From: Squalus acanthias
Taxonomy: Eukaryota
Reading direction: 5' to 3'
Length of the DNA stretch: 64,000 nt
Assembly: GCA_030390025.1 (NCBI GenBank)
Contig: CM059431.1
Coordinates: 119,538,001-119,602,000 of the forward strand
The notes under the pieces were generated by a model. That model searched no databases and was not told where the DNA came from. It saw only the letters and a list, made by a program, of their open reading frames with translations. A program made the translations under genes and the position numbers. Below are positions 1-64,000 of the stretch, in pieces. Position 1 is the stretch's first letter. Every line of letters starts with the position of its first letter.

Positions 1-449
1 TTTTTGGCCATTAAATAATAGTTCAGGGGATGAATTTGGGCTGCGACCTCCCGCACCTGATTTCCCCTGGAACTCCCCAGTTGTTCTGGGTCTTGAGTGG
101 CCTAACCAGCGGTCCTTAAAGGGACCGCTGGGGACGCATCATAGAAAGGTAAGAACACTTTTAAATAGTTTTATTTCTGTGGAGCCAGGTTCTACAGTAG
201 AACCCCAGAGTGTCATAATTTTCCTTTTAGGACCCTTTCTTCTGGGGAGGAGGGGTGCTGGTCTACAGAAGTTTCCATAGGAAAAATGAATTAAGGGCAA
301 GTAAATAACACATGTGGAAATCTATTATTTTTTGCTTTGCTTTCTGCTTTAAAAGGTACAGCACAACATTCAATAATGACTAGGAGAACACAGAAATGAA
401 AGGGATACTAAAAGTACAAGCAAAAAAAGCTCCAGTAATACCACCATGA

Positions 450-1127
450 GGGTCAGCAAAATTCGGTTGCTTTGTGCCTCCCGTTAGTGCCCCAAGGGGG
501 TGCTAACGGGATGCAAAGCAACTAGTGCCCTGGCGCAGCGCCGCTAATGCCTTCAGCGGGAGGTTAGCGGCGGCGGTAGCCGGTAGAGTGTGCCTCCGGC
601 GATGACGTAATCGTCGTGCACGGCGCCCAGCTGGCACCCTGGCTGCAAACTTGGATCACGCACCCTGATGTACCGCCGGACGCTATGTCCGACAGGGTCA
701 GGGGGGCGTACTTGCGGCCAGGGTGGCGATATTTAAAGAGCAGGTGCTGGGCAGCCAATTTTTTTGTGGGCCGCCTGCCAGCACCTGCCCCCTCTGCCCT
801 GCTCCACGCTCCGTCAGCCCGGCACTCCTCTTGAATGCCGTGTTCTTTTGCCAGCACCCCACTCCCTGGTGGGCCCAGCAGGGCCCCGCCTCACGCTGCG
901 CAAGGCCCCTCCCATTATTAAAAGGAGGGAGGCCTGCAGTACCGCGGCGCTATGTACCGGCGCGTGTGGCGCTGCAGCACGTAGCGGTGCGATATTGAAC
1001 TGGAGTGCCCCAAGAGGGAAGGGGAGCGCTTTCAGAAGCGCCCCGCCTCCTGCTTGGGGCGCTACCATTCAATTTCGGGTGCAGGGGCCACTAACTTTTT
1101 CAGGGCGCGACCCAACCTTTCCCCCCT
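450..1127. mobile_element. GC-rich non-autonomous DNA transposon (PIF/Harbinger-like MITE), related to 62804-63696
   Basis: Left end GCCTCCCGTTAGT...GCTAACGGG resembles 62825-62860; CpG-rich interior in AT-rich flanks; termini degenerate. Confidence 0.5.
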
Positions 1128-2059
1128 AATGTCTAAACACACAAATGCTGAGGTGCAGAATGTTATTTTCCTGAAGCATAGGATCACAAAAATGTTTGGA
1201 ATAAGAAAAGGTCATTTGGCTCTTCCTGCAGACCATATATGATTACTGTATCCTTCTCTCACATTCTCAAGCTGAGTCATCCTGGGTAATACTTCTATGA
1301 AGATTAAAGTCTGTGAAATTTCTTGATCACTCACTGAAACAAAAACCTTCAAGACTTGATTGAAATGTTAAAACTGGCCTGTAGTATTTAACGTTCAACA
1401 ATTGAATTCTACAGATGATGGACTGTACATTCTCAGTAGCGCATAACTATTGTGTTTTTTATAGTATTTGATCATCTATGATTTTTCAATCTTGTTTTTA
1501 ATCAGATATTTATCCAGCTCTTTTTTTTAAAGGAGCTAATAAGCCAACATCACATTAATTCCTGTGCTGGGACTCGATACTATTGTAAAGAAAAAATTTG
1601 ATTTTATTCTCACTTGAGGCTAACTTTTTTTTCTCACCAATCATTTTCACTTACCTCTCTTGAAGACACCTGGGGCAATTTATGGTGACTCTGCGCCTAG
1701 CATTGAGTCTCACTCAGTGGGTACACAGATTCGAAAATTGGGTGCAGAGATCAACGTGGCCAATTTGCAACCCTGCTGATTTTTTGGTCATTCATTTTAA
1801 TGATTGGAAAACCAGGAGTGGTGCAAATTTGATGTGCTCACCTCTGTGCCCAATTCTCCAATCTGCTCTCTTGCCAAGTGAGACGCCACTCCAGAAGTGG
1901 AGTACCTGACAATTTACCTATTTGAGTTTCACTGGTGCAGGTATCTCATCCAAGGGGCCATTGTAAATCTTGATGGTGTGTGTTGGCAAGGTATTTGACC
2001 ACTATATATCAATAAAGAGTGAAACCAACAACAAGGAAGAGAAACAAACCAGCAAAACG

Positions 2060-2960
2060 AGAGCGATTACAAAGTGCAGAGCAGTCCCTGAGCAGGAAAG
2101 AGACCTAGATGTTATAGAACATGAATCTCTAATGTCACAAGGCTTTAGATATAACAAAAGCAAATGGACAATAGGACAATCCAATATGAAACAAAAAGCA
2201 CTACATTGTCCTTGTATAAAATGTTGATTAGGCCTTGTCTAGAATACAGTGTCCACATTTGTTCCCCTCACATAGTGGGTGATTCAGAGGTACTAGAAAA
2301 GGTTCAGAAGAGGGCCACTAGGCTGACACCTAGCTCATTAGCACTTAGGTACCATGATAGGCTTGGTGCCATGATAGGCTTGGCGAGCTGAGTCGCTTTA
2401 CTCTATAAATGTATAGGCTTTGAGGAGATTTGATTGTGGTCTTTAAAATAATGAAGGGACTCGACTGTGTTCATGATGATAGATTATTTGTTTTAGATAG
2501 ATTATGGAGAACCAGGGGACATGCGTATAAATTTATTAAGTATAGAACAAAGCTAAATGGCAGGAAGTTTTTCTATTTGCAAAGTATAATTAGCCTTGTT
2601 AAGAATACTGTGTCCAAATTGTCAGCTCCTGCAAAAAGTGCGGATTCACTGCAAGCATTCAAAAGGAAGTTGAACAATTCCTGACTATGGCTGATATCAC
2701 AGTATACAAAAGCTTGGTGAGGTATTGTGCCTTATGGGCACGGTGTTTTCCTGGAACTCATTTTGATTGCTCTTGGAGGATCAGAGAGGTATTTCCCAGA
2801 TTTATTTTCCCCCTGAATTGGCCTAGGATTTACTTTACATGTTTAATTTTGCCTCTCCCAGGAGTTTACAAGGCTGTTGTCATTGAGAGTCATTGTGGAT
2901 TATGATGCGCAGTTGCAACATAATAGTAACGGACAGGCTCGAAGGACCAGCTGGTCTATT
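2060..2960 (+). mobile_element. Old, degenerate CR1-type LINE 3' fragment
   Basis: Frameshifted ORF2 C-terminal motifs LYKMLIRPCLEYSV...LEKVQKRATRL and RTRGHAYK. Confidence 0.75.
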
Positions 2961-3014
2961 TGTGTCCATTATTTTTGAAGAGTTTGTGGGAGCTGGCAGC
3001 AGTGAAAGGGAATA

Positions 3015-3685
3015 CATAGGATTACATAGGATATACAGCACAGAAACAGGCCATTCGACCCAACCAGACCATGCCGGTGTTTATGCTCCACTCGAGCTCC
3101 TCCCGTCTTTCCTCATCTAAATCTATCAGCAAAACCCTCTATTTCCTTCTCCCTCATATGTTTGTCCAGCCTCCCCTTAAATGCATCTATACTATTCGCT
3201 TCAACCACTCCCTGTAGTAGCGAGTTCCACATTCTCACCACTCTTTGGGTAAAGAAGTTTTTTCTGAATTCCCTATTGGATTTCTTGGTGACTATCTTAT
3301 ATTGATGGCCTCTGGTTATGCTCTTCCCCACAAGTGGAAACATTCTATATCTACTCCATCAAAACCTTTCATAATTTTAAAGACCTCTATTAGGTCACCT
3401 CTCAGCCTTCTTTTTTTCCAAGAGAAAAGAGACCCAGCCTGTTCATCCTTTCCTGATATGTATCCCCTCGCATTTCTGGTATCATCCTTGTAAATCTTCT
3501 CTGCACCCTCTCCAGTGCCTCTATATCCTTTTTATAATATGACAACCAGAACTGCACGCAGTACTCCAAGTGTGGTCTAACCAAGGTTCGATACAGGTTT
3601 AGAATAACTTCCCTACTTTTCAATTCTATCCCTCTCGAAATAAACCCTCGTGCTTGGTTTGTATTTTTAATGGCCTTGCTAACCT
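3015..3685 (-). mobile_element. CR1 LINE 3' fragment
   Basis: Minus-strand LYRTLVRPHLEYCVQFW...LERVQRRFTRMIP and TRGHQYK...FFTQRVVRMWNSL; CATAGGAT tail repeat near 3015-3035. Confidence 0.85.
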
Positions 3686-4829
3686 GTGGCAGAATAGATA
3701 CCCGGCTGAAATCTAATTGAAGAGGTTAGGTAACATCATAAACCAAGAAGATGGAGTAGTTTATAATTGTAATGTGTACCTCACTTTAGATAATAGATTT
3801 GATATTACCTAAGGGATCTGCTATTTATGGCGTATATAGTAAATTAAAGTGTTGATTAACATTGGTACAAAACCCATTTCTGTGCTGTCAGTGCTCTTTG
3901 ATCCACTGTATGATTAGCAACACTCATTTACTCACTGCAGTGTTATTTAGGATTGCAGTTAATTACTGGAAAGTTATACGGACAGTAATTTCATGGCTAT
4001 GAAATTATGCCTGGGATGTTAATGTATGAATGCTTAAGATATTTGTTTGAAACTCCTCTCCCCACTATTTTGGCAGAGGCATTAACCCATTTATTTAAAC
4101 TATGGATTCACATGATAGTAGCTAAGGAAATATACATCAAGCCCCCTCAGCCAAACATGGGACAATATATTGCAAACCACAGAAAAGTCTAATCTTAATC
4201 TTGGAAAGGCGCTTCCTCTGGATTCAAGAAGCTCTTGATAGTGTGTTTATTCCAAGGGTAGTGCAAACCTTTGCAAAATAACCCAACACCTACTAAATCA
4301 ATCTTCTGCTAGTCTGACAGTTGAAGAGCAATGAGTACACTCACTGAAAAAAACATAAAGCTGAGCCTCAGGCAGGTAGGTTTGAAGTCCACTAAATCCA
4401 CGTCATGGTTGTCTCCAGAAAGTCAGTTATTTTCATATGCTTCTTTCGACTCCTGTTTTCAAGGTCAGCAGCCTTGAAATCTCTTTTGTCTTGCTAGTTT
4501 GACTTTTGATTCACCATAACAACTATACAATCCTGAAACCAGACACCCATTGACAATTTCACTCTCTGACAGAATCATCTCATTGGGAAGATCATTGCAC
4601 ATCATTTCAAATGTTATAAAGATGAATACCGTACGCTTGAAAGTGCTTCTCAGGCTTTCTTTGTTCCTGTATTTTCTTAAAACTTTTGGTCTAAAGAGTA
4701 ACACTTGGCATTTTCATGGAACCTGCCCTCCAGTGACATCTTGAAAAGGATGTTTTATCCATACCTGTCTATTCCTATGTCCAACATCTGATCCCAAGTG
4801 GTTTCAAAGTATAGCTCATGACATAACAA

Positions 4830-4917
4830 CAGAAAATGCTGGAAATACTCAGCAGGTCAGGCAGCATCTGTGAAGAGAGAAACAGAGTTAACGTTTCAGG
4901 TCGATGACGAAAGGTCA
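4830..4917 (-). mobile_element. Short Penelope-like terminal-repeat fragment
   Basis: Near-identical to 5125-5205 (AAATGCTGGAAATACTCAGCAG.TCAGGCAGCATC). Confidence 0.65.
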
Positions 4918-5120
4918 ATTTTACTGCTGATCCGTTCACTCAATACAAATTAATTAACAAGCATGAAAACAGCTAATCACAGCACACCATAAATCATGCC
5001 CTGTTAACAGGTCGAAAGGAGCTCAATTGCCAGTTAACTTGTCTCAATGGCATTTAGTTCATTCATTCAGTCCACAACATATTTCATTTAATCGCAGAAT
5101 GAAGATTTATAAAAATAAAC

Positions 5121-5276
5121 ACAAAAAATGCTGGAAATACTCAGCAGATCAGGCAGCATCTTTGGAGAGAGAAACAGGGTTAACATTTCAGGCTGATGAC
5201 CTTTCATCAGAACTGGCAAAAGTTAGAGATGTAACAGGTTTTAAGCAAGTACAGAGGCAGGGGAAGTGGGAGGGGA
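5121..5276 (-). mobile_element. Penelope-like element, 3' part (split by the provirus)
   Basis: Continuous with 17929 onward once the provirus and one GGGA copy are removed; hammerhead-like core on the minus strand at about 5177-5214. Confidence 0.75.
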
Positions 5277-5394
5277 TGTAGAATTCGCAATTATCGCGAT
5301 TTCATTTTATTAAGGAGAAAACACAAGTTTCATTCAAAACAGCTTTTATTTCAGCGGAATGCTGTCAGGTTTAAATTGGACACAAGCAGCCTGT

Positions 5395-5457
5395 AAAATG
5401 GCCGCCGCACCGCGTGACAGAACATTCGAGACTTTTCGGCAGGCAGACAAGATGGCG
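5395..5457 (+). promoter_or_regulatory. Two YY1-like motifs in U3
   Basis: AAAATGGCCGCC (5395-5406) and AAGATGGCG (5449-5457); both ATGGC cores are retained in the solo LTRs at 26651 and 44792. Confidence 0.45.
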
Positions 5458-5840
5458 TTCCAATAAACATTTTTGCAGGATCGATAACGATTCAGCACAG
5501 TGAAGACAATACACAGGACATTATGGGTTTACAGTATAAACATCGATACTGGAATCGGTCTCCCAGGTACAAAGGAAAGCCATCAAGGGCCCATCCAAAG
5601 GACATTAATATGTAAACTCCCAACGGCTCTACGATGAGAGAGCCGTTAGCAGGTAGTTATACAGGACACTTGGAAGCCCCAAACCCCTCCAGGGGGAACA
5701 CCGACCGATTTAACAATGGGAGAAGTATTAGCAGGTACTCAAACATTCAGGAGTAGCCCCGAAACCCATTAAAGACAGAGATCACCCATACAGGACTTTT
5801 TGGGCGCCAAACCTTAAACAAAAGAATGGACATTATAGTT

Positions 5841-5872
5841 GGGCGGGAAACGGAAGAACTGTGCACTATAAT
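5841..5872 (+). promoter_or_regulatory. Candidate LTR core promoter (GC box, ETS-like CGGAAG, TATA-like TATAAT)
   Basis: GGGCGGGA 5841-5848, CGGAAG 5851-5856, TATAAT 5867-5872; GCACTATAA is conserved in the two related solo LTRs. Confidence 0.45.
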
Positions 5873-6917
5873 TGCAGGCCCAAACCGTCCATTCTGTCTC
5901 TTGACTCTTGATTCTTGCTCCTGCCTCGTGTTCGTGACTCTTGCCGCTTGCTGCTGTTATCATCGTGGCTGCTCCTGTGTTTTATCCGGTCGATTCGTAA
6001 CCTCGTGGCTGCTCCTGGGTAAAAGACTGTTGCAAAGACCTATGTTGGTAGCTGGCAGCGGAACCGAAGGCCCGGGATGAGATGAGATGAGATGAGATAA
6101 GAGGAGAAGAGAAGAAGACCTTATCCATCGCCACGGTCAGTAAATCCCGACCGCGCCTGTAGGTCGATCAGCCAAGTCTTCTTGACAGGAAGTTCTCTTC
6201 TTTAACAAAACATATTGCATCGATGATAACTGGACTGTGCAAACACATCGTATCAGCGATATTGACAACGGTGCTCCACCATACCCTGTATCCAACCAAC
6301 AGAGGTCTTCACTACAGCGGACGGTCCAGCCGACTGACCGAGCAGCAGAAGCAGTAAACAAGTGGGACCAGGAGATCTCCTGACCAACACGTGGGTGCTG
6401 CGGTGAAAAACATCCGATCAGCTATTCGGGATTTTCTCCGAGTTATTACGAGTGGTGAGCATGAGTCTCGGGATCCTACGAAGCTAGTTTTAGGATAGTT
6501 ATTGATAGGGGAGGGTTGAAAGTTTAAGGATATTTGTAATGTGTGCCCTATTTACGTTGTGCTGGTCGTTCCTCGTTTCCCTAAGAGTGATTATAACTGT
6601 TTGTAAGATTGTACTGTCATTCATCTGTGCATATGACATGTATTTCATAATTTTAAGTATCATGCAATAAAGATTTTCCATTTCGTACCGTTCAAACCAA
6701 GTCTACATGAGTTTTATCTCCATTACTGCTCTCGCATCTAAGTCCAGTGTCTAGAACCGTAAGGGAGAGTGATTCGAACCACTCACAGGGGTGTCTAGTG
6801 TTCCCAGACTGGCTGGAGACCAGGCCTAGACCCGCACTGACATACAGGCTGCACAGAGCCGCGTGAACCTCACAGGTTACGAGACACGCAGGGTCAGGAG
6901 AGTATCCCTTACAGAAA

Positions 6918-8729
6918 ATGGCGACCGCGGCAGGACATTGGCAGCGAGAGGGTGGTGTGTTGGATTTTGGAATGACTGTACGAAATGTGATGCAGGAAAA
7001 GATAGCGGATTACGTGTTTGGAAAGGTTAATCTAACGAAAAAGTGGATAAGCGAATTGTTAGCGGATAAGAGCCCACTAGAGGCAGCTGAAAGGTGGACG
7101 GATAGTAAGGAGCATAAAAAGGCAGTTGAGAAAGCAGTCTGGCTTATGTGCTACAAAAGGCAGGTCCAGATTTCAAACCAGACCAATACAGCGCTAACCG
7201 CTCGAATCAAGCAGTTAGAGGAGGAAATGGAGGAGAAGGTTTCTGGAGGGGAGGTGCTCATTAAGAGTTTAAATGAGTTACGCCAGGAAAGCCAGGAAGT
7301 CTCCAGCTACCTTAAAACAAGGGTAGAGTATCTCGAGTGCCAGATCACTGAAGCAAAATTAAACGAGAATAGGATGAAGGAAAGATGTAACCGTCAAGCT
7401 GCCCAGATAAGAACTCAAGAAGAGAGCTTAATGGGGGTTAGGTCGGCGTATAAGTTGGCCCTTGAGGATAAGTTTCAGGGAGCCGACCATAGCGCCTGCG
7501 AAAAAGAGATAGAGAGCCTCAAAAGGGCCGTGAATAATGCGAACGGCATGGTGTGCCTTATTAATCCGTCGGCACGCCAGCCGCTAGTAAATGAGAGATT
7601 TAGAAATTCCCCACCAAGTAAAGCAGAAGAGGTAGTAGCCACTGCGCCCTCCGCGCCACCCAGCTATTCAGAAACCTGGGTTAGGGAGGAAGCAACGGAA
7701 GAAACAAAAGAGCCCGTTGAAAAGGAAGTAGAAAAGGGATCGTTGTATCCAGTAACGGGGATTAAAAGGGGCCCAAGCAGAAACGGTGGGGAAGAACCGG
7801 GGGATCTCCTCGGACAGCTGGTGTTGCCTCACAGTTCACATCAGCTGAGGGCTATGATAAACCACGTAAGGAAGCTGACCGAGATAGACGACCCTTCCGT
7901 ACATTTTAGGGAAGTTGAGCAAGCCGCAGCCATCAACGGCTGCGATGATGGGGAGACAGCAAAAATGCTGCTGTTCTCGTTAGATAGCTCGGTCCTTCAG
8001 TGTCTCTCAGGCGATAGCAAGAGGGGTAATAAAAGTTATGAGGAATTGAAAAATGAGGTCCTAGAAGTAGTGGGAGCGAACGACGGAGGTCCGTTTGCTA
8101 GAGTGGGACAGACAGTGCAGATGGAGGGAGAACCCCCGAAGGTTTTTGCCGACAGGCTGTGGCCAGTATATGAGCGCAGCTGTCTAGGTGCGCCCGAACG
8201 CGAAGATGTGGAAGGCGCCGCTTTAATTCATTGGCTTAGGTGCATAATAGCCAACAGTTTACCAGCCGTTAGAGAGCAGGCAAAAGCCTGGTTCGATCCC
8301 AATGACCTCAACCTTACGGAAGAGTCGGTCTTGAATCGACTCACGTTAGGTTACCGTAACATAAGGGGTATGGCAACACGTCCCTTTAAGGGAAGAGTAC
8401 ATGAGGTACGACCCGCAGCCCCGGCTCAAAGAGAGTGGCATCAGGAGGGTAATCGCGCCCCACCGGCAAGCAATGCCTGTTACGGGTGTGGGAAGACAGG
8501 GCACTGGCGCAAGCACTGCAGGAACCCTTGGAAGGATTCCAAGGATAAGAATCCCGCGGTCCGAGCCCAGGCGCCTGTCCCGGCTAAGGAAGCAAAGGTA
8601 CCCACCTCTCCCGAAGACCTCGAAGCAGTGTTAGGAGTCATGCGCAAGATGGTTTTAAATGCGCGTGGACAGGTGGCGGTCGCAACCGGCCCCGTAGGTG
8701 CCGCAGGACCGTCTAATAGTGCCCCATGA
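6918..8729 (+). CDS. gag: Gag polyprotein (603 aa)
   Basis: Long open frame right after the 5' LTR; coiled-coil-like N-terminal half, PSAPPSY late domains (7647-7667), capsid-like middle, CYGCGKTGHWRKHC zinc knuckle (8478-8519). Confidence 0.93.
   Translation: MATAAGHWQREGGVLDFGMTVRNVMQEKIADYVFGKVNLTKKWISELLADKSPLEAAERWTDSKEHKKAVEKAVWLMCYKRQVQISNQTNTALTARIKQLEEEMEEKVSGGEVLIKSLNELRQESQEVSSYLKTRVEYLECQITEAKLNENRMKERCNRQAAQIRTQEESLMGVRSAYKLALEDKFQGADHSACEKEIESLKRAVNNANGMVCLINPSARQPLVNERFRNSPPSKAEEVVATAPSAPPSYSETWVREEATEETKEPVEKEVEKGSLYPVTGIKRGPSRNGGEEPGDLLGQLVLPHSSHQLRAMINHVRKLTEIDDPSVHFREVEQAAAINGCDDGETAKMLLFSLDSSVLQCLSGDSKRGNKSYEELKNEVLEVVGANDGGPFARVGQTVQMEGEPPKVFADRLWPVYERSCLGAPEREDVEGAALIHWLRCIIANSLPAVREQAKAWFDPNDLNLTEESVLNRLTLGYRNIRGMATRPFKGRVHEVRPAAPAQREWHQEGNRAPPASNACYGCGKTGHWRKHCRNPWKDSKDKNPAVRAQAPVPAKEAKVPTSPEDLEAVLGVMRKMVLNARGQVAVATGPVGAAGPSNSAP
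6919..6936 (+). promoter_or_regulatory. Primer-binding site, tRNA-Arg(UCG) type
   Basis: TGGCGACCGCGGCAGGAC, 5 nt after the LTR end; it is the reverse complement of ...GTCCTGCCGCGGTCG-CCA, the vertebrate tRNA-Arg(TCG) 3' end as recalled (not searched). Confidence 0.85.
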
Positions 8730-11700
8730 CTAGAACCAGCACAGCCCGTCTACCTGTGTCCGCTCAGCTATGATGCGTGGAGGCGACCTGTGGTGGAGAT
8801 GGAGGTAGAGAAACAAAAGGGCAGTTATCTGTTGGACACGGGAGCTTCTTGCACCATAATCCATACAGATGACCCTTTTGACTCGCCGCTATCTACCAAG
8901 GTCCCATTCACGCTAGCAGGGTTCACAGGGAAAGAACAGGCTGGCACGTTTTCCCTCCCGCTATCCATTCGTTTAGGAACACTTCGCCTTAAGTGGAAGT
9001 GTATACTGATGGCATGGCAAAAGGGGGGTGGAAGAGGTATTCTCGGGTCCGATCTGCTAGCGGGACACGGGATCCTCGTGGACCTCAGAAATCACTGTCT
9101 CTGGGGGGCTAAAGGGGAAAAGGGCGAAGTAATGGTAATTCAAGGGGAGGAAGAAACAGGGGTCCTGTGTACCGTACAGCCATCCGGAGGCTACGACCTC
9201 AGGCTTATGGTCGCAGATGTCCCAACGGACATGCAGACGTACGTGACAGATAATATGCACGCGTTTGCAACCCACAAGCACGATTGTGGGAGGGTGGTCG
9301 GGTTTGAGGTCAGCGTAGATGGGGACCCCATGACCCGACCCCAAAAGCAGTATAACTTCCCCAAAGAAGCAGAACCCGATATGGAGGCAGCAATGTCTTC
9401 CTTGGTGCAGCAGGGCGTGTTGAGGCCGATAGCCACACACGTGAACTCCCCATTATGGCCGGTTAGGAAGCCGGATAATTCGTGGAGAGCCACGGTGGAC
9501 TACAGAGTCCTTAACAGTAACATCCCCGCCTGCGCGCCCACAGTAGCAGCAGTTGCTGACCTAATAGGGAGCATCCCAGCGTCCGCGACCACGTTCACGG
9601 TGCTGGATATCTCGAACGGTTTTTGGTCCATCCCGCTGCGGCGAGAGGACCAGTACAAGTTTGCCTTTACGTTTAAAGGGCAACAGTACACGTGGAACTG
9701 CTTGCCACAAGGTTTCCACAATAGCCCCAGTATTTTTCACCAGTGTATGGCAGGGAGTTTAAAGGAGTTTAGTCAGCCCAATCAGATAGTACAGTATGTG
9801 GATGATTTGCTCCTATTTACGGACTCAAGGGAGGAGCACGGACCACTGCTGGACGAGTTATTGGAGCTGTTAGCGAGAAAGGGTTTTAAAGTAAACCCAA
9901 AGAAAGCACGTATCGGTCAGCAGGAAGTAAAATTCCTGGGACTGACCCTACGCGCTGGGGAAAGAGCCATAGACAAAGCAAGGAGGGAGTCGGTGCAAGA
10001 ATTACCGATTCCCAACAACGTAAGGGGTGTGAGGTCCTTCTTGGGACTGACCGGTTACTGCAGGGATTTTATCGAGGATTATGCGGCCACAGCGGCGCCG
10101 CTCCTCCGACTCCTCCATAAGGGAGTAGAGTGGCTTTGGGACGAGGGCTGCCAAGCAGCCTTCGAGAAGTTAAAAAGGGATCTGCAGACCGCGCCAGCCT
10201 TAGGGGCCATAGATGGGGGGAAGGAGTTTTTCCTGGAGGTAGCTGCCAGCGGAGACAGCTTAAGCGCCGTGCTGCTCCAAGAGCGTCACGGCAAGCTGAG
10301 GCCGGTTGTCTATTCATCCAGGGTATTAACGGATGTGGAGAGAAGTTTTTCCAATTGCGAAAGGCACCTTTTAGCCACGCATTGGGCTGTGAAAAGATCA
10401 GCGATCTTCACAGGGCTCTCTCCCATCACTCTCCTCACACATCACACACCAACTAAGATGCTTCTGGATGGGAGGATTAAAGACGGGACCGTAAGCAGCG
10501 CACGCATTGCGCGTTGGACCCTTCTTCTCTCCCAGTTGGACATCAGAGTAAAAGGTCTTTGCGAGCCCAGGCTTGCGGCCAATTTGGTATACCCCGGTAC
10601 AGCCCACCGGTGTTCGGTGGAGGGGGTGTGGGAAGTCAACATAGGTTTACGGGCCGGGATACATCCCACTGGGCGCGAGATTTATGTTGATGGGTCTAGC
10701 ACAGTATCTGCTGGCGAGCGACTCACAGGGTGTGGAGTTTATGACCCTGCGGCAGACCTTGCCCTGGCGATCAAGCTCCCTAGCACCATGAGCGCGCAGC
10801 AGGCTGAGCTGTCTGCCGTGGTGTACGTGGTAACCCACCCAGACATTTTCCCAACCCCATACACGATTTGCTCGGACAGTATGTTCACCTGCAATTCGTG
10901 TACGGAATACCTGGCCATTTGGTCCCGCCGTGGATACACCTCCGCGGACGGGCGACCTTTAACGGTAAAGCCCTTGCTGGAAAAGATCTTAGCAGCAGCA
11001 GTAGGGGAGGAAGGGGAGATTTTCATCCATAAGGTGAAAGCTCACTCCTCCACAGAGCCCCGTGGGGAGGGCAACCGGCAGGCGGATGCGCTAGCCAGGG
11101 AGGGTGCCCGCGACGGTACTTTCTGGAACCCCTATAGAACCGGACCCATAGCAGCGGTCCGAGGTGGGGACGGGAATACCGGGAACACCAGGGTAGCATT
11201 GCCCCTAGACCTTAAGACCGTCCAAGCCCAGGATCCCGCCCTAAAAGCAGTCCTAAAAACGATTGCTGAGGGGAGGCAGGTAGAAGGTCCGTACAGTACG
11301 GCAACCCTCTCAGTTAAGGAAGGCATGCTGTTCCGCGAGGAGCAGTGGGTTGTGCCGCAGCAGCACAGGAGGGAATTCCTCCAGTTGGCTCACGAGGGAC
11401 CAGGGGCAGGGCACCCCGGGCCCGAGGTTACCTGGCAACGGGTAGAGCAAGCGGGATGGTGGCCAGGGCTCAGGGAACAAGTCCGCGAGTTCTGTGCAAA
11501 CTGTCTTGTGTGCGCTGCAAATAACCCAGACCCCCAGAAAAGGAAGGTGCCCATGGGACACGTAAGAAGGGTAGAGGGACCATGGCAGTCGATACAGATC
11601 GACTATATAGGACCCCTGCCCACCACCCAGGGAGGTTATAAGTACTGCCTCGTCCTGGTGGATGTGTTTTCCAAGTGGGTGGAAGCCTTCCCTTGTCGAA

Positions 11701-13232
11701 CAGCTACGGCACTGGGTACAGCAAAAATCTTGGTCCGGGAAGTGTTCTCGCGGTGGGGACTCCCCCGTTTCGTGGAGTCAGACCAAGGGAGTCATTTCAC
11801 CGGCCAGGTGATGCAGAACACCCTCATGCTTTTGGGCATTGAAGGGAAGTGGCACGTAGCACACAATCCCCAGTCATCCGGGATTGTTGAACGTATGAAC
11901 CGGACCCTGAAGGAGAAATTGAGGAAAGAGACTAGGAACTCGCCCCAAAAATGGGCGGAAGTTCTGCCTTTAGTCCTCATGGGGGTCCGGGCCAGTCAGT
12001 CAAAAAGTACGGGGTACTCCCCGCACGAGGTAATGACCGGCAGGCTCATGCGAACCCCCACCCATGTGCTAGCCCCGGTGCTCACTGAGGGTCAGCTTCA
12101 AGAGATCAGCAGGGACAAGTTCGCCCAAACTCTCTTGGAGCGCCTGAAGCAAGTTTATGAGCAGGCGGCTGGGAACATGGGAAGGCAGCACCAGGGCAAT
12201 CGCTTGTTGCTGGAACCCCGCAAAACGCGGGAGTGGGAAGTAGGAGACCAGGTCATGGTCAGAAACTACGCCAGAGTAGGGAGTCTGGAACCACTGTATA
12301 TGGGACCCTACAACATTGTAGACAAGGCAAGTCCCATGGTTTACGCCGTAAAAGTACCTCGGCGCACTAAGTGGTTCCACATAAACCAATGTAAACTGTA
12401 CCAGCCGGGTGCGCAAGGGAAAACTACAGGGGTAAATCCCGCCAACGGGAAAACACAGCCCCAGGTAGGACCACAAGGCACACAGGCAGGCGTAGCAGCT
12501 TGCATCAGGGGAAGGGACATCCCGGACGATCATGCAGCGTTTTTCTGGAGTTGGGGGTTAGATGACGAGGACCCCAGGGTACCCTGGTCAGATGAGGATA
12601 GTGCAGATGAGCATAGTGATGATGACGGGTGGTTTCACAGGAACGGTCTGGAAGGATTGGGGCCGCTAGGTAGAGATCCATACGGGGTGGACACACAAGC
12701 TGCAGGTCCCGACAGCAGGAGGAAGGAGCTAGAGGAGGCCGGGCCAGCCGCTATGTGGTTCCCAGAGGTGTGGCCGCCCGCTTTAAACGTCCAGTCCTCA
12801 GGGGAGGCAGAGTTCGCGAGTGAAGGGCTGCCTGCTGGGCCGAGCAGGGCGGGGCCCCGAACTGCCAGCCCCGAGGTTAGGGAGGCGGAGTCAGCGGAGG
12901 CGGGGCTGGCGCCTGTGATGGAACCCCAGGTCATCCCGTTGAAGGTCTCGGGACCCGGTCCGTCCGTCACGGAGCCCCCGCCCATAGCAGTTCCCCGTAG
13001 GTCAAGCAGAGCACCCCAGCCCAGGAAGACGTGGTCAGGTCCACAGGCTGCCCCAGGGCGTAAGTTTCAGGTTAAGATAACCCGGGTAGAGACAGGCCAC
13101 ATCGAAGCAGTAACAGGCTGCGGCAGATCAGAGGAAAGGGTCAGCGCAGCAACAGGCTGCGGCAGATCAGAAGGAAGGGTCAGTGCCCTCCCACCGTCGG
13201 GAAGAGCTCGCAGCAGCCTTCTCAGGATTTAA
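8730..13232 (+). CDS. pol: Pol polyprotein PR-RT-tether-RNase H-IN plus C-terminal extension, in frame with gag behind one TGA
   Basis: RPVV..YLLDTGAS (protease); LDISNGF, LPQGF, YVDD (RT); FFLEVAAS (degenerate RH); IYVDGS..AELSAV..SDS..KAH..ADALA (RNase H); HHCC zinc motif, DYIG..SDQG..VERMN (DDE integrase); GPY motif. Confidence 0.96.
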   Translation, partial: LEPAQPVYLCPLSYDAWRRPVVEMEVEKQKGSYLLDTGASCTIIHTDDPFDSPLSTKVPFTLAGFTGKEQAGTFSLPLSIRLGTLRLKWKCILMAWQKGGGRGILGSDLLAGHGILVDLRNHCLWGAKGEKGEVMVIQGEEETGVLCTVQPSGGYDLRLMVADVPTDMQTYVTDNMHAFATHKHDCGRVVGFEVSVDGDPMTRPQKQYNFPKEAEPDMEAAMSSLVQQGVLRPIATHVNSPLWPVRKPDNSWRATVDYRVLNSNIPACAPTVAAVADLIGSIPASATTFTVLDISNGFWSIPLRREDQYKFAFTFKGQQYTWNCLPQGFHNSPSIFHQCMAGSLKEFSQPNQIVQYVDDLLLFTDSREEHGPLLDELLELLARKGFKVNPKKARIGQQEVKFLGLTLRAGERAIDKARRESVQELPIPNNVRGVRSFLGLTGYCRDFIEDYAATAAPLLRLLHKGVEWLWDEGCQAAFEKLKRDLQTAPALGAIDGGKEFFLEVAASGDSLSAVLLQERHGKLRPVVYSSRVLTDVERSFSNCERHLLATHWAVKRSAIFTGLSPITLLTHHTPTKMLLDGRIKDGTVSSARIARWTLLLSQLDIRVKGLCEPRLAANLVYPGTAHRCSVEGVWEVNIGLRAGIHPTGREIYVDGSSTVSAGERLTGCGVYDPAADLALAIKLPSTMSAQQAELSAVVYVVTHPDIFPTPYTICSDSMFTCNSCTEYLAIWSRRGYTSADGRPLTVKPLLEKILAAAVGEEGEIFIHKVKAHSSTEPRGEGNRQADALAREGARDGTFWNPYRTGPIAAVRGGDGNTGNTRVALPLDLKTVQAQDPALKAVLKTIAEGRQVEGPYSTATLSVKEGMLFREEQWVVPQQHRREFLQLAHEGPGAGHPGPEVTWQRVEQAGWWPGLREQVREFCANCLVCAANNPDPQKRKVPMGHVRRVEGPWQSIQIDYIGPLPTTQGGYKYCLVLVDVFSKWVEAFPCRTATALGTAKILVREVFSRWGLPRFVESDQGSHFTGQVMQNTLMLLGIEGKWHVAHNPQSSGIVERMNRTLKEKLRKETRNSPQKWAEVLPLVLMGVRASQSKSTGYSPHEVMTGRLMRTPTHVLAPVLTEGQLQEISRDKFAQTLLERLKQVYEQAAGNMGRQHQGNRLLLEPRKTREWEVGDQVMVRNYARVGSLEPLYMGPYNIVDKASPMVYAVKVPRRTKWFHINQCKLYQPGAQGKTTGVNPANGKTQPQVGPQGTQAGVAACIRGRDIPDDHAAFFWSWGLDDEDPRVPWSDEDSADEHSDDDGWFHRNGLEGLGPLGRDPYGVDTQAAGPDSRRKELEEAGPAAMWFPEVWPPALNVQSSGEAEFASEGLPAGPSRAGPRTASPEVREAESAEAGLAPVMEPQVIPLKVSGPGPSVTEPPPIAVPRRSSRAPQPRKTWSGPQAAPGRKFQVKITRVETGHIEAVTGCGRSEERVSAATGCGRSEGRVSALPPSGRARSSLLRI

Positions 13233-13514
13233 AGGGGCCGCCCTGAGAACGGGCGGCATTGTAAAGTTATTAGTTTAAGGTTTTAAGTTTAGTTTAAAGT
13301 TTTAAGTAGTTTTAATAAGTTTAAGTTTGTAGTGGTTTTAACAGATAACGACAAATGATGGGAGTTTTAAGGCCAGGTTTAGAGGAAGTCTGTTCAGCAA
13401 AAGTTGAAGTTTACGTGAGGCGAGGTCAGGGGACCCGCTCACCCTTCACAAAAGCCAGAGACTTTTTGCGAGGCTGGCTACCTCATTCTATCTGATCACA
13501 GGAACCAAGGAAGG

Positions 13515-15866
13515 ATGGAACGACTCATAGTATTGCTCGTGGCAATCGGATGTGGATTGGCCTATCGGGGCCTCACCAAGGATGTCGTGGTGTTTGGATG
13601 TTCCGGGGACACGGCCCCCATCGCGGTGGATGGGACCGGGAGACGGAAGGCAGAAGGGACCAGCACCTATTTCCACAAGGGAAGGTGGCCAGGATGGCTG
13701 GGAACGAACTCAACGGAGTATTCCAGCACATCGGGGTTCGCCTACAAAGAGACTTCTTTAATGTGCCCCAAAGTACGGATCATCGCACCCAGGATCAGCG
13801 TCACCGTCGGCAAACGGATTTGTTTGACTTGCAGTGGGAATGTCCCATTGAGCCGATGGTGGTGGCTGCGAAAGCTGAGCAAAACTATGAGGAACTCTTC
13901 GGTTGAGTGGGAGCGACTGGGTAATAATACCCATCGGACAATTACGGGGACTGATGGACAAGTGAAAGTCTGTTGGGACAAATGGTGGGAACCAGATGAG
14001 GGGATTTATGTTTGTATGTGGGGGTCAAAGTACGTTTGCCCCAAAGGCATCTCCATATTCTTTATTAACCAGTGGCAGGATAACGGACAGGGGATGAGGT
14101 GGGATGCGAGCACCAGGGGGTGCGGAGCCCCATTCTCCCCGATCCCAGTAAATGCCACTGAGCTCATTACGCGCCCACGCAAAGCCCCGCCCACGATTCC
14201 GGTGGTTCTAGCTGAGGAAGAAGGGTGCCCTAAAACTAGTAAGGGACCCGGGAACGGTTTGGTACTGGTCCCCACAGACCAGATACTATTTCAGGGAGTG
14301 CATTACGCGGTGGCCTCGGTGATTTTAAATCTCACTGAGGTACGGTTACCAGAGTGGTGCCCCAAAAAGACGGAACAGTTGTACCAGGTCCTGTTGACCA
14401 AGATGTTCAGGCAGTTTTACGAGTTCGATTTCGCGGAAATTGATAAGACAAGTTTATACACCGCACCGCAGGAAGTTTTGGATCAAGTTGGGAGGCAAAG
14501 AAGGGGTTTGGTGAACGATGCGTTCACTGCTTTTAACACAGGGACATCTGTGGTCAACGCTCTAGACAGTGTGGAGCTGCAGACCCAGATTAATGGTTTA
14601 AAAACACAGTTAAAGGATATTCTCACAGATGAGAATAAAGTGGTAGGGTCGGGTCTGCACGAGGACCAAGCCATGACACTACACTTAAAAGAGATTATAG
14701 CAGAGCTGGAGAAACATGCGCGTACGGTAAATGCCCTGATTAGGGAAGATCGGAATGCATCCGATCAAGCTGCGCAGAACGAGGTGTGCGTGCTTTACGG
14801 GGCGTGGTTACTGGGCGAGGGCCGCAGTAATTTGGAGGATTTAAAACAAGGTTTGGTCCCGTCCTGGATAAGTAACAAACACCTGCGGGCGCTCCACCCT
14901 TTTCAGAATGCATTAAGTCCGTGCCAGCTCAGGCTAGCTTCAGAAGCTTACCCAGTCCCCGTGGACTGCGGACGTTCAAACCATACTATTATGGGAATAG
15001 TATTACGCATGCCGGTTTTGGGCAACACAGCAAAGCCCGCCCCGGTGTATCGGGTAGAGAACATTGGTGTCATTCAGGGGGGAGCCCACATTCGTTATGC
15101 AGCGGTTCCACCTTACGTCATCCGCTGGGAGCAAACGATGACAGGTACAGATCTCTCTGGTTGTCGTGGCAGGGGAGCACACATAATACTGTGCCCCCAG
15201 CACTTGAATGCCTTTTTAACACCACAGTGCGGGTTCAGAACGGCTGGCGCCAAGTCCATGAATTGCACCATGGAGGCAATGGCACAAGATCATGTGCCTC
15301 CGCAGGTAGCATACATCGGGGGTGGAACATATTGTGTTACCACTGCAGCGCAACACTACCAGCATGGAAACCGTAGCCGGTGTCCGGTGAGTGACAGCAG
15401 TTTCTGTTTTAAACCCAGGGCTGAAGTTCAAGTAGCACAACAGCGAATTATCCCAATCCCTGAACCATCCACTGTTCACCTCACAGTAAAAGAGAATTTT
15501 ACCGACTTGCAGCGATTTGTCGCACATTTTGGGTACCTCATTCCCCCTCTCCCCGAGCATTTAACCAAACTTCTAAAAGCCGTCGCGGTGTCACAAAAGC
15601 ATTTCTATACATTAGAACAGAAAACCGTCGAGATAGGTACAGACATTTTGGACATAGTGGTTCCACCGTGGTGGAATCTGTTCACGAATATTGAAGTGCC
15701 CTCATGGGTCAGAATAGCCTCCCACATTTTAGTCGTCTGTCAAGTGTTTATTGTAGTATACCTTTTGTTCATACATTGTAAAAGAGACAAGCGCCTCACC
15801 AAGCATGAGAACACGGGAGAGTGGCGAGAACGTTACGTGCGCGTGCACGATGAGAGCGCAGTGTAA
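13515..15866 (+). CDS. env: Envelope glycoprotein (783 aa): signal peptide, Ig-like domain, F-like class I fusogen, TM anchor
   Basis: Signal MERLIVLLVAIGCGLA; furin site RQRR (14493-14504), then fusion-peptide-like GLVNDAFTAFNTG and a heptad repeat; Cys-rich region; TM ILVVCQVFIVVYLLFI; several N-x-S/T sequons. Confidence 0.9.
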   Translation: MERLIVLLVAIGCGLAYRGLTKDVVVFGCSGDTAPIAVDGTGRRKAEGTSTYFHKGRWPGWLGTNSTEYSSTSGFAYKETSLMCPKVRIIAPRISVTVGKRICLTCSGNVPLSRWWWLRKLSKTMRNSSVEWERLGNNTHRTITGTDGQVKVCWDKWWEPDEGIYVCMWGSKYVCPKGISIFFINQWQDNGQGMRWDASTRGCGAPFSPIPVNATELITRPRKAPPTIPVVLAEEEGCPKTSKGPGNGLVLVPTDQILFQGVHYAVASVILNLTEVRLPEWCPKKTEQLYQVLLTKMFRQFYEFDFAEIDKTSLYTAPQEVLDQVGRQRRGLVNDAFTAFNTGTSVVNALDSVELQTQINGLKTQLKDILTDENKVVGSGLHEDQAMTLHLKEIIAELEKHARTVNALIREDRNASDQAAQNEVCVLYGAWLLGEGRSNLEDLKQGLVPSWISNKHLRALHPFQNALSPCQLRLASEAYPVPVDCGRSNHTIMGIVLRMPVLGNTAKPAPVYRVENIGVIQGGAHIRYAAVPPYVIRWEQTMTGTDLSGCRGRGAHIILCPQHLNAFLTPQCGFRTAGAKSMNCTMEAMAQDHVPPQVAYIGGGTYCVTTAAQHYQHGNRSRCPVSDSSFCFKPRAEVQVAQQRIIPIPEPSTVHLTVKENFTDLQRFVAHFGYLIPPLPEHLTKLLKAVAVSQKHFYTLEQKTVEIGTDILDIVVPPWWNLFTNIEVPSWVRIASHILVVCQVFIVVYLLFIHCKRDKRLTKHENTGEWRERYVRVHDESAV

Positions 15867-16282
15867 TGGGAAGATGGCGTCACTCCCGCTCGCCACGTGC
15901 GCCGCGGAAGTTTGTACTCAGTGTAAATACGTTGGAAACTCGACATGTTTAAGAGTTGGGATTTGTTTATTTTGGTGATGGTGTTGATTGTTTGGTTTTT
16001 TTTGGGTTTTGTTTTTCCTTTCCCTGAATAAAAGATAAATATACAGGTGATGCGTGAGGTATCGGCCTGGTTACGCCGGGAAGGAAGACAAGTGGTGTAA
16101 GTTTAAGGGCAAATGATGCCTATGGTGATATAAAATGTGATTTTCTTGGGAAATAAGGACGACACAGAGACCCTAGTTAAGTTAAAATTTATGGGATTAA
16201 TTTACTGGATTCGGAGTGAAATCGAGATAAGATTGCTCACCACTGAGTTTTTGATACGATAAGCGGAGTTATTCGCATCAAC

Positions 16283-16290
16283 AGGAGGGA
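16283..16290 (+). promoter_or_regulatory. Polypurine tract (short)
   Basis: AGGAGGGA, 1 nt before the TG of the 3' LTR. Confidence 0.7.
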
Positions 16291-16291
16291 C

Positions 16292-17928
16292 TGTAGAATT
16301 CGCAATTATCGCGATTTCATTTTATTAAGGAGAAAACACAAGTTTCATTCAAAACAGCTTTTATTTCAGCGGAATGCTGTCAGGTTTAAATTGGACACAA
16401 GCAGCCTGTAAAATGGCCGCCGCACCGCGTGACAGAACATTCGAGACTTTTCGGCAGGCAGACAAGATGGCGTTCCAATAAACATTTTTGCAGGATCGAT
16501 AACGATTCAGCACAGTGAAGACAATACACAGGACATTATGGGTTTACAGTATAAACATCGATACTGGAATCGGTCTCCCAGGTACAAAGGAAAGCCATCA
16601 AGGGCCCATCCAAAGGACATTAATATGTAAACTCCCAACGGCTCTACGATGAGAGAGCCGTTAGCAGGTAGTTATACAGGACACTTGGAAGCCCCAAACC
16701 CCTCCAGGGGGAACACCGACCGATTTAACAATGGGAGAAGTATTAGCAGGTACTCAAACATTCAGGAGTAGCCCCGAAACCCATTAAAGACAGAGATCAC
16801 CCATACAGGACTTTTTGGGCGCCAAACCTTAAACAAAAGAATGGACATTATAGTTGGGCGGGAAACGGAAGAACTGTGCACTATAATTGCAGGCCCAAAC
16901 CGTCCATTCTGTCTCTTGACTCTTGATTCTTGCTCCTGCCTCGTGTTCGTGACTCTTGCCGCTTGCTGCTGTTATCATCGTGGCTGCTCCTGTGTTTTAT
17001 CCGGTCGATTCGTAACCTCGTGGCTGCTCCTGGGTAAAAGACTGTTGCAAAGACCTATGTTGGTAGCTGGCAGCGGAACCGAAGGCCCGGGATGAGATGA
17101 GATGAGATGAGATAAGAGGAGAAGAGAAGAAGACCTTATCCATCGCCACGGTCAGTAAATCCCGACCGCGCCTGTAGGTCGATCAGCCAAGTCTTCTTGA
17201 CAGGAAGTTCTCTTCTTTAACAAAACATATTGCATCGATGATAACTGGACTGTGCAAACACATCGTATCAGCGATATTGACAACGGTGCTCCACCATACC
17301 CTGTATCCAACCAACAGAGGTCTTCACTACAGCGGACGGTCCAGCCGACTGACCGAGCAGCAGAAGCAGTAAACAAGTGGGACCAGGAGATCTCCTGACC
17401 AACACGTGGGTGCTGCGGTGAAAAACATCCGATCAGCTATTCGGGATTTTCTCCGAGTTATTACGAGTGGTGAGCATGAGTCTCGGGATCCTACGAAGCT
17501 AGTTTTAGGATAGTTATTGATAGGGGAGGGTTGAAAGTTTAAGGATATTTGTAATGTGTGCCCTATTTACGTTGTGCTGGTCGTTCCTCGTTTCCCTAAG
17601 AGTGATTATAACTGTTTGTAAGATTGTACTGTCATTCATCTGTGCATATGACATGTATTTCATAATTTTAAGTATCATGCAATAAAGATTTTCCATTTCG
17701 TACCGTTCAAACCAAGTCTACATGAGTTTTATCTCCATTACTGCTCTCGCATCTAAGTCCAGTGTCTAGAACCGTAAGGGAGAGTGATTCGAACCACTCA
17801 CAGGGGTGTCTAGTGTTCCCAGACTGGCTGGAGACCAGGCCTAGACCCGCACTGACATACAGGCTGCACAGAGCCGCGTGAACCTCACAGGTTACGAGAC
17901 ACGCAGGGTCAGGAGAGTATCCCTTACA
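16292..17928 (+). repeat. 3' LTR
   Basis: Same length as the 5' LTR and no differences in the segments compared by eye; followed by the GGGA TSD. Confidence 0.97.
17681..17686 (+). terminator. Polyadenylation signal in the LTR (5' copy at 6666-6671)
   Basis: AATAAAGATT is conserved in all LTR families of this group in the window. Confidence 0.65.
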
Positions 17929-20075
17929 GGGAGGAAAGAACAAAAGGGAAGGTCTGTGATAGGGTGGAAGGCAGGAGAGATTGAATGACAAAAGGGATGA
18001 TGGTGCAAGGCAAAAGGGGATGGTCATGGGACAAGTAAAGAAACAAAAGATGGGTCTAGAGGTGGTGTAAATGGCATAGCAGAATCATCAACAGCTGCCG
18101 TCTGAAAAAATGGGAGCAGTGGTTATGAACTGAAATTGTTGAATTCAATGTTGAGTCCAGAAGGCTGTAAAATGCCTAATCAAAAGATGAGATGCTGTTC
18201 CTAGAGCTTCCGCGGAGCTTCATTGGAACAGTGTAGGAGGCCAAGGACAGAGTAGTTAGAGTGGGAGTGTGGCGGAGAATTAAAATGACAAGCGACCAGA
18301 AGTTCCGGGTCATGCTTGCGGACTGAATGCAGGTGTTCCGCAAAGCGATCACCCAATCTGCATTTAGTCTCCCCAATGTAGAGGAGACCGCATCATGAGC
18401 AGCGAATACAGTGTACTAAATTGAAAGAAGTACAAGTAAATCGTTGTTTCACCTGGAAGGATTATTTGGGGCCCTGGACGGTGGGAAGGGAGGAAGTGAA
18501 AGGGTAGATGTTGCATCTCTTGCGCTTGCATGGGAAGGGTGTGTTGGGGGTTATTGAAGAGTGGACCAGGCTGTTTTGGAGGGAACAGTCCCTTCGGAAT
18601 CTGAAAGGGGAGGGAAAGATGTGTTTGGTGGTGGCATCACACTGAAGGTGGCGGAAATGACAGAGGATGATCCATTGAATGTCGAGACTGGTGAAGTGAA
18701 AGGTAAGGCAAGGGGAACCCTATCGTGGTTCTAGGAGGAAGGAGAAGGGGTGAGAGCAGATGTGCGGGAAATGGGACGGACACGGTCGAGGGCCCTGTTA
18801 ACCAAGGTGGAGGGGAATCCTCGGTTAAGAAAAAGGAAAACATATTGGAATTATTGGTGTGGAACGTGGCATCGTCAGAACAGATGCCACAGAGACGGAG
18901 AAACTGGGAGAATGGAATAGAATCCTTACAGGAAGTGGGGTGGGGGGAAGTGTAATCAAGGTGGTTGTGGGAGTCAGTGGGCTTATACTAGATATTGGTT
19001 GACAGCCTATCAGCAGAAATGGAGACAGAGAAGTCGAGGAAGGGAATGGAAGAGCTGGAGATGGACCACGTGAAAGTGAGGGAAGGTTGGAAATTGGAAG
19101 CAAAGTGAATGAAATTTTCCAATTTGGGGCTGGAGCAGGAAACCGCACTGATACAGTCATCAATGTACCGGAAAAAGAGGTGAGGGAGGGGACCTGAGTA
19201 GGACTAGAACAAAGAATGTTCCACATTTCACACAAAAAGGCGTATGGGTTCCCATAGCAACACCTTTTATATGGAGGAAGTGAGTGGAGTCAAAGGAGAA
19301 GTCATTCAATGTAAAAACAAGTTCAGCCAGGCGGAGGAGGGTGGTAGTGGATGGGGACTGGTTGGGCCTCTGTTCAAGGAAAAATTGGAGGGCCCTCAGG
19401 CCATCCTGGTGAGGGATGGAGGTGTAGAGGGATTGGATGTCCATGGTGAAAAGGAGACAGTTGGGGCCAGGAAACTGTTAAAGTGGCAGAGGGCATCAGA
19501 AGATTCGTGGATGTAAGTGGGAAGAGACTGGACAAGGTGAGAAAAAATAGTGTCAAGATAGGAAAAAATCAGTTCCGTGGGGTAACAACAGGCTGAAACG
19601 ATCGGTCTACCAAGGCAGTCCTGTTTTGAATCTTGAGAAGGAAGTAGAAACGGGCTGTTCGGCGTTGGCTGACTATGAGGTTGAAAGCCATGGAGGGAAG
19701 ATCTCCAGAGGATATGAGATCAGTGACAGTCTGGGAAATGATAGCTTGATGTTCACTGTTGAGGTCATGGTCCAGGGGGAGGCAGAGGGAGGTGTCAGAG
19801 AGTTTGCGTTCAGCCTCTGCAATGTAGAGGTCGGTTCGCCAAACAAGAGAGGGAGGTAGGTTAGAGTGAGTGAGCGGAGTAGAAAAATTGAAACGGCTGA
19901 TGTCAGGCCAGCAGTCCTCAATGAAAAGATCTAGAGAGGGTAAGAGGCCAGTGGCCAGAGGGAGGGGTCCAGGTGGAACGAGAATTCTGAAGACGGGAGA
20001 AAGGGTCCACTGTGCATGGAGAAGACTCCCTTCATCCTCAGCCAAAGCCTCAGCTTCATCCCCTTACGCCCCGCC
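17929..20075 (-). mobile_element. Penelope-like element, degenerate RT and GIY-YIG endonuclease
   Basis: Minus-strand DIQSLYTSIPHQDGL, KGVAMGT and FTCTSFNLVHCIRCS..LYIGETK (about 18320-18450); short inverted segment (LSFIPLRP on +) at about 20030-20075. Confidence 0.85.
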
Positions 20076-20589
20076 CCCACCAATGTTCCCATTAAGCTGC
20101 GCAGCCATGCAGTGGTCTGGAGGTCCTGTGTAGGGCGTTTGCCGGCTTTACAATGGGAAAAAAACATGCATCCCAAAACAAAAAGGGATCATTGGCCACC
20201 ACCTCAATGAATTTCGAGCTCGGCAAGATGCTGAGCTCTTCTTTCATCGCCCTCACCTCAGCATCTATTTCTTTGGCCAGGAGTCAAGGACCTGGCAGGA
20301 GATCATCAAGATTTAATGCATGTGGCATGTGTGAGTAACCTATGAGTGTCTCTATTCACAGTTTTGGAAACATCTACATCCAATGGGCATTTTTAATCGG
20401 ATTTTCCTATTGGGCAAACAAGCAGTGTGAATATTACTATATCACTATAGTTTTGACAATAATCAAATTGAAAATGAAATCTACTGAACCATGTGCAAGA
20501 GTGCAGTGCTAATTGAGTAATTTGAATTATTCAGTTATGTAAGTGCATGCTCTTGCAGCAACTCCAATCCTTTGATCCATTAACAAATT

Positions 20590-23047
20590 ATTCAATGAGG
20601 ACTGCAGAAGAGCATGCCAGGAGCTGCACCAGGCATACCTATAAAAGAGGTGACAACCTGGTGAAGCTACAACACAGGACTACATGCATTCTAAACAGAG
20701 GAAGCAGCATGCTTAGACATAGCTAAGCGATCCCACAACCAACGGATCAGATCAAAGATGTGCAGTCCTGTCACATCCAGTCGTGAATGGTGGTGGTCAA
20801 TTAAACAACTAACTGGAGGAGGAGGCTCCAAGAATATTCCCAACCTCAGTGATGTTGGAGCCCAGCACGTGCATGCAAAAGACAAAGCTGAAACATTCGC
20901 AACCATCTTCAGCCAGAAGTGCCGAGTGGATGATCCATCTCGGCCTCTTCCTGAAGTCCCCACCATCACAGAAGTCAGTCTTCAGCCAATTCGATTCACT
21001 CCACGTGATACCAAGAAACGGCTGAGCGCACTGGATACAGCAAAAACTATGGGCCCAGAAAACATCCCGGCTGTCATGCTGAAGACTTGTGCTCCAGAAC
21101 TAGCCGCGCCTTTAGTCAAATGTTCCAGTACAGCTACAACACTACAGGGGGTAGTGATAGTCAAGAGATAAACAAACTCTCTTAGCTTTGCAGACATGAT
21201 GGCTTTTCTGAGGTTAAAGGGGAGAAGTCAAACCTTTCAAGTTTTGAAATGCAGAATACGCCGTAACTCATGAACCGAACCAAATGGTTTTCTGCCACCT
21301 TTGTAAACTTTAGGAGTGAATGAACAATTTTGGGCTGTGATAAGGACAAACTAAGGATAAGCCACACAGGATGAGTTAATGTAAACGTTTGATAGCTCAA
21401 ACAGCTCAGACCAGCATTAAAAGAACATTTCACTATCTCTGAATGAATGATTTAATGCAAAAGACAAGGAAAGCTGTATAAAGCACAGTGGCTAAAGAAT
21501 ATCAGCACTGCAGTCAGAAGAAGGTGGTTTGACCAGTCATCTCGCCTACGAGGATCAAGCTGCAGTCAGAGGAAGGAGGGGCCTGGCCAGTCTTTTCGCT
21601 TACGAGGACCTACAATCAACGCTGGACTGATCATCGGCGGGTGGTTGTATGTATGATTTGCTGTCACATTATTGGTGAACTGCTCGAATAGTGGTTGGGG
21701 TTTTGAATCTGTCTTAGGAACAATAAAAGATTAAAGACAGAACCCGTGTGTCTGGTGTAATTTCTCATAAGTCTCAAGTCCGAACTCTATAACCTGTTGG
21801 ACGGGGCGAGGGGTAATTCCGCACGTCTTACACTCCAGACCTCATTACAGCCTTGGTCCAAACATGGAAAGAGGTGACGTGAGAGTGACTGCCCTTGACA
21901 TCAAGGGAGCATTTGACCGAGTGTGGCATCAAGGAGTCCTGGTAAAATTGAAGTTAATGGGAATCAGGAGGAAAACTCTCCATGGGCTGGAGTCATACCT
22001 AGCACAAAGGAAGGTGGTTGTGGTTGTTGGAGGCCAATCATCTCAGCCCCAGGACATCGCTGCAGGAGTTTCTCAGGGCAGTGTCCTTTGCCCAACCATC
22101 TTCAGCTGCTTCATCAATGACCTTCCCTCCATCATAAGGTCCGAAGTGGGGAAGTTCACTGATGACTGCACAGCATTCAGTTCCATTTGTTTCTCCTCAG
22201 ATAATGAAGCAGTCCATGCCTGCATGCAGCAAGACCTGGACGACATTCAGAATGGGCTGATAAGTGGCAAGTAACATTTCTACCACACAAGAGCCAGGCA
22301 ATGACCATCTCCAACAAGAGAGAGTCTAACCACAGCCCCTTGACATTCAATGGCATTACCATCGCCAAATTTCCCACCATCAACATCCTGGGCGGTCACC
22401 ATTGACCACAAACTTAACTGGACCATCCACATTAATACTGTGGCTACAAGATCAGGTCAGAGGCTGGGTATTCTATGGCGAGTGACTCATCTCCTGACTC
22501 CCCAAATCCTTTCCACCATCTACAAGTCAGGAGTGTGAAGGAATACTCTCCTCTTGCCTGGATGAGTGCAGCTCCAACAACACTCAAGAAGCTCGACACC
22601 ATCCAAGACAAAGCAGCCCACTTGATTGGCACCCCATTCACCACCTTAAAAATTCACTCCCTCCACCACCGGTGCACCGTGGCTGCAGTGTATACCATCT
22701 ACAAGATGCACTGCAGTAACTCTAAAAAGGCTTCTTCGGCAGCACATTCCAAACCCGCAAACTCTACCGCTTAAAAGGACAAAGGCAGCAAGCTCATGGG
22801 AACACCATCGTCTCCAAGTTCTCCACCAAGTCACACAGCATGCTGACTTGGAAATATATCGCTGTTACTTAAGCGTCGCTGGGTCAGAACTCCCTCCCTA
22901 ACAGCACTGTGGGAGAACCTTCACCAAATGGACTGCAGCGGTTCAAGAAGGCGGCTCACCACCACCTTCTCAAGGGCAACTAGGGATGGCCAATAAATGC
23001 TGGCCTTGCCAGCGCTGCCCACATCCCATGAACGAATTAAAAAAAAA
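20590..23047 (+). mobile_element. Degenerate CR1/Jockey-group LINE, interrupted at about 21144-21832
   Basis: LKTCAPELAAPL; ALDIKGAFDRVWH; GVSQGSVL..FINDL..FTDD; A-rich 3' tail near 23040. Confidence 0.85.
21144..21832 (+). mobile_element. Truncated LTR-like insertion of another family
   Basis: Interrupts the LINE; TATAAA near 21476, ~50-bp tandem repeat 21508-21610, AATAAA 21722, ends TTACA; no TSD, and adjacent LINE sequence is missing on the left. Confidence 0.5.
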
Positions 23048-23405
23048 TCCCTCCTCCTCGGGACCTCCTCCACCAGGACCTCCAGTGCCGTGTCCGAGAA
23101 CTTGTGCGCCCTCTCTCTCGGTCCCTGAGCCATCCTGCAACGTTCGCTCGCTTGCCTGGCAGCCAGCGCACACCACACATTCAGTGGAAGTGGGTGCATG
23201 GAGGCCACATATACAGCTTCAGGAAAATTGCTTCTAATCAGAGCTTGAGTGCTAAATGTGCAGGTGTCTGTTTTAGCACCTGCAGAGATGTTTAAATCAT
23301 GGTAATCATCAATTAGCCCCAAACATGTGTGCTCAATCTAGACTTTCAAACAAACATTTCTTACTAGCACAGTATCCATTTAGCACCTGTTTTCACACTT
23401 TCACC
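23048..23405 (-). mobile_element. PIF/Harbinger remnant with the start of a Myb/SANT-like ORF
   Basis: MAQGPRERAHKFSDTALEVLVEEV; homologous to about 53750-54120 (+). Confidence 0.7.
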
Positions 23406-24477
23406 AAAATAAACCTCAGTACGTTTAAGAAAATGCAATTGTGTAAGTTTTTCAATTTTTAAAGCAAATCTTCCTGATGCCATAAAGATCCATTCATAGA
23501 TATAGAAAATATGTTGTAGGTCTCAGTAAGCACAAATTTCAAAAGAAATCAATTAACAAAATTCCCGTAAAACACCAGAAATATATCTTCAGGTTCAGCA
23601 GTGGCTCAAGTTTTGGATATAAATTCCCAGCCCGTTCAGAACTGGCGTAAATGAAGGAAGTTCGCAAAAGCTACACTTTCACTGGGGGCGGAGCTATGTT
23701 CATGGGAGCCGGAGAGTTTCAATGGAGGGTTCGTGGGATTTTGCGTAAAAAAAATTGAGGAAATTCTGGCATAGTGCAAAGCAATGAAAATCGCCCTTAT
23801 GCCATGCTGACACTGTTGTTTCATCGCACGTTTTCAGGACATTCCGGGCCAACTGCACCAATGTGAGATTTTTTTCCAACAATAATCCATCTTGTGATCT
23901 CTCTGAGTGAAATTACCAGCGAGAAGAAATGTTATTGATGTGGGGCCATCCATGCTGCCCTAACTCATTTCAGACTGGACCCTTACAGTTTGCAGAGCAG
24001 GCTTTAACCAATCAGTTTGGGCTAGAATTGAAACTCGGTCCACACAGAAGAAAAGCCTGCAGTAACCTAATCCCCAGAAAGTCCATTTATATGAAATTCA
24101 TGTAGCTAACCACATGAAATTTAAATATAATTAACAAGGTATGTACATGTTTTATCTTTACATAACAGACATCCTCTCTAATTTTCATATACCAGGAAAT
24201 GGTTTGGAGTTATATGGAAAAGTCTTTATTTGGAATTAATCTCATTTGCCTAAGTAAATTAACCCTAATTCGCTTATAACATTAGCTCTAGCATAACAAA
24301 CTATATATCCTCAAATTTCACAAAGCCAGTACTTGTGTTTTTCTAATTATATGTTTGAAAAATGGTTTCACAATTAATTTAAGTGCATACAGAAATTAGA
24401 TCTAATTTGATTGCTAGAAGCAATGTATTCTTTAATTTAACCTCATAAAAATACTATTCAGGTTTTATTTAAACATT

Positions 24478-25232
24478 GGCCCAGAAATTCCGTTCGCAGC
24501 CCTCCCGCGGGCGGAGGGCTGCGATTCGGAAAAATCTCCGCTTGGACCGGAGGGCTCCCAGGACTCGCACACTTCCGTTGCTGTGCCTCTTCAATCTGCC
24601 GGTGTGCAGTGCTCGCGTATCCCAGGGGTGCAGCTAGTTCGCAGCGTCCCTGGGATCACGTGGGCCACGGGGAGCCAATCAGAGCAGGGAATCTCCATTC
24701 ATAGATTTGACAGGAAGACCTGTCAAATCTATGAATAGAGATGAGCCCCAAAACATAAGTAAAACTTCAAATAATTTTTTTTTAAATCACATGTTTAAAA
24801 TGACTATAAATTACATAAATTAACTATTTTAAACAAAAATTAAAATTTTTGAAAAAAATAATTAAAGTTTTTAACGGGGCTAAAAATAAACTTACCTTTA
24901 AAGTATTTTAAAATGATAAATCAGTGGAAATTTGTTTTTCTTTTTACTTTATCAAACTATTAGCCTGCTAAAAGCAGGCCTTGCGCCTGCTTTTCTAGGC
25001 GCAGCTGTTCCCGACTTACCTGGACTCAAGCTAGTGTGGAAAAAAATAGAAGTTTTTAACGTACGCGCTGCCTATCCGGCGCAAGCGTTTATCCAGTCAA
25101 GCCCTTTCTGCAGAGAACGGAAGTGCCGGTTTCCAGCGCATGCGCAGTGCATGCGTAAAACCGGCACTTCCGGTGGCCCTACGGGTGAGTACACAACGCG
25201 TACCCACCCGTAGGGAACGGAATTTCTGGGTC
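24478..25232. mobile_element. MITE family A (PIF/Harbinger-like)
   Basis: TIR GGCCCAGAAATTCCGTTC / GAACGGAATTTCTGGGTC, TSD ATT. Confidence 0.85.
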
Positions 25233-26650
25233 ATTGGTTCTTTTTATACTTTTCTATTTTACTGTGGTTAGTCTTATGAGAAGGTGGACATTAGCAGGTG
25301 ACACTCTTGAGAATACAGTTCATTGAACCTCTTCCTACATTGAAGCCAGGTCCTGGGGGTGATGCTGCTGGCACTGACCCTACCAGCCACCGCTCTCCAC
25401 GCCTGATGGATAGTGGCCCTGGGGATGATCCAAGGGGATCTGGGGAACTGTATCTACTTCCTTGCCCTGCCCTCCTCCACGAGGACCTCCAGGGAGGCAT
25501 CAGAAGACCTGAGGGCAGCCCTGCGACTCATTCTATTACTTGCTCCTTCTTCCAGCGGTGCAATAATCAAATCAGGTAGGAAAGAATGCTTTAAGAGGTG
25601 CATTCCCATTTTCTCCACGCGATCGAGTGGGCAGACTGTCAATCATATTAAATGAGGCCCAGGAATTAAAATCACTTGGACCACACGTTGGCGCGTCATG
25701 GGGGCTTCCTGCTCAACTCATCTCCTGCCTGCACGATTCCCACGTTGAGCTTTAATTGGGGCTTAAATCTAGAAGAGGGGCATGCTCTCCTCTGCCAAAC
25801 TGCTCACTATTCCAGGATCAATCTGGATTGCAAAGATAACCCCTGGCTTCTCTTCACTACAAACTGTCTTCTTAAACCCCTCTTCCCTGCCCCCTCCACC
25901 CTCACTTCCAACAACAACTGCGAGTAGCTTATGGACTTCTTTGTCACTAAGATTGAGACCATCAGCTGCCACTGCTGCTTACATCCCTTCCCCTCCTATC
26001 CCACCGATCTGAACTTCACCTAAGGTTCCCTCCTGGCCTTGCCCTGAACTCGCATCTTTCTCTAGTTTCTTTCCTACCTTCCCTCGTGCCCTCTCTGAGC
26101 TCATCTTGTCAATAAGACCCACCTCCTGCTCCTTTAAATCTATTCCCACCAAACTGCTGTCCACCCAACTTCCCTTCCTGGCACCTATGAAAGCTGATAT
26201 TGTTAATGGTTCCCTCTCCTCAGGTACTTTCGCCCTCCCCTTCAAATCTGCCGTCATCACTCCCCTCTTCAAAAAAAACACCCTTGACCCCTCTGTCTTT
26301 GCAAACTATGACCCCAGCTTCAACCTCCCTTTCCCCTCTAAAGTTCTTGAACATGTTGCTGCCTCTTAAATCCGTGCCCATCTTTCTCGCAACTCCATGT
26401 TTGAACCTCTCCGATCAGGTTTCCACTCCTGCCACAGCACTGAAATGGCCCTCATCAAAGTTACAAATTACATCCTATGTGACTGTGACCTCATCCTTCT
26501 CAACCTGTCTGCAGCCTTTGACACATTTGACTACACCACCCTGCTCCAACACTTCTCCTGTGTTGTCCAGATGGAAGGGACTGCAATCGCCTGGTTCCAT
26601 TCTTACCTATTCAGTCATAGCCAGAGAGTTACCTGCAATGCCTTTGCTCC

Positions 26651-28374
26651 TGTAAGGGTTTTGTGCGCCTGTGTCTCAGACGGTGCTGGTGCGAGGTTAG
26701 GCCTTCGTTGCCTAATACTATTGCTTGCTCTGGTCTCCGGCCAGCCTTTTTGCAATAAGCACCTGTGAGTGGTTCGACCCACTCGCCCTTACGGTTCTAA
26801 CACTGGACTTAGGTGCAGGGAGCAGTAATGTAGAGAAAACTCAAATAGACCCGGTTGAATAGTACGAAATGGAAATCTTTATTGCATAGCGTCCAAAATC
26901 ATGAAGTACATGTCATAGGCGCAAATTAACGAGAGTACAAGTATACATACATTCATAAAGCTTGGTCTATGGTAATGAAGAACGCACGGCACATCGTAAA
27001 AAGGGGGAACACATTATACTTTATCCTTAATAAAACCACCCTCCCTTATCAATACCTACACTACGTCTAGATTTGTAGGATCGGGAAACATGCTCACCAC
27101 TCGTGTTACTTCGGAGAATTTTAAAGTGAGGCACTCGGCTCGTTTCGCTGCAGCGCCTGACTGTCACGTGTTTGGAAGGGTCTCTGTACCCCACTTGTTT
27201 ATCTTCGCTGCTGCGACAAGCAGGCCAGACTCCCTGTTGTCATGAAGAACTCGACAGAACTCGGACACGGTTGTAGAACTCAAAGAAGAGTCTTCCTGTA
27301 CCCGACACCGGTTGTCGGTAGATTTCAATGAAGAGTCTTTCTTGTATTTTCGGGCGCGGTCGGGGTTTACTGACCGTGGCGGCACGTGGATTCTTCTTCT
27401 TTTCTTGTCGTTTCGTCTTGTCTCTTCGGGCCTTCGGGTCCAGACACCGTTTACCGACACTCGAGATGGTGCACCCTGCTACTTGCCCTTGTCGGGGCGG
27501 CTCGTCCCGATTGAGCTCCACCCAACATTCGAATAACCGACCAGTGCGGCTAAAAGTCAAGAGTCAACAGAGTCCAGCCCTAAAGAAGAGCTTCAGCCAG
27601 CGGTCGAGCGAGTCAAGAGACTAAGAGTTCAGCAGTCAGCAGCCAGATAAGAGACCGAATCAAGCGCATAAGAGTACAGCAGTCAGCAGCGGGATAAGAG
27701 TCGAATCAAGACTTCAGCCCGAGTCAAGAGACCGATGACATTTGTTCACTATAGTTATAGTGCTGTGTTCCCTTATCTCCCGCTCAAATCTTAATGTTTG
27801 TCCTTTGTGTAATATTGGCGCTCAAAACTCCCAGCATGGGGCGATTCTTCTCTTTAACGGGTTTCGGTAGCACCTGAAACTGGCCAACTACCCGTTAATG
27901 TTTTCCCCATTGTTGACCCAGCCAGGATTGTATGAATCGTCTCCCTGACTGGTTTTGGGGGCCCCCCGAATACTTGCTTAATCACCCGTCGATGTCTCTT
28001 TCATTGTAGAGCCGTGGGGGTATTTGTGTATTGATGTGTCTGGATGGGCCTTCGATTGCCCAGTACAATGGTCCTTACTTGTGCATGGAAAACGATTCCA
28101 GCACTTATATCTTTGCTATTGTCAAAAATGCAAACAGGTTGCATCCTGTCTTTATCAGTGTTTATCGAGTATGATCCAATCTTATATTGAATGTTTATTC
28201 GACGCCATCTTGTCTGCCCACTGTATTTCTGGAAGCTTCTGCCACGATGCGCGGCAGCCATTTTACAGGCATCTGTGTCCTTTATAATCATGACAGCATT
28301 TCGTTTAATAAAACTGATCAACGAATCTGCTTCTCTTATGTTATTTCGAATCGCGATAATTGCGAAACTTTACA
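26651..28374 (-). mobile_element. Solo LTR of a family related to the provirus LTR
   Basis: TG...CA, TSD CTCC; the minus strand starts TGTAAAGTTTCGCAATTATCGCGATT, homologous to 5277. Confidence 0.92.
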
Positions 28375-28477
28375 CTCCCCTACAGCTACATCTCGAGTCC
28401 CCCAGCCATCTATCCTTGGCCCTCTCCCATTTCTCATTTACATGCTGCCCCTCAACACTACCATCCGAAAACACAAT

Positions 28478-29241
28478 TGCCCAGAAATTCGTCCGAATAC
28501 GGGAGAGTACGCACTGTGTACTCACCCATATTCGGTCCCGAAGTGCCGGTTTCCTGCATGCACTGCGCATGTGCGGGAAACCGGCACTTCTGATATTGCG
28601 AAGGGGGCAGTTCCTAAGTGAACCACGTGCGCGCTACAGGCTGTGCGCACGCAGCACACTTCGGTTTTTTTTCAGGTTTGAACGCGAAGGTAAGTGTTGA
28701 AGATTTTACACATGAAGAAAGCAAGCATAAGACCCCATTTTAACAAGGTAAGTAGTTAATTAAGTATTATTTTTTTTTAAATTCAACAGGTTTATCTTTT
28801 TTAGAGACTTTAAAGAAAGGTAAGTTTATTTTTATAACTTTTAAAAAGAATTTACATTTTTTCAAAAATTTAAATTTTTGTTTAAAGTGGTTAATTTATT
28901 TAACTATAGTTATTTTATTAATGTGATGGTTTTTTTAAAAACTTAATTGAGGTTTAGCTGTTCTTTTGGGGCAGGTTGTATTCATAGCTTTGACAGCTCT
29001 TCCTGTCAAAACTATGAATGAAAGATGGTGTGCTGCCATTGGCTCTAACTGGCCCACGTGATCCCAGAGGTCGCATCGAACTAACTACGCCTCTGGGACA
29101 CGCACACACTGCGCGCCGGCACCAGGAAGATGCCCAGGAACTGAAGTTCGTGTGGGCCAATACCATAAAGGCAGGCGCGGAGTGCGATATCGCGGGGGAT
29201 CCTTACCCCCGCGGCAACCATCGAAGTCCAATTTCTGGGCC
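28478..29241. mobile_element. MITE family A, inverted relative to 24478
   Basis: TIR GCCCAGAAATT / AATTTCTGGGC, TSD AAT; shares internal palindromes with 24478-25232. Confidence 0.85.
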
Positions 29242-30449
29242 AATGCCTGGTTCCGCATGTACGCTGACGACACCAATTCTATCTCACCATCAGCTTTCTC
29301 GACTCCTCCATTGCCTTCGATTTGTCACGCTGCTTGTCTGACATCCCATATTTGGAAGACCAACAACAGGGGCCTAGAAATTCATGAACGCCACAACAAC
29401 TGCTGATGCCACCACGGGCAGGTGTTAACGGCCACTGGAAATGGTGGCGCTGGCAGGACCTGAAAAATTTGCAGTGGGGACTAATTAACATTAGCCCAGC
29501 GCTAAGCTCACTGTGCAATGCCGCTATTAGCCCTTAAACATAGACACATAGAAGATAGGAGCAGGAGTAGGCCATTCGGCCCCTCGATTCTGTTCCGCCA
29601 TTTAATGAGATCATGGCTGTTCATCCAAATTCAGTACCCTGTCCCTGCTTTCTCCCCATATCCCTTGATCCCTTTAGCCTTAAGAAAGATATCTAACTCC
29701 TTCTTGAATATATTTAATGAATTGGACTCAACTACCTTCTGTGGTAGAGAATTCCACAGGTTCACCACTCGCTGGGTGAAGAAATTCCTCCTCATCTCAG
29801 TCCTAAATGGCTTACCCCTTATCCTTAGACTGTGACCCCTGGTTCTGGTCTCCCCCGCCATCAGGAACATCCTTCCTGCATCTAGTCTGTCTAGTCCTGT
29901 TAGAATTTTATAAGTTTCAATGAGTTCCCCTCTCATTCTTCTAAACTCTGGTGAATATAAGCCTAATCGACCCAATTTCTCTTCATACGTCATTTCTGCC
30001 ATCCCAGCTATCAGTCTGGTGAATCTTCGCTGCACTCCCTCCATGGCAAGAACATCCTTCCTCAGATAAGGCGACCAAAACTACACACAATACTCAGGGT
30101 ATGGTCTCACCAAGGCCCTGTACATCTGCAGCAAGACATCCTTGCTCCTGTACTCGAATTCGCTCGCTATGAAGGCCAACATACCATTTGCCTTCTTAAC
30201 CGCCTGCTGCACCTGCGTGCTTACCTTCAGCGACTGGTGCACAAGGACACCCAGGTCTCGTTGCACTTCCCCTTTTCCCAATCTATTGCCATTCAGATAA
30301 TAATCTGTCTTCCTGTTTTTGCCACCAAAGTGGATAACCTCGCATTTATCCACATTATACTGCATCTGCCATGCATCTGCCCAATCACCCAACCTTTCTC
30401 TGCATCCTCCTCACAGCACACACGCCCACCTTGCAAACTTGGAGATATT

Positions 30450-31293
30450 GGGCTCAATTTTCACCGGCCCGTGGAGGTGGGTTTGGAGGCGTGTGGGTTG
30501 GGAAAATAGCAGATTCGGGGGTCCCGAACCCATCCCGCCCCCAACCCGCCTCCATGCCAGTTGCCCAGGAGGCGGGTACCCGACCTGTGCTGGGACCCGC
30601 CTCCCGAGGCGGGAAGGGGATTAGTGCCAATAAACTGCCTGTTAACAGGTAGTTAACAGGCAGTTTTTTTGCCTAATCCCTATTTTAAGCCCTGAAGTGT
30701 GGGCTTCCCGACAGGTCCGAATCACGCCGATTTAGCGAGGCAGACCGTCGGTCTGGAGGGCTTGGAGGGGTCGAGATTTCCAGTGTGCAGGTGAGTGATG
30801 GGTGCATGAGTGCAGAGGTAAGTGTGTTTGGTGTGTGTAAAGTATTTTAACAACTTTTACTTACCTTAACTTTGTCCTGCAGGCTAGCTTCCTGAAGGTG
30901 TCGGGAGTCCCTCACATCCACGGCACAGAAAGCAGAATGGCCGCGGAGCTGTCAAAAGCTGCAGTCTCTGCTTTCTGTGCTGGATTGATTTCTAACTGAG
31001 TCTAAGTACATGGACTCACGTTAGAAATCATATTGTCAGTGTTTGACAGCTTCACAGAGCTGTCAAATGTTGAAATTTCATCTGTCAAAAGCTCTTGACA
31101 GATGAAATTTCAATGGCTGACGTCACCTGTATCCAAGGGACCCTTGATTGGCCTGCTAAGCCCGCTGGGCAGGCTTAACAAGGTCAATCAAGGGAAAATA
31201 CAGTGGGTTGGCCACAAGTCAATGGAGGCGGGACTACAACCCAAAAAGTGGGAGTCCCGCCTGCATCACATCCCAATTGACAAAATCCAGCCC
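30450..31293. mobile_element. MITE family B
   Basis: TIR GGGCTCAATTTT / AAAATCCAGCCC, TSD ATT; the CR1 rejoins across it. Confidence 0.85.
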
Positions 31294-32666
31294 ATTACAT
31301 CTAGTTCCCTCGTCTAGATCATTAATATATATTGTGAATAGCTGGGGGCCTAGCACCGATCCCTGCAGTACCCCACTAGTCACTGCCTGCCACTCGGAAA
31401 AAGTCCCATTTATTCCAACTCTTTGCTTCCTGGTCTGCCAACCAGTTCTCTATCCAAGTCAGTACCTTACCCCCAATCCCATGTGCTTTAACTTTACATG
31501 CTAATCTCTTATGCGGGACCTTATCGAAAGCCTTCGGAAAGTCCAAATACACCACTTCCACTGGTTGTCCCTTATCTATTCTACCAGTTACATCCTCAAA
31601 AAATTCCAGTAGATTAGTCAAGCATGATTTACCTTTTGTAAATCCATGTTGACTTTGTCCGATCCTGTCACTGTTTTCCAAGTGCTCTGCTATTACATCT
31701 TTTATAATGGACTCTAGCATTTTCCCCACAACCGATGTCAGGCTTACCGGTCTATAATTCCCCGTTTTCTCTCTACCACCTTTTTTAAATAGTGGGGTTA
31801 CATTAGCTACCCTCCAATCATTGGGAACTGTTGCAGAGTCTATAGAATTTTGGAAGATGACCAGCAATGCATCTACTATTTCTAGGGCCACTTCCTTAAG
31901 TACACTAGGATGTAGATTATCAGGCCCTGGGGATTTATTGGCCTTCAATTCCATCAATTTCCCTAACACCATTTCCCTACAAATACTGATTTCATTCAAT
32001 TCCTCCCTCTCATTAGACCCTATGTTCCCCGACATCTCTGGGAGGTTATTTGTGTCCTCCTTTGTGAAGACAGAAGCAAAGTATGTATTTAATTGGTCTG
32101 CCATTTATTTGTTCCCCATTATAAATTCCCCTGATTCTGAATGCAAGGGACCTATGCTTGACTTCACCAATCTTTTTCTCTTCACATATCTATAGAAGCT
32201 TTTACAGTCAGGTTTTATGTTCCCTGCAAGCTTACTCTCATCTTCTATTTTCCCCCTCTTAATTAAGCCCTTTGTCCTCCTTTGCTGAATCCTAAACTGC
32301 TCCCAATCCTCAGTTGTTAGGCTAACTGGCCTATAGTTTCCTGCTTTCTGTCTCCCTCCTTTTTTGAATAGGGTAGTAGGGGAGTTACATTTGCAGTTTT
32401 CCAATCCATTGGGACCTCTCCAGAATCAAGGGAATTTTGGTAGATTACAACCAACGCATCCACTATCTCTGCAGCTACTTCTTTTAAAACCCTAGGATGC
32501 AGGCAATCAGGTCCAGGGAACTTGTCATCCTTTATTCCCATTAGTTTGCCTAGTACTTTTTCTCTAATGATAGTGGTGTTTTAAATTCCTCCCTCCCTAT
32601 AGCCCCTTGATTATCAATTATTATTGTAATGCTTTTAGTGTCTTCTACCGTGAAGACTGATACAAA

Positions 32667-33511
32667 GTGCTGGATTTTCTCAATGGAGATGAGTTGGAGG
32701 CGGAACTGCTGCTTGTCGGGTCAATGTCCTGCCTCCATCATCTTCTGGCCAACCATTGGGATTTTCCCCTTATTGATCTTGTTAAGCCCACCCTGCAGGC
32801 CCAGCGGGCCAATTAGGGGAGAAGTCACTGACAGAGCACGTCAACGTCTGATGTGCTATCTGTCAAGACTTCTTGAAAGAAGAAATGTCAGCACTTGACA
32901 GCTCTGTGAAGCTGTCAAACACTGACATTCTCTGTAGTTTGATGAATCCACGTGTTCAGGACTCATCAAACCTTTCAACTTTGTAGATTTCAGATGGCTG
33001 TTGGGTTGGAAGATCCAACAGCCAGTCTGTGAAATCGACAAGGAAGATGTCGGGTCTCCCGATCCAGAATGGATGAAGGCTGTAGGCAGAAACCACGGTA
33101 AGTGAACATTTTTTAAACTTAACACTCACCTTACATACTTACCACTCCACACTTGCACCCATCACTCACCTCTACATCTTACCTTCAGGTGCCTCCAACC
33201 CCTGCAGACCTCCTTCACGTCTTCTCCAACCCAGCAGGGTTCTCCAAGGTCGGGAAGCCTTCACCTGAGAAGGTAAAATGGCACTAATCCTTTTTTCTGC
33301 CTGTTAACTACCTGGTAACAGGCAGTTAAAAGGATTTAATCCCTTCCCCGCCTCCAGGAGATGGGACCCGAAGCAGCATATCTTCCCGCCTCCTGGCAAA
33401 AGCGCACGGAGGTGGGATGGGGGCGGGTTTGCCATCCGTCCCCATTTTCTGCTACTTTACTGGCAGTCCTGCCTCCATACCCGCCTCCTCGGGGCTGACA
33501 AAATCCAGCCC
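32667..33511. mobile_element. MITE family B, inverted
   Basis: TIR GTGCTGGATTTT / AAAATCCAGCCC, TSD AAA. Confidence 0.85.
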
Positions 33512-36500
33512 AAAGTATTTGTCCAAAGTCTCTGCCATTTCCCTGTTTCCCATTATTAATTCCCCAGTCTCATCCTCTAAGGGACCAACATTTATTTTAG
33601 CTACTCTCTTTCTTTTTATATACCTGTAGAAGCTCTTACTGTCTGTTTTTATGTTTTTAACTCGTTTACTCTCATAATCTATCTTCTCCCTCTTAATTAT
33701 TTTTTTAGTCATCCTTTGCTGGTTTCTAAAAATATCCAATCCTTTGGCCTACCACTAATCTTTGTAACATTGAATGCCTTTTCCTTCAATTTGATACCAT
33801 CCTTAACTTCCTTAGTTAGCCACGGATGGTTCATCCTTCTCATACAGTCTTTCTTTCTCACTGGAATAAACCTTTGCTGAGAGAAATTAACATTAAAAAG
33901 AATTCCCAAATGGGAGTCTTCAGCTCTTAAAGCTGAATTCCCTTCTGCACCTAAAAATTGGGAAAGGTGCTTCAGCGCAAATGGCTCAGCAAGCCAGGGA
34001 AGGGGCACCCAGGGTCTCGCAGACAGCACTCCAGCTTTGTTCAGGGGGTCAACACTACAAGCCAGCTCCTCTACCCACAGGGACCAGGAAGCCCTCCAGA
34101 AAGAAGGATGTGGGACTGCATCACCAAGGCCATCACTGGCAGCAGTGTTGCCCCCCACAATCTGGCTCCAGTGCCCAAAGAAGCTTCATGATCTCAGACC
34201 AGTGGTCAAGGTCAGTGAATGCATCTTCAAAGGCTGTCTCCTACCAACTGCACCACTAGCCTCGCACACTGTTCAACGCACGACCCATCGCCCAATCACT
34301 CACCTATCAACAATCTGTACCAAACACGAGGCACACAACTCATTCCTAGCTTCACCTCACCCCCTTGGAAGAGATGGTGCTGGCCATTCTTGGCAGGGGC
34401 ATAGCTGAGCCCTTGGCCAGCGGCGGGGCTGAAAGCATACAAGATGTTGGTATCCTCATACGTTATCCTCCTTCTCACATGCATCTCTTGCTTTCCTGCC
34501 CTCCCCTCACCACAACTCCACCCGTGTGCCTTCCTCATTTCAAACACCCAAGAGATGCAGACTGTCCAGCCAGTGGTTGGCCAAGAAGAGGGAGAGGAGA
34601 GTGAAGAAGAAGAAACACTGTCACTTGGTTTCACACACCCAGCCAACCGTTCCTCAAGGTCGACCAGCAAGGCCATTTGCAGTGTCTCCCACTGAAAGTC
34701 AGCAGTCTTCCACCAGCCATGCTGCAGCCACTGGGGTACAACTGCGTGACATCAGTAGGGTAGGCAAAGGCACACACATGGCAGTAACTAAGACAGTGCA
34801 GAAGGGTGATGAGTTGATTTCTTGACGCCATATTGGATGGATGGATGTATTAAGTAGGATTGGAAAGTTTGCTTTGTGGTGCCTTTTATTTCAGCATTGT
34901 GGCCAAGAGGATGCTGTGATGGTCAGTAACAGAGGGAAGGGAAGGTGTGGGACAAATGTTGAAAGGGGAATTGGGGTTGTGCTCACTGGCACCACAGGCA
35001 GATGATTTGAACCCGGATATCCCGGCCAGAAAGGGGCTGTCTGGATTGCATCCTTCCTCTATTTCCTCCTCCCCTGCTTCCTCTTCTTTTGCTTCCTCCT
35101 CTTCTGAATCTTCCTCTTCTGCATCTTCCTCTTCCCTCTGCAAGCGGATGCTGGAAATCTGAAATAAAAGCAGAAAATGCTGGCAATATTCAGCAGGTCA
35201 GGCAGCATATCGTCCTGGGACGTGAACTTTGTTTCTCACTCCACGGATATTGCCTGACCTGCTGGGTATTTCCAGCATTTTCTGTCTTCTCAGAGGCCTT
35301 CCTTTACCATCTGAGGCCTTGCAAGTATCCAGCAGCACTCCCTGCACTCCATGCGCACTTAAAATACTTTTAACATGTATTGTACCAAGCCACTACTTCA
35401 ATAACATTTTTTAAAACTTCAGTCCAAAAGCTTAAATGCAAACTTGCCTGAAAGGTGTGTGTGTCCCTTAAAGAGGTGCTGAACGCTGATTTTTCGGAGC
35501 AAGCTTAGGACCCAGCATTGAACTCAGCACTACGGTCAAAGTTCACAGAGTTGACTTTAATCGGCCGACTGATGTCACCCTCTGTTTATTTACATCTCCA
35601 GGGCCAACGCTAAGGCCCCCACCAAAATGACGGCTGTTGAGTCCCGTGCCAGAGAAGGGTGCTAGAGTGGCGGCCAGGACAGTGGTACAAACGGGTGGTG
35701 GTAAGCAGCCCATTTTTTAGGCTTTAAGTTTTCTGTACCCACCACAAACTGCATTCCCAAGCCACCAACTTCCTCCCTCTCCCTGGCCACTTTCTGAGGC
35801 GAAACCAGACTGTTCGCAAGCTTGCCATTCTATTTGACCCTAAGCTCAGCTTCTGTCCCCATATCCGTTCCATCACCAAAACTGCCTACTTACAACTCCG
35901 TAACATTGCCCATCTCCTCCCCTGTCTCAGCTCACCTGCTGCTGAAACCCTCATCCATGCCTTTGTTACCTCTAGACTTGACTATGTCAATGCTCTCCTA
36001 GCCGGCCTTCCACGTTGCACCCTCCATAAACTTTAGCTCATCCAAAACTCTGCTACCCTTAAACTATCTCGCACCAAGTCGCGTTCACCCATCACCCCTG
36101 TGCTTGCTGACCTATACTGACTCGCAGACAGGCAACGCTTCGATTTTAAAATTCTCATTCTTTTTTTCAAATTGCTCCATGGCTTCGCCGCTCCCTATCT
36201 CTGTAACCTCCACCATCCCTGGATCCCTCAGAGATCTCTGCGCTGCACCAATTCTGGCCTCTTGTGCATCTCCGATTTCCATTGGCAGTCATGCCTTTTG
36301 CTGCCTAGGCCCTGAGCTCTGGAATTCCCTCCCTAAACCTCTCCGCCTCTCTTTTCTCTCTTACGATGTTCCTTAAAAGCTACTTCGGTGACCCCACCTG
36401 TCCTAATATCTGGCTTGGTGTCAAGTTTTGTTTGATAACGCTCCTGTGAAGCGCCTTGGGATGTTTTACTACGTTAAGGGTACTATATAAATGCAAATTG

Positions 36501-36574
36501 TTGTTGTTTTGCTTTCATCAAAGCCATTCAAGGGAGAGACAGTCTAAACAAAGATGTCACAGGTTGCAGCAATA

Positions 36575-36951
36575 AAAAGAAAAAGAAAGACTTGCATTTA
36601 TATAGCGCCTTTCATGACCACCGGACGTCTCAAAGCGCTTTATAGCCAACAAAGTACTTTTGAAGTGGAGTCACTGTTGAAATGTGGGAAAGATGGCAGC
36701 CAAATTGCGCACAGCAAGCCCCCACAAACAACAATGTGAAAATGACCAGATAATCTGTTTTTGTTACGTTGGTTGAGGGAGAAATATTGGCCAGGACACC
36801 GGGGATAACTCCCCTGCTCTTCTTCGAAATAGTGCCATGGGAACTTTTACGTCCACCTGAGAGAGCAGACGGGGCCTTGGTTTAACGTCTCATCCGAAAG
36901 ACTGCACCTCCAACAGGGCAGCACTCCCTCAGCACTGCACTGGAGTGTCAA
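36575..36951 (-). mobile_element. Deu-domain SINE (SacSINE1/AmnSINE1-like), 5'-truncated
   Basis: Minus strand TGACACTCCAGTGCAGTGCTGAGGGAGTGCTGC...CTTTCGGATGAGACGTTAAACC, recognised from memory as Deu domain; L2-like tail GGCGCTATATAAATGCAAG. Confidence 0.8.
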
Positions 36952-36979
36952 TGAAGTCATGAATGTTGATGTCTTTCAA

Positions 36980-37900
36980 TTTAATGAAGCAAAGAAATAT
37001 ATACAGAAATTAGAAAAATGGACAAAGGAGGTACTTCGTGATCTGTCCAAACATTGTTGCTTTTGCTTTAGGATACCAAATATTTTTTCAGTGATGCTTC
37101 TTGGTGACCGATACATGTGTACTTGTGAGTCAGCCATGTCTTCAGACCATAGCCATGTCCCTATGGAGACCAGCATTCACTCTATCGTTTTTCAAAGGAC
37201 CCTGGTAACCCGGACTGACACAGAATTACTGAGTTTTGACTTAAGGCAGGATAATTGGCATGATTTTATCCTTGACACTGCAGAAAACAGGCACATCCAC
37301 AGAGTAGTATCTAATGTGATTTATGAAGAAAGAGAATTGTGCCTTAAGGCAGGAATTTCAACGTAGGTGCAGTACATCACTCCACGCACATGGGAGAAAA
37401 AAAAAGCAACAGCATGAATCATTGCTAGATCTCAATCTGTACTCCTGCCAAGTTTGCAAGGTAAATGTATTACCTTCTTCTCACTAGGAGAACATTCGTC
37501 ATCTCATCAATTTAGCTACACAGTATATTTTTATGAATGAAATCGCATTTATGTTTTAGATTGAAACATAATCGACAAACTGAACACTATAAACTTGGGG
37601 CTGGTATCCAGGCCAACATGTATAGCATCAACATTACGAAGCGTGACACAAATATTCCAATGAAATTCCAACTATACCCCTGCAGCCTACTTCAAAATAA
37701 CTCAATATATATATGTATATACATGCACAATAAGCACTCTGCTTCATTCCAGCAGGCACTTCATATCTCACAGCGTAAATCTCTGATACTCCTCAATTTC
37801 AGGAAGAGTGTTAAGCCCTGTATCAATATGCAGGAGGAGGTCCTTTCTACTCAATGGATGATCTCCACAGACAGCCAACCCATTGGTAGGCATTGTTCCC
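36980..37900 (-). pseudogene. Highly decayed Harbinger/HARBI1-type DDE transposase relic
   Basis: RSITEKIFGILKQKQQCLDRS resembles R..IERTFG.LK.RFRCLDRS; NVDAIHVGL near 37610-37640 resembles AIDCTHV. Confidence 0.55.
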
Positions 37901-38739
37901 ATTTGATGCCCGAAAAATGGCAGCAACACAGACCAATTTCTACCCATTTGATTCTTGGTGAAGTTCTCAAGCTCCGAGGGATGCAAAGGCGACCTGCCAG
38001 CTTAGTCATTTTAACAACCCTTTGAGTTGCAATAGTCTATAGAATTATTTACAGGGCTGCTTAGGGATGAGTTGAGAATCTCTCCTTTATAAACATCCCC
38101 AACAGGGCAACCTTCTACCTTCACCCATATGTGGAATACTATTGGCCTATGATATATAATAAATCATAGTCACAGCATGTGACAAATTTATCTTAAGCTA
38201 GGCTTCATATGCAAGCAGGTATTTCATTTTGGGACTACAAACATAAGCTAGGAGTATATAATATATTCTTAAGAGACACAACTTCAGGTGCTACAGAACT
38301 CTCTGATTCTAACCAGCATACATCCGCTACCAGTTAAAAAAAGACTTTGCCATATAGTGAAGCTTGAATGCCCAAAATTAGTGAACCAGTTAACCCTTGG
38401 TTTTTCCTTCTGTAACTTGTTTAATTTTAGTGTCAGGGATTTCCCCTTCCACAGGAATTTCAAGAACATCTGTTTGGTTTTACTGAACCAGTACCTAGTG
38501 AATCATATTCGAGATATAATTCAGCTGGTATTATGTTTATCTGGTAATGAGAGGCATGGAACTTTCTACCTCTCGAAGTCTTTCCTATTGCCTACCAGTA
38601 GCTGGAACCCTTTATGTCCAAATCTCAAGAACACAGTCTAGAATCTGGTATGCCATTTATGCAGATTGCTTCTTAGTGTTGTTTCTTTAACTAAACTTGA
38701 GAAATCCTCCACCAGGCACTTAAATGCATGTTCCATAGC

Positions 38740-40425
38740 CTGTTCGGCCATTCAATGAGATCATGGTTGATCTGCGACCTAACTCCATATACCCGCCTTT
38801 CGCCAATATCCCTTAATACCTTTGGTTAATAAAAATCTATCAACCTCAGATTTAAATTTAGCAATTGATCTAGCATCATTTGCCATTTGCAGAAGAGAGT
38901 TCTAAACTGATACCACCCTTTGTGTGTAAAAGTGTTTCCTAGTTTCACTCCTGAAAGGTCTGGCTCTAATTTTTAGACTATGCCCCCTAGTCCTAGACTC
39001 CCCATCCAATGGAAATAGTTTCTCTCTATCTACTCTATCTGTTCCCCTTAATATCTTGAAAACTTCGATCAAGTCACCCCTTAACTTTCTAAATTCTAGG
39101 GAATACAACCCTAATTTGTTAATTACTCCTCGTAATTTAACCCTTGGAGTCTGGGTATCATTCTGGTGAACCTAGGCTGCACTCCCTCCAAGGCCAATAT
39201 ATCCTTCCTAAGGTGTGGTGCCCAGAACTGCTCACAGTACTCCAGGTGTGGTCTAACCAGGACTTTGTACAGCTGCAGCATAACTTCTACCCCCTTGTAT
39301 ACTAGTTCTCTGGCTATAAAGGCCAGCATTCCATTAGCCTTTTTGATTATTTTCTGTACTTGTTCATGATATTTTAATGACCTATGTACCTTGATCCCCA
39401 AGTCTCTTTGGACCTCCACAGTTTTTAGCTTTTCACCATTTAGAAAGTACTCTGTTCTATCCTTTTTAGGTTCAAAGTGGATGACCTCACATTTGTCTAC
39501 ATTGAAATTCATTTGCCACAGTTTTGCCCATTCACTTAATCTATCGATATCGCTTTGTAATTTTATGCTTTCAATTACACTGCCTACAATGCTGCCTATC
39601 GTTGTGTCATTGGCAAATTTGGATATATGGCTCTCTATGCCATCATCTAAGCCATTAATAAATACTGTGAATATTTGCGGCCCCAACACAGATCCCTGCA
39701 GGACACCACTAGTTTCATCCTGCCAATTAGAGTACCTGCCCATTATCTCTACTTTCTGTCTCCTGCCACTCAGCCAATTTGCTAATGAGGTCAATATTTT
39801 GCCCTCAATTCCATGGGCTTCTACCTTAGTTAACAGTCTGTTATGAGGGACTTTATCAAATGCCTTCTGCAAGTCCATATAAATAACATCCATAGACATT
39901 CCCCTGTCCACTACTTTAGTCACCTCCTCAAAAAATTCAATCAGGTTTGTCAAGCATGACCTACCTTTCACAAATCCATGCTGGCTCTCTCTGATCAACT
40001 GAAAGTTTTTGAGGTGTTCAGTCACCCTATCCTTAATTATCGACTCTAGCAATTTCCCCACAACAGATGTTAGGCTATCTGGTCTATAATTCCCTGGTTT
40101 CCCTCTCTTGCCATTCTTAAATAGTGGAGTGGCATGCACAATTTTCTAATCTAAAGGAACGGTTCCTGAATCGAGAGAACTTTGGAAGATTATAGTTAGG
40201 GCATCTGCAATGTGCTCACCTACTTCCTTTAAACCCCTGGGATGGAAACCATCTGGTCCTGGGAATTTGTCACTCTTTAGTGCCATTATTTTCTTCATTA
40301 CTGTTATTTTACTTATGTTAATTTCATTGAGTCCCTGTCCCTGAGTCAATATTAGTTTCCTTGTGATTTCCGGCATGCTATCCTCTTCCTCTACTGTAAA
40401 TACTGATGCAATTTAGTTATTCAAA
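38740..40425 (-). mobile_element. CR1 LINE, 5'-truncated
   Basis: 338-aa RT piece 39123-40139 (KAFDKVPH, QGSVLGP, FAND) plus flanking frameshifted pieces. Confidence 0.92.
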
Positions 40426-42492
40426 TTACTTTGTAAAAGTCACTACATTTTCATTCAAGTGGGCAGGATAGCTGAGTCCAAATAAAATATTCCCATCACA
40501 AAAGATCTTCTTGACGTCATTTAACTGAGTCCACTGCTGTTGCAGCTTGTATAACATAGAAATACATTGAAGTACAGAGAAGTTACAACACAGAAACAGG
40601 CTCTTCAGCCCAGCCAGTCCGTGCTGTGTTTTGTCAGGGAAGATCTCTAAATGATCACTGCCCAGCCGCAGACTATTTTTCTTTCACACTGGCTCTGGAA
40701 TCCGCAATACATCACAGTTCCGTTAGGCAGCCCCACTCGCCAGGAGCGCATATTAGGTATTCGGGCACATGCTTCCCATGATTCCAAATCCATTATTTTA
40801 ATAGACAGGAAATCATGGAGAGCAGTGCCCACATTCCTAATATATGCTTCCATTGAATGAATCAATTGGACCCCAATTTTATAAAATCAGCCCTAAAGTG
40901 TTATTGTAAGAACAAAATGTTCTATAAATAAATCGATCGCAGTATCCTAACAACGAACATAGGTTTTTCCTAAAGTTTCACAGAGTGATAGCTCACGACA
41001 ACGTACCATATTTGCAAAATTTTAGTCAGGTGTTCTGTGAACCAGTGTATCGAAGATAAAAATTGTCAGTAGAATTGCCCATCTATTCCTACTATGGAGT
41101 GGCCATAATAGGAATAATAATAATATATTTTTAAAAGATCTTTTGTCCCCCTCACCCTCAAGAAATGAGAGTAAGCACCAATTTTACAAAATGGTGCTCC
41201 AGGTGGGGGAGCTTCACCTGTTGGGAGTGCAAATTGGGAACTTCTGGGTGTGCTTCCCATGGGTTCCTGCCCAGTCTGAATGCTGGTGCTGTTAACTGCT
41301 TTTACTGATGTTATCGTCAACTGATGTTGGGAAGTTTAAAATGTATTAATATTTGACAGGCCCTGAAACATTGCAGCAAATTTCCACTCTGAACTTCCTG
41401 TCTCCAGCTAGGGCGGATGCTCCAGTAATGCCGCAAATGACTTGGATATCCACCAACACCCCTCCCAGGCTAATGATCCTGACCTTCGGATTTGGGATGG
41501 TGTTAGGGGTGCAGCAGACTCACACTGGAAATCCAGTGACAGAGCAGGTCCAGAAATTACAGGCCCCAAGCCTAAGCTTTCTGATTATAGGAAGCAATAT
41601 AGTTGTCACTAACTTTCAGTAGAAAATATAAGAGTGGAGCATCGACTAAACTAACCACAACCTTTTTCAGGAAAATTAACATGTATTTCTTAATTCCCTT
41701 TGAGGCCTGTGTTGGAATCTGTACTTCAAAATTAGATATTTTAACAAGTCTACATTATACCTTGTTGTTCCAAGAAGTCTATGGATTGAGGGCTTGGGTT
41801 GTGCAACTGAAGTGTCTGACATTTTACCTCATTTGTAAACAGATGAGTCTGTGAGAAATGACATCATTTTATTGCCAATCACACTGTTGGTCACTATATG
41901 CTATTGATAATTATTAATATTTATCCTATTTCAAATATGTTATTAAAGGCATTTTTGAAGTAAATGCTGAGTGCAAGCCCTAATTTTAATTTTATACAGT
42001 GGTTTCTGTAACATCTATTTTTTGTGACTTGGGAAGAAAATGAGTACCACAGAAATTTACCATTTCTCAAACTAGACTCATCTGCTCCAATTCTTGAGTA
42101 TTTTAGGTTTCTTGGGCAGTTGTAATGATTTAGAGAACGTGCTATAAAATATATCCCAAGATTGTCATTATACTTCTACCTTTTTTTTGGTGTGAACTGG
42201 TTTCTGATGCACATCCATGCAAGGGCTGTAAGGGCTGATTTCCTGATCAAGCACTCTTGATGAGGAATGCTGCTTGCTAGTTGGAAAATTGTCAGCCTGC
42301 AGCAACACAATTTTCTTGCCATTAGAAAGATACAAAATCAAAGCCTGTGATTTCTCTGCTTGCTGGAAGTGCCTGATTTGGAATAAGTCCTATAGTGGAT
42401 CCTGCGAGTCCTATAATTAGGTCTCAACACAGCTGCCAAGTGCATCAAAGCCAGGGCATGTGAGACCACCTCAGATAGGTCATAGAGTCATA

Positions 42493-43367
42493 GACCGCGA
42501 TTTTATCAGCACTGAGAGGGCGGGTTTGGAGGCGGGTCAAGGGTTAAAATCGTTTTGATTGATGGCGGGTTCCAATCCCGCCGTCAACCTGCCTCCAAAC
42601 AATTTTCCCAAGTGTCGGGTCCCCGATTTGTGCATGGACCTGACATCTAGCAGCGGGAAGAGGATTAAAACCACTTACCTGCCTGTTAATAGGTACTTGA
42701 TTGTAGTTAACAGGCTCTTTTTCAATTTTGCCGCTTCTGCCTCGGGGTTCCCGATGTTCGGACACCATGCCAGGTAGGTGTGGAAAGTTGTGAGTCTGCT
42801 GTAATGTTTCTGCATTGATGACAGCTGCAGAAGTGGTGTGAAGGATCCAATGGTGCACTGGTGAGTTTTAGAGATAAGAAAATGTTGGGAAAATCATTTT
42901 TAATGCATTTACACTTTTCTGTAGGTAAGAAGTTTTGAAATCGATGTCTAGTTCCACCTCATTGGGAGAACCTCTCTCACCAGTGACAGATCGCTTCTGT
43001 AACCTCACCTGCAGCTGTCATCTGTTCTAGCCTATGGAGGGAGTCATTGGAGAGTCTGGATGCAAGAGCGCACCTTTGTACAGTGATTGTCAGTGTTTGC
43101 ACCACCTCCATGCTGTCGAACACTGAGAAATGAGCTGTCAAACAAAATTGTGCGTGGTCCCTTTAAGAAAACCGGCAGATGACGTGTCATCAAATGATGT
43201 CATCTGACTGGCTTCCTCATAATTGGCCAGCAAGCCCACAGGGCGGGCTTAACAAGGCCAATCAACATAAAATCACGTCCATGGGCCGGATGCAGTTGGG
43301 GGCGGGACTGGAACCCGGAAACTACCTGACCCACTCCCAACCTGCAATCAATGACAAAATCGCGGCC
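42493..43367. mobile_element. MITE family C
   Basis: TIR GACCGCGATTTT / AAAATCGCGGCC, TSD ATA; copies at 50526 and 61746. Confidence 0.88.
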
Positions 43368-43699
43368 ATAGAGTCATAATGGCACAGAAGGAGGCCATTC
43401 AGGTCATCTCACATCACTTGAGCTTTGCACTGGATGTAGGATAAAACCAGCCAGTGTGCATGTGCAGAGCTCCTTCATTGCCGAGCTCATTGCAAGGTGC
43501 AATTAACAATATAACTTGGGCTAGACAGCTGTGCCTTCCAGAGATCAGTTGCAGACTGGCATAGTATAACAGCAGCCCAAGAGATTTCAGAAGCTTAAAA
43601 GTTTGTAAATTGTTGAATGAGCCTTCAGAGAAGGATATATTAAATACTATATGAAGTCAGTAATGCTTAGTAATGTTTATTCTAGTCAATTATTTTTGC

Positions 43700-43970
43700 A
43701 CCGCAGTTACTGTTGTTATGCAGGCAAATGCGGCAGTCAAATTGTGGACAGCAAAGTCCCACAAACAGCGAGTGAATGAATGACCAGCTAATCTATTTCA
43801 GTGGTTTTAGTTGAGGGATAAGTGTTAGTCATGACACTGGGAGAACTCCTCTGCTCTTCAGATAGAGGCATGGGGTCTTTTTGTCCACTTGAACAGACTT
43901 GGTTTAATGTCTTACCTAAAAGATGGCATTGCTCACAATGCTGTACTCCCTCAGTACTGAATTAAAGTAT
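43700..43970 (-). mobile_element. Older Deu-domain SINE fragment
   Basis: Diverged match to 36660-36950. Confidence 0.65.
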
Positions 43971-44791
43971 TCATACCAGCCAGTTACAAATGTGTTTGTG
44001 TTTTCTTCAAAAATACTTGCCTATTTTCTCAGGTGTGCTTTTGAAACTGTGAGGTATCAGTAGCTGTCTGGACAAATTTAACTACTGTAGCTATTTGCTG
44101 CATTTTTACTCCTCTAGTTTCAAGTTTCAATTGTTTAGATCCATGTCATTGCATTGAGATATATTTCCATGGCCCATATTACCATCATCTATCTGAAAGC
44201 ACTCTAAAAAGAATTAGCATCGTATCTAAGCCAACTGCATTTAATATTTGACATCAAGAGCTTTGTTCAGTTAATTAAAACAAAACAAAAGATTAGTAAA
44301 TGACTCATCTTACACTTTAAGGAATTATGCTTTAAACTCTTCACTGCACAATTCAATATTCTTTTTGAACTTGGGTTGTTAATCTCTGTTCACATCAATT
44401 GAGTTCAATCATACATCTTTGCTCCATTTGTGCCTCATTTGTGATTTGCTGTTTTGAAGGTATTTGTATTCAGCTCTATGGCAGAACTAGAGTACACGCC
44501 AAAATGTTAGCAACTGCAGCAAATAAGATTTCAAAAATAAAAATATTCTGGATAGAGACATTACCCCAGAACAAAAATCTCATCCGTTCAGCACATGCAC
44601 GCCTTTCAAAAATGTTTGAATCCACCTGTGCTGCAAAGTGCACATTTGTGTATGTCAGGTTTTCTGCTGTAATACGACTGGAATGTTGGGTATATCTGGG
44701 ACATAAAGTACAACAAGCTCATGCCCTATGTTCTAACTACAGAGCCATTTCTAAATTGTCAGCTTTTTTGGCCAATCAACTTCTTGAAGGT

Positions 44792-46502
44792 TGTAAGGGT
44801 TGCGACGTGTCTCTCAGAGACGGTGCTGGTGCGAGGTTAGGCCTTCATTGCCTAATACTGTTGCTTGCTCTGGTCTCCGGCCAGCCTTATTGCAATAAGC
44901 ACCTGTGAGTGGTTCGACCCACTCACCCTTACGGTTCTAACACTGGACTTAGGTGCAGGGAGCAGTAATGCAGAGAAAAACACAAATAGACCCGGTTGAA
45001 TAGTACGAAATGGAAATCTTTATTGCATAGCGTCCAAAATCATGAAGTACATGTCATAGGCGCAAATTACCGAGAGTACAAGTATACATACATTCATAAA
45101 GCTTGGTAAATGACTCATCTTACAATTTAAGGAATTATGCTTTAAACTCTTCACTGCACAATTAAATATTCTTTTTGAACTTGGGTTGTTAATCTCTGTT
45201 CACATCAATTGAGTTCATTAACCTTAATAACCACTCTCCCTTAACAATACCTACACTACGTCTAGATCAGTAGGATCTGGAAACATGCTCACCACTCGTG
45301 TCACTTCGGTGATTTTTAAAGTGAGGCACTCGGCTCGTTTCGCAGCAGCGCCTGACTGTCACGTGTTTGAAAGGGTCTCTGTACCACACTTGTTTATTTT
45401 CGCTGCTGCGACAAGCAGGCCAGACTCCCTGTTGTCATGAAGAAATCGACAGAACTCGGACACAGTTCAAAGAAGAGTCTTCCTGTGCTCGACACCGGTT
45501 GTCGGTAGACTTCAATGAAAAGTTCTTTATTTATATTTTCGGGCGCGGTCGGTGTTTACTGACCGTGGCGGCACGTGGTTTTTCTTCTCGTCTTCTTCTC
45601 GTCTTCTTCTCCTCGGGCCTCCGTGTCCAGACACCGTTTACCGACACTCGGGATGGTGCACCCTGTTACTTGCCCTTGTTGGGGCGGCTCGTTCCAAGTG
45701 AGCTCCACCCAACATTCGAATAACCGACCAGTACGGCTAAGAGTCAAGAGTCCACAAAGTCCAGAGAGAAAACCAAAAGCTCACCAGTCAAGCGAGTCCA
45801 TGAAGCGGCAAGCAAAAAAGAGTTCAGCAGTCAGCAGCGAGATAAGAGAATAAGAGACCGATGGACATTTGTTCACTATAGTTATAGTGCTGTGTTCCCT
45901 TATCTCCCGCTCAAATCTTAATGTTTGTCCTTTGTGTAATATTGGTGCTCAAAACTCCCAGCATGGGGCGCTTCTTCTCTTTAACGGGTTTCGGTAGCAC
46001 CTGAAACTGGCCAACTATCCGTTAATGTTTTCCCCATTGTTGACCCAGCCAGGATCGTATGAATCGTCTCCCTGACTGGTTTTGGGGGCCCCCAAATACT
46101 TGCTTAATCACCCGTCGATGTCTCTCTCATTGTAGAGCCGTGGGGGTATTTGCGTATTGATGTGTCTGGATGGGCCTTCGATTGCCAAGTACAATGGTCC
46201 TTACTTGTGCATGGAAAACAATTCCAGCACTTATATCTTTGCTATTGTTCCAAAATGCAAACAGGTTGCATCCTGTCTTTATCAATGTTTACCGAGTATG
46301 ATCCAATCTTATATTGAATGTTTATTCGACGCCATCTTGTCTGCCCACTGTATTTCTGGAAGCTTCTGCCACGATGCTCGGTGGCCATTTTACAGGCTTC
46401 TGTGTCCTTTATTATCAGGACAGCATTTCGTTTAATAAAACTGATCAAACAAATCTGCTTCTCTTGTGTTATTTTGAATCGCGATAATTGCGAAACTTTA
46501 CA
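44792..46502 (-). mobile_element. Solo LTR, same family as 26651-28374
   Basis: TG...CA, TSD AGGT; colinear with 26651-28374 apart from indels. Confidence 0.92.
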
Positions 46503-46805
46503 AGGTGTTGGAGAGCATTGGCTAGTTTTCTAGCTTAGCGTGAATGCAGCATAGCAACTCACCTTGCTACAAGTTGTGAAGATGTCGACATTAAAATACT
46601 AATTCTTAAAGGTCATCATTTCTGAGTTTTAGTTTTTTAAAGGAAAGTGAATATCATGTTAATATCACTAGACTATTCAATTTATAAACTGGGATAGAAA
46701 GCATGTATTGAAAATTGCAAATGTTCAAAATTTGCCACACAATTTGCTCTGAATGTTGATATAATTTTAATTTACTTGTATTATATGTCTATATAAAGGG
46801 ACTAT

Positions 46806-47618
46806 GGCCGAGAAAATGGGATATAGGGAATGTTCCCTGTGTCGGAATGGGTAGGTCTGATGCCCAACCAATTTCAGGCCTTGGGCCTCATTTACATCAA
46901 ACTTTTTCAATTTTGGCTGCTGCGTCACTGGCGAAGGCCTTCGGGTAGGTCTTGGAAGGGGGCAAGCAGTGGTGAGGGAAGGGGGGTGCCAAGGAGTGGG
47001 GTAGAAGTGATCGGGAGCGAGGGGAGCACCCAGGAGGGGGAGCGGGGAAACGTGATTGGGAGGAAGGGACTGGGACAGGGGAAAAGTGACTGACAGGGAG
47101 GGGATCGAGAGAGGGAGGTAGGCAGTGACCTGGAGAGCGAGGGGAGTCCGCAATCCTAGGGATGATGCATTAAGCCGGTGAGTTGCAGATGCCTGCTGGG
47201 CGCTCCTAGGCAGCTCACCGATCAACAGGATTTCAATTTTGGACGGTAGCATCGAAGGTAGGATCTGGGTGATGGGAGAATTCATCGGGGGAGAAGGGGG
47301 GCACTCAGGAGAGGGGGGTGGAAGTCATCGGGAGGGAAGGGGGCAATCTGGGGAAGGGTTGAAGCGATTGTGAGGGACGGGGGGCACTGAGAGTGTGGAG
47401 GAAGTGATTGGGAGGAAGGGAAGGGGAAATTGGTGTCCAGCAATAGACTTCGTCATTGCAGTGGAGGCGGGAGGAGCTTCTTTTTCTGCCTATACCAATA
47501 TGACGGGTGACACACTTCTGGCTCAATATGCATGCACACACATCGCTTGACATATTGGACACTTTTGCGCCCATTTAACATCTGTAAAACAGGTGGAGCA
47601 TCATCCAATTTCTAGGCC
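46806..47618. mobile_element. MITE-like element with a G-rich interior
   Basis: Imperfect TIR GGCCGAGAAAATGG / CCAATTTCTAGGCC; TSD unclear. Confidence 0.55.
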
Positions 47619-48260
47619 TCCATATCTATATATATCTGGAAATTCATGAGAATAAATTTATGACACCTAACCATTACATGCTTGAGTTTTCTCAGAATTT
47701 GAATTCAATGACGGATGACCACTGCCCCTTCATCAGTTTCTTGGGGGACAGAGCTCCATCCTTGACATTTATGTTCTCTAGCCCATAACTCTCAGTGCAG
47801 AAGAAAGCCATTTGGTCTATTGTGTCTATCCCAGTGCTAGCTCCACATCAGATATATCTACCCTAATCCACTTCCGCTGCTCTTTCCCCATATCTTTAAT
47901 ACTTTTTCTTCTTCAAGTGTTTATTTAATGCCTTCTTAAATGTATGATTGGTTCAGCTTCAGTAGCAATATGCAGTAATGCATCCCATATTCTAATAACT
48001 GTTAAAATGTTATCTACAGTACAGCAATTCCGATCAGGTCATTAAATTGTCTAATATATCTCTGGTAATATGCAATATTTTGCTGGCACTTTAGTCCTCC
48101 TGCTCAAGCTTGTCAATGCCCTGAAGGGTTATGTGTTGGTGTACGTGATGCAGTTAGCATGCATTCACCCATAGACTGCTGGCAGGTCTAGTGAAATTAC
48201 GAGAACTCGTTTCAACCGTCTTCTGTGTTTTCAGCTTCTGCACTGGAATGTTGAAGCAAA

Positions 48261-49385
48261 TCATAGAATCATAGAATCATAGAATGGTTACAGCACGAAA
48301 GAAGGTCATTCGGCCCATCGAGCCCGTGCCAGCTAGTCCCACTCCCCCGCCCATTCCCCGTAGCCCTGCAATTTTTTTTCCTTCAGCTACTTATCCAACT
48401 CCCTTTTGAAAACCACGATTGAATCTGCCTCCACCGCCCTTTCAGGCAGTGCATTCCAGATCCTAATCGCTCACTGAGTAAAAAGGTTTTTCCTCATGTC
48501 GCCTTTGGTTCTTCTGCCAATCACCTTAAATCTGTGTCCTCTGGTTCTCGACCCTTCTGCCAATGGGAACAGTTTCTCTCTATCTACTCTGGCCAGACCC
48601 CTCATGATTTTGAACACCTCTATCAAATCTCCTCTTAATCTTATCTGCTCTAAGGAGAGCAACCCCAGCTTCTCCAGTCTATCCACGTAACTAAAGTCCC
48701 TCATCCCTGGAATCATTCTCGTAAAACCTTTCTGCACCCTCTCTAAGGCCTTCACATCCTTCCTAAATTGCAGTGCCCAGAATTGGACAAAATACTCCAG
48801 TTGAGGCCAAACCAGTGTTTTATAAAGGTTCATTATAATTTCCACGCTTTTGTACCCTATTCCTCAATTCATGAAGCCCAGGATCCCGTAAGTTTTTTTA
48901 ACTGTTTTCTCAACCAGCCCTGCCACCTTCAACAATTTATGTACATATACCCCTAGGTCTCTCTGTTCGTGCACCCCTTTTAGGATTGTACCTGTTAGTT
49001 TATATTTCCTCACTTCATTCTTTCTACCAAAATGTATCACTTCGCACTTTTCTGTGTTAAATTTCATCTGCCACCTCTCTGCCCATTCCACCAGCCTTTC
49101 TGTGTCCTCTTGACGTCTATCATTATCCTCCTCACTGTTCACTATACTTCCAAGAGTTGTGTCATCTGCAAATTTTGAAATTGTGCCCTGTACACCCACA
49201 TCCAAGTTATTAATATATATCAAGAAAAACAGTGGTCCTAGAACCGACCCCTGGGGAACACCACTGTATACCTTCCTCCAGTTCGAAAAACAACCGTTCA
49301 CCACAACTCTCTGTTTCCTGTCACTTAGCCAATTTTGTATCCATGCTGCCACTGTCCCTTTTATTCCATGGGCTTCAACTTCAAC
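48261..49385 (-). mobile_element. CR1 LINE 3' fragment
   Basis: GVPQGSVLGP, FADD, LERVQKGFTRMIP; (ATCATAGA)n tail at 48260-48285. Confidence 0.92.
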
Positions 49386-50525
49386 AAACACTATTATTAC
49401 TGTAACAAAGTTACTCAAATGTCAGGAGCAGCTTTAAATTGTAATATTAACTTTAAATTACACAAGCAGTATTTAGAAAACAATTTTACTTAAAACTAGT
49501 TTGTCTCCAGTGGCTTGCCAATAGATTTGTTTGGATTGAGTGCTTAACTCTTGTCTTTCCCTGTGGCAGGAGGTCTCTGAACATGGGGGGCCAGGATTCT
49601 ACTCCCGTTGGGGGGTTTGCAATGGGGAGGTCCTAACATCTGCCAACATGAAACCACAATTAGTCCACCTCAATTTATGCCCAGAACCCTCATTCGCCAT
49701 GGAGGGTAGTTTGGATGCCACGAAACAGACCTTCTTTGGATTACTGCCACTGGCAGGATGGGAAATATAGTTTGGTTGTGGCCGTTAAAAGGCTACAACT
49801 AGTTAATAGGCAATATCAATTTTCAGCAAGACAGCAGAGGACCAGCAGCCTCGGGGTTGTCAGCAGCTGAAAGGCTGTATCAGTGGAGGTGCTGCTGAAA
49901 GAACTGAGGATCAGTCGGGACCATCTGATGGGCACTGAAAGCAAGAGGCCACATTGGCGGGTGGTGTAGGCTGCCTGGAAGAAGATGGCAGAGTCACTTT
50001 CTACCATCCCAAGAACTATACAATGTAAGAAGACATCCTATGACCTCAAAAACATGGCCAAGGTAATTCAAGGCTCTGGTGCCAAGCTACATCCTTTACC
50101 ACACAGACAGCTTCACTCATCACTTTACTTATCATACTGTTTATTTCACAGTGCCTGTGTGTCAGGAAACTCAATTCTGCTAAAGGCAATCTGTTCAAAC
50201 ACTTCTCTTCATCATGCCATGCATGATTTGACATGGGCAAAGTCTCCATCACACTCGCAGCATGTAACTTTTCTTTTCAACCTCCCAAAGGAAAAAGGGC
50301 ATAGAACTAGCATCACAGAAACACAATTGGGTGAAAACCCTGAAACAACAGGAAGAGGGGTTGTCACATTTCATAGGCAGGTGAACAAGAGGGCCTGTAG
50401 GAGAAGGCAATGTTGGATGTGAGCTGGCAAAAGAACATTGGTAAATACTGATCAAGGCTCATCATACATAGTCTCAGCTTCTTGTAACTTCTTAAAGTAT
50501 TGCAATTCCTCTAAACTCATCCACT

Positions 50526-51370
50526 GGCCGCGATTTTATTAATGGAGGCAGCTTGGGTGCGGGACAGCTGGTTTCCGGCTTCCACTCCCGCCCCCAGCTG
50601 CATCTGCTCCATAGACGTGATTTTCCCTTGATTGACCTTGTTAATCCCGTCCTGTGGGCTTGCCGGCCAATTAACAGGAAGCCGGTCTGATGGCGTCATT
50701 TGATGACAAGTCATCTGCCGGTTTCCTTAAAGGGACCATGCACAATTTTATTTTGACAGTTGATTTTCAGTGTTTGACAGCGTTGAGATGCTGAAAACAC
50801 TGACAATCACTGCACAAAGGTGACCTCTTGTACCCAGGCTCTCCAATGACTCCCTCTATTGGCTGGAATAGATGGCAGCTGCAGCTGAGGTGACAGAAGC
50901 AATCTATCACTGGTGAGAGAGATTCTCCCAATGAGGTGGCACTGGACATGGATTTAAAAACTTGTAAGCTAAAGAAATGCAGTAACCAACATTTTCTTTC
51001 CTCTGAAACTCACCATGTGCAACATTGGATCCTTCACACCACTTCTGCAGCTGCCATCATTCCACAAACATTACAGCAGATTCACAACACGCCACACTTA
51101 CCTGGCGTGGTGTCCAGACGTCGGAAAGCCAACCCAGAAGTGGAAAAATCCAAAAATAGGCTGACAACTACTGGCAAGTACCTGTTACCAGGCAGATAAT
51201 TGCCTTTAATCCGCTTCCCACCGCTAGGTGTCGGGTCCATTCGCAAATCGGGGACCCGACACTTGGGAAAGCTGTTTGGAGGCAGGTTGATGGTGGGTTC
51301 GGGACCCGCCGTCAATCAATTGCACTTTAACCTCTGACCCGCCTCTCTGAGCACCGACATAACCGCGACC
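50526..51370. mobile_element. MITE family C, inverted
   Basis: Reverse complement of 42493-43367; TSD ACT. Confidence 0.85.
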
Positions 51371-52577
51371 ACTATTTCTTCAAGCGTAAATGTTACTGTG
51401 TACACAGCTAAACAAGCTCTTCTGTCTTTCACATCATAGTGGCTGCTTTAGAGGAAAGAGGCCAACCACTCTGATGGCCACCAGGACACTTACAGTGCTG
51501 TCACGTTCTCACCAATACCATATTGGCATGTGACCGATGCAAGCACCAGGCCAGAAACATCCACTTGCAAGAAATTAATTTGTCAATCAGAAGAGTCGTC
51601 ACTGGGTGAGCCACTGAGCACTAGCGAGAGGGAGGATGTTGGAGTAGAAGAGCGAGAGTGCCATTCCTCCATGGAGGGGGGGAAAAATGACTATGCTCGA
51701 CTGAAGAGCCTCGGGACCCATATCTCAGCGGTCCATTCAGGTGCATTAATCTCATGTGAAGGCAGTGGAGATGGTTTCTGCACATATGGTTGAGCCGATG
51801 GTTAAGTGAGAGGAGTCCACTACCCACATCTGCAACACATTGCAAGAAGTTTCTCATGATCTCAGCACACTGTGGAGATCCTGGGGAATTGTTGCAGCAT
51901 CAAAATGCCAGGAAGAGCTTTGAAGGACATTGCTGACTTCTGGAGTAGCAGCTACCAATGCATCAATAGATACTTTGAACAGAACACTTTCACATGGGAC
52001 TCAATGGGACTATTTAGTCTTTGATAACACCGACCAATAGCACTTCTGTCCCTGTGCCCAGCACCGGTGGGCTGTCAGGAGTAAGTACAGAGTCATCTCA
52101 GATCTCTGAGGCTCACGGGGAACCACCCCAGCATCCATTGCTCAACCACACCTCATTGGTGTGGTAGATCAGGAACACAAATAAGTAAATTAGCTGGCAC
52201 AAAGGATAATCACAGTGTTAAGAAAAAATTATGGAAAGGGAGAATATACTTTGTTGGCACTTCCTGGTGAATGTTATTGTTTCAAGTAAAGTTAGCTTAA
52301 TCATATAGAGATGTGAGTTTATTTCTATGCTTGCTTTCAACTTTTACGCTGTTGGATGATGGCAGGAGAAATGTAGACTTCTTTCTTAAGAAGGACCTTG
52401 GCAGAAGTTATAGAAAATGAGGGGCTTTGTGAAAGAGTGTGAGCGGAGAAGAGGCTGGTGAGAAGTAACTTTATTTGATGTGTTAACCTCTATTTATTGA
52501 AAGTCCTGGGCTCTTATTTGCCCCCTCCTTGATCTAGTAGCTGGATGCTGGCTTTGCTGTTCCACTTCCTCTCGTCC

Positions 52578-53745
52578 CTTTGTCTTCCCATTTCACCAGT
52601 CTGTCTATGTTCTCCTGAAGCCTGTTACTATCCTCTTCATTGTTTACTACATTTCCGAGTTTTGTATCATCTGCAAACTTTGAAATTATGCCCTGTATAC
52701 CCAAATTCAGGTCATTAATATATATCAAAAATTGCAGTGGTCCTAATACCGACCCCTGGGGAACACCACTATATACCTCCCTCCAATTTGAAAACAACCA
52801 TTCATCAGTACTCTCTGCTTTCTGTCCCTTAGCCAATTTTGTATCCAGGCTGCCACTGTCCCTTTAATCCCATGGGCTTTAATTTTGCTAACAAGTCTAT
52901 TATGTGGTACTTTTAGCAAATGCCTTTCGAAAGCCCATATAAACAACTTCAACCGCATTACCATCATGAAACCTCTTCATTACTTCATCAAAGAACTCAA
53001 TCAAGTTAGTCAAACATGATTCGCCTTTAACAAATCTGTGCTGACTTTCATTTATTAGCCCATACTTTTCCAAGTGCCAATTAATTTTGTCCCGAATTAT
53101 TGTCTGTAAAAGATGTTTCCCCACCACTGACGTTAGACTGACTGGCCTGTAGTTGTCGGGATTACCCCTCTCCCCTTTTTTGAAGAGGGGTGTAACATTT
53201 TCAATCCTCCAGGCCTCTGACACCAGCTCCATATCTAAGGAGGATTGGAAGATTGTGGCCAGAGCCTCCGCAATCTCCACCATTACTTCCCTCAGTAACC
53301 TGGGATGCATCCCATCTGGACTGGGTGACTTTTCTATTTTGAGTACTGCCAACCTTTTAAGCACATCTTCTTTATTTATTTTTATCCTATCCAATATCGC
53401 TACTGCCTACTTCTTTACTGTTACATTGGCAGCATCCTCTTCTCCAGTGAAGACAGATGCAAAGTACTAATTTAATACCTGAGCCATGCCCTCCACAAGA
53501 AGATCTCCTTTTTCATCCTATTTGGCTCCACCCTTCCTTTGACTATCCTTTTACTATTTATATGTATAAAAAAGACTTTTTGGTTCCCTTTTATATTAGC
53601 TGCTAATCTTATCTCATACTCTCTCTCTGCTCCTCTTATTGCCTTTTTTAGATCTCCTCTGTACTTTCATTATTCAGCTTTTGTTCTCTACTGTATTATG
53701 AATCTTACATTTGTCATAAACCTCCTTTTTCTATTTTAATCTCTA
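52578..53745 (-). mobile_element. CR1 LINE internal fragment (likely continues at about 54755-54975)
   Basis: NYRPVSLTSVVGK, GVPQGSVLGP, FADD. Confidence 0.88.
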
Positions 53746-54750
53746 TGGGGGCCAATTTGGTGAAAGGGTGAAAACAGGCACTAATTGGGTGCTGTGCTAA
53801 AATGACATGTTTGTTTGAAAGTCTGGTTTTAGTGTGCAATTTTGGACCCAATTGCTGATTACCATAATTTGAACTTGCCTGGAGGCCCTAAAACAGACAC
53901 CTGCAGGGTTAGCACTCAAGCGCTGATTAGTAGCAATTTTATGGAGCAGAATATGTGGGTTTCATGCACCTACTTCCACTGAAGGTGTGGAGTGTGCTGG
54001 CTGACACACAATGGCAAACTTCAGTATGGCTCAGGGATCGAGGGAGAGGGCTCACAGGATCTTGGACGCAGCACTGGAGGTCCTGGTGGAGGAGGTCAAA
54101 TGGAGTAGGGTTGTCCTGTACCCACGGGGATGGGGGGAAGGAGTCCACCTCGTCCTCCTGTCCCTCTCTCCTGCAGCAACTGCCTGGCCTCATGTCCTCC
54201 TCCCATTCCTCTTGCAAACCATGAGGGACCCCTAGAAAGATGCCCATGACCAAGCACTCCTTTTCTCCTGGTGATTCCTATAAGGTGTCCAATATGGTAG
54301 AGTAGCACAGCACTTATTCTTTTTAGGTGAAGTCTTCAGAGAATTTCCGGAATAAAGTTTGATAGCGTGTTAGTGAATTCTTGACAAACTGTCCCAGAAA
54401 GTCTCCCGATGTGCTTCAAAGGTCCTCTTTAAATCTCCAGCAGAAAGTGAACAGTGAAAGCTGAGTAAGACTTTAAGTATCGCTCTAAATTCTCAGCGAC
54501 GACTAGTTTACTCCCAAACAGATGGTCGTTGTTAGGAGAGGGCATTAGTTCAAGCGCTTGACACCAAAATGCCGTGCAGTCTCTTTAATGAGCGCGAGCA
54601 GCCAATTTAAGTGGCAATCAGCCCCTTAACGATCCGCCGAGCACCCATTCCTTGCGTGCATTTCAAATCCTTTACCAAGATGGTGTCTTGCGCTAAATGC
54701 AGGCTAAACTGGCGTTCAGCTCATGACCCCCATCTTCGCACTTGAGGTAT
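53746..54750 (+). mobile_element. PIF/Harbinger non-autonomous derivative with a Myb/SANT-like ORF start
   Basis: MAQGSRERAHRILDAALEVLVEEVKWSRVVLYP (54027 onward); interrupts the CR1. Confidence 0.65.
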
Positions 54751-55078
54751 CTTGGCAAAATCATCTCCACTATCTTTAGTCATCCAGGGAGCTCTAGCTT
54801 TGGATGCCCTTCCTTTTCCCCTTGTGGGAATGTGCCAATTCTTTACCCGAACCATCACCTATTTGAAGGCCTTCCATTGTTTAATTACTGCTTTTCCACC
54901 AATTTTGATTCCAATCTACCTGGGCCTGATCCCTTTTCAACTCACTGAAATTAGCCCTCCTCCCGTTCAGTATTTTTACGCTTCAACAGCAATAATTTTG
55001 TCAATCAAAAGCAGAAGTCTGAAAATTGACAGGGTCACCTTGTGGACATGGTTAGGTCAACTTGTTATGTATTTCTAC

Positions 55079-56781
55079 TGTAAGGTTTCCAAAAATTTAC
55101 AGATCCCCAAAACCTAAGGAAAAAGGACTTAGGAACTACCTCAGAGTGATAAAAATGCATTTGGGCCTAACCTATGGAATATAAGAACAAAAACCAAGTT
55201 TGGGCATTTTAAGGGCTGTAAAGGGAGAAAAGGCTGTGAAGGAAGTTGGGTTCAACCTCTGTAAAAGCAGTTTGGGTATTGCAGTTAATTGCATTGTCTG
55301 GGGAACTGGGATGACCTCACTCAAAGCCCCAGCATGCATTAACATTTTGACAATAGACCCTAGGAGAAGACAGTCCCACCCAAAACAATAGGTCCCATCA
55401 AACCGATTATAGGGCCCATCAAGAAACATGCATAATACAGAGAACCCAGGACTAGGCTACAGATCAGCCTAGGAACCCAAAACACAAAACCAATCACCAG
55501 CAATCAGCCAAGAAGATCGACAGGATGCAAACCATCCCAGAAACCCATTTGACACTTACAGAGCAGTTACTGGTAGCAGGCCCGCCAAATTCAGACAATG
55601 AACTGAACAGATTTGGCGGGTAGATAAGGCCATGTTCAATGGGTCAGATTGAAGACCTGTTAAAACCCAGTTAACGTGCTAGTAAATCATTACCGATTTA
55701 CGAGCCTGCCAAAACTAGACAATGAACTGAACAGATTTGGTGGGTAGATAAGGCCACTTCAATTCAGTATAATTGAAGGCCCACCAAGCACACAGCGAGG
55801 GAGCTAGCTAGAAGAGAGAGAAACAACACAGTCCAGCGTTCGTTGGGTCGAGCAGTCAGTCGCAACTGGTGGTCATCAGAAGGAGGAGAGACCAAGAAGA
55901 AGAAGGCCCGAGCTGGAAGCGAGTCGGCATCGCTCACCACTCAGACACACCTGAGTCCAGCTCGCGAAGAAACCACCTTGACGGACCCCCAACAACGGCC
56001 CCAACACAGCCACCCGGAGCAACAAGCAGCAACAAGTCACCGATGGCTCCACGAGGTCGACCGACACCCCAACCAAGGCCTAAAGCCATCGTGGAAACCA
56101 AAGGCCTCACGAAACCAACAACCGCGCATTACCCCCAACTGATCGGGTAATCGCAGGCCACTGCGACCAACAAAGACCAACTCCAGGGAAGAAAACTCGA
56201 AGATTCACAAAGTTTCCACACTACAAACTACTCCTGACTTACCCCTGGGTAAGATTTTCCCCAAAGACTCTAAGCCCTACTGCTCAACTAAAGGAATTGG
56301 GTACTCACCAGATAAATCCATAACGACATCCTACCGCATCAGCGGACTCGCGAAGACTGACCAGAGACCCAGGTGAAGTCCTCTACCGCATACCGGGTAC
56401 GGCAGACACTAACCACCATAAACAGCGAACCCCAAAACCGCGATTTAGCCCAACTGTCAAAGGATTGGTGAGCATTATCCCTGGTCCTTCAAAACCTAAC
56501 TTAGCTAGTAAAGTGGGGTTGGGACGGGGTGAAGTATTGTTCTACTGTCATTTCCCTCGCTTGTACCGAAGTGTTCCCCACCTTTAGAGTGATAAGAGTG
56601 TTGTTATTTGTGTCTTACCTTTTAATAAAGATTGAAGTTCTTTCATCAAACTCAGTTGTCTGCTGCACCTTTTGTATCACAACCCCCAAATAAGTCCAAG
56701 GTCTAGAACCAACGGAGTGGGAGCGATTCGAACCGCTCAGAAGTCAGAGGTAAAGCTGACACAAAAACACCACCCCCTACA
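55079..56781 (+). mobile_element. Solo LTR of a third, more divergent related family
   Basis: TGTAAGGTTTCC...CCCCCTACA, imperfect TSD CTAC/TTAC; shares GGTGAGCAT, AATAAAGATT and AAGTCCA..GTCTAGAACC..GATTCGAACC with the provirus LTR. Confidence 0.8.
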
Positions 56782-57404
56782 TTACACATCAAAAGAAGGT
56801 GGGACGTTTTACAAACCAATCATATCATTAACAACTCACAGGGAAAGTTCTTACTAGAATATGTAAAGTAGCTTGCTGTTCAATAAGGGTTAACATTTTC
56901 CTTCAGTAGAACATTATGCTCTTTTAATAAAAGCGGGACTTTCTTGTCTATTTAATGTTGCTTCTTTATCATCACTGAAGGTAAAACCAATTATTAAGAA
57001 GATAGCTTTGCATAATGTAATGTAATTTCCTTGTCGCCTTTCTCGATATTTGGTTATTTGCCCATGGAAGGAGTTTGGTCTAATTTATATTAAAATAATG
57101 CTATTAAGTCAAATCTAGCTCAAAAGGGATTTAAATCTCCATGTTAGCCAAAGGCTGGGGGATGTGGATTAAATCTGGATAAACCAATTTGTGAAGTTCC
57201 GCCTCCTCCATTCCATTTCAACTTTGAGATGATGGAAGTCATTTGGACATTCTTGCAAATTATCTACACGGATCAAGTGCTGAAATGGTCTACTCATATG
57301 GGAATAACAGGAGTTAAGTTCTAGGAACCTCAACCTGGGGTGTTAGCCAGTTTATTTGGTAAGCCTACTGGTTAATCCTTGGGCAGGGCCAGACCAAACT
57401 TCCT

Positions 57405-58122
57405 CTAAGGTTCTTCCCTGCCCTAGCCCTGAATTCGCATCTTTCTCCAGTTTCTCTCCGATCTCCCCTCATGATCTCTCCGTGCTTACCCATGACACAC
57501 ACTTCCTTCTCCCTTGACCCTATGCCCTTCGCTGCCTCTGCCTCAGCTCATTTGCTGCTGAAACCCTCATCCATGCCTTTGTTACCTCTAGACATGACTA
57601 TTCCAACACACTCCTGGCTGGCCTCCCACATTCTACCCTATGTAAACTTGAGGTCATCCAAAACTCTGTTGCCCATGTCCTAACTCGCACCAAGTCCCAT
57701 TCACCCATCATGCCTATGCTCGCTGACTTTCATTGGCTCCCGGTTAAGCAATGCCTCAATTGTAAAATTCTCATCCTTGTTTTCAAATCCTTGCCCCTCC
57801 CTATCTCTGTAATCTTCTCCAGCCCCACAACCCCCGAGATATCTGTGCTCCTCTAATTCTGGCCTCTTGAGCATCCCTGATTTTAATCGCTCAACCATTG
57901 GTGGCTGTGCCTTTTGTTGCCAAGGCCCGAAGCGCTGGAATTCCCTCCCTAAATATCTCCGCCTCTCTACCTCTCTTTCATCCTTACCTGTTTGACTAAG
58001 CTTTTGATCATCTGCCCTAATTCCTCCTTATGTAGCTCGGTGTCAAATTTTGTTTTATAACTCTCCTGTGAAGCGTCTTGAAACTAAGTTTTACTACGTT
58101 AAAGGCTCTATATAAATACAAG
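57405..58122 (+). mobile_element. L2-type LINE 3' fragment with an internal deletion
   Basis: Matches 35920-36500 (GCTGAAACCCTCATCCATGCCTTTGTTACCTCTAGAC) and 26030-26100. Confidence 0.8.
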
Positions 58123-58633
58123 TTTTTTTTTCATTATTTGTTCATGGGATGTGGGTGTCGCTGGCAGGGCCAGCATTTATTGCCCATCCCTAGTTGCCCT
58201 TGAGAAGGTGGTTATGAGCTGCCTTCTTGAACCGCTGCAGTCCGTGTGGTGAAGGTACTCCCACACTGCTGTTAGGGAGGGAGTTCCAGGATTTTGACCC
58301 AGCGACGATGAAGGAACTGCGATATATTTCCAAGTCAGGATGGTGTATGATTTGGAGGGGTACTTGGAGGTGGTGGTGTTCCATGTGCCTGCTGCCCTTG
58401 CCTTTCTAGGTGGTAGAGGTCACGGGTTTGGGAGGTGCTGTCGAAGAAGCCTTGGCGAGTTGGTGCTGTGCATCTTGTAGATGGTACACACTTCCGGCCT
58501 GGTAAGCTGGTGGTGGAGGGAGTGAACGTTTAAGGTGGTGGATGGGGTGCCAGTCAAGCGGGCTGCTTTGTCTTTGATGGTGTCGAGCTTCTTGAGTGCT
58601 GTTGGAGCTGCACTCATCTAGGCAAGTGGAGAG
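58123..58633 (-). mobile_element. 3' end of the same LINE family as 20590-23047
   Basis: MSAAPTALKKLDTIKDKAARL; reverse complement of 22550-23047. Confidence 0.85.
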
Positions 58634-59371
58634 TTGTTGTCAGGAAGAGTTGCAAGAGGGTCAAAAATCAAGCTGCTGGCTTCCTGTCCAGCTTGTGAAC
58701 AAGAGACAGTGGGTGGTGGGGGGCAGTTGTTCCCGTTCAGTTGTGTAAAATCAGATAAGGGAGATAAAGGGAGTCAGGCAGATCCTCATTTTAAGATCGA
58801 GGCAACTAGAGCAAGAGGAAGAAAAGATCAGAAAAGTTATATTTAGTCCTTTAACAGGAACAGTGCAGCATGTTTTGTTATTTTCTGTACTGCAAGCAGA
58901 GATACTGAATTAAGATGAAGTAAAACAAGATTTAATATAAATCTTACTTTGTACACTCAATTTCCAATTGTAAAATAAACCGGTTCATTGATATACATTT
59001 TGCCTCATTCTCACTAAAATGTTGATCAGTCTCCCCTTTGGGAGATTGGAGAAGCATGTATGGAGATTGCAGTGTTGTCATTTATCTAGATATGGGGTAG
59101 TAAATGTAATCTCCTGATGATGAGACATGGGATTCACTTACAAGGCAGACCAATAACACTAAATTCAAAGGAATATCTTGAGCAGACCTGAAATACGTAG
59201 CATATCTTTTGGATGGCTTGTCATCACATGCAGTAAATTACCATACACGAATGTTATGGCAATTACCATGCAGATAATACTTTACTTTCAGCATAATGGT
59301 AAATATCCACTGTTTGGGGTAGATTTTGACTTTGTGTGATAGCGTAAAACGGATGATAGCAAACCTATACC

Positions 59372-59955
59372 TATATAAAACACGAGTTCGACCCCAGCTG
59401 GAGTATTGTGTCCAATTTTGGGCACCTCACTTTAGGAAGGATGTGAAGGCTTTGGAGAGGGTACAGAAGAGATTTACTAGAATGGTTCCCGGGATGAGGG
59501 AATACAGTTATGTGGCTAGACTAGAGAAGCTGGGGTTGTTCTCCTTGGAGCAGAGAAGGCTAAGAGGAGATTTGATAGAGGTGTTTAAAATCATAAAGGA
59601 TTTAGATAGAGTAAATAAAGAGAAACTGTTTCCAATGGCTGAAGGTTCGATAACCAGAGGTCGCAGATTTAAGGTGATTGGAAAAAGAACCAGAGGCGAC
59701 ATGAGAAAAAAAAAAATTACGCAACGAGTGGTTAGGATTTGGAATGCACAGCCTGATAGGGTGGTGGAAACAGATTCAATTGTAGCTTTCAAAAGGGAAT
59801 TGGATACGTACCTGAAGGAGAAAGAATTGCAGGGATATGGGGAAAGAGCGGGGGAGTGGGACTAGCTGGATTGCTCTTTGAACGTGCCGGTGCAGACTCG
59901 ATTTGCCGAATGGTGCCTTTCTGTGCTGTACTATTCTATGATTCTATGATTCTAT
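59372..59955 (+). mobile_element. CR1 LINE 3' end
   Basis: YKTRVRPQLEYCVQFWAPH...GYGERAGEWD; (ATTCTATG)n tail. Confidence 0.92.
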
Positions 59956-61745
59956 AAAATAGGAAGCCCACTTTATATCTCTCCTGATTTTTATTTGCAC
60001 TGTCTTCAATGGAAATAAAAATTGTGAGATGTAAAATGGGCTGCTGATTCACAGTCACCTGGTTTGCATTATTGCACAATGTCAAAGTTACCCCCTTTCT
60101 GTCTAGTTCCCATCTAAACTGCCTTATCCTTCCCACACTGAAACATTCCACCAGCCCAAAAAAAAACACACAGGCAAGTTGCACTGTGGGTCTTTGAACC
60201 CAATATATTTTGTAAAAATTGTAGTCAATCTTTGATTAATGGAGTTTGTTCAGCAATACATATGACTTCTTGTCCCATAACAAATTATTTGGCGGACTTT
60301 GGAAAGTGTGCAGGCTTAACTGGAATATCTCACCGAGTCAAGATGAGTGACAAGACAGGAGTTGACTGAAAAGGTTCCAACAGCACATATTTTCCATGTT
60401 GCACATTTGCCAGTCTACAAACTCATGGGACCATAATGTGTGAGTAATGTGAAGCAGTTAAAGCATTTTTCATAGCTTAAGAAGTTATATGTACCTGCAG
60501 TAGAACAACCTCAAATGAGATGTATTTTTCACTGTAGTGACACTAATGTTTGAAGAAATGGAGCATGCACATAAGATCTAATTCTGGAAAGTAAAAATTA
60601 TTGCTACCACTTTATGCCAAACTGGGCCTCTTTGTCAACAAACAAAACTGCATTGTTCTTTTTGTTTTGTTAATTAATTCATTCTTTCCTTTAAAGAATC
60701 TGATTGATATATCAAGTCAAAAATTGCCACAATTAGATATTTTTATAATTGGTTTACAAGAACAAGTTTGGATAATTAACCAAATAAACTCTGTGACTGT
60801 TTAACCAACAATAAACCTGATGGTTTGACAGTTTGATTTGTTGATTAGAGTTTCCATTGCACAGCTAGCATTATTAATGCTATGTCCCTTAATGATGCCA
60901 GAACAATCTACTGATAGCCGGGGGAGTCTGCAGCTAGGGAAGGCTTTATGCAAAGAAATGTAAGAAGTTTACATTAGGTTATCATGTAATATGGAATAAA
61001 AGGACATTGGGATTGTCGTCATCACACCTTACATTTTTAGAATATAGAATCTAATGCCTGATTTGGGCTGTGAGTTGACAAGTATACAATAGATCCACTC
61101 TATAACCCAGTCTCTGGGATCATACAGCAGTGTTTCATATCAGGGTTGAATTTTAGATAAATACATCTATATATTTTGTCTATTAGTTAAAAAGCCACAG
61201 ACAATGCAGTTACACCTAAGATCATTATAGTGAGAGGCTAATGTATTGAAAACTTTAGTGCATTTTGTGTTCAATTCTTCGATGATGCAGTTGCATTGCA
61301 GTTATATTGGACCCCGGAGCAAAATGGAGAGTAATGTTTGGTTAATTATTAAATCATCCAAACATGGAAATCATGCATGAGGGAAGAAAGGAAATGGCAA
61401 AATAAGATTAGGACTGTCTTTCACATTTAGTGAACCTGTATCTACATCCTTTATACTTGCAGTGTAGGTCAGACACTAACGCATCGATATGTGCCGAATG
61501 CCCGGAGTTTTATTTGATTTTCATTAATCAAAGAAAATTAAAACTAAAGCATAATTTAATAAAGCATATTCTTACGTACAAGAGTGTTATTCCTTATATT
61601 TTGCAATATTTACTAACATAATCAATTATTAACCAATTACTGCTCTTTCCAAAGGATATATAATTGCAGTCAGAATTCCATACAGAGATCCAATCTAGTT
61701 GCAATACAAAAGTGTCCATTATTCAGCATTAATTATAGAATCATA

Positions 61746-62596
61746 GGCCGCAATTTTATCGGCACTGAGCGGGCAGGTTTGGAGGAGGGTCAAGGGTCAA
61801 AATTGTTTTGATTGACGGCGGGTTTCGATCCCGCCGTCAACCTGCCTCCAAACAATTTTCCCAAGTGTCGGGTCCCCGATTTACGCATGGACCCGACACC
61901 TAGCGGTGGGAAGAGAATTAAAGCCACCTACCCTCCTGTTAAAAGGTACTTCATAGTAGTTAACAGGCTCTTTTTGAATTTTGCCGCTTCTGCCTCAGTA
62001 TTCCCGACGTCCGGACACCACGCCAGGTAAGTGTGGCGTGTTGTGAGTCTGCTGCAGTGTTTCTGCATTGATGACAGCTGCAGAAGTGGGGTGAAGGACC
62101 CAATGGTGCACTGGTGCATTTCAGAGGTAAGGAAATGTTGGGAAAATCATTTTTAATGCTTTTACACTTTTCTGTAGGTAAAAAGTTTTGAATTAGCTGT
62201 CTAGTTCCACCTCATTGGGAGAACCTTTCTCACCAGTTACAGATTGCTCCTGTCACCTCACCTGCAGCTGCCATCTGTTCCAGCCTATGGAGGGAGTCAC
62301 TGGAGAGCTTGGGTGCAAGAGCTCATGTTTGTACAGTGATTGTCAGTGTTTGCAGCACCTCAATGCTGTCAAACACTGAGAAATGAGCTGTCAAAGAAAA
62401 ATTGTGCGTGGTTCCTTTAAGAAAACCGGCATCTGACCGGCTTTCTTTTAATTGGCCAGCAAGCCCGCAGGGTGGGCTTAACAAGGTCAATCAGCGTAAA
62501 ATCACGTCCGTGGGCCGGATGTAGTTGGGGGCGGGACTGGAAGCCAGAAACCACCTGACCTGCTCCCAACCCGCATCTATATACAAAATCGCGGCC
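61746..62596. mobile_element. MITE family C
   Basis: TIR GGCCGCAATTTT / AAAATCGCGGCC, TSD ATA. Confidence 0.88.
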
Positions 62597-62803
62597 ATAG
62601 AGTCATATAATGATACAGGGTTAAGCAATCTCGTAATAAAGAATTCTCTGGTGCAGAGTGATCATAATATGATAGAATTTCACATTAAGTTTGAGAGTGA
62701 CTTGCCTATGTCCGAAACTAGAGTCTTACAGGGAGAAATTCATTAGAGCCCCGTTTGGGTCGCTAACTTTTAAAAGTTGAAAAAATTAGCGCCAAGAGCT
62801 AAT

Positions 62804-63696
62804 GGGGGAAAATTCAGTTGGTTGCGCCTCCCGTTAGTACCTTAAGAGGGCGCTAATGGGGCGCAAAGCATCTAGCGCCCAGGCGCGGCGATGTTTGCGC
62901 CACTCGTGAAATTAACTAGACATTTTGCGGCGGCGCTAAACACTACCACCACGATCTCCTGCGCCGGCAGATCGTGACATCAGTCGAGTGCGCAACACCC
63001 CAGTATCGCCCCGGAGCGGATATTGAGTGGCGCCCCCTGCCTTACCGCCTGACGCTAGCAATGACAGGTTGAGGGGAGCGTTTTGCAGTCATGAAGGGAC
63101 TGGGGGAGCGCTATTTAAAGGCGACCGCTTCCTGCCTTTTATTGTTGGTGCCATTTTTGAACCACGCATTCTGAGAGAGAGGGAGAGAGACTTCTGGAGA
63201 GATTCAACGCTGTGTGAAGGGGTTTTTGGTACTGAGCAGCACTTTGCAGGTTCATTTTGATTTGCCATTCCTTCTATCAATTTAGAAGAGATTGTGGGGG
63301 CTGCACTCTGAGCTCTTTGCCTGGTAATCTCCATTGTTCTTTCCAGCAGATTTGATGTGCAGGTCTCTCCAGGCCGAGATTCAAAGCTGCAATGAGTAGG
63401 ATGTGGATGGGAAGCAAGATCAACCATCCCCTTTAAGAACTGGTCCGTGCCATTGTGTGTGTGTTCCATTGCTGACTGACATCACATGAGCTTCGCCAGC
63501 ACTCTGAGGTAGCGCCTCGCTCCTTGGCCTTTGCGCCTTAAGACAGGTGTGAAGCGCCTGATTTAGCACTCCAATCACCTCCAGGGGGCGATAAAAGTCA
63601 AGTTTGCAGTCGGTGGCGATAATTAGCGCCAGGCGCTAATTTTTGCGCCCGGCCAATAATTGCGCCCCAAATGGGGCGATACTGAATTTCGCCCCC
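62804..63696. mobile_element. GC-rich Harbinger-like MITE nested in a related element (62731 to window end)
   Basis: TIR GGGGAAAATTCAG / CTGAATTTCGCCCC, TSD ATG; the outer element starts GGGAGAAATTCA at 62731. Confidence 0.65.
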
Positions 63697-64000
63697 ATGT
63701 TTCTCAACTTTTTTAAAATTTGGTTTTGTGCTCCAGGAAGGAAGTGCAGCGCTAAACCAAGTGCTCCACTTCCTTCCTGGAGCGCAACAGGCAGCAGGCA
63801 GCGCTGCCACGTTGGAAGGCTCCTTCCCTCCCTTAAACATAAGAGCCATCATTGCAGGCTTTGCAAGGAAAAGCAACTTACCTGGTCCCTGACAGCAGTT
63901 GTGATCCAGTCCGATCAGCCCGATGCACTGCAGCGGAGTGCCGGGCTGATTGAGCGCTGGAGAAAAAAAGCAAAAAAACAGAGAAGGAGCATTTTATTAT

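Follow-up and report, generated by a model that had tools for sequence, protein, structure and literature searches.

An endogenous retrovirus lying in the analysed window, a stretch of 64,000 nucleotides of Squalus acanthias DNA, encodes an envelope protein (Env) whose body models with the fold of paramyxovirus and pneumovirus fusion (F) proteins and is preceded by a conserved N-terminal head bearing the hallmark residues of an immunoglobulin (Ig) domain. In the reading that we somewhat favour, an Ig-like sandwich of V/I-set type forms the core of this head of about 225 residues (17-244), which is placed between the signal peptide and the F2-like start of a one-chain class I F-fold protein and would bind a receptor. 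The features of the provirus and the parts of its Env are given in Table 1.

Table 1. Provirus features and parts of Env, with positions in the window
Feature	Position	Strand	Extent	Basis and content
5' LTR	5269..6914	+		blastn between the two flanks; TG start ~5278
gag ORF	6918..8729	+	603 aa	ORF list, position, zinc-knuckle-like CYGCGKTGHWRKHC in translation
pol ORF	8799..13232	+	1477 aa	protease, RT, tether (RNase H-like), RNase H, integrase; Pfam
env ORF	13515..15866	+	783 aa + stop	ORF list, translation
Env, putative signal peptide	13515..13562	+	residues ~1-16	hydrophobic N-terminus; model helix 3-12; cleavage point inferred
Env, pre-Ig segment	13563..13766	+	residues 17-84	C29, GRWPGWLGxNS motif, C84; low-confidence strands
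Env, Ig-like (V/I-set-type) domain	13767..14069	+	residues 85-185	hallmarks, profiles, low-confidence models
Env, linker	14070..14225	+	residues 186-237	C203, N213 glycosylation sequon, Pro-rich stretch; pLDDT <50
Env, F2-like part	14226..14504	+	residues 238-330	CP..GP..GL anchor; ends in furin-type RQRR
Env, F1-like ectodomain	14505..15707	+	residues 331-731	AF2 model, Foldseek, VIA
Env, transmembrane helix, cytoplasmic tail, stop	15708..15866	+	helix 732-756	hydropathy; model helix 730-766
3' LTR	16284..17929	+		blastn between the two flanks

The provirus and the F-type body of its Env

The provirus has the order LTR-gag-pol-env-LTR with a dual RNase H (tether and RNase H) in pol, which is the layout of lokiretroviruses, and its two LTRs are 99.88% identical across 1646 nt in the blastn comparison. 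Pfam matches of pol comprise RVT_1 (9.5e-36), RT_RNaseH_2 (2e-21), RNase_H (2e-19), Integrase_H2C2 and rve, while the Pfam search with the gag ORF returned no family at E<=0.01. The ORF list of the provirus contains no separate gene for an attachment protein. Four sequence runs, made up of contigs of uncertain kind, showed no junction that leaves out gag-pol, which speaks neither for nor against expression or splicing. A search of the source genome for a donor of the Ig-like domain was taken up by copies of the provirus, which filled the list of 146 candidates scored out of 6434. The endogenous retrovirus is lokiretrovirus-like, very young and present in high copy number.

The AF2 model of the Env body reaches a pLDDT of 80-95 (87-95 for residues 241-300) and shows a fusion peptide region, a long HRA helix (333-444), beta-rich domains (477-645) and an HRB helix (680-711) in the F1-like part. 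With this model Foldseek gave 237 matches at E<=0.001, led by the F proteins of hPIV3, RSV, NDV, Langya and Nipah viruses with hPIV3 F (1ztm) as the best at E 3.1e-10, and VIA returned 72 chains at Z>=8, aligning 289 residues with Nipah F (8dmj) at Z 11.4 and rmsd 4.9. The first-pass annotation had named an F-type envelope protein, and the fold agrees with that: the whole ectodomain resembles paramyxovirus and pneumovirus F (PDB 1ztm, 8dmj, 6apb, 3maw, 8tvg; VIA Z 10-11.4) from Env residue 245 onwards, and an internal furin-type cleavage site, long HRA helix, HRB and transmembrane segment are likewise common to both. In the listed VIA rows the alignments to these F proteins begin at Env residues 243-245, equivalent to F residues 24-38, and hence residues 17-244, including the Ig-like domain, constitute an addition ahead of F2 by which this Env differs from them. 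The F2-like part itself starts at C238-P239, and the CP..GP..GL anchor is kept in all full-length relatives; at its end the furin-type site RQRR (residues 327-330, nt 14493-14504), where the chain is presumably cleaved, is followed by GLVNDAFTAFNTGTSVVNAL.

This resemblance was found at the level of fold. Pfam PF00523 (Fusion_gly) gave no match for Env at E<=10 nor for 16 relatives at E<=1, and a profile built from 40 Env relatives and run against PDB sequences returned 14 matches, none of which was an F protein; one relative (P0040) had a sub-threshold match to Pfam Baculo_F at E 0.0011. As modelled, the Env body is of F type by fold without sequence-level similarity to F, and an Env of this kind would work like F and share its fold, yet would not be counted as a member of the Pfam family. 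The relation to Mononegavirales F that distinguishes lokiretroviral Envs is accordingly seen here by fold, not by sequence.

Lokiretroviruses, in the accessible portion of their description (Wang & Han 2021, PMC7947760), resemble the present element in their LTRs, gag and pol, the last with tether plus RNase H, and in having an F-kind Env that comprises a signal peptide, an RxxR-type cleavage site, a fusion peptide, a coiled coil and a transmembrane segment, and their published host range overlaps the hosts of the Env relatives found here, which come from frogs and coelacanth besides sharks. In that same portion the Env model, in contrast to the Env described here, has no named N-terminal domain, the words immunoglobulin, receptor, shark and cartilaginous do not occur, and a PF00523 match is given that was not reproduced for this Env or the 16 relatives. 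Insect and 'ancient' errantiviruses and baculoviruses with F-type Env are comparable, as far as the available part of PMC13524379 goes, in that a single F-type glycoprotein is encoded by a retroelement without an attachment gene; the errantiviruses are elements of invertebrates, unlike the provirus studied here, and the available text reports no homology linking elements of vertebrates with those of invertebrates and makes no mention of Ig-like, sandwich or receptor-binding.

Residues, conservation and proposed role of the head

The Ig-like stretch at 13761-14070 (Env residues 83-185) reads MCPKVRII..ISVTVGKRICLTC..RWWWLRK..VKVCW..DEGIYVC..KGISIFFIN, and both the residue numbers and the Ig hallmarks given at first pass agree with the translation. 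The Cys residues of the B and F strands, commonly about 55-75 positions apart, are C106 and C167 with a spacing of 61, kept in all four relatives that cover them; the Trp of the C strand, looked for 10-15 residues after the first Cys, is found in W115-W117, with W117 kept in 6/6 covering relatives; and the D-x-G-x-Y-x-C signature is represented by D161-E-G-I-Y-V-C167, of which G, Y and C never vary, and one relative of four (P0005) has E in place of D. Four relatives span the whole domain (P0003, P0007, P0011 and P0005; identity 53-72%), and each of them keeps C103, C106, W117, C153, G163, Y165, C167 and C175. A fragment, P0027, has F at position 106, and P0005 is a chimeric gene model with zinc fingers. 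In addition, the head carries a W-rich C strand, two extra Cys pairs, C84/C175 and C103/C153, as the pairing is predicted, and a conserved C-x-x-C (C103-C106) inside the Ig B strand. The pre-Ig segment with its GRWPGWLGxNS motif is conserved in eight relatives, N-glycosylation sequons occur at N65, N127 and N137 within or adjoining the head, and the Pro-rich linker that had been placed between the Ig-like module and the F-type part is present in the translation behind the Ig-like domain as APFSPIPVNATELITRPRKAPPTIPVV (residues 205-231).

Among the genomic copies, purifying selection acts on the Ig-like domain. Of 30 copies selected by their DNA identity in the adjoining stretch, 26 were counted, giving 8 synonymous against 1 non-synonymous unique change in the Ig domain (pN/pS 0.035) and 23 against 2 in Env residues 501-783, with no internal stop in any of the 26 copies. 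An earlier copy set had been picked by protein identity of residues 1-262 and is therefore biased for the head, so that only its figure for the Env body is usable (70 synonymous versus 13 non-synonymous changes). Between species, the head is 71-72% identical to that of skate as compared to 68-72% for its flanks; since it is no more diverged than the flanks, it is unlike a receptor-binding surface engaged in an arms race.

We infer that the Ig-like domain is probably a built-in cell-attachment module. Paramyxoviruses attach to cells through a separate HN, H or G protein, whereas the provirus here has no such gene, and the head might take over this task. Furin-type cleavage at RQRR330 would leave head and F2 disulfide-linked to F1, the Ig-like head, held on its Pro-rich tether above the F trimer, would bind a cell-surface molecule, and this binding would release F1 for refolding. 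In murine leukaemia virus, SU is composed of an N-terminal receptor-binding beta-sandwich, a proline-rich hinge and a part holding the fusion subunit, and it contains a C-x-x-C. Likened by layout only, the present Env has the same succession of head, Pro-rich hinge and fusion-subunit part together with a C-x-x-C, but its fusion machinery is of another type than that of gammaretroviruses and its C-x-x-C lies inside an Ig B strand.

Instead of attaching, the Ig-like head could act as a regulatory cap or clamp on the apex of the prefusion F trimer, stabilising the metastable state or shielding it with glycans from antibodies, with attachment left to the F body or to non-specific contacts. The three sequons are consistent with such a shield, the conservation of the head to the same degree as the body is what an intramolecular partner would be expected to show, and the conserved C103-x-x-C106 recalls the motif of SU-TM isomerisation in gamma-type Envs. 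Two relatives, P0038 and P0049, are headless, with CP directly after the signal peptide, and hence the F body may function alone. The flexible Pro-rich tether, however, suits a module that reaches out more than one fixed as a cap, and contacts between head and body appear in no model, the confidence of the head being too low to tell. We consider this alternative unlikely and retain attachment as the more probable role of the Ig-like head. It speaks against this role that the F proteins of some pneumoviruses attach to receptors although they have no head, so that attachment does not require one.

Fold of the Ig-like stretch

Searches that gave any result for the Ig-like stretch gave mostly Ig domains, all below threshold. 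Pfam Ig_3 scored 16.4 bits against Env (cut-off 30; E 0.013-0.016) and matched 4/5 relatives with a best E of 0.0014. A profile of the head (alignment A4) run against PDB aligned 91 of 111 positions with the adhesion molecule CRTAM at E 0.012, and Ig-superfamily adhesion molecules made up eight of its ten matches. The first domains of CRTAM (4h5s), JAM-A (1f97), IgLON and DIPs were the best sub-threshold matches, extending over nearly the whole domain at E 0.012 to 1; the similarity is not significant, and the extra Cys pairs and W-rich C strand set the present head apart from these molecules. With ESM Atlas the best family-bearing matches of the head were Ig families at a score of 0.90.

Structure prediction pointed in the same direction at low confidence. 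The AF2 model places eight strands (87-96, 101-107, 115-120, 132-135, 141-146, 149-155, 164-168 and 181-185) where those of an Ig domain are expected, with a pLDDT of only 46-66. In the full-length model the Ig strands stand at 46-61, and the N-terminal model has a mean of 44. Antibody V domains took up nearly all top Foldseek rows for the N-terminal model, with E values starting at 0.012 and a TM to target of ~0.5; no row reached E<=0.001, and VIA returned mostly Ig domains with a best Z of 5.2, in the range that VIA calls a common arrangement. Against viral structures, Foldseek with the head model found none at E<=0.001 and scattered herpesvirus and poxvirus Ig-like proteins at E>=0.04. The AlphaFold and Foldseek check proposed at first pass thus yielded Ig domains as the best structural rows, below threshold and from a low-confidence model.

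It follows from the sub-threshold level of every match and the low confidence of the models that another beta-rich domain, carrying Cys, Trp and YxC in Ig-like spacing by chance, has to be weighed, the more so as VIA ranks a ZP-N domain first and lists C2 and NPC2 folds at similar Z. A coincidence of this sort is quite improbable in our judgement, given that independent methods, namely HMM, profile, language-model features and two structure aligners, agree on Ig domains and that the predicted strands sit at the expected B, C, C', D, E, F and G places relative to the hallmarks. The Ig fold of residues 85-185 is moderately supported by many weak, agreeing results.

Related heads, their origin and biological meaning

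When the whole Env was compared by phmmer with a set of 1.84 billion representatives, 49 matches reached E<=0.001; the eight that fall within residues 1-230 are all skate or shark Env fragments or chimeric gene models; a homologue search with the head among shorter proteins gave only P0007. The head is common to elements of skate, whale shark and sawshark at 48-72% identity and is therefore old within the lineage. More distant heads were compared one by one using hhalign against shuffles. Heads from two further lineages of shark Env scored 18.7 and 19.2, values reached by 0/40 and 0/30 shuffles, that of P0036 scored 14.3 (reached by 1/40, alignment out of register), and frog heads scored 12.3, which 9 of 40 shuffles also reached and which is no evidence of relationship. 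Frog heads look Ig-like by eye, and none of the 12 PDB matches of their profile (A5) was an Ig domain. On their own, the head of P0014 gave 53 phmmer matches in PDB, every one an antibody VH or a butyrophilin, with E 0.0055 at best, that of P0036 matched Pfam V-set at E 0.045, and that of P0020 reached 0.84 in ESM Atlas, as a lead only. Some relatives have a Cys-rich head instead of an Ig-like one. The survey of related Envs for differing N-terminal modules, called for at first pass, thus revealed the same head, other Ig-like heads, a Cys-rich head and no head.

A recently captured host Ig-superfamily domain serving as receptor mimic or immune decoy, as the first-pass annotation had proposed, is very doubtful: viruses are known to capture such domains and the best sub-threshold matches are host adhesion and immune Ig domains (CRTAM, JAM-A, IgLON, DIPs), but no host protein is among the 49 phmmer matches, and the head is shared among skates and sharks and weakly similar to heads of two further shark Env lineages, so that a recognisable or recent capture is not supported. 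Rather than a fresh host capture, the head is a long-standing, evolving component of the Env family; an ultimate host origin, no longer visible in the sequence, is possible.

More tentatively, and short of an even chance, vertebrate F-type retroviral Envs may have a modular head slot between signal peptide and F2, occupied by an Ig-like receptor-binding head that would derive ultimately from a host adhesion-type Ig domain and would have been repeatedly remodelled, as in the Cys-rich variant, replaced and lost. If so, the family would show an F protein gaining or losing self-sufficiency for attachment, and the target of the Ig head would be the cell-surface molecule with which the ancestral adhesion molecule naturally pairs.

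A search of the accessible literature found no account of an Ig-like head on an F-type retroviral Env, and the first-pass annotation likewise knew of none, but UniRef already labels the related shark Env P0014 automatically as 'Ig-like domain-containing protein'. Fusion proteins of the F type are the textbook example of a fusion machine dependent on a partner for attachment, and one that carries an Ig-like head of its own would be a natural one-chain design combining attachment and fusion. Because closely related Envs have an Ig-like head, an altered head or none, they provide a natural series on the joining and splitting of attachment and class I fusion. The head is also relevant to the question whether a Mononegavirales-like virus was the source of lokiretroviral Env or the transfer went the other way, and it would give a handle on the receptors of little-known fish and amphibian retroviruses. 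For elasmobranch genome biology, a very young and copy-rich family whose env is under purifying selection is of importance in itself.

The provirus and the F-type body of its envelope protein

The window carries a complete provirus, whose features are collected in the table. Its Pol contains protease, RT, an RNase H-like tether, RNase H and integrase, a dual-RNase H layout as in retroviruses and in lokiretroviruses (published retrovirus-like elements with an F-like Env). A primer-binding-site-like stretch, TGGCGACC, lies 4 nt downstream of the 5' LTR, and because it overlaps the first ATG of the gag ORF, translation of Gag probably begins at a Met further downstream. The N-terminal part of Gag is long and coiled-coil-like, with no Pfam family matched in Gag at E ≤ 0.01. 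Beyond integrase and an SH3-like part, Pol extends into an acidic, Pro/Gly/Ala-rich tail without any family match. Directly 3' of the 3' LTR, GC and AT skews far exceed those of the rest of the window, and this stretch is probably a simple or strand-biased repeat.

Features of the provirus and its surroundings in the window
Feature	Position	Strand	Remarks
5' LTR	5269-6914	+	1646 nt, 99.88% identity to 3' LTR
Primer-binding-site-like stretch	6915-6940
gag ORF	6918-8729	+	between LTRs
pol ORF	8799-13232	+	between LTRs
Pol tail	~12400-13232		~270 residues, Pol ~1200-1477
env ORF	13515-15866	+	783 aa, between LTRs
Ig hallmark region	13761-14070		Env 83-185 (translation)
C103-L-T-C106	13821-13832
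3' LTR	16284-17929	+	1646 nt, 99.88% identity to 5' LTR
Skewed stretch	18001-20000		GC skew 0.41, AT skew 0.20

The first-pass annotation had taken Env for an F-type envelope protein (F being the paramyxovirus/pneumovirus fusion protein), and judged from its predicted structure Env is F-type by fold, but not by sequence. Pfam PF00523 had no match in Env at E ≤ 10 or in 16 relatives at E ≤ 1, and a profile of 40 relatives had 14 PDB matches, none of them an F protein. The AlphaFold2 model of Env (40-sequence alignment; mean pLDDT 62, residues 236-650 mostly 80-95) gave 237 PDB matches at E ≤ 0.001 in Foldseek, led by hPIV3 F (1ztm, 3.1e-10) and followed by post-fusion RSV F, NDV F, Langya F and Nipah F, and VIA-align gave Z 11.4 with Nipah F (8dmj), aligning 289 residues at rmsd 4.9, and reached Z ≥ 8 with 72 chains. 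The body also has a furin-type site RQRR (Env 327-330) followed by GLVNDAFTAFNTG, a long HRA helix, an HRB helix and a TM segment (732-756). In the F chains listed by VIA-align, alignment runs from Env 243-245, equivalent to F 24-38, the start of mature F2; since the fold match begins only there, residues 17-244, the head, are an extra part ahead of an otherwise complete F.

Ig-like features of the head

Within the head, translation places VTVGKRICLTC (C106), RWWWLRK (W115-117), VKVCW, DEGIYVC (C167) and KGISIFF, with 61 residues from C106 to C167, and a Pro-rich stretch follows, reaching C238-P239, the CP anchor at which the F2-like part starts. Both the hallmarks and the Pro-rich linker are thus exactly as the first-pass annotation had described them, and all four relatives covering the domain share the hallmark residues, at 53-72% identity.

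An Ig fold for the head is considered quite probable: no single test among the sequence, profile, feature and structure searches passed its formal threshold, and the tests, though sub-threshold, agree in direction. Pfam Ig_3 matched the Ig-like piece at E 0.013 (16.4 bits against a cut-off of 30) and four of five relatives' pieces, at best with E 0.0014. Three of the five PDB matches of whole Env in phmmer (E ≤ 10) are Ig domains (JAM-A and two VL), all on residues 80-175, and a five-sequence head profile of 111 positions matched CRTAM across positions 11-101 (E 0.012), eight of its ten PDB matches being Ig-superfamily adhesion molecules. The ESM Atlas feature search with Env 80-192 returned Ig families (score 0.90). 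The AlphaFold2 model of Env 20-235 (nine sequences) reached a mean pLDDT of 44, with 50-66 in the Ig part, and Foldseek of this low-confidence model against PDB gave nothing at E ≤ 0.001; antibody and nanobody V domains make up nearly all the matches listed, with E values from 0.012, a TM to target of ~0.5 and 90-100 columns. Against 48,161 chains, VIA-align placed ZP-N first (Z 5.2), followed at Z 4.2-4.9, weak by the tool's own rating, by titin Ig, LAG3, B7-1, a skate IgNAR V domain, NKp44 and TREM-1. Strands in the low-confidence model (Env 87-96, 101-107, 115-120, 132-135, 141-146, 149-155, 164-168 and 181-185) sit, relative to the hallmark residues, at the places expected of A, B, C, C', D, E, F and G.

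The B strand includes a C-x-x-C (C103 to C106), conserved in close relatives as CLVC, CLTC or CLSC; a different shark clade, whose heads are Cys-rich, has the counterparts CFTC, CVQC and CLFC. It is reminiscent of the C-x-x-C found in the SU of gamma-type Env; alternatively, C103 may pair with C153 of the adjacent strand.

Lokiretroviral Env is already known as F-like. The first lokiretrovirus paper (PMC7947760) lists lampreys, bony fishes, amphibians and reptiles as hosts, with cartilaginous fishes going without mention. Neither 'immunoglobulin' nor 'Ig-like' is applied to Env in the main text of PMC7947760, of its sequel PMC9040795, of the errantivirus F paper (PMC13524379) or its preprint, or of the zebrafish BHIKHARI preprint, the Troyka paper and a 2026 review. 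No description of an Ig-like head on an F-type retroviral Env was found in openly searchable full texts.

Origin and variation of the head

With whole Env as the query, phmmer found 49 matches at E ≤ 0.001 among 1.84 billion representatives, eight of which fall within Env 1-230, all Env fragments or chimeric gene models, from sources including skate (Rhinoraja), whale shark and sawshark. None of these eight is a host Ig-superfamily protein, so that the proposed capture of a host Ig domain is not supported as a recent event; an ancient capture is possible. In the public gene models P0004, P0005, P0012 and P0040, which are probable annotation chimeras spanning proviruses, fragments of Envs from this family are joined to host genes (Niban-like, ZFP2-like zinc fingers, an F-box protein); at its Env-derived end P0040 matches Baculo_F below threshold (E 0.0011).

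Full-length distant relatives align only from Env 221-237 on and have their own N-terminus of 151-190 residues ahead of the conserved CP anchor. A survey of related N-termini, as the first-pass annotation had proposed, recovered Ig-like, Cys-rich and headless forms, the frog heads (Pelodytes, Mantella), Ig-like by eye, being supported by none of the tests run. The bamboo shark protein P0014, named 'Ig-like domain-containing protein' in UniRef, has a head with 53 PDB matches, every one of them an antibody VH or a butyrophilin (E down to 0.0055); its hhalign score with the window head (18.7) was reached by none of 40 shuffles, the alignment pairing the B strand, the C-strand Trp and a W-x3-W-x4-G-x3-C stretch. 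P0036 has a sub-threshold V-set match (E 0.045). The Cys-rich head of the shark clade of P0013, P0024 and relatives aligns CFTC on CLTC and LYVC on IYVC (score 19.2, reached by none of 30 shuffles) and may be a remodelled version. In P0049 (coelacanth) and P0038 the signal peptide leads directly into CP. On a tree of the Env body (17 of 40 rows, 23 with coverage below 55% left out), each of the two main groups includes Ig-like heads; P0038, which lacks a head, and P0036, which has one, are sisters with support 97/95, and the likewise headless P0049 is placed among forms that have a head. The head is therefore old, variable and dispensable in some lineages.

Constraint on the head and its putative role

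The family (window 5269-17929; loci L001-L060) is extremely young and abundant, with LTRs 99.88% identical and most scored copies having a full-length open env frame. Of 6434 candidates, a protein search of the genome scored 146 copies; over Env 1-262 each of these is 99-100% identical and free of stops, and in 123, as counted from the table of copies, the open frame spans 815 codons or more. For selection, 30 copies were picked by DNA identity of env nt 787-1500, which avoids choosing by the head's own protein sequence, and the remaining env was compared with the window copy in the 26 that aligned without gaps, the other four not being comparable. These 26 have no stops, and their unique differences from the window copy are overwhelmingly synonymous: 7 synonymous against 3 non-synonymous in Env 1-84 (pN/pS 0.14), 8 against 1 in the Ig domain, Env 85-185 (0.035), 4 against 2 in Env 186-262 (0.16) and 23 against 2 in Env 501-783 (0.026). 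Because non-synonymous changes are far below the ~78% expected under neutrality, Env including its head was under purifying selection while the copies diverged, which suggests spread via Env-dependent cycles rather than intracellular copying. In public runs, at least half of the sampled 31-mers of env (window 13400-15900) occur in contigs of runs labelled with seven organisms from eight studies. In four such runs the likeness across the covered provirus is 90-100%, and A>G, G>A, C>T and T>C differences are numerous; near-identical elements thus appear to be present under at least two organism labels.

By analogy, the head would most likely be an attachment module. Gammaretroviral SU has an N-terminal receptor-binding domain followed by a proline-rich hinge, to which the layout of head and Pro-rich linker can be likened, and some viral receptor-binding proteins are built around an Ig-like core. 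In the main rival reading the head caps or clamps the prefusion trimer, which is favoured by its divergence, no greater than that of its flanks, and by the existence of headless relatives. As an attachment module, the head would be tethered above the F trimer by the Pro-rich linker, and one protein would serve both attachment and fusion.
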